Positions 1-21,506 of a stretch of DNA of 21,506 nt are shown in pieces (within the stretch, counting starts at the first letter, position 1; the number at the start of each line of letters is the position of its first letter). The notes under the pieces were generated by a model that was not told where the DNA came from, searched no databases, and saw only the letters and a list, made by a program, of their open reading frames with translations. Location: the NCBI GenBank assembly GCA_039934135.1, contig JBDTMT010000022.1, positions 1-21,506 on the forward strand, given 5' to 3'. A program made the translations under genes and the position numbers. Source of the DNA: a bacterium (GTDB lineage: Bacteria > Desulfobacterota > Binatia > HRBIN30 > CADEER01).

Positions 1-226
1 GAGGCAGCCAACCCCGACTTCGGCACCGGTTATGTCGTCGCCATTCCCGGCGGCAGCCCGGCGCGCTGCAACCCGATCAGCGCCGGGCCGGCCTGCCGCG
101 ATGCCGGGCTGGAGCGCTTGCCGTGACCCGACGCGCGACGCGGCGCGCCGGTGCGCATCGCCAACCGCTGGCGTGCCGGTCGCTGCGGTTGCCGCGCCGC
201 GCGTCCGCCTGCTAGCGGCTGCCCCT

Positions 227-1144
227 ATGCCCATGCTCGACGCCAACGGTCTGCGCCTCGCCTACGAAGAGTTCGGAGACCGGCAGCAGACGCCGATGCT
301 GCTGATCATGGGGCTCGGCGCCCAGATGATCCTGTGGCGCGACGAGTTCTGCCGCCAGCTGGCGGCACGCGGCTACCGCGTCGTCCGATTCGATAACCGC
401 GACATGGGCGAGTCGACGCGGCTGGACGAGCTCGGCGTGCCGAACCTGCTCGGCATCTTGGCCGCGGCGATGACACAGCAGCCGATCGACGCGCCCTATC
501 TGCTGCGCGACATGGCGGATGACAGCGTCGGCGTGCTCGACGCGCTCGACATCGCCAGCGCCCACGTCGTCGGCGCCTCGATGGGCGGCATGATCGCCCA
601 GTGCATGGCCATCCAGCATCCGACGCGCGTGCGCTCGCTGACGTCGATCATGTCGACGACCGGCAATCGCGCCCTGCCGCCGCCGCGCCCGGAAGTCGCC
701 AGCGTGCTGATGACCGCGCCGCCCAGCACTCGCGACGCGGCGATCGAGCATGGCGTACATGTCTACCGCACCATCGGCAGCCCCGGCTTCCCGTTCGACG
801 AAGCCGAGGTGCGCGGTCTCGCGACGCGCAGTTACGACCGCGGTTTCAACCCCGCCGGCGTCGCCCGCCAACTGGCGGCCATCGTCGCCTCGGGCAGTCG
901 CGTCGAGGCGCTGCGCGAGCTGCGCCTGCCGGCGCTTGTCGTGCACGGCACCGACGACCCACTGGTGCCGTTCGCCGCCGCCGAGGATACGGTGGCCAAC
1001 ATTCCGGGCGCCGAGCTGTTGGCCATCGAGGGCATGGGACACGACATGCCGCACGCCGTCTGGCCGCGCTTGATCGACGCCATCTGCCGCGTCGCGGCGC
1101 GGGCGGACGCGGCACAGGCCGCCGCCGCACGCGCCACCGCGTAA
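227..1144 (+). CDS. alpha/beta-fold hydrolase (serine hydrolase). The start is probably an internal ATG at 227 (MPMLDANGLRLAYEEFGD...); the ORF itself extends back to 32.
   Basis: The translation has the alpha/beta hydrolase architecture: an LLIMGLGAQ oxyanion-region motif, a GASMGG nucleophile elbow (G-x-S-x-G) and a C-terminal HGTDDPLVP...GMGHDMPH catalytic Asp/His region. The N-terminal 65 residues of the ORF are Arg/Ala-rich and look non-native. Third-position GC is high. No clear Shine-Dalgarno sequence is visible. Confidence 0.8.
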   Translation: MPMLDANGLRLAYEEFGDRQQTPMLLIMGLGAQMILWRDEFCRQLAARGYRVVRFDNRDMGESTRLDELGVPNLLGILAAAMTQQPIDAPYLLRDMADDSVGVLDALDIASAHVVGASMGGMIAQCMAIQHPTRVRSLTSIMSTTGNRALPPPRPEVASVLMTAPPSTRDAAIEHGVHVYRTIGSPGFPFDEAEVRGLATRSYDRGFNPAGVARQLAAIVASGSRVEALRELRLPALVVHGTDDPLVPFAAAEDTVANIPGAELLAIEGMGHDMPHAVWPRLIDAICRVAARADAAQAAAARATA

Positions 1145-1231
1145 GCGCATCGGCGTTCGCTGCCGCGTCGATCGCTGCCGATTGACAACCGCGGCCGACG
1201 CCCGACACGCTCCGAACTGGGGGACGGCAAG

Positions 1232-2218
1232 ATGAAGCGCGCAGGGATCGCTGCCGTGGCGGCAGCTGTCATCGTCGGCGGACTGGCGCTGTGGTACGGC
1301 GCGCCCGTCGAGCCGGCGCACACGCTGCCGGCGCTGCCGGTACGACAGGCGGACAGCGGCAGCCCGAGTCTCGCCGGCGCGGCGCATCAGAATACGGCGC
1401 GAGCGCCGGCCGCGCCGCCGCCCGGACGCGGCGCGGCAGGGCCTGTCGCCGATCAATCGGGCGGCGCGCCTCACGGCGCCGGCGGGTCGGCCGCCGCGCC
1501 GCCCAACCCGCCGAGCGATGCCGCCGCGCGCATTGCCAACGGCGCCGCGCACGGCCCGCCGCCAACCGCGCCGCCGGTGCCGACGGTGGGTCCGCCGCAG
1601 GCGCCGGCCACAGCCGCCGCGCCGTCAGACGACGGCGACGGCAGCGCACCACCCACGGAGCCACTGTACGAGTTGGTCTTCGACGGCGGCGCCGATCGCG
1701 TCTTCCCGACCGACTCGCAGGAGCAGATCAACGCCCGCCGCATGCCCGGCGGCGCCGGCAGCATCCAGTTCTGGCTCATGCCGGAGTGGGATGCGGGCAA
1801 TCAGGACGCCGCAACGCTGGTGCAACTCGGCGACAGCGGCATGGAGATCGTCAAGGACGGCGACGCGTTGCGCTTTCGCTTTCACGACACGACCGGCGCC
1901 GACAACAGCGTCGACGCCTACCTCGCGGACTGGGCTCCCAATCAATGGCGCCACGTCACCGCCACGTGGCTCGGCTCGCAGCTCAATCTCTATGTGGATG
2001 GGCAGCTGGTGGCGCAGAACACTTTCGCCACGGCGCCGGACTTCGGCCAACAGACCAACATCTCCGTCGGCTCCGCGTTCCCCGGCGGCGAGCCCGCCGC
2101 GCGCTCATCCATTGTCGGCCTGCACATCTTGAACCGCGACCTCAACCCGCACGAGATCGCCGAGATGCTCCACGGCGTCGCGCCGCCGCGTATCAATCCC
2201 GCCGCCCCCGCGCCCTAG
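1232..2218 (+). CDS. Membrane-anchored protein with a Pro/Ala/Gly-rich low-complexity linker and a C-terminal LamG-like (concanavalin A-like lectin/glucanase, Laminin_G_3-type) domain.
   Basis: The N-terminal hydrophobic segment IAAVAAAVIVGGLALWY looks like a signal anchor. About 140 aa of PPxAP-type low complexity follow. The C-terminal ~180 aa carry the jellyroll signature (WxH...Q.NLYVDGQLV...) typical of LamG-like domains. Codon bias is consistent with a real gene. A GGGGA RBS-like sequence sits upstream of the ATG. Confidence 0.8.
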   Translation: MKRAGIAAVAAAVIVGGLALWYGAPVEPAHTLPALPVRQADSGSPSLAGAAHQNTARAPAAPPPGRGAAGPVADQSGGAPHGAGGSAAAPPNPPSDAAARIANGAAHGPPPTAPPVPTVGPPQAPATAAAPSDDGDGSAPPTEPLYELVFDGGADRVFPTDSQEQINARRMPGGAGSIQFWLMPEWDAGNQDAATLVQLGDSGMEIVKDGDALRFRFHDTTGADNSVDAYLADWAPNQWRHVTATWLGSQLNLYVDGQLVAQNTFATAPDFGQQTNISVGSAFPGGEPAARSSIVGLHILNRDLNPHEIAEMLHGVAPPRINPAAPAP

Positions 2219-2841
2219 GTGGGCAAACGCGGCCCGCGCAGGCGCGGCTCGGCGACCACCAGCGTCCAGGGGAATGACGTGACGCAGCGATGGACGCGCA
2301 GCTCCGCTCCGACGAACGTCGCGAACTGCCGCCTCGACCAGTGCTGGACGTGGCCGGGGTCGTTGCCGAACGCCGCGACGTTCTTGCCGCGCAGAACATT
2401 CGCCAGGCGGAAGTACGGCTCGTGCGGAACCGTGCACACGACGTAGCGGCGCGCCACACGGCCAAGCTCGCGCAGCCCGTCCGCCGGCTGCGGGAGATGT
2501 TCGAGCACCTCGGTGGTGAGCACGACATCGAAGGCCGCGTCGGCATACGGCAGTCGCGTGACGTCGGCGCAGACCCGCGGCACGCCGGCGGGAAAGACGC
2601 CGGCGAATAGCAGCGCCGACAGCTCCCGATCCGTGGCGATGAGCCGCGCTGCACCGACGTGGGGCGCGAGACGCGCCAGGGTGAACCCCTCGCCGCTGCC
2701 GGCGTCGAGCAAGGTTTCAAACTCGAGCTCGCGCAGCAGCCCGATCAGTGTGGCGTAGAAGCGGTCGATGAGCAGTCGCTGCAGCGGATTGGTCGAGGTG
2801 TGCTTCCTGGCGTTGTCGGACAGGCCAGGCGCACTAGCCAT
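2215..2841 (-). CDS. Class I SAM-dependent methyltransferase (small, 208 aa).
   Basis: It has the motif I LLDAGSGEG (a Rossmann SAM-binding G-x-G-x-G), an acidic post-motif (TDRE) and a VLTTEVLEHL motif consistent with class I methyltransferases. The start ATG at 2841 overlaps the upstream GT2 stop by 8 nt (ATGGCTAG). The stop shares a CTAG with the convergent LamG gene stop. Confidence 0.8.
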   Translation of the reverse strand: MASAPGLSDNARKHTSTNPLQRLLIDRFYATLIGLLRELEFETLLDAGSGEGFTLARLAPHVGAARLIATDRELSALLFAGVFPAGVPRVCADVTRLPYADAAFDVVLTTEVLEHLPQPADGLRELGRVARRYVVCTVPHEPYFRLANVLRGKNVAAFGNDPGHVQHWSRRQFATFVGAELRVHRCVTSFPWTLVVAEPRLRGPRLPT

Positions 2842-3796
2842 GCGAGACTCGGCGCGCAGGGCGCGCGACGGGCGTGTACTCTTCGCATAGGGCAGCGTTG
2901 TGCGGCGGGCTCGCGGCGCGGCGCTGCTCGGCGAGCAGGCCGGCGACCAGGCATTGCCCCATCAGCACGACGATCACCCCGGCGAGCGCCGCTAGCCAGA
3001 CGCCGCTGAGGTGCACCACGCCGAGCCGGTCGAGCCCCAGCGCGGCTATGCACAGCAGCGCCGCCGCCCCCGCGCCGCTCAGCGCCAGGACGGCGAAGAA
3101 GTGCAACGGTCGATCGCGATAGCGGGTCAGCAGCAGCACGGTCAGCAGATCGAGCAGCGCCTTCGGTAAGCGGGTGCCCCCGTACTTCGAGGCGCCGTGC
3201 CGCCGCGGACTGTGGCGCACGTCGATCTCGCCGATGCGCGCGCCGAGCCCCTGAGCGAAAACCGGGATGAAGCGATGCAGTTCGCCGTACGGATGCAGTT
3301 GTTCGATCAGCTCGCGGCGGTAGGCCTTGTAGCCGCAGTTGACGTCGTGCAGCGGCACGCCGAAGACGCGCCGCACAACGGCGTTGAACAGCCGCGAGGC
3401 GACGACCTTGCCGCGCCGATCCCGGCGCAGGCGTTTGCGGCCCGAGACCAGGTCGAACCCGGCGTCGATGGCCGCGACAAAGCGCGGCAATTCGGCTGGA
3501 TCGTCCTGCAGATCCGCATCCATCGTCACGACCACATCGCCGCGCGCCGCGGCGAACCCGGCCGCCAGAGCGGCGGCCTTGCCGTTGTGCGTGCGCAGGC
3601 GCAGCACCCGCACGCGCGCGTCGACGTCGGCCAGCGCCCGCAGGGCCTCGAGCGAGCCGTCGCTGCTGCCGTCGTCGACGAAGAGGATTTCCGACTCGCC
3701 ACCCAGCCCGTCGAGCGCCAACCCCAGTTGCGCGGCGAGCGGCGCCAGGCTGCGGCGCTCGTTGAACAGCGGAATGACGATGCTGAGCACATTCAT
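2834..3796 (-). CDS. GT2-family polyprenyl-phosphate glycosyltransferase (ArnC / GtrB / DPM1-like) with two C-terminal transmembrane (TM) helices.
   Basis: It carries the signatures VIPLFNE, ILFVDDGSSDGS and TMDADLQDDP (the DxD-type catalytic motif of ArnC/DPM1-like enzymes) plus GRKRLRRDRRGK. The C-terminal hydrophobic helices (FFAVLALSGAGAAALLCIAALGL...VVLMGQCLVAGLL) match the GtrB/ArnC architecture. The start is taken as the internal ATG at 3796, which forms an ATGA overlap with the stop of the upstream membrane-protein gene. The ORF itself extends to 3838. Confidence 0.85.
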   Translation of the reverse strand: MNVLSIVIPLFNERRSLAPLAAQLGLALDGLGGESEILFVDDGSSDGSLEALRALADVDARVRVLRLRTHNGKAAALAAGFAAARGDVVVTMDADLQDDPAELPRFVAAIDAGFDLVSGRKRLRRDRRGKVVASRLFNAVVRRVFGVPLHDVNCGYKAYRRELIEQLHPYGELHRFIPVFAQGLGARIGEIDVRHSPRRHGASKYGGTRLPKALLDLLTVLLLTRYRDRPLHFFAVLALSGAGAAALLCIAALGLDRLGVVHLSGVWLAALAGVIVVLMGQCLVAGLLAEQRRAASPPHNAALCEEYTPVARPARRVSHG

Positions 3797-5466
3797 GGCG
3801 GATTGCCGCCTTCTGCCGCGTCGCGCCGCGGTGGGCAAGGCGGCGGCAGGCCGTTCGGCCAGGGTTGCGGTGTGTCGGCGGTGCGCAGGGCGCGCACGGG
3901 AATGGCGCCGAAGCGGCCGATTTCGACGTAGGCGCTGTCGATGTACGCGATGATGCGCGCCGAGTACGCGGCGAAGAGCCGATCCTCGCGGTTGTCGAGC
4001 ATGCGCGAGCCGTCGCCGAGCACCAGCGGCACGTGTTGGCGGCGCACCGTGTCGATCCAGCGCTGCTGGTCCGCCTCGGTGCTGAAGAAGCCCGGCGACC
4101 AGGCCGGCTGTGCGCCGCCGAAGCGTCGGTCGGAGAAGTAGTAGGCGCCGATCAGCGGCGGCAGGGCGATGAGGTGATCACCCGCCTCGGTGCAGCGGCG
4201 CACGTACTGAATCGCCTGCACCAGCGTGTCGGCGGGATTCTCCGCCGTCAGCTGCGCCAGCAGTGCGTCGCGCGGCATGGCGTGCACGCGCCACGCGCGC
4301 AGGCCGGCGCCGGCGTTGGGGCTCGGCCAGCCGCTCATGCCCATGGCCGCCCGGAGCCCGACCATGAGCACGCCGCCGAGCACCACCGTAGCCGCGATCG
4401 CCCATGCGGTTGCCCGGCCGCGCCGCGCTGCCGCGGCCGACCAGATACGTCCGGCGAACCAGGCGCAGAGCACGAAGCAGAGCGCGATCGCCTGCAACAG
4501 GTGGGTGTAGTCGGAGCGATGCGCCGCATGCATCAACACGGCCTGCGCCATGACGGCTGCCGTCGCCAGGCGTCGCCGTTCGGCGACGGCGCGGCAGACA
4601 CCGGGCCACAGTGCCGCGACCAGCGCGAGCGGCGGCAACGCGTAGAAGCTGACGAAGAGCAGGAAGGTCGCGTTGGCTGGCGCGGCCAGCGGCTTCGTCC
4701 CGTCGAACGATGGGAAGGGCAGCGCCATGCCACTGGCGTGGCGCGGTCCATTGATCAACGTGTCGGCGATGTAGGTGCCGAGCCCACCGCGCCACGCCAA
4801 CCAGATCAGCCACGGCGCCGCCCAGACCGCGACCAACGCGGCGAGCTGCGCCAGGCGGAGCGCGGGCCGACTCGCCGGCCCGGGTCGACTCGCGACCGCG
4901 ACCGCGGCGCCGAGGCCCGTGAAAGCGCCGAAGTCGGCGCGAAACAACGCCGTCGCCGCGACGGCCGCGGCGAGCAGCCACAGCGAGCGAGGCGACGGCC
5001 GCTCGATCTCACGCCACGCCGCCCACAGGCAGACCACCGGACCGAGCACGGCGTAGTACTTGTACAGACGCGGCGCGAGCACCAACGCGACAAACAACAG
5101 CAGCGCGGCGATTACTCTGCTGCCGCCGGCGATCCACATGAGGCGGAACAACACCGCATACGCGAGGCTGTACGCGGCGCTGACCAGGCACAGATCGGCG
5201 AGCGGACAGGCGCCCAACAGCCATTGCGCCAGCGCGCTCGGGTAGTAACGCAGCGGACCGTAGTCGGTGTGCCAGTCGACGAACGGGTACTCGCCGTGCA
5301 GGATCTGATTCGCCCCGCCGAGCTGGTGGACCCAATCGCCGTCGATCGCCAGCACCGCCGGCGTCGGCCAGCGCAGCGCCATCCAGACCAGCGTGATCAG
5401 CGCCACCACCAGCAGCGTGCGCACGACGCGCGACGTCGATTCGGAATCGAGAAGCGACGCGCTCAT
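3793..5466 (-). CDS. Polytopic integral membrane protein, putative GT-C-type glycosyltransferase (ArnT/PMT_2-like), partner of the adjacent GT2 enzyme.
   Basis: There are at least 10 predicted hydrophobic helices, for example LLVVALITLVWMAL, VIAALLLFVALVLAPRLY, LWLLAAAVAATALF and FLLFVSFYALPPLALVAAL. A candidate acidic loop motif (AIDGDW) sits in the first extracytoplasmic loop. The C-terminal ~150 aa form a soluble domain. The start is chosen at the ATG at 5466 (MSASLLDSES...) because a GAGG sits upstream and because the ORF's upstream extension to 5724 would overlap the GST gene ending at 5525. The stop overlaps the GT2 start (ATGA). Confidence 0.7.
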   Translation of the reverse strand: MSASLLDSESTSRVVRTLLVVALITLVWMALRWPTPAVLAIDGDWVHQLGGANQILHGEYPFVDWHTDYGPLRYYPSALAQWLLGACPLADLCLVSAAYSLAYAVLFRLMWIAGGSRVIAALLLFVALVLAPRLYKYYAVLGPVVCLWAAWREIERPSPRSLWLLAAAVAATALFRADFGAFTGLGAAVAVASRPGPASRPALRLAQLAALVAVWAAPWLIWLAWRGGLGTYIADTLINGPRHASGMALPFPSFDGTKPLAAPANATFLLFVSFYALPPLALVAALWPGVCRAVAERRRLATAAVMAQAVLMHAAHRSDYTHLLQAIALCFVLCAWFAGRIWSAAAARRGRATAWAIAATVVLGGVLMVGLRAAMGMSGWPSPNAGAGLRAWRVHAMPRDALLAQLTAENPADTLVQAIQYVRRCTEAGDHLIALPPLIGAYYFSDRRFGGAQPAWSPGFFSTEADQQRWIDTVRRQHVPLVLGDGSRMLDNREDRLFAAYSARIIAYIDSAYVEIGRFGAIPVRALRTADTPQPWPNGLPPPCPPRRDAAEGGNPP

Positions 5467-5524
5467 CCTCGTCGCCTCACGCGGCGGCGATCGGACCGGC
5501 GCGGCACCGCCTGCGCGGCCTGCC

Positions 5525-6154
5525 TCACGCGGCGGCCGCGGGCGTCGGACTGGTCGACTGCACCGCCGGACGAGCTCGCAGACGCTCGACCCAGGCCCGC
5601 ACCGCCGGCCGCGGCTCGAGCAGATGTGCCAGCCCACACGCGGCCAATTCACAGACCAGCGGCGCATAGGCGACATCGGCCAGCGAGAAGGTGCCGACGA
5701 TGTAGTCGCCGCGCCCGAGCACACCTTCCAACACGTCGAGGTGCTCGCCGAGCTCGTCAGCGGCGCGCGCCTGATCGTCGCGGTCCCACGCCGACTCGGG
5801 CAGGAACAGGCGCGTCAGCCAACGCTTGAAGGGCGGCGCGAAGTAGTCGCCCGAGGCGAGCATCCACTGCCGCACCTGCGCCCGTTGCGCCGCATCGGCC
5901 GGCAACAGCGCCGGTAGCGGATGGCGCTCTTCGAGGTACTCGAGGACCGCCAGCGACTCGCAGATGACCAGACCGTCGTCCTCCAGCACCGGCACCTGGC
6001 CAAACGGATTCAGCCGCCGGAAGGCCGCGCCGCGCGTCGCGCCACCCGGCAGGTCGACCTCAACCTCCTCACAGGCGATGCCCTTCTCGCGTACCGCAAT
6101 GCGCACGCGACGCGGGAACAGCGAAAACGGATGCCAGTGCAGGCGCATGACCAT
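5525..6154 (-). CDS. Glutathione S-transferase (GST).
   Basis: It has the N-terminal thioredoxin-like GST domain (MRLHWHPFSLFPRRVRIAVREKGI...FGQVPVLEDDGLVICESLAVLEYLEE) and the C-terminal alpha-helical GST domain. Confidence 0.85.
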   Translation of the reverse strand: MVMRLHWHPFSLFPRRVRIAVREKGIACEEVEVDLPGGATRGAAFRRLNPFGQVPVLEDDGLVICESLAVLEYLEERHPLPALLPADAAQRAQVRQWMLASGDYFAPPFKRWLTRLFLPESAWDRDDQARAADELGEHLDVLEGVLGRGDYIVGTFSLADVAYAPLVCELAACGLAHLLEPRPAVRAWVERLRARPAVQSTSPTPAAAA

Positions 6155-6223
6155 CGCCGCTCCCTCTATGGCGCGGCCCTCGACGCGTCCAGCGATGCGA
6201 CCGCCTGACGCCGAAGCCGCTGG

Positions 6224-6639
6224 TCACGACCGGCAACGGCGGCATCGCGTTGCCGGGAGGCGCTCAGGCGCCGAGACGTTCGCCGCACCGAGCAGCACGA
6301 AGACGTAGTACAGCGGCAGAATACGCAGCGGGCGGCGCACAAAGAACCGATGTACGACGGGAACCGCCCGGCGCGGACCGCCTGGATGAACGGCAAGCTG
6401 AGCAGGAAGCTGCTGAGCACGAAAAGCAGATCGACGCCGAAACCGCCGCCGACACGCACGAAGGCCACCAGCGGCGAGATCCACGTCCCGGTCGGGTTGC
6501 AGCCCCAACACACGAAGCCGTCGGTGTGGAAGGCGAGCACCATCAGCATGGCAATGCCGCGCATGCCTTCCATTTCGGCCAGGTACGGCGTCGACACCGC
6601 CGCCGACCGCGCGCTCGCCGCCGCCCTGGTCCTGCTCAA
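6224..6639 (-). pseudogene. Remnant of an acyltransferase-3 family (OafA/YrhL-like) membrane acyltransferase gene, frameshifted and truncated to the N-terminal ~130 aa.
   Basis: ORF 6166-6639 encodes the family N-terminus (MEGMRGIAMLMVLAFHTDG...GGFGVDLLFVLSSFLLSLPFI). The next conserved block (FFVRRPLRILPLYYVFVLL, the RRxxRIxPxY motif) appears only in a different frame, in the C-terminal part of ORF 6224-6916, and then hits a stop at 6224. Full-length family members are about 350-400 aa with ~10 TM helices. This argues for a frameshift near 6310-6350 plus a 3' truncation. Confidence 0.55.
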
Positions 6640-6935
6640 CCGCAGGCAGCGCGGCTCGCCCCGTGTCGACCGACATACGCAACGTGCCTAAACCTGGAGG
6701 CCGCCAGCGGGGCAAGCGGCGGGAACTGCGCAAGGCCGGCGACCCTGCGCGCCCGTAGCTCGACAACTTCCGGCCCCCCCACCGTCGGGGCGTAACGGGC
6801 AGTGCCTGGCCGCGCGACCAGCTACGGACGACGCGGAGTCGAGAGGGGGCACGTGCCGGATCGGAACGCCGCGCAGGCGGATCCGAGCGCCAGAGACGTG
6901 TGGCCGATCGCCGCACGTGCGCCCGTTGTTCCGTC

Positions 6936-10531
<3,596 letters not shown>

Positions 10532-10535
<4 letters not shown>

Positions 10536-11098
10536 GCGCGCGGCTCAGTGGAGAAGCCAGGGAGTTCGTGCGCCAGTATGCCCGTCCGCCCGTGCGCCCG
10601 ACGCGCTCCGCCGTCAGGGGTTTTCAATTGCGTGTAATACATGGGGGACTCGTTGACTCGACCCTCTCCGCCACCCACAGCCTTGCTGTAAGCCGTCAAT
10701 CGACGAACCAAACCCGAACAGAGCTGACGAACCTTCTGCGCCTGGTCATACACCGACTGGAACGTCGCGCGATCGATGCATTTCTCGTCCAACGCGACGT
10801 AGAGACAGCTTTGGATCTCGGACGCCGATCGAATCGCGTATCGCAGGAAGCGCTTGAACTCGTTGCGCGACGAACTGTCGAATCCTTCGGCGATGTTGTT
10901 CATCGTCGAAACCGAGGCGCGGCGCATCTGGTCGGCAAGGCCGTGATCGTTCCGCAGCGCCGGAAGGCGGACCAATCGATACACCTGACCGGTCAGCATG
11001 CGTGCAGCCTGCCACGCCTTCAGATCCTCAAACCGTCGTACCAACCCCACAGTTTGGCCCCTCGCTCTTTCTGGTCCTTGACGGGCTAACGGGCACAC
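10532..11098 (-). CDS. Four-helix-bundle protein of the TIGR02436 family (Avd-like; the '23S rRNA intervening sequence protein' family), with an unusual ~55-aa C-terminal extension.
   Basis: The core (FEDLKAWQAARMLTGQVYRLV...ADQMRRASVSTMNNIAEGFDSSSRNEFKRFLRYAIRSASEIQSCLYVALDEKCIDRATFQSVYDQAQKVRQL) matches the conserved family pattern (F.EL.vWQ.A..L...vY.L...FP..E.ygL.sQiRRAavSI..NIAEG....s..ef.rFl.iA.GS..El...L.la...). The ORF's outermost start is a GTG at 11098. A GTG at 11050, preceded by a GAGGGG sequence, is a plausible true start. The stop (10532-10534) overlaps the dnaE ATG. Confidence 0.75.
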
Positions 11099-11110
11099 CG
11101 GCGCACGGGC

Positions 11111-12643
11111 TCACTCCCACTCAATGGTCGCCGGTGGCTTCGAGCTGACGTCATACACGACGCGATTCACTCCGGCGACTTCGTTGATAATGCGCGACGA
11201 CATTTTCGCCAGGAGCTCGTACGGCAGGCGGCTCCAGTCGGCGGTCATGCCGTCGACGCTTTCGACGGAGCGGATGGCGAGGACGTGTTCGTAGGTGCGT
11301 TCGTCGCCCATGACGCCGACGGTTTTGACCGGCAGGAGGACGCAGAAGGATTGCCAGACGCGGTCGTACCAGCCGGCGGCGCGGATCTCTTCGTCCATGA
11401 TGGCGTCGGCGGCCTGCACGATGGCGACGCGCTCGGCGTCGACGGGGCCGATGATGCGGATGGCGAGACCGGGGCCGGGAAACGGGTGGCGGCCGACCAG
11501 CGAGGCGGGAATGCCGAGCGTTGCGCCGAGCTCGCGCACTTCGTCTTTGAAGAGCTCGCGCAGCGGCTCGACGAGCTTGAGATGCATGCGCTCTGGCAGT
11601 CCGCCGACGTTGTGGTGGCTCTTGATGGTCGCCGACGGGCCCTTGAACGACACCGATTCGATGACGTCGGGATACAGCGTGCCCTGCGCCAGGAAGGCGA
11701 CGTTCGGCAGCGCGCGCGCCTCTTCCTCGAAGACTTCCACGAAGGTGACGCCGATGATGCGACGCTTCTGCTCCGGATCGCTGACCCCGGCGAGGCGGCG
11801 CAGGAAGCGCGCCCCGGCGTCGACCGCCTTGATGCGGAAGTGGAAGGCGTCGCCGAGGAACTGCATGACGCGCGTCGCTTCGTCGCGCCGCAGCACGCCG
11901 TTGTCGACGAAGATGCAGGTCAGCTGGTCGCCGATGGCGCGGTGGATCAGCGCCGCGGTGACGGTCGAGTCGACGCCGCCGCTCAGGCCGCAGACCACGC
12001 CGGCCGAGCCCACCTGGGCGCGGATGCGCTCGGTCTCGCGGTCGATGAAGTTCTCCATCGTCCAGTCGGCCTTGGCCTTGCAGATGCGGAAGAGGAAGTT
12101 CTCCAGCAGATCGCGGCCGCGACGCGAGTGCACCACCTCGGGATGGAACTGGATGCCGTAGCGCCGGCGGGTACGGTCGGCGAGCGCCGCGATCGGCGAG
12201 TTGTCGCTGTGCGCCAGTACCTTCCAGCCGGCGGGGATCTCTTCCAGGCGGTCGGCGTGACTCATCCACACCGGCGTCTTGTGGCCGATGCCGAAGCCCT
12301 CGAAGAGATCGCCGTCGTCATCGACGATCAGCTCCGCGGGGCCGAACTCGCGCGCCGCGGCGCGGGCGGTGCGCGCGCCGTCCTCCTTGGCCAGCACGCT
12401 CATGCCGTAACAGACGCCGAGCAGCGGCACGCCCAACTGCGCCAACCCGGGATCCGACAGCGGCGCATTCACCGCATACACGCTCGCCGGCCCGCCGGAG
12501 AGGATGATCCCCTCCGGCCGCATCTCGCGAATCCGCTCCAGCGACAGGTTGTACGGATGCAGCTCGCAGTACACGCGCGCTTCGCGCACCCGCCGCGCGA
12601 TCAGCTGCGTGTATTGGGAGCCGAAGTCGAGGATGAGGATCAT
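11111..12643 (-). CDS. guaA: GMP synthase (glutamine-hydrolysing).
   Basis: The N-terminal class I glutamine amidotransferase domain ([21 protein letters not shown]...GVCYGM) and the ATP-pyrophosphatase domain (SGGVDSTV) are present. The protein ends in the family-typical ...PATIEWE. Confidence 0.97.
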
Positions 12644-12654
12644 GCTGAAACCCT

Positions 12655-12681
12655 GTGAGCCGGTGAGCCGGTGAGCCGGTG
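12655..12681. repeat. Tandem octamer repeat (GTGAGCCG) of 3.4 copies, lying 12-38 nt upstream of the guaA start codon. An inverted partner (CACCGGCTCACC) sits at 12793-12804 near the guaB stop.
   Basis: Three perfect copies run from 12655 to 12678 with a partial fourth. The reverse-complement 12-mer lies about 120 bp away within the same guaB-guaA intergenic spacer. Confidence 0.6.
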
Positions 12682-12813
12682 GACGGGTCCATGCGGGAGC
12701 AGACCCCTCGACACCCGGACACCAGCAACAGGCGCGGACGAGGACAACGCAGCGGTCACAACACTGAACATGCTGTCACGGGCGCACTGGCACACCGGCT
12801 CACCGACGAACAC

Positions 12814-14289
12814 TCAGCGGTCCCCCGACCGCTGATAGTTCGGCGCTTCCTTGGCAATGAACACATCGTGCACGTGGCTCTCCTGCAGTGAGGCGTTGGA
12901 GACGCGCATGAAGCGGGCGTGTTCCTGCAGGTCGGAGACGCTGCGGCAGCCGACGTAGCCCATGCCGGCTTTCAGGCCGCCGACGAGCTGCGCGATGATG
13001 AAGCTGAGCGGCCCCTTGTGCGGCACGCGCCCTTCGATGCCTTCGGGGACCAGCTTAACCGCATCGGCGGCGTCCTGGCCGTAGCGGTTGCGGCTGCCTT
13101 CGCGCTCGCGCATCGCCTCCAGCGAGCCCATGCCGCGGTACAGCTTGTAGGTGCGGCCCTGGTACAGAATCGTCTCACCCGGGCTCTCCTCGGTGCCGGC
13201 GAACAGGCCGCCGATCATCACCGAGTCGGCGCCGGCGGCGAGTGCCTTGGGAATATCGCCGGAGAACTTGATGCCGCCGTCGGCGATCAGCGGGATGTCG
13301 AACTCCTTGGCGACACGCGCCGCGGCGGCGACGGCGGTGAGTTGCGGCACGCCGACGCCGGAGATGACGCGCGTCGTGCAGATCGACGCCGGCCCCATGC
13401 CGACCTTGAGCCCGTCGGCGCCGGCTTCGGCGAGGGCCCGTGCGCCTTCGGCGGTGGCGATGTTGCCGGCGACGACGTCGATGTCCGGGAACGCCGCTTT
13501 GATCTCGCGCACGGTGTCGATGACGTTCGCCGAATGCCCGTGCGCGGTGTCGAGGATCAACACGTCGGCGCCAGCGGCAACCAGGCGTTCGGCGCGCTCG
13601 CGCTGATCGACGCCGGTGCCGATGGCGCCGGCGACGCGCAGGCGGCCGAGCGAATCCTTGCAGGCGTCGGGGAATTGCGCCGCCTTGTTGATGTCCTTGA
13701 CCGTGATCAGTCCCTTCAGGCGTCCCCGTGCGTCAACGATCAGCAGCTTCTCGATGCGATGCTGGTGCAAGCGATCCTTGGCATCCTCGAGACTGATGCC
13801 GGGCGCGGCGGTGACCAAATTGTCCTTGGTCATCACCTCGGACACCTTGCGATCGAGGCGCTTCTCGAAGCGCAGGTCGCGATTGGTGAGGATGCCGACC
13901 AGGCAGCCGTCCTTGGTCACCGGCAGGCCGGAGATGCGGTAACGCCGCATGACGTCGAGCGCTTCGAAGATCGGCTGGTCCGGATGCACGGTCACCGGAT
14001 CGATAATCATGCCGCTCTCGGATTTCTTCACCTTGTCGATCTCGTGCGCCTGATGTTCGATCGACAGGTTACGGTGCATGACGCCGATGCCGCCCTCTTG
14101 CGCCATGGCGATGGCCATCGCCGCTTCGGTGACGGTGTCCATGGCGGCGCTGATGAGGGGAATGTTCAGCGACACGCGGCGCGACAGCCGCGTCGTCACA
14201 TCGGCTTCGTGGGGCAGAAAGGTCGACGCGCCCGGCACCAGCAGAACATCGTCGAAGGTGAAGCCTTCCGGCATGTCATACGTGAACAT
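12814..14289 (-). CDS. guaB: IMP dehydrogenase.
   Basis: The TIM-barrel IMPDH region with tandem CBS domains and a catalytic Cys loop ([11 protein letters not shown]) is present. The start is chosen at ATG 14289 ([19 protein letters not shown]), which is preceded by GGAAGGAGATCCG-ATG. The ORF extends to 14448, but that extension does not look native. Confidence 0.97.
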
Positions 14290-14317
14290 CGGATCTCCTT
14301 CCGGAACGTCGGCCGGT

Positions 14318-14350
14318 GCGGCGCGCCTCACGCCCAGAGAGGCGCGCCGC
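14318..14350 (-). promoter_or_regulatory. Perfect GC-rich hairpin (12-bp stem GCGGCGCGCCTC / GAGGCGCGCCGC, 9-nt loop) in the guaB 5' leader, 29-61 nt upstream of the guaB ATG.
   Basis: The sequence was read directly. No U-tract follows on either strand, so it is not a classical intrinsic terminator and is more likely a leader structure. Confidence 0.35.
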
Positions 14351-14379
14351 CAGGCGGTCGTTGCCCAGTCGCAGCCCGC

Positions 14380-14395
14380 CGATCGGTACCGATCG
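14380..14395. promoter_or_regulatory. Perfect 16-bp palindrome CGATCGGTACCGATCG in the divergent guaB / gamma-carbonic-anhydrase promoter region; candidate operator for a dimeric regulator.
   Basis: It was read directly and is a perfect dyad centred on GTAC. It lies 91-106 nt upstream of the guaB ATG and about 127 nt upstream of the carbonic-anhydrase ATG. Confidence 0.3.
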
Positions 14396-14521
14396 AGGCG
14401 CGGCTGCGTGCATCGGGCAAACCATGGCGTCAGGTAGCAGAGACGCAAGTCCTAAGGCAACCCACCCTGCCCCTCCACAACATCTTGTGGATACGCCCCG
14501 CGCCTCGCTATGAGGCCACCG

Positions 14522-15037
14522 ATGCTGATCGAGCTCGACGGCGTACGGCCGACGATCGACGCCGACGCCTGGGTCCAGGCCAGCGCGCAGGTGATCGGCG
14601 ACGTGACCCTCGGGCCGCAGGCGAGCGTGTGGTTCAACGTCGTGCTGCGCGGCGACGGCTTCTGGATCCGCGTCGGGGCGCGCTCGAACATCCAGGACAA
14701 CTCCACCGTGCACGTCGCCACGGCGCGGCACGGCACCGCGGTCGGCGACGATGTCACCGTCGGCCACAACGTCGTGCTGCACGGCTGCGCCATCGGCGAC
14801 CGCTGCCTGATCGGCATCGGCTCGATCGTCCTCGACCGCTGCGTCGTCGGTGACGACTGCATCATCGGCGCCGGCTCGCTGCTGACGCCGGACACCGTCA
14901 TCCCGCCCGGCCACCTCGCGCACGGCCGCCCCGCCAAGCCGGTGCGCCCGATCACCGACGCCGAGCGCGCCCACATCCTGCAGTCGGCGGCGAACTACGC
15001 GCTGAATGCGGCGCGCTACCGGGTTGGCGCGCGCTGA
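14522..15037 (+). CDS. Gamma-class carbonic anhydrase family protein (hexapeptide-repeat, YrdA/PaaY-like).
   Basis: It has the left-handed beta-helix hexapeptide repeats (VIGDVTLG, VGDDVTVGHNVVLHGCAIGDRCLIGIGSIVLDRCVVGDDCIIGAGS) and the family N-terminus MLIELDGVRPTIDADAWV. The ATG at 14522 has a GAGG 6 nt upstream. An alternative ATG lies at 14510. Confidence 0.85.
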   Translation: MLIELDGVRPTIDADAWVQASAQVIGDVTLGPQASVWFNVVLRGDGFWIRVGARSNIQDNSTVHVATARHGTAVGDDVTVGHNVVLHGCAIGDRCLIGIGSIVLDRCVVGDDCIIGAGSLLTPDTVIPPGHLAHGRPAKPVRPITDAERAHILQSAANYALNAARYRVGAR

Positions 15038-15155
15038 TCGCCTATCGCTTATCGCCTATCGTTTAGATCGGCGCAGCTCGATCGCGACGGCAGAGCGATC
15101 GTTCGCTCGCTCCGAAGCTCCTGACGATAGGCGATCCGCGATCAGCGACCAGCAA
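15038..15155. repeat. Second, more degenerate copy of the same palindromic element family, lying between the convergent gamma-carbonic-anhydrase and epoxide-hydrolase genes.
   Basis: Its right arm CGATAGGCGATCCGCG (15124-15139) is identical over 16 nt to 18120-18135. Its left side carries tandem CGCCTATCG copies (15040-15048 and 15052-15060) that are inverted relative to the right arm. Confidence 0.5.
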
Positions 15156-16067
15156 TCAGCCAGGCCGTACAAAATAGCGCAGAGCGTTGTTGAGGACATC
15201 CGCCTGCTCCCACTGCAGGAAGTGGCCGCAGTCGGGGACGACGAAGGGGCCGACGTGTTCGGGATAGGCGATGCGGGCGCGGGCCATGAAGTCGCTCGGC
15301 AGGACGTGGTCGTCGGGTCCGTAGAGAATCAGCGTCGGCACCGGCACCGGGGCGAAGAAGCACGGCGGTTCGACAACCGGGCGGTTGCCGAAAGCGTATT
15401 CGTAGTTGGCGATGCTGGCGCGGAACTTCGCTGCGTCGGCGAAGGGTTCGCACATGAAGCGCACCTCGTCGGGACTGAATTTACCAGGCGAGGTCCAGAA
15501 GCGATGGCCGTAGAACTCGGCGATGTAGCGCATGCGCCGCTCCGGTGAGTCGAGCTCAGCCGCCAGGCCGTCGGCGTCGGTGCCCTGGCGGACGAAGTAG
15601 TCCATCGCCAGTCGCGCCTCGTGGGCGATCCCCGGCTGGATCCCGGCAGCGGCATACGCGTCGATAAGATAGGGCGTAACCGTATTGAACAGGCACAGCC
15701 GCTCGACGAAGCCGGGAAAGCGCAGCGCCAGATCGGCGGCGACGGCGCCGCCCAGGTCGCCCGCCACCACCGCACAGTGCTGATGGCCGAGGCGGTCGTG
15801 CACCAGCGCGTACAGGTCGCGGGCATGGGTGGCGAGATCGTAGAAGCCGTCCGGCGCGCAATCCGAATCACCGAAGCCGCGCAGATCGGGGGCGATCACC
15901 TCGAAGCCGGCTGCGGCCAGTGGCGCCAGGTTGCGCCACCAGATGCGCTTGGTCTCCGGCCAGCCGTGAATCAGCAGCAGCGGCGCGCCGCCGCTGCCGG
16001 CGCGGATGTAGGCGAGGCCCAACGCGTCGCGCACCCGCGCGCGCTGGACCTCAAACTCGCGCCCCAT
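15156..16067 (-). CDS. Alpha/beta hydrolase, epoxide-hydrolase / haloalkane-dehalogenase-like.
   Basis: The HGWP oxyanion motif (LLLIHGWPETKRIW), a nucleophile elbow (VAGDLGG) and a C-terminal catalytic His region (PDCGHFLQWEQ) are present. It sits 14 nt downstream of a GST gene, in an apparent operon. Confidence 0.85.
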   Translation of the reverse strand: MGREFEVQRARVRDALGLAYIRAGSGGAPLLLIHGWPETKRIWWRNLAPLAAAGFEVIAPDLRGFGDSDCAPDGFYDLATHARDLYALVHDRLGHQHCAVVAGDLGGAVAADLALRFPGFVERLCLFNTVTPYLIDAYAAAGIQPGIAHEARLAMDYFVRQGTDADGLAAELDSPERRMRYIAEFYGHRFWTSPGKFSPDEVRFMCEPFADAAKFRASIANYEYAFGNRPVVEPPCFFAPVPVPTLILYGPDDHVLPSDFMARARIAYPEHVGPFVVPDCGHFLQWEQADVLNNALRYFVRPG

Positions 16068-16081
16068 TCGTTCGAACGCGG

Positions 16082-16690
16082 TCAGGCCGCGGCGCTCGGC
16101 CGCTGCTTGAACGCGGCGTGCCAGCGACCGACGTTCTGCAGGCCGGGATCGACGGGGATCTCGGCGAAGGCGGCCATCTCCAGTGCCGCGAACAGCGTGC
16201 AGTCGGCAATCGTCGGCTGCGCACCGCAGACGAAGGGCTGGTTGCCGATCTTGGCGTCCAGGACCTTCAGGTTGGTCGCCAGGCGCAGCCGGCCCTGCTC
16301 GGCGGCATCGGCTGACTGCTTCACTCGGGCGGCGAAGAACGCGTGCGTGTTCTGGAACACCGTCGCGATGCCGAACAGCACGCCGAGCTCGCAGATGCGC
16401 TCGGTGGCGCGCACCCGCGCGCGCTCCACGGCGCTGGTGCCGAGCATCGGCGGCGTCGGATGCAGCTCCTCGAGGTACTCGATGATCGCCAGTGATTCGG
16501 TCAGGTGACTGCCGTCGTCGAGTTGCAAGACCGGCAGACCGCCGAGCGGGTTCTTCTGCAGAAAATCGGGCTTGCGGTTGGCGCCATTCATCACGTCGAC
16601 CTGCTCGACGGGGATCTCCAGACCCTTCTCAGCCAGATAGACGCGCACCTTCTTCGGATTCGGGGCCAGGGCGAAGTCATAGAGTTTCAT
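16082..16690 (-). CDS. Glutathione S-transferase.
   Basis: It has the N-terminal GST thioredoxin-like domain (MKLYDFALAPNPKKVRVYLAEKGLEIPVEQVDVMNGANRKPDFLQKNPLGGLPVLQLDDGSHLTESLAIIEYLEE) and the C-terminal helical domain. A strong RBS, AAGGAGG, lies 7 nt upstream of the ATG. Confidence 0.85.
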   Translation of the reverse strand: MKLYDFALAPNPKKVRVYLAEKGLEIPVEQVDVMNGANRKPDFLQKNPLGGLPVLQLDDGSHLTESLAIIEYLEELHPTPPMLGTSAVERARVRATERICELGVLFGIATVFQNTHAFFAARVKQSADAAEQGRLRLATNLKVLDAKIGNQPFVCGAQPTIADCTLFAALEMAAFAEIPVDPGLQNVGRWHAAFKQRPSAAA

Positions 16691-16813
16691 GTCCAGTCCT
16701 CCTTGTCGGTGTCCTCGGGGCTTAGCGCGTCGGCGTCAACGGCGCGAGCGCTACGACCGGCTCAACCGTTCGCGCACGGGCAACCGTCAACGCCGTGTGA
16801 TAGCCGCGGCGCG

Positions 16814-18034
16814 ATGGAGGAGCTGTCGGTCGAACGCCAGGATAGGCTGCGCGCGGCGCTGCGCCGCAACGGCCTGGTGCGCCGACCGGAGATCCTGCGC
16901 CGCTATCTGCGGCGCCACGGTCTGCGCTTCACCGAGGGCAACCGCGTCCACATCTTCGCCACCGGCGACGCCGGCCTCGCCGCCATGCTGACGGCGATCG
17001 AGGGCGGGACGCAGCGCATCCACCTGGAGACATACATCCTGCGCGCCGACGCCATCGGCCGCCGCTTCCTGGCGGCGCTGACGCACAAGGCGCGCGGCGG
17101 CGTCAGCGTGCGCGTGATCTACGACGCCGTCGGTTCGCTGAGGCTCGATCCGGTGGAGCTCGACGCCCTGCGCGACGCGGGTGGACAGGTGCTGCGCTTC
17201 AATCCCCTGCGCCACCTGTATCCGCAGTGGCTGCCGCGGCGGCGCGACCATCGCAAGATCCTCGTCGTCGACGGCCGCGTCGGCTTCACCGGCGGACTCA
17301 ATATCGGCGACGAGTACAACGCCGGCCCCGGCAGCCACCGCGCCATCTGGCGCGACACGCACCTGCAGGTCGAAGGCCCGGCCGTGCAGGATCTCGAGGC
17401 GGTCTTCCTCGAGAGCTGGTTCCGCTCCGACGGCTCGGATCTGCCGTGGGGCCAGATGCTCGGCGGGCCGCCGCCGGCCGTCGACGGCGAGCGCGTCTCC
17501 GTGGTCGCCGACGGTCCCTCCTATCGCCACCGCGTCGTGCGCGATCTCGTCCTGCTCGCGCTCGCCACGGCGCGCCGCAGCGTCTGCCTGACCAGCCCCT
17601 ACTTCGCGCCCGACGTGAAGGTGCTTTCCGGGCTGGCGCGCGCCGCGCGCCGCGGCGTCGCGGTGACGCTGCTGCTCGCCGGCCGCACCGATCATCCAAT
17701 TCTGCGCCGTGCGACGCGCAGCCTGCTGCCGCGCCTGCTCGATGCCGGTGTCGTCGTCTACGAAGTCGACGCCGCCATGCTGCACGCCAAGACCACGGTG
17801 CTCGACGACATCTGGGCCATGGCCGGCACCTCGAACCTCGATCGCCAGAGCTTCGAGCGCAGCTACGAGGTCAACCTCGTCATCGAAGGCGGCGACGTGC
17901 CGCGCCAACTGGCGGCGCTCTTCGATGCCGATATCGCCGCGGCGATCCGCCTCGACGCCGCCCGCCTGGCGCGCCGCACTCTGCCCGAGCGACTCCTCGA
18001 CCGCATCTGCGCGCTGGTGCTGTGGATCGTCTGA
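16814..18034 (+). CDS. Phospholipase D-superfamily protein / cardiolipin synthase (ClsB-like, no N-terminal TM segment).
   Basis: Two HKD motifs are present: HRKILVVDGRVGFTGGLNIGDEY and HAKTTVLDDIWAMAGTSNLDRQS. The start is chosen at the internal ATG 16814 (MEELSVERQ...) because the ORF's upstream extension to 16505 would overlap the oppositely oriented GST gene. Confidence 0.85.
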   Translation: MEELSVERQDRLRAALRRNGLVRRPEILRRYLRRHGLRFTEGNRVHIFATGDAGLAAMLTAIEGGTQRIHLETYILRADAIGRRFLAALTHKARGGVSVRVIYDAVGSLRLDPVELDALRDAGGQVLRFNPLRHLYPQWLPRRRDHRKILVVDGRVGFTGGLNIGDEYNAGPGSHRAIWRDTHLQVEGPAVQDLEAVFLESWFRSDGSDLPWGQMLGGPPPAVDGERVSVVADGPSYRHRVVRDLVLLALATARRSVCLTSPYFAPDVKVLSGLARAARRGVAVTLLLAGRTDHPILRRATRSLLPRLLDAGVVVYEVDAAMLHAKTTVLDDIWAMAGTSNLDRQSFERSYEVNLVIEGGDVPRQLAALFDADIAAAIRLDAARLARRTLPERLLDRICALVLWIV

Positions 18035-18138
18035 GGACGCGGATCGCCTATGAGCAAGCGGTGTTCGGACGGCCGGTCGTACACCATCAGCGATGAGCGT
18101 TCTTGCGTTAGGCGATCGGCGATAGGCGATCCGCGTCC
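18035..18138. repeat. MITE/REP-like palindromic element of 104 bp with perfect 17-bp terminal inverted repeats (GGACGCGGATCGCCTAT ... ATAGGCGATCCGCGTCC). It exactly fills the gap between the cls stop and the EEP gene stop.
   Basis: The terminal inverted repeats were read directly at 18035-18051 and 18122-18138. An internal direct duplication of TAGGCGATC is present. The element boundaries coincide with the two convergent stop codons at 18032-18034 and 18139-18141. Confidence 0.6.
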
Positions 18139-18885
18139 TTAGGCGCTGGCCCGGCGTGTCGCGGAGCGTGCAGCCGGTTTGCGGTCCCACAGGCCGCCGA
18201 TGACGGCGCGGATCGGCAGGTGGTCGGAGGCGCGGCGGGCGCGGCTGGTGTTGTGCACCTCGACGGCGACCAGTGCATGGCGCGGTTGCACCCAGACGCG
18301 GTCGAGCGCGAACAGCGGCATGCTCGATGGAAAGGAGCGCACGCCGGGCGTGCGGCCGAAGCGGCGGTGCAGATGCCGCAACGGTTGGCTCGGCGGGCGC
18401 CATTCGTTGAAGTCGCCGAGCAGGATCAGCGGCGCGGCGCTGCCGGCGTCGATCGCCTCCAAGAGGCGCTCGACCTGCACCTGCCGCTCGCGCAGGCCGA
18501 GGCCGAGATGCGCGGCGATGACACGCACGCGCTTGCCGTGCACCTGCAGATCGACGTCGAGTGCGCCGCGGCGTTGGGCACGCGCCACGCTGAGGTCGAT
18601 ATTGCGCACCTCCAGCACCGCGTGGCGCGTCAGCAGGGCGTTGCCGTACTGGCCGCGCGCGCCGTACAGCACCGGTCCCCATACGCTCTCCAGACCGGTC
18701 GCTTCGGCGAAGCAGCGCAGCTGATCGACGCCGTTGCGCACGTGGTAGCGGAAGTCGACTTCCTGCAGCGCGATGATGTCGGCTTCGAGCTCCTCGATGA
18801 CCTTCACGACGCGCGCCGGATCGTGCTTGCCGTCGCGGCCGATGCAGCGATGCACGTTGTACGAGGCGACCGTCAGCGTCCGCAT
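18139..18885 (-). CDS. Endonuclease/exonuclease/phosphatase (EEP) family protein (YbhP-like).
   Basis: The N-terminus (MRTLTVASYNVHRC...DIIALQEVD), the internal motifs GDFNE and SDHLPI, and the catalytic Asp/His pattern are typical of the EEP fold. A GAGGA RBS precedes the ATG. Confidence 0.85.
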   Translation of the reverse strand: MRTLTVASYNVHRCIGRDGKHDPARVVKVIEELEADIIALQEVDFRYHVRNGVDQLRCFAEATGLESVWGPVLYGARGQYGNALLTRHAVLEVRNIDLSVARAQRRGALDVDLQVHGKRVRVIAAHLGLGLRERQVQVERLLEAIDAGSAAPLILLGDFNEWRPPSQPLRHLHRRFGRTPGVRSFPSSMPLFALDRVWVQPRHALVAVEVHNTSRARRASDHLPIRAVIGGLWDRKPAARSATRRASA

Positions 18886-18962
18886 CGCTCTGTCCTCATC
18901 TTCAGCCGACCCGCTTCCGCAACCGAATCCTTTATGAAAAGCTGCTTTGGCCGCGATGCTAG

Positions 18963-20150
<1,188 letters not shown>

Positions 20151-20233
20151 CGACCGCACCGCGCGACCGGTGATCGGACCGTTCCGGGCCACGCTGCCGA
20201 ACCGATCACTGATCACCTTCCTGGAGGATCTGA

Positions 20234-20620
20234 ATGGCGAACTCAGTCGGCTACCACGAATCCGAAGACAAACTGCTCGGCGAAACGCAGGACAACCATC
20301 GCGCCCTCACCTCCATGCAGGAGGAGCTCGAAGCGGCCGATTGGTACGATCAGCGCGTCGACGCGGCAGATTGTCCCGAGCTCAAGGCGATCCTGAAGCA
20401 CAACCGCGACGAAGAGGTCGAGCATTTTACCATGCTGCTCGAGTGGCTGCGGCGGCGCGATGCCAAGTTCGCCGAGCAGCTCAAGGAACGACTGTTCACC
20501 AGCGGCTCCATTGTCGCGCAGGAGCAGTCCGAGAAGGGCGGCGGCGCCGGCGCCGCGGCGACGCCGGCCGGCGGCGGCTCACTCGGAATCGGCAGTCTCA
20601 AGGGAGGACAAAGCCTGTGA
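20234..20620 (+). CDS. Encapsulated ferritin-like protein (EncFtn / Flp) with a C-terminal encapsulin cargo-loading peptide.
   Basis: The core (RALTSMQEELEAADWYDQRVDAADCPELKAILKHNRDEEVEHFTMLLEWLRRRDAKFAEQLKERLF) matches the EncFtn ferroxidase-centre pattern (EEL...E.EH). A Gly/Ala-rich flexible linker leads to a C-terminal GSLGIGSLKG targeting peptide, which is the canonical Family-1 encapsulin cargo signal. A GGAGG RBS lies 6 nt upstream. The stop overlaps the encapsulin GTG start (GTGA). Confidence 0.9.
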   Translation: MANSVGYHESEDKLLGETQDNHRALTSMQEELEAADWYDQRVDAADCPELKAILKHNRDEEVEHFTMLLEWLRRRDAKFAEQLKERLFTSGSIVAQEQSEKGGGAGAAATPAGGGSLGIGSLKGGQSL

Positions 20621-21426
20621 ACAATCTCCGACGCGAACTGGCGCCGATCTCCGTCCCGGCCTGGCAGGCAATCGATACGGAGGCGCGGCGCGTCCTCAAG
20701 CTCGAGCTCGCCGGCCGCAAAGTGGTCGACCTCAAGGGCCCGCTCGGCCCTGAACACGCGGCGGTCAACACCGGTCGCATCACGCCGCTGAAGGGCGGAC
20801 CCGTCGCCGGCGTCACTGCGGCGCGCCGCGAGGTGCTGCCGATGGTGCAGCTCATCGGCGAGTTCGAGCTGTCGCGCGCCGAGCTCGACGCCGTCGAACG
20901 CGGCGCCGAGGATCCCGACCTCGGCGCGCTGGTGCAAGGCGCGTCGCGCATCGCGCAGGCCGAGGACACGGCGGTATTTTACGGCTACGCCGCCGGCGGC
21001 ATCCGCGGCATGGCGGAAGCCTCGCCGCATGCGGCGTTGCCGATCGCCGACGACTACAACACCTATCCGAAGACCGTCGCCGAAGCGCTGCGTTTGCTGC
21101 GCGTCGCCGGCGTCGACGGGCCGTACGCCCTGGCGCTGGGCCCGCGCTGCTACACCGGCCTGATGCAGTCGACCGGCGACGGCGGCTACCCGGCCCTGCA
21201 GGTGGTCAAGCGCATCGTCGAAGGGCCGATCATCTGGGCCCCGGCGGTCGACGGCGCCATCGTGCTCAGCACGCGCGGCGACGACTTCGAGCTCACCGTC
21301 GGCCGCGATCTGTCGATCGGCTATCGGAGCCATTCCGAGACGACGGTGAAGCTGTATTTCACCGAGACCATGACCTTCCGCGTCCTGACGCCGGAAGCCG
21401 CCGTGGCCCTCGTCTACAAGAAATGA
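20617..21426 (+). CDS. Family 1 encapsulin shell protein (HK97 fold, Linocin M18-like), 269 aa, a length consistent with a T=1 shell.
   Basis: From its GTG start (VNNLRRELAPISVPAWQAIDTEARRVLKLELAGRKVVDLKGPLGPEHAAVNTGRI...), the protein aligns along its full length, including the C-terminus (...GGDFELTVGRDLSIGYRSHSETTVKLYFTETMTFRVLTPEAAVAL), with canonical encapsulins. A GGAGG lies 8 nt upstream of the GTG. The ORF's in-frame upstream extension from 20170 overlaps EncFtn and is not native. Confidence 0.92.
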   Translation: MNNLRRELAPISVPAWQAIDTEARRVLKLELAGRKVVDLKGPLGPEHAAVNTGRITPLKGGPVAGVTAARREVLPMVQLIGEFELSRAELDAVERGAEDPDLGALVQGASRIAQAEDTAVFYGYAAGGIRGMAEASPHAALPIADDYNTYPKTVAEALRLLRVAGVDGPYALALGPRCYTGLMQSTGDGGYPALQVVKRIVEGPIIWAPAVDGAIVLSTRGDDFELTVGRDLSIGYRSHSETTVKLYFTETMTFRVLTPEAAVALVYKK

Positions 21427-21443
21427 CCAACAGTCGACTTTCA

Positions 21444-21506
21444 GTCGACTTTGATCACGGTCATCATGCCCGACTCAGCATGTTCAAGGATGTGGCAGTG
21501 GAGCAT
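21444..21506 (-). CDS. C-terminal 21 codons of a multicopper oxidase (laccase/CotA/CueO-like); the gene enters from beyond the window end.
   Basis: The minus-strand reading ...MLHCHILEHAESGMMTVIKVD-stop contains the diagnostic C-terminal copper-binding signature HCHxxxHxxxGMM (type-1 / trinuclear copper ligands). The stop TGA is at 21441-21443. This partial gene is not in the ORF track because it is shorter than the cutoff. Confidence 0.55.

Follow-up and report, generated by a model that had tools for sequence, protein, structure and literature searches.

A putative lipid-carrier-dependent glycosylation module with a GT-C-fold membrane protein of an undescribed family and a coupled methyltransferase

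In the ArnC/ArnD/ArnE-F/ArnT system for lipid A Ara4N, a lipid-linked monosaccharide is tailored at the cytoplasmic face by deformylation or deacetylation before it is flipped, and the FlmF2/NaxD/FlmK and LgmA/LgmC/LgmB systems are analogous to it. In archaea, AglP reportedly methylates a hexuronic acid in a dolichol-phosphate-bound oligosaccharide, which AglB then transfers. AglP is described as a SAM-dependent methyltransferase of Haloferax volcanii N-glycosylation, in which glycans are built on dolichol phosphate (PMC3871713). O-antigen glucosylation by GtrA/GtrB/GtrC is a three-component system to which the GT136 pentofuranose systems are related (PMC11127046), and in streptococci the membrane proteins that carry disordered extracytoplasmic linkers are glycosylated on these linkers by GtrB together with a partner enzyme (the glycosyltransferase PgtC2, or the Pgf machinery; PMC12041528; PMC5856776).

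Here, we analyzed a 21,506-nucleotide stretch of a contig from an uncultured Binatia-like bacterium (hereafter the window) that contains three contiguous minus-strand genes: one for a 557 amino acid predicted GT-C-fold membrane glycosyltransferase (MEM; 3793..5466), one for a 320 amino acid polyprenyl-phosphate glycosyltransferase of the ArnC/GtrB/DPMS type (GT2; 2834..3796) and one for a 208 amino acid class I SAM-dependent methyltransferase predicted to be cytoplasmic (MT; 2215..2841). The starts used match the NCBI-annotated products in length (557, 320 and 208 amino acids). As originally predicted, the genes overlap start to stop, which can be read directly off the minus strand: MEM and GT2 share ATGA (3793..3796), formed by the MEM stop TGA (3793-3795) and the GT2 ATG (3796-3794), and GT2 and MT share the 8 nt ATGGCTAG (2834..2841), in which the GT2 stop TAG (2836-2834) overlaps the MT ATG (2841-2839). 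Overlaps of this kind are frequent in operons and alone prove little; the arrangement is not accidental, since the gene set recurs in unrelated genomes. We favor, with some reserve, the reading that these genes form a lipid-carrier-dependent extracytoplasmic glycosylation module of the Gtr/Arn/Pgf kind, in which the GT-C enzyme comes from an undescribed family and MT tailors the donor. Together they would probably attach a sugar, possibly methylated, to an acceptor at the outer surface of the cell membrane.

The assignment of GT2 to the ArnC/GtrB/DPM1 type was borne out by concordant motifs, membrane topology, structure matches and NCBIfam matches. This protein carries a Glycos_transf_2 domain (PF00535; 1e-29) with the motifs FVDDGSSDGS (residues 39-48) and TMDADLQDDP (residues 91-100, nt 3497-3526), the latter containing the DxD, followed by a C-terminal TM hairpin (hydrophobic segments at approximately 233-261 and 270-288, nt 2933-3100). 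Compared with solved structures, it matches ArnC (1.8e-47, residues 4-290), GtrB sll0501 (5e-22) and DPMS (2e-20), and it combines the GT-A domain, DxD, C-terminal TM hairpin and full-length homology of this type. An ArnC orthologue was rejected, as GT2 scores 170.5 bits against NCBIfam ArnC (NF007986), for which the equivalog cutoff is 529, and no arnA, arnB, arnD or deacetylase genes were found on the contig. Thousands of unnamed GT2 proteins, at about 50% identity, are nearer to it than ArnC.

The membrane protein had been predicted to be a GT-C enzyme with at least ten TM helices and a C-terminal soluble domain, and structural comparison upheld this description. In a confident AF2 model, about 11 TM helices precede a soluble domain (residues 379-557; 3796..4332, minus strand) that is predicted to be periplasmic and contains a conserved Cys425/Cys544 pair and a WSPGFF motif (456-461). 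A Foldseek search with this model returned GT-C enzymes at all of ranks 1-14, with Pmt4 as the top match and ArnT as the second (TM-score 0.50/0.51); the scores of Pmt4, AglB and ALG3 are about equal to that of ArnT. The model thus has a polytopic membrane domain within the 7-13 TM helices of the GT-C superfamily, superposable on its solved enzymes. Transporters, the outcome that would have contradicted the original prediction, reached at most a TM-score of 0.16 and a probability of 0.3.

Conserved residues point in the same direction. Residues 32-87 of MEM (5206..5373, minus strand) form its first extracytoplasmic loop, a candidate for catalysis or donor binding that lies directly after TM1, in keeping with GT-C convention (PMC11127046). 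Its motif, D42-x-D44-W-x-H-Q-L ... G-E59-H-P-F-x-D64 ... Y-G-P, is near-invariant in one alignment (A1), in which E59 is invariant and D42, D44 and D64 are at least 90% conserved. In a broader one (A2; 61 family sequences, 30% mean identity), conservation reaches at least 90% at G58, P61, D64, G70 and P71, and the majority consensus reads DxD. Only R176 and D178, which belong to an R176-A-D178 motif (4933..4941, minus strand) between the AF2 helices 159-175 and 177-192, are invariant in A2. The acidic residues of the first loop may have a catalytic role. Furthermore, a 790 amino acid family member (P0163/P0176) fuses a GT2 domain to the MEM domain and, because of this fusion and the overlap with the GT2 gene, MEM putatively uses a polyprenyl-phosphate-linked sugar donor. 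That MEM instead transports a substrate, or serves as a GT-C-like scaffold without catalytic activity in the manner of PIG-U/GAB1, is exceedingly improbable, given the poor transporter scores, the conserved acidic loop residues and R176/D178, the fused family member, and higher-ranked fold matches that are all active glycosyltransferases.

A Pfam search found no family in MEM, including no match to PMT/PMT_2 (PF02366, PF13231) above the gathering threshold. PMT_2 matches occur in 4 of the 61 family members, all of them sub-threshold (best E 6e-4), and hhalign against a PMT_2 protein gave a probability of 33%. DUF2079 (PF09852) likewise gave no Pfam match and a probability of 1% in hhalign against a DUF2079 protein, and the WWDxG motif of the GT66 oligosaccharyltransferases (PglB/AglB/STT3) was not found in MEM. 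Membership in GT39/GT83, DUF2079 or GT66 was therefore rejected by these sequence tests. Judged by sequence, MEM is a GT-C family without prior description; its sampled homologues are called "hypothetical protein" where they are named, and the majority are nameless. These results also bear on an ArnC/ArnT-like modification of lipid A or the LPS core with a cationic sugar, conferring resistance to antimicrobial peptides. Among named sequences, GT2 is most similar to ArnC, and ArnT ranks second among the fold matches of MEM; the low NF007986 score, the nearer unnamed GT2 proteins, the lack of arn or deacetylase genes on the contig, the missing PMT_2/ArnT Pfam match and the roughly equal scores of other GT-C folds make such a function very unlikely.

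MT contains a Methyltransf_11 domain (1.7e-13; also Methyltransf_25/23/12/31), Rossmann-like with the class I motif I (E/D)xGxGxG, here LDAGSGEG (residues 45-52, nt 2686-2709). A single hydrophobic stretch, at residues 74-92 (KD mean of 1.58, just over the cutoff of 1.5), lies inside the methyltransferase domain and is read as not membrane-spanning. Since MT is soluble and SAM-dependent, and SAM is available in the cytoplasm, its action would be confined to that compartment. The best PDB sequence matches are 6uv6 (1e-7), a D-glucose O-methyltransferase, and 3bus (6e-6), listed merely as "Methyltransferase", which we take to be RebM; both are weak and cover residues 26-138 only, such that the likeness to sugar O-methyltransferases is limited to the generic SAM-binding core. 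MT scores 35.5 bits against NCBIfam MftM (cutoff 200), and its homologues number 574.

Synteny of the three genes in related and unrelated genomes, on which the original prediction depended, holds in a neighborhood survey: MEM, GT2 and MT occur together in 8 of 18 informative MEM contexts, across phyla. The order MEM-GT2-MT is found in the window, in its closest relative (L001) and in L004/L011, L008 and L031, the last with Y1 and DDE transposase genes on either side of it. The order is GT2-MT-MT-MEM in L010 (Nitrospirota), GT2-epimerase-MT-MEM in L012 (Planctomycetota) and DUF2079-GT2-MT-GNAT-DegT...MEM in L028. The methyltransferases of these last three loci are only weakly similar to that of the window (E 4e-5 to 0.13) and, from their sequences, may be analogous rather than orthologous to it. 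In the other 10 contexts, MEM is alone, has a PMT_2 neighbor, or has an MT without GT2. Sampling from the MT side, GT2 and/or GT-C genes adjoin MT homologues (45-52% identity) in 4 of 4 neighborhoods (Chloroflexaceae of the Chloroflexota, Kaiserbacteria, Gemmataceae and one further MAG). The GT2 orthologues there share 42-46% (L033, L035) or 34% (L032) identity with the window GT2 and score 265-288 bits against the GT2 profile, and the GT-C families other than MEM are PMT_2 and DUF2079.

Accordingly, the small class I methyltransferase noted in the original prediction is a genuine component that recurs with the module, rather than a passenger. It is nonetheless conceivable, if unlikely, that GT2 and MEM glycosylate as a pair while MT methylates another target, such as a lipid, some unrelated small molecule or an acceptor glycan still being assembled in the cytoplasm. 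This would fit its generic matches (PE N-methyltransferase, 1.5e-5; homologues with UbiE/UbiG-type names), the two loci with an MT 2-4 kb from MEM and no GT2 (L005, L030), and a Methylomirabilis GT2 orthologue coupled to a TMTC/TPR GT-C without any MT. It fits poorly with the consistent GT2 or GT-C neighbors of MT homologues, with MT adjacency in eight MEM-side contexts, at least five phyla and three GT-C families overall, and with the 8-nt GT2/MT overlap, which points to a donor role. Because MT recurs with three GT-C families, we tie it to the element they share, the lipid-linked donor, rather than to their varying acceptors. A bolder extension, which we put forward tentatively and rate below the module itself, is that the conserved pair of GT2 and MT serves as a portable cassette for the synthesis of a methylated polyprenyl-phosphate sugar, on which several unrelated GT-C families (the MEM family, PMT_2 and DUF2079) would draw in Binatia, Nitrospirota, Planctomycetota, Chloroflexota and CPR bacteria. 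If true, this sugar would be a donor type without earlier description, and the cassette would provide a general, unrecognized route by which envelope glycans or proteins come to carry O-methyl sugars outside the cytoplasm, beyond the reach of SAM.

The original prediction also proposed a substrate for this putative protein O-glycosylation: the convergent neighbor (1232..2218, plus strand), a 328 amino acid LamG/ConA-like protein whose Pro/Ala-rich linker would be glycosylated by MEM. The protein contains a Laminin_G_3 domain (PF13385; 3e-19, 70 bits with a cutoff of 27.6, residues 161-310), an N-terminal anchor in the form of a single hydrophobic segment (residues 4-22) and a linker of about 138 residues. 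Linker glycosylation by streptococcal GtrB/PgtC2 and Pgf, the 115-bit match of GT2 to PgfS, the anchor and long disordered linker, and the retention of this neighbor in the closest relative all speak for the proposal. However, the LamG gene adjoins the module solely in L001 and its duplicate contigs and is not found at the other loci with all three genes (L004, L008, L010, L012, L028, L031). The adjacency in L001 is ordinary shared synteny, because the whole neighborhood is kept, DnaE (90% identity) and the alpha/beta hydrolase among it. In addition, the linker is 58% Pro+Ala+Gly and just 11% Ser+Thr, whereas the disordered regions O-glycosylated by streptococcal GT-C enzymes are described as Ser/Thr-rich (PMC12041528). 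Nor does the LamG orthologue preserve the linker sequence, as tblastn aligns it over residues 130-328 only. The genes are convergent, and LamG and the module are therefore not co-transcribed; the CTAG (2215-2218) in which the stops of LamG (TAG, 2216-2218) and MT (2217-2215) overlap is without functional weight. In the survey, then, the synteny of the three genes stood and a conserved LamG partner did not; LamG probably lies outside the module, and its role as substrate is improbable.

An envelope glycan is a more likely acceptor, because the operon of the closest relative includes an O-acyltransferase, whose intact gene shares 4 nt with the start of MEM. In the window, tblastn with this acyltransferase detects an Acyl_transf_3 remnant upstream of MEM (6281..6549, minus strand), which corresponds to the first ~91 codons and consists of two adjoining pieces (63% and 70% identity) whose frames differ, the frameshift lying near 6355-6361. 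In the favored module, GT2 would work on the cytoplasmic side of the inner membrane and load polyprenyl (undecaprenyl) phosphate with a single sugar taken from a nucleotide sugar, a step that its homology strongly supports. MT would then methylate the polyprenyl-phosphate sugar before flipping, or would have methylated the nucleotide-sugar precursor, a tailoring step that we liken to ArnD, NaxD or DprE1/E2 acting on lipid-linked donors. A flippase would carry the donor to the periplasmic face; it would be encoded off this contig, on which no flippase gene was found and MEM is the only ORF of at least 70 amino acids with three or more hydrophobic segments in 21.5 kb. Finally, MEM, whose fold is supported by the model and whose chemistry we infer, would pass the sugar to a periplasmic acceptor by means of D42/D44, E59 and D64 together with R176/D178.

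Among described systems, GtrA/GtrB/GtrC and GT136 resemble the module in their clustered genes, with a GT2 that makes the polyprenyl-phosphate sugar and a GT-C enzyme that transfers it in the periplasm. Oac accompanies Gtr in Shigella phages in much the way that an O-acyltransferase accompanies the module in L001. Unlike the three-component Gtr systems, the cluster has no GtrA, SMR or MATE small flippase gene, and it includes a SAM methyltransferase and a GT-C enzyme of another, unnamed sequence family. The Arn system is similar in that ArnC is the nearest solved structure to GT2 and the MEM fold is near ArnT; here, the Ara4N biosynthesis genes are lacking, GT2 falls under the equivalog cutoff, Pfam places MEM in neither ArnT nor PMT_2, and the tailoring enzyme would be a methyltransferase. 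The protein O-glycosylation systems (Ppm1/PMT (GT39), streptococcal GtrB/PgtC2 and PgfS/PgfM1/PgfE/PgfM2; PMC12041528, PMC5856776) share the Pmt4-like fold of MEM and the PgfS match of GT2, and an NAD-dependent epimerase, as in Pgf, has been added in distant MEM-family clusters (L012, L014, L021); the module differs from them in that MEM has no PMT/PMT_2 membership or MIR domain, Ser and Thr are scarce in the candidate linker, and a methyltransferase is present. The archaeal AglP offers a precedent for cytoplasmic-side methylation of a lipid-linked glycan ahead of GT-C transfer, of which the module would be a bacterial counterpart acting on a polyprenyl-phosphate monosaccharide.

The window, a complete MAG contig of 21.5 kb with ~70% G+C, encodes proteins whose closest relatives are found in MAGs of Candidatus Binatia and 'Deltaproteobacteria'. 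Three of its minus-strand genes overlap: MEM (3793-5466), encoding a 557 amino acid membrane protein; GT2 (2834-3796), encoding a 320 amino acid glycosyltransferase; and MT (2215-2841), encoding a 208 amino acid SAM methyltransferase. Re-reading confirmed the overlaps described in the original prediction: MEM and GT2 share ATGA, GT2 and MT share 8 nt (ATGGCTAG), and a CTAG is common to the MT stop and the end of the convergent LamG gene (1232-2218). Domain matches, motifs and hydrophobic segments likewise agreed with the domain make-up proposed for GT2, MT and LamG.

First, we analyzed MEM, which had no match in Pfam or NCBIfam and whose profile had none against PDB sequences. An AlphaFold2 model based on an alignment of 22 homologues was confident (pLDDT 87.3, pTM 0.89), with ~11 TM helices ahead of a soluble domain at the C-terminus. 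A Foldseek search with this model placed AftA, ArnT (TM 0.50), DPY19, OST, ALG12 and PglB on top and transporters at TM ≤0.16, so that the proposal of a GT-C-like protein held and a transporter is very unlikely. Alignments revealed a conserved D42-x-D44-W-x-H-Q-L...G-E-H-P-F-x-D motif in the loop after TM1; R176 and D178 are the sole invariant residues of a 61-member alignment (30% mean identity). D42, D44, E59, D64, R176 and D178 are predicted to border the donor site of MEM, in the way of D55 and D158 in ArnT. Since simple loop counts for the positive-inside rule were not decisive, the presumed topology of MEM follows by analogy from the GT-C fold.

Sub-threshold PMT_2 matches were present in 4 of the 61 family members. 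Comparison by hhalign was weak against a PMT_2 protein (probability 33%), and negative against both a DUF2079 protein (probability 1%) and the 557 amino acid neighbour of MEM in the homologous locus L005. Judged by sequence, the MEM family thus stands apart from both PMT/PMT_2 and DUF2079. An exhaustive profile search recovered 2767 representative clusters at E ≤1e-3 and 460 at E ≤1e-30, and members are present in cultured cyanobacteria such as Coleofasciculus sp. FACHB-542 (WP_206754030.1); for the metagenome scan, a narrower alignment replaced the 61-member one, which was too divergent. In this analysis we found no Pfam model, solved structure or characterised member for the family, and the source names in the sampled clusters read 'hypothetical protein', with one exception. 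This is P0163/P0176, a natural GT2-MEM fusion of 790 amino acids (metagenomic, JGI and Logan; JGI label dolichyl-phosphate beta-glucosyltransferase), with a GT2 catalytic domain (7-262) and a MEM-type GT-C domain (250-777), and it connects the two enzymes as a Rosetta-stone protein.

GT2 harbors a Glycos_transf_2 domain with the TMDADLQDDP motif and two C-terminal hydrophobic helices. Its residues 4-290 align with solved ArnC (1.8e-47), and it also matches GtrB sll0501 (5e-22) and archaeal DPMS (2e-20), which identifies it as a polyprenyl-phosphate glycosyltransferase. Orthology to ArnC itself was discarded, as the score of GT2, 170 bits, is well below the cutoff of 529, as it resembles thousands of unnamed GT2 proteins more closely, and as arn genes were not found nearby. 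MT belongs to the class I SAM methyltransferases (motif I LDAGSGEG). Its best PDB sequence matches, confined to the SAM-binding core, are the D-glucose O-methyltransferase 6uv6 (1e-7) and 3bus (6e-6; just 'Methyltransferase' in the PDB table), the sugar O-methyltransferase RebM. Its one marginal hydrophobic stretch lies inside the methyltransferase domain; the protein is taken to be soluble, so its site of action should be the cytoplasm, with its supply of SAM.

To determine whether these genes travel together, we surveyed homologous loci in other genomes. The full trio was present in 8 of 18 informative MEM contexts, with the order MEM-GT2-MT in the window, its closest relative L001, L004/L011, L008 and L031. 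The order was GT2-MT-MT-MEM in a Nitrospirota locus (L010), GT2-epimerase-MT-MEM in a Planctomycetota locus (L012) and DUF2079-GT2-MT-GNAT-DegT...MEM in L028. MEM was accompanied by MT without GT2 in two contexts (L005 and L030), by GT2 without a recognisable MT in one (L014), and by a divergent PMT_2 neighbour in two (L006 and L029); in the remaining 5 of 18 it stood alone or among unrelated genes. In L031 (4733-9709; MEM 45% identical) the trio is flanked by a Y1 transposase gene and a fragment of a DDE transposase, which suggests that the three genes are able to move together. The 507/508 amino acid downstream proteins of L004, L006 and L036 were discarded as a shared partner, being unrelated. 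A further locus (L021:6026-9593) carries two tandem MEM-family paralogues, 35-37% identical to MEM, beside a convergent NAD-dependent epimerase/dehydratase gene.

The view from MT, for which we found 574 homologues, was similar: all four sampled neighbourhoods (MT at 45-52% identity) contained a GT2 and/or GT-C gene. GT2 is divergent from MT in a Chloroflexaceae locus (L032; GT2 34% identical to that of the window), and a Gemmataceae locus (L034) has PMT_2-MT. In a MAG locus (L035:110-8477) there is a tandem repeat of MT/LPG_synthase_TM/DUF2079 with one GT2 gene between the copies (MT of 289 or 204 amino acids). The fourth, from Candidatus Kaiserbacteria (L033:4064-10033), encodes GT2 and MT orthologues followed by a 582 amino acid polytopic protein without a Pfam match, a UbiA-family prenyltransferase, a HAD phosphatase and an NAD-dependent epimerase, a set that resembles decaprenyl-phosphoribose/pentofuranose donor pathways; the 582 amino acid protein has no detectable relation to MEM (hhalign probability 6%). 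The GT2 proteins of L033 and L035 are 42-46% identical to that of the window. Taken together, the MEM-side and MT-side contexts indicate that the GT2-MT pair behaves as a cassette, joined with GT-C enzymes of three or more different families. No GT2-MT fusion was seen among the 120 best GT2 homologues. In Candidatus Methylomirabilis (L036/L037:4202-6939), the gene of a close GT2 orthologue (50% identity) shares 4 nt with that of a 600 amino acid TMTC_DUF1736 and TPR protein, read from its weak TMTC match as a candidate GT-C enzyme. As no methyltransferase lies beside it, the same GT2 subfamily appears able to partner GT-C enzymes where MT is absent, too.

The original prediction suggested looking for a conserved methyltransferase and a LamG partner beside orthologues; the methyltransferase recurs, whereas LamG adjoins the module elsewhere solely in L001 and the contigs that duplicate it. 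The LamG protein of the window combines a hydrophobic segment at the N-terminus with a ~138 amino acid linker and a Laminin_G_3 domain, and it had been proposed to be the substrate of the module through this linker. Such a role has a precedent in streptococci, where GtrB/PgtC2 and Pgf machinery glycosylate Ser/Thr-rich disordered linkers (PMC12041528, PMC5856776). The LamG linker, however, is Ser/Thr-poor (11% S+T, 58% P+A+G), and nothing ties LamG to the module in the other lineages surveyed, which leaves the proposal unsupported. The alpha/beta hydrolase is retained in L001 too, as is DnaE (90% identical), and we therefore attribute the position of LamG to close relatedness and not to a link in function. 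The hydrolase gene (32-1144, plus strand), next to LamG in both contigs, resembles macrolide esterase families (EstT/EstX-like; NF052610, 207 bits, cutoff 420).

Upstream of MEM lie a GST gene (5525-6154, minus strand) and, beyond it, the remnant of an Acyl_transf_3 O-acyltransferase (6281-6549, minus strand), of which the first ~91 codons are left, with a frameshift near 6355-6361 and the rest replaced by the GST gene. At 34% identity to the second GST (16082-16690), this one did not arise by recent duplication of that gene. In L001 the acyltransferase gene (6841-8004) is complete and has a 4-nt overlap with the start of MEM; the ancestral operon was therefore probably AT3-MEM-GT2-MT, which favours a glycan-decorating role. 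In two otherwise different contexts, L001 (14669-17477, adjoining a second LamG paralogue) and the P0022 contig, MEM has a glycoside hydrolase family 8 gene nearby, which hints weakly at a connection with a beta-glucan-type polysaccharide; the window ends short of the region equivalent to the L001 genes. The 21.5-kb contig encodes no flippase-like gene, for which the MprF-like LPG_synthase_TM of L035 is a candidate. Toward its end the window encodes an encapsulin shell protein (20170-21426, plus strand; Linocin_M18, 4e-84), whose longest ORF has a ~150 amino acid N-terminal extension that may only reflect an upstream GTG.

The module is real. In the best-supported scheme, GT2 would load a sugar onto polyprenyl phosphate, MT would tailor this donor in the cytoplasm (by analogy with ArnD, NaxD and DprE1/E2 and, for methylation, AglP, reportedly a precedent), an unlinked flippase would export it, and MEM would pass the sugar on to an acceptor in the envelope. 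LPS, cell-wall glycans and glycoproteins are assembled or decorated by GT-C enzymes, a class in which every new family has led to new glycobiology, as GT136 did recently. A large GT-C family can be defined from this locus, and the recurrent GT2-MT cassette offers a directly testable idea, a route of methylated sugars to the outer face of the membrane. With an uncultured organism, the practical impact is limited at present. We found no description of a GT-C, polyprenyl-phosphate and methyltransferase module, nor of a DUF2079 and methyltransferase module, in a literature coverage that was incomplete, and novelty is unproven. This kind of glycosylation system is already known (PMC11127046); new here are the GT-C family itself, the recurrence of a methyltransferase and the absence of a linked flippase.

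Follow-up and report, generated by a model that had tools for sequence, protein, structure and literature searches.

Why does a four-helix-bundle (4HB) gene of the S23p/Avd-like type lie between guaA and dnaE, and does translation of the essential replicative polymerase depend on it? The locus joins three puzzles: the function of the S23p proteins of rRNA intervening sequences (IVS), which are relatives of Avd; the function of STRR-type repeat hairpins; and the existence of harmless selfish insertions in essential operons. The window analyzed here is the whole stretch of 21,506 nucleotides (21.5 kb).

The 4HB gene between guaA and dnaE

All of the genes of the locus are carried by the minus strand, in the order guaB – guaA – 4HB – dnaE. 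The first gene of the run, guaB (IMP dehydrogenase; 12814..14448; TIGR01302, 624.6 bits), probably starts at the ATG at 14289, behind the Shine-Dalgarno (SD) sequence GGAAGGAG (anti-SD dG -8.8 kcal/mol). It is followed by guaA (GMP synthase; 11111..12643; NF000848, 786.7 bits), with its TGA stop codon at 11111-11113, and the run ends with dnaE (DNA polymerase III alpha; 6936..10535; NF004226, 1422 bits), whose product begins MSFAHLHLHT. The initial annotation described minimal spacing along the whole run; this is true of the 4HB/dnaE junction, where the two genes overlap in an ATGA, but not of guaB and guaA, between which there is a spacer of 170 nt that holds a second repeat hairpin. The four genes would form a single transcript. 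A scan of the minus strand from 10300 to 11400 found no promoter-like or terminator-like sites, but because it covered only sigma-70-type promoters this lends weak support to co-transcription. Rfam scans found no rRNA, riboswitch or other family in the 21.5-kb window, and nothing in 20 related loci except two tRNAs in one of them (L011); thus, the cassette described below is neither a known RNA family nor an rRNA intervening sequence.

In its longest form the 4HB ORF (10532-11098, 188 aa) scores 96.7 bits against PF05635 (cut-off 33.8) and 92.1 bits against TIGR02436 (cut-off 24), so that its proposed assignment to the TIGR02436 family holds with both profiles above their curated cut-offs. The initial annotation had the ORF begin 12 nt past the guaA stop. 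This is correct for the longest form, which opens with the GTG at 11098, but that start is probably mis-set, as it falls within the 5' repeat arm. The true start is probably the GTG at 11050, 60 nt past guaA, because the homologues always begin M/V-[GA]-L-V-x-R-F-E-D-L, because an SD-like GAGCGAGGGG (11058..11068; dG -8.7 kcal/mol) lies 7 nt upstream of this codon, and because residues 1-20 of the 188-aa ORF are predicted to be disordered. The gene proper (10676..11050) is delimited by the PF05635 and TIGR02436 matches, the homologue N-termini, an AF2 model and Foldseek. The AF2 monomer model has helices at 21-43, 52-73, 78-104 and 110-141, with a pLDDT >90 over 21-141; Foldseek matches it to 2GSC (TM 0.87, rmsd 1.5) and 2RLD (TM 0.88), and the profile match to 2GSC has E = 6e-16. 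These solved relatives, XCC0516 (2GSC) and BT_0352 (2RLD), each have five chains.

Like the Avd protein of diversity-generating retroelements (DGRs), which is associated with nucleic acid, the 4HB protein has a four-helix-bundle fold (4DWL; target-normalised TM 0.84), but the identity is only 8% and the two belong to different subfamilies. Pfam scans found no reverse transcriptase among the ORFs of the 21.5-kb window, and the same 21.5 kb hold neither a target gene nor a template/variable repeat pair of some 100-150 nt with adenine-specific differences, the only 90-nt pair (70% identity) lying in two GST paralogues. We therefore reject a DGR identity, as the initial annotation had done. That the gene is the remnant of such an element, an Avd that has lost its partners, is scarcely credible in spite of the structural similarity: the syntenic relatives also lack DGR parts, the neighbors are always guaA and dnaE, and the best matches, 2GSC and 2RLD, are of the stand-alone S23p type.

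The family core stops at about residue 135-141 of the 188, leaving an extension of 47-53 aa, close to the ~55 aa first estimated, that does reach the dnaE start. Two parts make up this “C-terminal extension”: a linker motif, short and conserved, and after it the 3' repeat arm in translation. The motif, RVNESPMYY (10634..10660), is an instance of a clade-specific [VI]-x-[ED]-x4-5-[YW] that is kept at the protein level with codons that differ between loci, implying that the 4HB frame is coding past the Pfam core. The GC3 of the linker (10601-10693; 31 codons only) is 0.61 and shows no excess; that of the 4HB gene proper is 0.74, against 0.87-0.91 in the neighboring genes. The tail is predicted to be disordered. 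A TGxPAHR motif in the tail was considered as a conserved peptide and as evidence for the frame, and was rejected since an 8-nt period gives the same peptide in all three frames. For annotation, this means that translated repeat arms account in part for the early starts and the long “C-terminal extensions” given to such 4HB ORFs.

Periodic inverted arms around the 4HB gene

On both sides of the 4HB gene lie arrays of tandem 8-nt units, inverted relative to each other, which the initial annotation did not mention. The 5' arm (11081..11115; sense AGTGAGCCCGT GCGCCGGT GTGCCCGT TAGCCCGT) is G+T-rich and its first bases lie on the guaA stop codon. The 3' arm (10559..10600; sense CGGGCGC ACGGGCGG ACGGGCAT ACTGGCGC ACGAACTC CCT) is A+C-rich and is translated within the 4HB tail as ...RRAHGRTGILAHEL.... 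The inverted repeat itself (11081-11115 / 10559-10593) is 35 nt long and 80% complementary. A mini-hairpin construct folds at -82.6 kcal/mol (z -5.0), a stability that none of 200 shuffles attained, and the full-length fold contains the same long-range helix. The locus thereby shows the terminal inverted repeats, forming a stem around an ORF, that are characteristic of an IVS, and also the inverted, hairpin-forming arrays of short tandem units (here of period 8, with hairpin z of -5 to -6) that are characteristic of STRR-type repeats. Counts of the mismatches between the arms (G:T 45, A:C 51) give no preference for a helix in RNA over an inverted repeat in DNA, but this comparison is uninformative: with G/T predominating in the 5' arm and A/C in the 3' arm, most mismatches must be G.A or U.C. 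A possible 5-nt direct repeat, TGAGC, lies on either side of the cassette, both in the window and in one relative (L002).

Three ORF-less periodic hairpins of the cassette-arm type are also found in the window. The one in the guaB-guaA spacer (12645..12805) has a 5' arm at 12777-12805 (GGTGAGCC GGTGTGCC AGTGCGCC) and a 3' arm at 12645-12689 that contains three copies of ACCGGCTC and ends 12 nt before the ATG of guaA, a gene without an SD; the whole spacer folds at -84.5 kcal/mol in a single fold made without a shuffle control. All 8 relatives examined have a hairpin of this kind in the guaB-guaA spacer, and in 7 of the 8 its unit type is that of the arms of the same genome's 4HB gene; in the window it carries a GCCNGT-type unit similar to those of the 4HB arms.

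A stem of this sort could act in the processing or stability of the RNA. The arms would then be an RNase III substrate, and cleavage would separate a hairpin-protected guaBA mRNA from a dnaE mRNA with a short leader, thereby setting very different levels of GuaA and DnaE, with the translated tail as a by-product. The 23S intervening sequence of Coxiella has a 4HB-family ORF and a 28-bp terminal-inverted-repeat stem that is cut by RNase III, with tandem heptamers (GACAGAT) upstream of the ORF (PMC4990558), and thus shares with the cassette both its ORF family and its layout of stem plus tandem repeats. Moreover, the 7-bp STRR repeat hairpins between hupS and hupL of cyanobacteria have been proposed to serve in transcript stabilization or translation coupling (PMC2670836). 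The very stable helix of ~30 bp, the ORF-less hairpins at other gene junctions of the window and the co-orientation of such cassettes with the upstream gene (65/68 loci, see below) also agree with processing. On the other hand, periodic mismatches of 1-2 nt every 8 nt could hinder RNase III, and processing alone does not account for a 4HB frame that stops at the start of dnaE in all 11 loci compared below. We consider processing possible, if somewhat doubtful, as the principal function; it is compatible with translational coupling and does not exclude it.

Related loci and the translation of dnaE

The initial annotation had proposed a comparison of orthologous guaA-dnaE regions as a check on coupling. 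The order guaB – guaA – 4HB – dnaE is repeated, with the 4HB gene at the junction, in ten further metagenomic loci, an outcome that favors coupling. The nearest relatives are MAGs that carry the label Candidatus Binatia, Deltaproteobacteria or Desulfurellales. Throughout this clade the repeat units are lineage-specific (ACGGGCNN, ACCGGCTC, ACTGGCTN, CACGTCAG, ACGCGCNC, CCGGTCA and others), and the arms are complementary in every locus. When both arms come from one locus the duplex energy is -71 kcal/mol, whereas arms combined across loci give -51 +/- 10, and the partner from the same locus ranks first in 8 of the 11 rows; as judged from these comparisons, the two arms co-evolve within each locus. 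The cassette has been vertically stable at the guaA-dnaE site while DnaE diverged to 67% identity.

In at least 15 more distant loci among the matches listed by a metagenome scan with the GuaA C-terminus (distant relatives, 55-77% identity), guaA is followed directly by dnaE and there is no cassette. At these empty junctions the guaA stop and the dnaE start overlap as ATGA (L089) or are separated by gaps of about 2-18 nt (L093, L101, L124). Since guaA abuts dnaE in these distant genomes, the comparison identifies the cassette as an insertion into an ancestrally tight junction that was then kept throughout the clade. The last codons of guaA can also pair with the first codons of dnaE (CGAAGC/GCTTCG; 16 nt at 88% in L001); this is suggestive, although conserved protein motifs fix both sequences and may alone explain the pairing.

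The ATGA overlap of the 4HB stop (TGA, 10532-10534) with the dnaE start (ATG, 10533-10535) is real in the window (10532..10535), but as an exact overlap it recurs poorly, being present in 3 of the 11 loci, with gaps of 2-8 nt in the others. What is conserved is the proximity of stop and start, as would be expected of a coupled pair: in 11/11 loci the 4HB frame has its stop between -4 and +8 nt of the dnaE start, compared with 2/22 for the other two frames (Fisher p = 4e-7, a value that overstates the independence of the loci, which are kin, from uncultured MAGs and metagenome contigs). In every relative the 3' arm is read in the 4HB frame as an unstructured tail, and this frame closes at the start of dnaE, although the tails range from 17 to 96 codons and the junction sequences are very different. 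It could be objected that the overlap arose by chance in a high-GC genome, in which the ORF simply runs to its first stop and dnaE initiates alone: stops are rare in all frames of a 69% GC sequence, the repeat units of the window have no in-frame stop and the tail is predicted to be disordered. This is quite improbable, as an accident should hardly place the first in-frame stop no more than 8 nt from the dnaE start in all 11 loci despite such dissimilar tails and junctions, and the other two frames behave in this way in only 2/22; besides, members of the 4HB family elsewhere are mostly of 120-136 aa.

In classical coupling (ATGA, TGATG) an upstream stop lies on or near the start of an SD-poor gene, and the upstream ribosome can open a helix that hides this start. 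The initial annotation quoted the 25 nt upstream of dnaE correctly. They lack an SD: their anti-SD duplex energy is only -1.9 kcal/mol, whereas guaB has -8.8 and the 4HB gene -8.7. In the relatives the 4HB gene is present in all ten loci, but the absence of an SD is shared only in part: dnaE is without one in the window, L004, L006, L165 and L166, whereas a GAGG-type SD precedes it in about half of the relatives (L001, L002, L009, L162, L164). Independent initiation of dnaE is thus possible in the latter, and coupling may be only partial.

From this comparative anatomy, we infer that translation of dnaE is probably coupled to the 4HB ORF. For the locus as a whole, the reading that we favor, at slightly better than even, is that of an IVS/STRR-like hairpin cassette within an operon with such coupling. 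In its anatomy this is an IVS-type cassette inside a protein-coding operon, a long imperfect hairpin whose loop holds the 4HB gene. Pairing of the arms in the transcript would place the guaA stop next to the dnaE start and partly bury the latter. Ribosomes translating 4HB would melt the 3' arm and terminate on or beside the dnaE AUG, after which the same ribosomes might reinitiate, or fresh ribosomes might load on the exposed A/C-rich leader. Such 4HB-to-dnaE coupling would replace an ancestral coupling of guaA to dnaE. It would differ from the classical kind in that the upstream ORF is an inserted, selfish-looking gene that reaches the start only through a repeat array. By analogy with the homologous rRNA intervening sequences, the helix of the cassette may also be an RNase III site. 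The locus offers a testable system: a 600-nt cassette with defined arms and a protein that may bind them, and a measurable output in the translation of an essential polymerase without its own ribosome-binding site.

4HB loci elsewhere and known repeat systems

The association of 4HB genes with periodic arms extends well beyond this clade. Flanking inverted arrays are present in 47 of 73 homologous 4HB loci, from about ten phyla, as against 2 of 223 shifted controls. Their periods are 7, 8 or 9 nt and are usually equal in both arms of a locus, and the upstream gene is co-directional with the 4HB gene in 65 of 68 loci. The units have a polarity, with AC in 27/27 3'-unit consensus sequences and a G+T-rich 5' arm in 46/47 loci. 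In many phyla, then, and outside rRNA as well as in it, periodic repeat hairpins hold a 4HB gene in their loop, in the orientation of host transcription. The literature that we searched (subscription journals lay outside it, and an earlier description is possible) contained no link of 4HB genes to periodic hairpins outside rRNA.

Such polarity could also reflect a role of the arrays at the DNA level or in protein binding. They would then be either the termini of a cassette that moves or recombines or iterated binding sites for the 4HB pentamer, and the location beside dnaE and the length of the ORF would be incidental. The presence/absence polymorphism at the guaA-dnaE junction, the unit type shared by the solo guaB-guaA hairpins and the 4HB arms, and the possible TGAGC repeat around the cassette would all fit, as would a GC3 of the 4HB gene below that of its neighbors in every locus. 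In addition Avd, the structural relative (Foldseek matches 4DWL, 8UB7), binds nucleic acid in the DGR ribonucleoprotein. However, the cassette encodes no transposase or recombinase, and two cassettes on one contig (L010 and L081) have different units, which makes a single sequence-specific transposase unlikely. Furthermore, the vertical stability of the cassette at its site speaks against mobility, its co-orientation with the upstream gene points to a constraint at the transcript level, and the stop-at-start pattern is left unexplained. A role of either kind, with the rest incidental, seems to us rather unlikely.

A more general scheme, which we put forward as a speculation with the chances well against it, is that stand-alone S23p/Avd-like 4HB genes and STRR-like periodic hairpins are the two halves of one widespread, undescribed system. 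Self-contained cassettes would insert at the stop/start junctions of operons and in rRNA, where they are called intervening sequences; their arms would re-join the flanks at the RNA level, so that ribosomes could couple or reinitiate across the insertion and the cassettes would be phenotypically silent. The binding sites of the pentameric 4HB protein would be the 7-9-nt repeats, those in the ORF-less copies of the same genome as well as those in its own arms, and in the present clade the system would have been recruited as a gate on translation of the replicative polymerase. If the association is general, the rRNA intervening sequences would be a special case of a broader class.

How the cassette relates to known systems can be seen feature by feature. 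Like the 23S rRNA intervening sequences of Coxiella burnetii, Leptospira and others, it has a PF05635 ORF within terminal inverted repeats (a stem of ~28-35 bp) and short tandem repeats adjoining the ORF, and it is co-oriented with, and dependent on, host transcription. Its host transcript, however, is the mRNA of a guaA-dnaE operon, and with no rRNA in the window the helix 25/45 location of an IVS does not apply; its arms are built wholly of 7-9-nt tandem units, and its ORF is extended, in this clade, to the start codon of the next gene. The rRNA element is regarded as a selfish insertion tolerated by its host, and in Coxiella its ORF has been inferred to be unexpressed and decaying (PMC4990558), unlike the 4HB ORF here, which is conserved and has a good SD.

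Other intergenic hairpin repeats invite comparison. REP/BIME sequences are found at gene ends, and in REPtrons a RAYT gene lies between inverted REPs, with ORF-less copies elsewhere in the genome. The cassette is similar in that a protein-coding copy is flanked by inverted repeats and ORF-less copies occur in the same genome, but its repeats are 7-9-nt tandem arrays of copy-specific sequence and, in place of a Y1 transposase, it encodes a small helical bundle. With the STRR of filamentous, heterocyst-forming cyanobacteria it has in common intergenic tandem repeats of ~7 nt that form hairpins between the genes of an operon. It differs from them in that the host is not a cyanobacterium, the units are not those of STRR1-3, the period is 8 (7-9 across loci) and a 4HB gene occupies the hairpin loop, a link absent from the literature searched. 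The STRR units CCCCAGT, CAACAGT and TTGGTCA contain GT, as do the 5' units here (GCCAGT, GCCGGT).

The cassette at the guaA–dnaE junction

The locus is a repeat-hairpin cassette, resembling 23S rRNA intervening sequences (IVSs) and STRR (short tandemly repeated repetitive) elements, that carries a four-helix-bundle (4HB) gene inside a putative guaBA-dnaE operon. Profile searches identify, all on the minus strand, guaB (IMP dehydrogenase, 12814-14448, 625 bits, probably starting at ATG 14289), guaA (GMP synthase, 11111-12643, 787 bits), the 4HB ORF (10532-11098; PF05635, 96.7 bits; TIGR02436, 92.1 bits) and dnaE (DNA polymerase III alpha, 6936-10535, 1422 bits). The 4HB/dnaE junction reads gcgcgcATGAgc; the 4HB TGA (10532-10534) therefore overlaps the dnaE ATG (10533-10535), and the initial annotation was correct on both the position of the gene and the overlap. 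The 25 nt that precede dnaE are identical to those quoted there, and their anti-Shine-Dalgarno (SD) pairing energy is only -1.9 kcal/mol; guaB and the 4HB gene reach -8.8 and -8.7 kcal/mol, respectively. Contrary to what had been proposed, the spacing is not minimal throughout, since the guaB-guaA spacer measures 170 nt. Moreover, the 4HB gene likely starts not at GTG 11098 but at GTG 11050, to judge by the homologue N-termini (all M/V-[GA]-L-V-x-R-F-E-D-L), an SD (GAGCGAGGGG) 7 nt 5' of the latter codon and the disorder predicted for ORF residues 1-20.

The repeat arms that enclose the 4HB gene are absent from the initial annotation. This inverted repeat has arms of 35 nt (11081-11115 and 10559-10593) that are 80% complementary, both being tandem arrays of 8-nt units. 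Read in the sense (minus) direction, the 5' arm has the units AGTGAGCCCGT GCGCCGGT GTGCCCGT TAGCCCGT and starts at the guaA stop codon, while the 3' arm (...ACGGGCGG ACGGGCAT ACTGGCGC ACGAACTC) ends 23 nt 5' of the dnaE ATG. The long-range helix of both arms is present in the full-length RNA fold, and an arm-to-arm mini-construct reaches -82.6 kcal/mol (z = -5.0, with 0/200 shuffles equally stable). Each outer edge of the cassette carries the pentamer TGAGC, at 11109-11113 (guaA stop plus GC) and at 10530-10534 (dnaE aTGAGC), with an equivalent in the related locus L002; this might reflect duplication of a target site, an ancestral junction with overlapping GTGA/ATGA, or simply chance.

The family core occupies residues 21-135 of the 188-aa 4HB ORF. 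AlphaFold2 confidently models residues 21-141 as a four-helix bundle and predicts residues 142-188 to be without structure. The C-terminal extension reported earlier consists of a linker (with the motif RVNESPMYY) followed by the translated 3' arm (...RRAHGRTGILAHEL...). The nearest solved structures are XCC0516 (2GSC, TM 0.87) and BT_0352 (2RLD); Avd (4DWL) is a remoter structural relative with 8% identity. A diversity-generating retroelement was rejected, in agreement with the initial annotation, as the window has neither a reverse transcriptase nor a TR/VR pair.

Co-evolving arms and the insertion at guaA–dnaE

The closest 4HB homologue (69% identity) is likewise found in a guaA-4HB-dnaE context. 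Comparison of the guaA-dnaE regions of relatives, drawn from a scan with a single genome for each species and from four contig look-ups, places the gene at this junction, in the order guaB-guaA-4HB-dnaE, in ten further loci (L001, L002, L004, L005, L006, L009, L162, L164, L165 and L166), whose closest labels are Candidatus Binatia, Deltaproteobacteria and Desulfurellales MAGs. In the six genome-scan loci (all but L162-L166) the identities are 67-89% for DnaE and 76-89% for GuaA, and only 46-63% for the 4HB protein. Every one of the loci has an array right after the guaA stop and its reverse complement just 5' of dnaE. The repeat unit is lineage-specific, being ACGGGCNN in the window and ACCGGCTC, ACTGGCTN, CACGTCAG (about 22 units in L006), ACGCGCNC, CCGGTCA or others elsewhere; since the units vary by lineage yet the arms remain reverse-complementary, both arms change in concert. 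The mean duplex energy is -71 kcal/mol for a locus's own arms versus -51 +/- 10 kcal/mol for cross-locus pairs of similar composition, and in 8 of the 11 rows the top rank goes to the locus's own pair. The mismatch-type test in the arms does not separate RNA-level from DNA-level selection, and the arrays might act at the DNA level or by binding protein, to which we assign a rather low probability.

The cassette is an insertion. Among the matches listed, at least 15 more distant metagenomic loci have guaA followed directly by dnaE, with no 4HB gene: in one of them (L089) guaA ends and dnaE begins within a shared ATGA, and in three others (L093, L101, L124) the gap is about 2-18 nt. From these sequences, the ancestral junction that the cassette now occupies was probably tight and coupled. 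The third codon positions of the 4HB core (window 10694-11050 and the same gene in the ten relatives) have a GC content (GC3) of 0.67-0.83, versus 0.74-0.98 for guaA/dnaE, a deficit that holds in every relative despite long co-residence at this site. In distant genomes without the 4HB gene (L122 and L133), the guaA-dnaE spacer can contain inverted 8-mer arrays around a short loop (GGTTAAGG CTGAGGTT GAGGGTAA ... AAACCTTAGCCTGAACCTTAACCTAAG), and in L122 (~3190-3335) these have no ORF; such a spacer resembles a miniature of the cassette, or a decayed copy of it, in the same position.

Termination at the dnaE start

The 4HB frame is open across the linker and 3' array in all 11 loci (ORFs of 136-215 aa), and in each the distance between its stop and the verified start of dnaE (M-x-F-x-H-L-H) is -4 to +8 nt. 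Family members that lie elsewhere in genomes mostly have 120-136 aa and end ahead of, or inside, their 3' array. The linker motif [VI]-x-[ED]-x4-5-[YW] is kept in 10/11 loci with differing codons, and the 4HB frame is therefore coding beyond the Pfam core. Conservation applies to the placement of the stop rather than to the ATGA itself, which is confined to the window, L002 and L005; in the remaining loci the stop codon (TGA, TAA or TAG) is separate and lies 2-8 nt 5' of the dnaE start. High GC content might by pure accident produce such an overlap, but this appears improbable: for the two alternative frames, a stop falls within 10 nt in just 2/22 cases (Fisher p = 4e-7, a value that overstates independence because the 11 loci are related).

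The observation of the initial annotation is confirmed, and its interpretation, translational coupling, is partly supported. An SD is lacking before dnaE in the window, L004, L006, L165 and L166, weak in L005 and of the GAGG type in L001, L002, L009, L162 and L164; this distribution makes coupling, conserved in its anatomy, plausible, but does not require that dnaE depend on it fully. One transcript would span the operon genes, and the arms would pair in this mRNA, bringing the guaA stop and the dnaE start together; we moderately favor the idea that ribosomes on the 4HB ORF would melt the 3' arm and reinitiate at dnaE.

The Coxiella 23S rRNA IVS, described as a selfish element, carries a same-family ORF preceded by two or three tandem heptamers, within a 28-bp terminal-inverted-repeat stem that is cut by RNase III (PMC4990558). 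The layout is alike, but our cassette sits in an mRNA and the IVS in 23S rRNA. By this analogy, RNase III might also cleave the cassette arms, a possibility that we regard as tentative and that would be compatible with coupling.

Related hairpins in the window and beyond

The guaB-guaA spacer contains an ORF-less pair of arrays of inverted 8-nt units (12645-12805, minus strand), with a 5' arm at 12777-12805 (GGTGAGCC GGTGTGCC AGTGCGCC) and a 3' arm at 12645-12689 ((ACCGGCTC)x3) that ends 12 nt 5' of the SD-less guaA ATG. All 8 relatives examined have a similar hairpin there, with spacers of 108-325 nt versus ~11-42 nt in distant genomes without it, and in 7 of them its unit type is that of the genome's own 4HB arms; the window's own spacer hairpin and 4HB arms share a similar GCCNGT-type unit. 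Two further hairpins (15030-15160, z = -5.2; 18032-18142, z = -6.3), built on the heptamer ATCGCCT/AGGCGAT, each fill precisely the interval bounded by the two stop codons of convergent genes (hexapeptide transferase / alpha-beta hydrolase for the first, PLD-like / EEP nuclease for the second); they are a REP-like repeat family with a unit unlike that of the guaBA-dnaE hairpins. Altogether the window has 5 periodic regions, versus 0.1 in shuffles. In cyanobacteria, 7-bp STRR repeats form intergenic hairpins, for example at hupS/hupL, for which transcript stabilization or translational coupling has been proposed (PMC2670836). The window's ORF-less hairpins resemble this class, but lie outside the cyanobacteria.

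With a Watson-Crick-only local score of >=14 as criterion, a flanking inverted repeat is present at 47/73 homologous 4HB loci (Bacteroidota, Ignavibacteria, Omnitrophota, Cloacimonadota, Planctomycetota, Nitrospirota, Verrucomicrobiota, Acidobacteriota, Chloroflexota and one cyanobacterium) versus 2/223 position-shifted controls from the same loci. The array periods are 7, 8 or 9 nt, mostly equal in both arms, and the 3' unit consensus contains AC in 27/27 loci (chance expectation ~40%). In 46/47 loci (p = 7e-13) the first arm, 5', is rich in G+T (0.67) and its 3' counterpart in A+C, whichever strand is transcribed; apparent exceptions are L021 and the cyanobacterial locus L075. At L021 the shifted controls also match strong inverted repeats (score 43), suggesting that several such elements are clustered there. 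An A/C-only strand cannot pair with itself, and the region just 5' of the downstream gene would therefore be open once the long helix melts. Co-directionality holds for the upstream gene in 65/68 loci and for both neighbors in 49/60, so that the cassette is normally part of a transcription unit; of 20 loci tested, none is situated within an rRNA gene. One Omnitrophota contig (JBDRPX010000023.1) has two 4HB cassettes (L010 and L081) with unlike repeat units, ~6 kb apart. No report of 4HB genes tied to such hairpins outside rRNA was found in the literature searched, mostly outside subscription journals, and an earlier description may exist in the latter.

Elsewhere in the window, a 643-aa ORF (3793-5724, minus) has strong coding GC3 (0.87) and no Pfam family. 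An encapsulin shell gene (Linocin_M18, 282 bits) occupies 20170-21426 on the plus strand; its longest ORF has ~150 extra N-terminal residues, and a good SD precedes ATG 20234. Finally, two glutathione S-transferase paralogues (5525-6154 and 16082-16690, both minus) have in common a 90-nt stretch of 70% identity; the window has no other long direct repeat.

Follow-up and report, generated by a model that had tools for sequence, protein, structure and literature searches.

Inverted heptamer-array pairs form hairpins against stop codons in a contig of Candidatus Binatia

What is the element that fills the gap between two convergent genes at positions 18035-18138 of this Binatia contig, and why does a similar sequence fill a second convergent gap nearby? 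We analysed the whole stretch of DNA (21,506 nucleotides, an entire MAG contig, hereafter the window) together with related contigs and sequence databases. A preliminary description of the locus had taken both sequences as copies of one MITE- or REP-like palindromic family. We show here that the two elements, which we call A and B, are inverted pairs of heterogeneous tandem-heptamer arrays, each of which makes a hairpin of about 105-130 nt with an unconserved loop and lies against stop codons. As judged from their sequence and position, A and B most likely mark or protect mRNA 3' ends.

Paired heptamer arrays in two convergent gaps

Element B runs from stop codon to stop codon and fills the cls / EEP gap exactly. 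The left neighbour is a PLD-type (cls-like) ORF that ends at 18034 and the right neighbour is a minus-strand Exo_endo_phos (EEP) ORF that starts at 18139. Element A likewise fills the convergent gap between a hexapeptide/gamma-CA ORF (stop 15035-15037) and an alpha/beta-hydrolase ORF (stop 15156-15158). The two elements and their arms are as follows.

15031-15162 (gap proper 15038-15155), no strand assigned: element A, a hairpin-forming inverted heptamer-array pair
15031-15065, no strand assigned: left array of A, GCGCTGA TCGCCTA TCGCTTA TCGCCTA TCGTTTA
15121-15162, no strand assigned: right array of A, CTGACGA TAGGCGA TCCGCGA TCAGCGA CCAGCAA TCAGCCA
18035-18138, no strand assigned: element B, a hairpin-forming inverted heptamer-array pair filling the cls / EEP convergent gap
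18034-18051, no strand assigned: left arm of B, A GGACGCG GATCGCC TAT, about two heptamer units
18087-18139, no strand assigned: right arm array of B, TCAGCGA TGAGCGT TCTTGCGT TAGGCGA TCGGCGA TAGGCGA TCCGCGT CC

Element B reads GGACGCGGATCGCCTAT...ATAGGCGATCCGCGTCC (18035-18138). The preliminary description reported a perfect terminal inverted repeat placed exactly between the cls and EEP stops, and we confirmed this; with the touching stop-codon bases included, the repeat is 18 bp long (18034-18051 / 18122-18139). The left arm begins with the final base of the cls stop codon, and the outer 18 nt of the right array pair perfectly with the left arm. This is the longest perfect inverted repeat in the window (span of at most 160 nt), and 17 bp or more was reached in 2 of 100 dinucleotide shuffles. 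When B was folded as DNA with G-T pairs allowed, the stem grew to 24 bp and took in both stop codons.

The arms of A are longer and less exact (inverted repeat I4, 45-nt arms, 73% complementary), and its boundaries are diffuse, as the heptamers continue into the stop codons. The gamma-CA stop TGA closes the first unit of the left array (GCGC-TGA), and the hydrolase stop (TCA, 15156-15158) opens the last unit of the right array (TCA-GCCA). We found that both elements fold stably as RNA on both strands, at -46.5 to -72.7 kcal/mol with z scores of -4.2 to -6.8 against shuffles, which is the outcome that the preliminary description had looked for. The values were -66.9 (plus strand) and -72.7 kcal/mol (minus strand) for A (z -6.4 and -6.8), and -57.3 and -46.5 kcal/mol for B (z -5.0 and -4.2).

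A feature that goes beyond the preliminary description is the heptamer periodicity of the arms. TRF reported periods of 7 and 14 in the left and right arrays of A and in the right array of B: the left array of A has 4.9 copies at period 7 and 2.1 at period 14, the right array of A has 4.3 copies at period 7 (15131-15160), and in the right array of B both periods lie at 18105-18135. A scan for phased GCGAT also matched this last array, at 18105-18131. Written in a single orientation the unit is TNNGCGA, as in TAGGCGA, TCGGCGA, TAAGCGA, TCCGCGA and TCAGCGA. The GCGAT core is conserved and two positions vary, so that five of the seven positions are constant.

The arms also account for what A and B have in common. 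As the preliminary description stated, both elements fill gaps between convergent stops exactly and share the 16-mer CGATAGGCGATCCGCG, which lies at 15125-15140 in A and at 18120-18135 in B. The 14-mer ATAGGCGATCCGCG occurs in the window three times exactly and four times with at most two mismatches, always in or beside A and B; shuffles gave 0.71 expected matches, and none of 100 reached seven. An earlier case of our own for homology of the whole elements, made from the score of their full-length alignment, was withdrawn once the interiors were tested alone and the score was found to come from the arms only. Between the interiors of A, B and the third element described below, five of six comparisons gave local scores of 10-13, about one standard deviation from the shuffle means (11.6-13.8), and the sixth scored 20, which was reached by 14 of 1000 shuffles. 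We conclude that the interiors are unrelated. Isolated arms (n = 6, folded as DNA) had z scores of -0.93 to +0.67 against shuffles and thus have no fold of their own.

These results bear on the description of A as a degenerate copy of B. The likeness of the arms stands, but the interiors are unrelated and the alignment of A to B puts the two in opposite orientations. They bear equally on the MITE label, which would make the elements a non-autonomous DNA transposon with terminal inverted repeats. The perfect terminal repeats of B, its length of about 100 bp and the presence of two copies in 21 kb are what such a transposon would leave. However, unrelated interiors in A, B and the third element contradict common descent of the whole element, no direct repeats of the kind left by target-site duplication flank B, and the heptamers of A extend into the stop codons in place of sharp ends. 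Relatives offer no clean empty site at A; the site holds either a degenerate version or short unrelated gaps (see below). We therefore consider a classical MITE very improbable and do not retain the label.

Two other candidates were set aside. An integron attC site was considered on account of a single GTTAGGC at 18106-18112, which has no matching inverse core in the other arm; no integrase was found among the Pfam-scanned ORFs of the window. GATC density reaches its window maximum in element A, and a GATC/Dam cluster was dropped as a candidate, as GATC is frequent everywhere in the window and its excess in A is a consequence of the repeat unit. Rfam was searched over the whole window at E values up to 1 and gave no covariance-model match.

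Further copies, orthologous gaps and placement at gene ends

We found a third member of the motif family by scanning metagenomes. It lies on contig L153, from another member of the Binatia, between an ihfB-like gene and a HIT gene, and consists of about six phased heptamers (fold z -4.9). The L153 element has a 15-mer in common with the left array of A and an 18-mer in common with the right array of A. Three arms in the window and two in L153 hold phased GCGAT arrays, as against eight such arrays in 1.23 Mb of unrelated loci. This was the one true member among 31 metagenome matches; the other 30 lacked a second arm as well as a heptamer array, and most of them resemble coding sequence (CGC GGA TCG CCT AT). 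A near-identical strain contig, L174, has an unchanged arm copy number and breaks inside the L153-type element.

Other databases were scanned as well. A pattern of the two arms at their observed spacing, GATCGCCTATN{60,90}ATAGGCGATC, was run against 185,579 species-representative genomes and gave 22 single matches in unrelated phyla, about the chance level estimated beforehand. None of these matches was from Binatia and none was related to the elements by nhmmer. Single matches in viral contigs numbered 105 for the 14-mer and 8 for the 16-mer, all of them chance or coding, and no match to A or B was found among 72,556 plasmids by blastn. The window itself is absent from the species-representative genomes, and three loci of the A/B type are known in all. 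The TNNGCGA motif family is thus present at no fewer than three unrelated loci in at least two organisms. A local duplication, which the preliminary description had named as a way in which its reading could fail, does not by itself explain the similarity, since L153 is a different locus in another of the Binatia.

As a side observation, 8 of the 22 genome matches were cyanobacterial, probably through overlap of the pattern with a HIP1-like GCGATCGC.

The closest named relatives of the EEP, gamma-CA and neighbouring genes of the window are Candidatus Binatia. The databases hold no relative above 90% protein identity, and the nearest species (contigs L001-L004) is 83-86% identical. Binatia contigs keep the gene order thiolase, EEP, GST, hydrolase, gamma-CA, guaB, guaA, a PF05635 gene and dnaE, which let us compare orthologous gaps. 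At the A site of L001, next to the gamma-CA stop, lies a hairpin of 62 bp whose heptamers are degenerate. This hairpin has the 12-mer CGGCGATAGGCG in common with B, and within 20 kb of L001 GCGATAGGC occurs only at this ortholog of the A site. In four other relatives (L005, L006, L171 and L172) the A site is a short, unrelated gap with no array.

Element B has a different history. The cls gene that stands between EEP and GST in the window is missing in the Binatia relatives, and B adjoins what is, by this comparison of gene order, a lineage-specific gene. Since the relatives have no cls at this position, B must postdate the cls rearrangement. By the same comparison B must be younger than A, yet its arms are perfect.

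By running TRF on every Binatia locus, we found hairpins with arms of other repeat units in neighbouring gaps of the window and in orthologous gaps of its relatives, none of which figured in the preliminary description.

ihfB-HIT gap of L167/L168, ortholog of the L153 element with a different heptamer: TGATGGC against GCCATAA, -45.9 kcal/mol, z -4.2
12644-12816 of the window, minus strand: guaB-guaA intercistronic hairpin, GTGAGCCG-like octamer, -84.7 kcal/mol, z -3.0; arms CGGCTCAC in 3.4 copies at 12655-12681 against ACGGGCGC ACTGGCAC ACCGGCTC at 12770-12816
guaB-guaA gap of L001: heptamer GTGACCG, z -4.3
guaB-guaA gap of L005: octamer GTGAGCCR, 37-bp stem, -107.5 kcal/mol, z -10.5
der / encapsulin gap of L005 (convergent): GGCTGTTC against ACAGCTG, -51.1 kcal/mol, z -4.2
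10565-11119 of the window, minus strand: arrays enclosing the PF05635 gene between guaA and dnaE, inverted octamers at 11081-11119 and about 10565-10603

The arrays around the PF05635 gene ('23S rRNA intervening-sequence protein') form our family D4, with an inverted-partner score of 12, and L001 and L005 also have arrays enclosing this gene, made of octamers or heptamers. These comparisons show that the pairing and the site are kept at orthologous gaps while the unit differs by locus and by species. Because orthologous hairpins were recovered in independent assemblies, we reject an assembly artefact.

The change of unit weighs against the idea that the arrays are protein-binding sites, in which repeated GCGAT at 7-nt spacing would be read on DNA or on single-stranded RNA by a nucleoid protein, a methylation- or GATC-related protein or a post-transcriptional regulator. 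A conserved GCGAT beside two varying positions is what a binding site might look like, A has the highest GATC density of the window, and binding of regulators has been proposed for direct repeats of heptamers elsewhere (PMC4679880). However, unrelated units (GTGAGCCG, GCCATAA and GGCTGTTC) serve the same design at other loci, so the property that is shared is pairing and not a motif. In addition, a 7-nt spacing is out of step with the helical repeat, and no candidate protein was identified. We regard this explanation as quite improbable.

We then compared placement across about 60 gaps of at least 30 bp, at eight loci from a small number of syntenic regions. Of the convergent gaps, 3 of 8 had an array together with its inverted partner; the count was 11 of 38 for co-directional gaps and 1 of 13 for divergent gaps. 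Taken together, the gaps with a 3' end carried partnered arrays in 14 of 46 cases as against 1 of 13 for divergent gaps, a difference that in this small sample is not significant alone. The sole divergent case is a GC-rich array within a coding start. The arms start 0-25 nt past the upstream stop codon, and in co-directional gaps the hairpin ends 0-17 nt ahead of the next start codon. Our survey shows that hairpins with arms of tandem 7-8-nt repeats occupy, in this lineage of the Binatia, about 30% of those gaps of at least 30 bp in which a gene 3' end lies.

These hairpins differ from ordinary intrinsic terminators. Their stems of 17-37 bp are far longer, and no T-run or U-tract accompanies them. 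A scan for canonical promoters and terminators found no terminator-like site in 14000-19500. The canonical intrinsic terminator, a short GC-rich stem with a U-tract, was accordingly rejected as a description of A and B.

Placement and pairing also speak to the possibility that the arrays are a neutral by-product, in which hairpin-prone, GC-rich intergenic DNA gathers 7- and 8-mer microsatellites by slippage and palindrome correction with no function in the cell. Heptameric repeats are over-represented in many bacteria, where they are attributed to polymerase slippage (PMC4692102). The fast change of unit between species, even from 7 to 8 nt, and the several relatives with no array at the A site are in keeping with such an origin. 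It does not readily explain why pairing is kept despite sequence change at three orthologous sites, why the arrays are set against stop codons and, but for the one case in a coding start, missing from divergent gaps, or why five of seven unit positions are conserved. A wholly neutral origin is in our view unlikely.

Proposed function and origin

We hold, with somewhat better than even confidence, that the elements are slippage-built hairpins at 3' ends whose role is that of a terminator, a barrier to exonucleases or a site of processing. The hairpin would be transcribed within the 3' UTR or the intercistronic RNA. There it could serve as a factor-assisted or U-tract-independent terminator or attenuator or as a barrier to 3'-5' exonucleases, and possibly as a substrate of RNase III. 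Where two genes converge, it would insulate their transcripts from one another. Inside an operon, as at guaB-guaA, the upstream gene would be uncoupled in its expression from the downstream gene. Such a role was proposed long ago for REP elements, which serve both to terminate and to stabilise mRNAs, and has recent support from REP325 (bioRxiv 10.64898/2026.03.23.713779).

The arrays would grow and change through replication slippage, and the complementarity of the arms would be kept by arm-to-arm template switching (quasi-palindrome correction) together with selection for pairing. Several points weigh against this proposal. The function is deduced purely from sequence and placement, neither a U-tract nor a canonical terminator-like site is present, and where the hairpin ends just ahead of a start codon, processing or translational control fits as well as termination. 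Moreover, slippage alone cannot account for identical 14-18-mers at three unrelated loci. These identical stretches, taken with the perfect arms of the young element B, suggest that arm sequence may occasionally be copied to new sites.

Copying between sites is the core of another explanation, that the elements are non-autonomous mobile elements like REPINs or BIMEs, with arms copied by a RAYT, an IS200/IS605-type or another transposase encoded elsewhere and a folding spacer that is free to vary. REPINs have inverted conserved ends of about 16-30 nt around a variable folding spacer of about 70 nt, for a total of about 90-120 nt (Bertels & Rainey, PMC3337134). A and B share this plan, with inverted conserved ends and, between them, some 70 nt of non-conserved spacer that can nonetheless fold into a hairpin (PMC3337134). 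The identical 14-18-mers of the arms at three unrelated loci in two organisms also agree with it, as do the position of the younger B, with its perfect arms, beside a cls gene that relatives lack, and the break of contig L174 inside an L153-type element. Against mobility of this kind, single arms are tandem direct repeats, not palindromes, and fold no better than shuffles, and an unpaired tag, GTAG or CGTC, is not consistently present. When the main ORFs of the window were scanned with Pfam, no transposase was found, and specifically no RAYT (Y1/HUH transposase). Among the 185,579 genomes no copy from the Binatia had the two arms at the observed distance, the metagenomes yielded one, and orthologous sites hold degenerate versions in place of clean empty sites. 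Our assessment is that a REPIN-like mobile element is a doubtful explanation of the whole, with a low probability.

To the proposal of slippage-built 3'-end hairpins we add a bolder extension, to which we give only a slim chance. The hairpins may form a lineage-wide 3'-end and intercistronic system of the Binatia, in which the 7-8-mers of the arms are actively generated and homogenised, possibly in connection with a dedicated factor. Candidates for that factor could be the array-enclosed PF05635 gene, which encodes a four-helix bundle, or a processing pathway of the RNase III type. If true, the system would represent a separate mechanism of RNA processing or mobility and not a set of passive microsatellites or REP-like parasites.

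The hairpins are of practical use as a marker of transcript ends and of operon sub-structure in Binatia MAGs. They may also contribute to assembly breaks, as L174 ends inside an L153-type element.

Comparison with known repeat systems

One group of comparable elements takes in ERIC/IRU and other imperfect palindromes of about 100-130 bp in transcribed intergenic DNA, and also MITEs such as the Correia elements. A and B resemble them in size, in their long imperfect hairpin and in a 3' UTR position that may affect mRNA stability and processing. In those families the internal sequence is conserved from copy to copy, whereas A and B have only their arms in common.

A further likeness concerns a neighbouring feature of the window. 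In 23S rRNA intervening sequences, a PF05635 ORF lies between inverted repeats that are cut by RNase III. In the window and in its relatives, paired inverted arrays of the design described here enclose the PF05635 gene; unlike those intervening sequences, the window gene stands between guaA and dnaE and not in an rRNA.

The REP/BIME label of the preliminary description holds in part. Like REPINs and BIMEs, A and B have inverted conserved ends and a variable spacer that folds (whole-element z -4.2 to -6.8), and they are extragenic, downstream of genes and often between convergent genes. This REPIN-like inverted doublet is the part that stands. A REP unit is a short imperfect palindrome of 20-40 nt, tagged at one of its ends by an unpaired GTAG or CGTC (PMC3733652), whereas each arm of A and B consists of direct tandem repeats that do not fold by themselves, so the palindromic unit is missing. 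The unpaired tag is missing too: no GTAG was found at A or B, the GACG/CGTC at the outer ends of B is base-paired in the stem, A has no CGTC, and the CGTC in L153 lies within the HIT coding sequence.

By the arrangement of its repeats, the closest known system is that of the inverted heptamer repeat pairs of Xanthomonas and Nostoc. In cyanobacteria, heptanucleotide repeats have the older name STRR. The heptamers of Xanthomonas (GGGAATC) and of Nostoc (GGGGAYT) occur between genes, where they follow the pattern (GGGANTN)n (Rehm et al. 2015, PMC4692102). They are found close to stop codons or overlapping them, and seldom between divergent ORFs; about 180 repeats occur per Xanthomonas genome, inverted pairs number 70-75 per genome, and sister species have the repeats at the same sites with varying length and sequence (PMC4692102).

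In arrangement and placement the Binatia elements match these repeats. The units are 7 nt long, joined head to tail and made of conserved and variable positions, and arrays on opposite strands are able to form a stem-loop. The outermost units of A include the stop codons, in B the stop codons adjoin the arms, and few partnered arrays lie between divergent ORFs, in what is a small sample. At the A site, ihfB-HIT and guaB-guaA, the same site is occupied across relatives while length and sequence vary. Two differences stand beside these likenesses. Several distinct units coexist in one region of a Binatia genome, and the unit, GCGATNN (or GTGAGCCG and others), has no G-runs. As GCGATNN has no G-tracts, no G-quadruplex is expected, and we take this as a difference of variant and not of design.

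The main genomic survey of the Binatia (Binatota), an uncultured phylum, makes no mention of repeat, palindrome, intergenic or terminator. The elements described here are a known design in a phylum where such elements had not been described before, and not a new class of element. They add another independent case of the inverted heptamer-array design to those of Xanthomonas and the cyanobacteria, here with no G-quadruplex potential. This argues that the hairpin, and not the G-quadruplex, is the common denominator of these systems.

Hairpins in the guaB-guaA and ihfB-HIT gaps

We found that the gap between guaB and guaA is a very stable hairpin, with arms built from tandem octamers in the window and in the related Binatia contig L005, and from heptamers in the related contig L001. 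Pairing is kept across these species while unit length differs. The L005 hairpin has a near-perfect 37-bp stem (dG -107.5 kcal/mol, z -10.5).

Hairpins and their arms
Window 12644-12816: guaB-guaA hairpin
L001 14691-14833: guaB-guaA hairpin
L005 16627-16759: guaB-guaA hairpin
L153 1116-1156: right arm of the ihfB-HIT hairpin
L167 271-298 / L168 1299-1326: right arm at the orthologous site

At the ihfB-HIT site only 0-4 nt separate the end of the hairpin's right arm from the HIT start codon, which would place any ribosome-binding site within the stem; in L167/L168, CCTCC lies immediately upstream of the HIT ATG. This suggests either translational control or initiation without a Shine-Dalgarno sequence. 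Another contig, L174 (1-63), begins within the loop of an L153-type element; its right arm differs from that of L153 by one base, and the strain's HIT protein is 98% identical. Assembly may have broken off here because of the hairpin or the repeated arms.

Repeats and rearrangement elsewhere in the window

The convergent gap between der and encapsulin also contains inverted arrays. L005 has four copies of GGCTGTTC against three of ACAGCTG, and L001 has two copies of CAACAGC. Near its contig end the window carries two copies of the 11-mer CAGTCGACTTT, directly after the encapsulin stop.

Arrays and other local features
L005 7395-7490; L001 7370-7443: der / encapsulin gap arrays
Window 21427-21452: 11-mer pair after the encapsulin stop
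Window 4734-4747 / 4786-4799: second-longest perfect inverted repeat, 14 bp
Window 16691-18138: cls-like gene region (counterparts: L001 10745-10871, L005 10736-10796, L165 989-1154)

The 14-bp repeat sits within window stretch 3793-6935, where long ORFs on both strands had no Pfam match.

The order GST, cls-like gene, EEP was found only in the window; in three related lineages EEP is followed directly by GST. The closest EEP relative, at 89% identity, instead carries a serpin fragment at this place, together with a radical-SAM gene. Downstream of EEP lies a hotspot of rearrangement.

GATC occurs 177 times in the window (8.2 per kb, 2.8-fold the mononucleotide expectation), most densely over 120 bp at element A (15021-15145, 6 sites). 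When 185,579 species genomes were scanned for the arm pattern, cyanobacteria supplied 8 of the 22 chance matches, probably because the pattern overlaps the HIP1-like palindrome GCGATCGC, which is abundant in cyanobacteria.

A PF05635 gene between inverted arrays

A gene for a PF05635 "23S rRNA intervening-sequence protein" lies in the guaA/dnaE gap, and inverted 7-8-mer arrays were observed on both sides of it in all three species.

Arrays around the PF05635 gene
Window 10565-10603 and 11081-11119
L001 16382-16419 / 16916-16940
L005 18288-18322 / 18761-18795

The ORF exists in L001 and L005, though it was not called as a gene in either. The enclosing arrays resemble the stem that flanks PF05635-type ORFs in rRNA intervening sequences.

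Follow-up and report, generated by a model that had tools for sequence, protein, structure and literature searches.

An EncFtn-type Family 1 encapsulin locus, very likely the equivalent of the Rhodospirillum rubrum EncFtn and shell pair

Described encapsulated-ferritin systems and the present locus

EncFtn encapsulins constitute an iron-oxidation and iron-storage system that has already been characterised structurally and biochemically. The Rhodospirillum rubrum system has a two-protein architecture, EncFtn (Rru_A0973; PDB 5da5, 33bf) and a shell (PDB 9ry4, 9rzu), in which the cargo carries the targeting peptide GSLGIGSLKG, crystallography and mutagenesis have assigned a ferroxidase centre to Glu32, Glu62, His65 and Tyr39 and an entry site to Glu31 and Glu34, and the particles measure 24 nm (He et al. 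2016, eLife, PMC5012862). The Haliangium ochraceum encapsulin:EncFtn system (PDB 7odw, 7oe2) combines a T=1 Family 1 shell with decameric EncFtn that is loaded by a C-terminal localisation sequence (Ross et al. 2022, PMC8791618). The encapsulin of Thermotoga maritima (maritimacin, PDB 3dkt) has a shell of 60 subunits (PMC5012862) and a ferritin-like Flp cargo, the C-terminal peptide of which lies in a P-domain cleft. Myxococcus xanthus EncA (T=3) and the IMEF encapsulin of Quasibacillus thermotolerans (T=4, 6nj8) also belong to the Family 1 HK97-fold shells and store iron mineral, but they build larger shells and take other cargo (EncB/C/D and IMEF). The T numbers of the H. ochraceum, M. xanthus and 6nj8 shells are those given in PMC11202242.

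The window analysed here is the whole stretch of 21,506 nucleotides, which is a complete contig, and it contains a cargo gene and a shell gene close to its end (Table 1). Together they very likely make up an EncFtn (Flp)-type operon of two genes for a Family 1 encapsulin system, the counterpart of the R. rubrum Rru_A0973 EncFtn and its shell, with which they share the two-protein architecture, the ferroxidase and entry-site residues and the targeting peptide. The R. rubrum pair provides the closest solved structures for both window proteins, with 60% identity between the cargo and R. rubrum EncFtn (E=1e-38) and 54% between the shell and 9ry4 (E=2.7e-83), both end-to-end. The window differs in its shorter, more Gly/Ala-rich cargo linker and in its shell, which is without the 5-residue insertion that follows residue 56 in R. 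rubrum. By this likeness, the window system would be expected to build a 60-subunit particle measuring about 24 nm. The H. ochraceum proteins are more distant (E=9.6e-74 for the shell and 2.1e-28 for EncFtn), those of T. maritima are considerably more divergent (E about 6e-45), and the window shell does not group with the larger shells of M. xanthus and Q. thermotolerans. The targeting peptide of T. maritima presumably also differs from that of the window.

Table 1. Features of the encapsulin locus and its immediate neighbours (positions in the window)
Feature	Position	Strand	Basis or detail
Thiolase gene, 387 aa	18987-20150	+	Thiolase_N, Thiolase_C, NF005889
EncFtn Shine-Dalgarno GGAGGA	20223-20228	+	Read from sequence; 5 nt 5' of ATG
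EncFtn cargo gene, 128 aa	20234-20620	+	PF22277, TIGR04535, homology; deposited as MEO8601461.1
Cargo targeting peptide GSLGIGSLKG, aa 115-124	20576-20605	+	Identical in R. rubrum EncFtn
Shell Shine-Dalgarno AAGGGAGGA	20600-20608	+	Read from sequence; 9 nt 5' of GTG
GTGA overlap	20617-20620	+	Shell GTG 20617-20619 over cargo TGA 20618-20620
Gene for the Family 1 encapsulin shell, 269 aa, capsid-like with HK97 fold	20617-21426	+	GTG start 20617, stop codon 21424-21426; PF04454, NF041155, homology; deposited as MEO8601462.1
Multicopper oxidase gene, last 21 codons, cut by contig end	21441-21506	-	PF07731

All the coordinates proposed in the first-pass annotation, namely those of the two reading frames and their overlap, of the 83-bp spacer between the thiolase gene and the cargo ATG (20151-20233) and of the 14-bp spacer between the shell stop and a convergent multicopper oxidase gene (21427-21440), were borne out by the sequence. 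The same annotation had presented the locus as unannotated and normally missed. On this contig, both products are named in GenBank, MEO8601461.1 as 'encapsulin-associated ferritin-like protein' and MEO8601462.1 as 'family 1 encapsulin nanocompartment shell protein', and both exceed the NCBIfam cut-offs that PGAP applies, whereas the part of the claim that held concerns homologues, which JGI records do name 'uncharacterized linocin/CFP29 family protein'. The locus is an already known, ordinary EncFtn operon, correctly named in GenBank, and adds little to the characterised system. More than 5,000 shell homologues at E<=1e-40 are present in public data, and the relatives of the window in metagenome and genome scans reach 84% identity or less. 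Labels given to these relatives are Deltaproteobacteria, Candidatus Binatia and Methylomirabilota, and the EncFtn system is common in this uncultured soil and sediment lineage.

Cargo and shell genes

Our analysis established family membership, the catalytic and targeting residues, and the gene arrangement with its conservation, and no observation speaks against the identification. The cargo matched PF22277 with 118 bits (E=1.5e-34; Pfam profile search, cut-off 27) and passed TIGR04535 narrowly with 128.6 bits (NCBIfam, cut-off 125). The segment EELEAADWY supplies E30, E31, E33, W37 and Y38, and the segment EEVEH supplies E60, E61, E63 and H64. In the residue register given by the phmmer alignment to 33bf/5da5, with residue roles taken from PMC5012862, the predicted ferroxidase centre consists of E31, Y38, E61 and H64 (aligned with R. 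rubrum Glu32, Tyr39, Glu62 and His65) and the metal entry site of E30, E33 and W37 (aligned with Glu31, Glu34 and Trp38), so that the E/E/H residues proposed at first reading do align with those of R. rubrum EncFtn. At the level of homology, these matches confirm the cargo as an encapsulated ferritin (EncFtn, Flp-TP class) with a ferroxidase centre that is predicted to be intact.

A Gly/Ala-rich linker precedes the targeting peptide GSLGIGSLKG, which had been described as canonical and terminal. It is indeed canonical, but near-terminal rather than terminal, as the 4 residues GQSL come after it, compared with about 8 residues in R. rubrum. Every related locus with a readable cargo C-terminus has a similar motif there, GSLGIGSLKG being the majority form and ALGIGSLKG, SLYIGSLRG, SLDIGSLKG and SLGIGNLKG occurring as variants. 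Six-frame translation of the window revealed no further LGIG, IGSL, GSLK or TVGSL motif in a plausible gene that could represent a second cargo, although additional cargo might be encoded outside the window. Upstream of EncFtn, a GGAGGA/GGAGG-type purine tract was found in three of the four aligned regions (the window and the related loci L001 and L005), and the tract of the fourth, L006, is displaced in the alignment.

The shell matched PF04454 over the whole model (286.8 bits, E=1.6e-85, model positions 1-253 of 253, cut-off 24.3) and the NF041155 equivalog likewise (307.4 bits, E=7.6e-92, positions 1-261 of 261, cut-off 100), in agreement with its initial assignment. PF04454 was the sole Pfam domain detected, residue 1 aligns with residue 1 of solved Family 1 shells, and the protein is without a Family 2-type N-terminal extension, an inserted cNMP-binding domain or a fused cargo domain. 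A dedicated cargo gene that encodes a targeting peptide at the C-terminus lies directly upstream, overlapping by 4 nt. Profile and alignment evidence confirm the putative product as a Family 1 encapsulin, and the profile matches of cargo and shell alike exceed chance by a wide margin. Upstream, the shell frame runs without a stop as far as a GTG at 20170, giving a 418-aa open reading frame (20170-21426); nevertheless, the start is placed at 20617 because full-length homologue alignments run from residue 1 (MNNL against MNDL) and the deposited 269-aa protein begins there, and the extended frame was rejected. A 327-aa antisense frame (20350-21333) was also rejected as a gene, both frames being by-products of the 69% GC sequence.

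The HK97 fold is common to encapsulins and phage capsids, and sequence searches can mix them up (PMC8346489), a circumstance that would favour reading the shell gene as an HK97-type prophage capsid gene or its decayed remnant rather than an encapsulin. Such an origin is scarcely conceivable for this gene and is effectively refuted: the product matches the Family 1 equivalog over its full length at three times the cut-off, a solved encapsulin is 54% identical to it, and the gene directly upstream encodes a cargo with a targeting peptide. The window is without phage genes, and the neighbours are chromosomal housekeeping genes (dnaE, guaA, IMP dehydrogenase). Moreover, the reading frame is intact, and codon position 3 takes most of the substitutions that separate it from four relatives (68-94, against 15-25 at position 2), indicating purifying selection; its GC3 is 0.90.

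For the encapsulin shell, T=1 would be the likeliest geometry. This geometry had earlier been read from the chain length of 269 aa, and it stands by homology, but the length does not discriminate, as the T=1 shell of R. rubrum has 280 aa and the T=4 shell 6nj8 has 282 aa. The window shell matches the presumed T=1 shells of R. rubrum, K. pneumoniae, H. ochraceum, M. tuberculosis and T. maritima with E values of 1e-83 to 1e-42 (those of K. pneumoniae and M. tuberculosis we take to be T=1), compared with 1e-17 for the T=3 M. xanthus EncA and 1e-9 for the T=4 6nj8, and it is this far greater closeness to the T=1 shells that points to T=1. A T number is not derivable from sequence alone, and the T=1 call rests on homology, not length; the E-loop arrangement sets the T number (PMC11202242).

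Homologues are the basis for what is said here on assembly and T number, on ferroxidase activity and iron storage, and on translational coupling, and the compartment could work as follows. The 269-aa shell would self-assemble into an icosahedral HK97-fold cage, most likely of 60 subunits (T=1, about 24 nm). The 128-aa EncFtn would form decameric rings, with di-iron centres across the dimer interfaces built from E31, E61, H64 and Y38, and the flexible Gly/Ala linker and GSLGIGSLKG could dock it on the inner face of the shell as the cage assembles. Fe(II) would enter via the shell pores, be oxidised by EncFtn and be deposited as Fe(III) mineral in the lumen, which could provide iron storage and protection from oxidative stress. 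Given the 60% identity to R. rubrum EncFtn, we infer that EncFtn may form such decameric rings and that its ferroxidase activity probably needs the shell for iron storage. Ribosomes ending EncFtn would probably re-initiate on the shell gene, so that the synthesis of both proteins could be coupled.

The cargo-shell junction

The GTGA overlap had been taken at first to point to coupled translation. The overlap is real and has wide counterparts, since the form RTGA occurs at 22 of 23 related junctions and the 23rd, in L012, is ambiguous (ATGATGA). The gene order at these junctions is EncFtn and then shell, and gene calls confirm the 4-nt overlap. A GGAG/GAGG/AGGA core lies 11-14 nt before the shell start in 12 of 13 sequences (the window and 12 loci), and such a core precedes the shell start in L016-L021 as well. 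The conserved overlap fits translational coupling of the cargo and the shell, which might also, as we infer, fix the cargo-to-shell expression ratio.

In the window, the shell Shine-Dalgarno sequence sits within the K-G-G codons that close the targeting peptide (AAGGGAGG), and these codons double as the shell ribosome-binding site. L003 keeps the Shine-Dalgarno core even though its peptide has RRS instead of KGG at this place. Under such dual coding, the peptide sequence and translational coupling would constrain one another. The near-universal overlap with an embedded ribosome-binding site would make a tidy case of coupled cargo and shell expression, and could inform the design of heterologous operons.

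Neighbouring genes and transcription

The multicopper oxidase gene is known from 21 codons (66 nt) at the end of the contig. On the reverse strand, 21441-21506 gives MLHCHILEHAESGMMTVIKVD and then a stop; this stub matches PF07731 with 26.5 bits (cut-off 20.4, model positions 114-134 of 137), and the fragment MLHCHILEHAESGMM contains the C-terminal HCHxxxHxxxxM copper-binding motif (Cu-oxidase_2). Some multicopper oxidases possess ferroxidase activity, and the C-terminus of this one is just 14 bp from the shell stop, so that the pairing had been proposed as either functional or coincidental; as a functional partner, the enzyme would supply or complement the compartment as a ferroxidase or would itself be cargo. 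For an anammox encapsulin that is unrelated, one study put forward a multicopper oxidase as the core cargo (PMC6934571). However, the HCHxxxHxxxGM motif was not found in any of the 25 related loci, which together cover 237 kb, and no Cu-oxidase Pfam family was present among the called genes of L016-L025. The convergent neighbour in most related loci is instead a Der GTPase gene, Pfam-confirmed in L001, L004, L005, L008, L016-L018 and L021-L023, which occupies this position in most close relatives. The oxidase gene is transcribed convergently and thus lies outside the operon, and its product ends in GMMTVIKVD without a targeting peptide. An assembly join is also possible, because the 66-nt stub at the end of this MAG contig coincides exactly with the point at which synteny with relatives is lost. 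A large survey of encapsulin operons makes no mention of multicopper oxidases (0 occurrences, PMC8346489). A partnership is very improbable on this evidence; the multicopper oxidase is a convergent neighbour rather than a part of the system, and the proposed link is not supported and can be dismissed.

The product of the thiolase gene matches both Thiolase_N and Thiolase_C, and NF005889 with 571.9 bits (cut-off 515). The gene lies directly upstream of EncFtn, in the same orientation, both in the window and in L001, L005, L006, L016, L019/L020 and L021, and in L019/L020 the spacer is just 12 nt although the outer flanks are unlike those of the window. This raises the question of whether thiolase, EncFtn and shell could be a three-gene functional unit with the thiolase metabolically linked to the compartment, a reading that would also suit the 83-bp spacer, in which no promoter-like site was detected. 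Nevertheless, such a unit is unlikely. The thiolase gene is missing before EncFtn in L002/L010, L004, L009 and L022-L025, as it is in L003, L011 and L012, whose systems are more distant, and the enzyme is without a targeting peptide. The spacer is poorly conserved outside the Shine-Dalgarno sequence, hairpin-forming repeats in the L001 and L005 spacers may separate the transcripts, and the distribution fits inherited local synteny in one lineage. It is likewise improbable that the block has been selected as a three-gene unit rather than inherited as synteny; if true, it would tie a thiolase of the beta-oxidation or steroid-side-chain type to iron sequestration in an uncultured lineage. The thiolase gene is a frequent yet dispensable neighbour and no component of the compartment.

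The scan of 19800-21506 gave no promoter-like or terminator-like sites, and EncFtn and shell may share a transcript with the thiolase gene. Across the whole window, no structured RNA of Rfam reached its gathering threshold. A conserved regulatory hairpin in the thiolase-EncFtn spacer was considered and rejected, as the alignment is conserved at the Shine-Dalgarno sequence only. The window spacer contains a 13-nt imperfect inverted repeat (20165-20177 and 20202-20214), the fold of which is no better than that of shuffled sequences (z=-0.52), and the hairpins in the spacers of L001 and L005 are stronger (z=-3.0 and -3.4) but arise from differing short tandem repeats. The hairpins in this spacer look like lineage-variable REP-like or terminator hairpins.

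Identity and annotation status of the cargo and shell

On sequence grounds, the core identification of an EncFtn (encapsulated ferritin) cargo with a Family 1 encapsulin shell is correct, and the pair is a standard member of a well-characterised family. In profile searches the cargo matched the Pfam EncFtn-like family PF22277 (118 bits, E=1.5e-34) and NCBIfam TIGR04535, 'encapsulin-associated ferritin-like protein', at 128.6 bits, narrowly over the cut-off of 125, and the shell covered the entire Pfam Linocin_M18 model (286.8 bits) and scored 307.4 bits against the NCBIfam equivalog NF041155, 'family 1 encapsulin nanocompartment shell protein' (cut-off 100). The top matches among solved structures were R. 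rubrum EncFtn for the cargo (33bf/5da5, E=1e-38) and the R. rubrum shell (9ry4, E=2.7e-83), with BLASTP identities to R. rubrum of 60% and 54%, respectively. The di-iron ferroxidase centre of R. rubrum EncFtn is made of Glu32, Glu62, His65 and Tyr39, and a second metal site of Glu31 and Glu34 (He et al. 2016, PMC5012862). E31, E61, H64 and Y38 of the window cargo are in register with the former and E30 and E33 with the latter, all of them conserved, as is W37 in the same alignment, and the targeting peptide equals that of R. rubrum EncFtn in every letter. Both assignments of the first-pass annotation, an EncFtn cargo with a canonical targeting peptide and a Family 1 shell, are thus upheld. Substitutions in the shell gene relative to four relatives fall mostly at third codon positions, consistent with purifying selection.

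The locus had been called unannotated, which is mistaken, since both genes are already correctly named. Among the hits of the homologue search was a 269-aa NCBI protein with 100% identity, 'MAG: family 1 encapsulin nanocompartment shell protein [bacterium]', deposited as MEO8601462.1 according to exact-sequence look-up, and the 128-aa cargo carries the adjoining accession MEO8601461.1, 'MAG: encapsulin-associated ferritin-like protein'. The accompanying expectation of a 'linocin' label is fair only for older pipelines, and many homologues do bear the JGI label 'uncharacterized linocin/CFP29 family protein'. Shell homologues at E<=1e-40 number >5,000, and the close relatives are MAGs labelled Deltaproteobacteria, Candidatus Binatia and Methylomirabilota. 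The locus is therefore an already-annotated, standard one, neither unannotated nor new.

A T=1 shell had been proposed from the 269-aa length, a weak argument because the T=1 R. rubrum chain (280 aa) and the T=4 6nj8 chain (282 aa) are nearly equal. Homology makes T=1 probable: the window shell is closer to shells taken as T=1 (R. rubrum, K. pneumoniae, H. ochraceum, M. tuberculosis and T. maritima; E 1e-83 to 1e-42) than to T=3 M. xanthus EncA (E 1e-17) or the T=4 shell (6nj8, E 1e-9). The T numbers of the H. ochraceum, M. xanthus and 6nj8 shells follow PMC11202242; the T. maritima shell has 60 subunits, and R. rubrum particles measure 24 nm (PMC5012862).

Gene layout and proposed cargo-shell coupling

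Coordinates of the encapsulin operon and its adjoining genes
Feature	Position	Strand	Basis
Thiolase gene, 83-bp spacer to EncFtn	end at 20150	+	ORF map
EncFtn cargo ORF, 128 aa	20234-20620	+	ORF map, raw sequence
Targeting peptide GSLGIGSLKG, aa 115-124, then GQSL	20576-20605	+	raw sequence
Shell Shine-Dalgarno (SD), AAGGGAGGA (also given as AAGGGAGG), within K-G-G codons ending the targeting peptide	20600-20608	+	raw sequence
GTGA overlap of cargo stop TGA and shell GTG start	TGA 20618-20620; GTG at 20617	+	raw sequence
Shell ORF, 269 aa, GTG start	20617-21426	+	ORF map, raw sequence
Multicopper oxidase (MCO) gene, last 21 codons, reading MLHCHILEHAESGMMTVIKVD*	21441-21506	-	raw sequence

The ORF map and raw sequence bore out all coordinates of the first-pass annotation, including the 14-bp spacer between the shell and MCO stops (raw sequence). 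The shell frame is open 5' as far as 20170 on the ORF map, giving a 418-aa ORF; that start was ruled out in favour of 20617 because solved shells align from residue 1 and the deposited 269-aa protein begins there.

Among 25 related loci (L001-L025), the cargo/shell junction was readable in 23, and 22 of these show an RTGA overlap of shell start and cargo stop, the sole exception being the ambiguous ATGATGA of L012. The SD core lies at the matching position in 12 of 13 sequences scanned (the window and 12 loci), and also in L016-L021. In L003 the peptide is altered to RRS and the SD AGAAGGAG is nonetheless retained, which hints that the ribosome-binding site itself is constrained besides the peptide, and suggests dual constraint, by peptide and SD, on the K-G-G codons at the 20600-20620 junction. 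Conservation of overlap and SD across related loci supports the proposed translational coupling, but falls short of demonstrating the fixed cargo-to-shell stoichiometry that had been attached to it.

The Rfam search of the window returned 0 matches at gathering thresholds, and the promoter and terminator scan of 19800-21506 found none. The thiolase-to-EncFtn spacer holds a weak 13-nt inverted repeat (20165-20214) folding no better than shuffles (z=-0.52). The spacer hairpins of L001 (5499-5598; tandem GTGACCG-type 7-mers, -68.7 kcal/mol, z=-3.0) and L005 (280-366; tandem GCCGGTGCGCC-type repeats, z=-3.4) are stronger and built from unrelated short tandem repeats. The spacer elements have the look of REP-like or terminator sequences that vary between lineages.

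Multicopper oxidase, thiolase and other neighbours

The single potentially novel element was a functional pairing with the convergent MCO, and the evidence is against it. The MCO copper-binding motif occurs in 0 of the 25 related loci (237 kb in total), and no Cu-oxidase Pfam family was found among the called genes of L016-L025. In most close relatives the convergent gene downstream of the shell encodes the Der (EngA) GTPase instead, as Pfam confirmed for L001, L004, L005, L008, L016-L018 and L021-L023. The MCO C-terminus, a 21-codon stub that is all of the gene present in the window, bears no targeting peptide, and the N-terminus, with any Tat signal, would lie beyond the contig end. Judged from these comparisons, the MCO is outside the encapsulin system. 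The window is an entire MAG contig of 21,506 bp, and its synteny with L001, L004, L005, L007, L008, L016-L018 and L021-L023 is lost precisely in the final 80 nt (21427-21506), where the MCO stub starts, perhaps through a genuine rearrangement, perhaps through an assembly join at the contig end.

The 8-nt palindrome AGTCGACT occurs twice, at 21432-21439 and 21443-21450 with 3 nt between the copies, across the MCO stop codon and the spacer that separates it from the shell gene. The two copies could pair into a short hairpin where the convergent genes meet, but no T-tract adjoins them, and the terminator scan was also empty there.

Thiolase is a commoner neighbour than MCO, being found in the window, L001, L005, L006, L016, L019/L020 and L021 and absent from L002/L010, L004, L009 and L022-L025; it carries no targeting peptide. 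In L019/L020 (3493-5004), where the system is 74% identical and the outer flanks differ, only 12 nt separate the thiolase stop from the EncFtn start, and thiolase, EncFtn and shell are likely co-transcribed. A DUF411 gene (of a CopG-like metal-binding family, not an MCO) and a cupin gene precede the EncFtn operon by 1-2 kb in the Methylomirabilota-type loci L024/L025 (3131-3451).

The upstream order in the window (IMPDH, hexapeptide protein, hydrolase, GST, EEP, thiolase, EncFtn, shell) is that of L016 apart from a cardiolipin-synthase-like PLD gene (16505-18034, +), which lies between GST and EEP in the window and L001 and is missing from L016. With the GTG start listed for it, this gene would share 186 nt with the GST gene, and TIGR04265 is matched from residue 128 onwards; the real start codon probably lies further 3'. 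The 21,506 bp contain no phage genes, and the remainder is chromosomal housekeeping, e.g. dnaE, guaA and IMP dehydrogenase. A 643-aa ORF (3793-5724, -) with 0 Pfam matches at E<=1e-5 is coding-like (GC3 0.87) and adjoins GT2 glycosyltransferase (2834-3838) and methyltransferase (2215-2841) genes.
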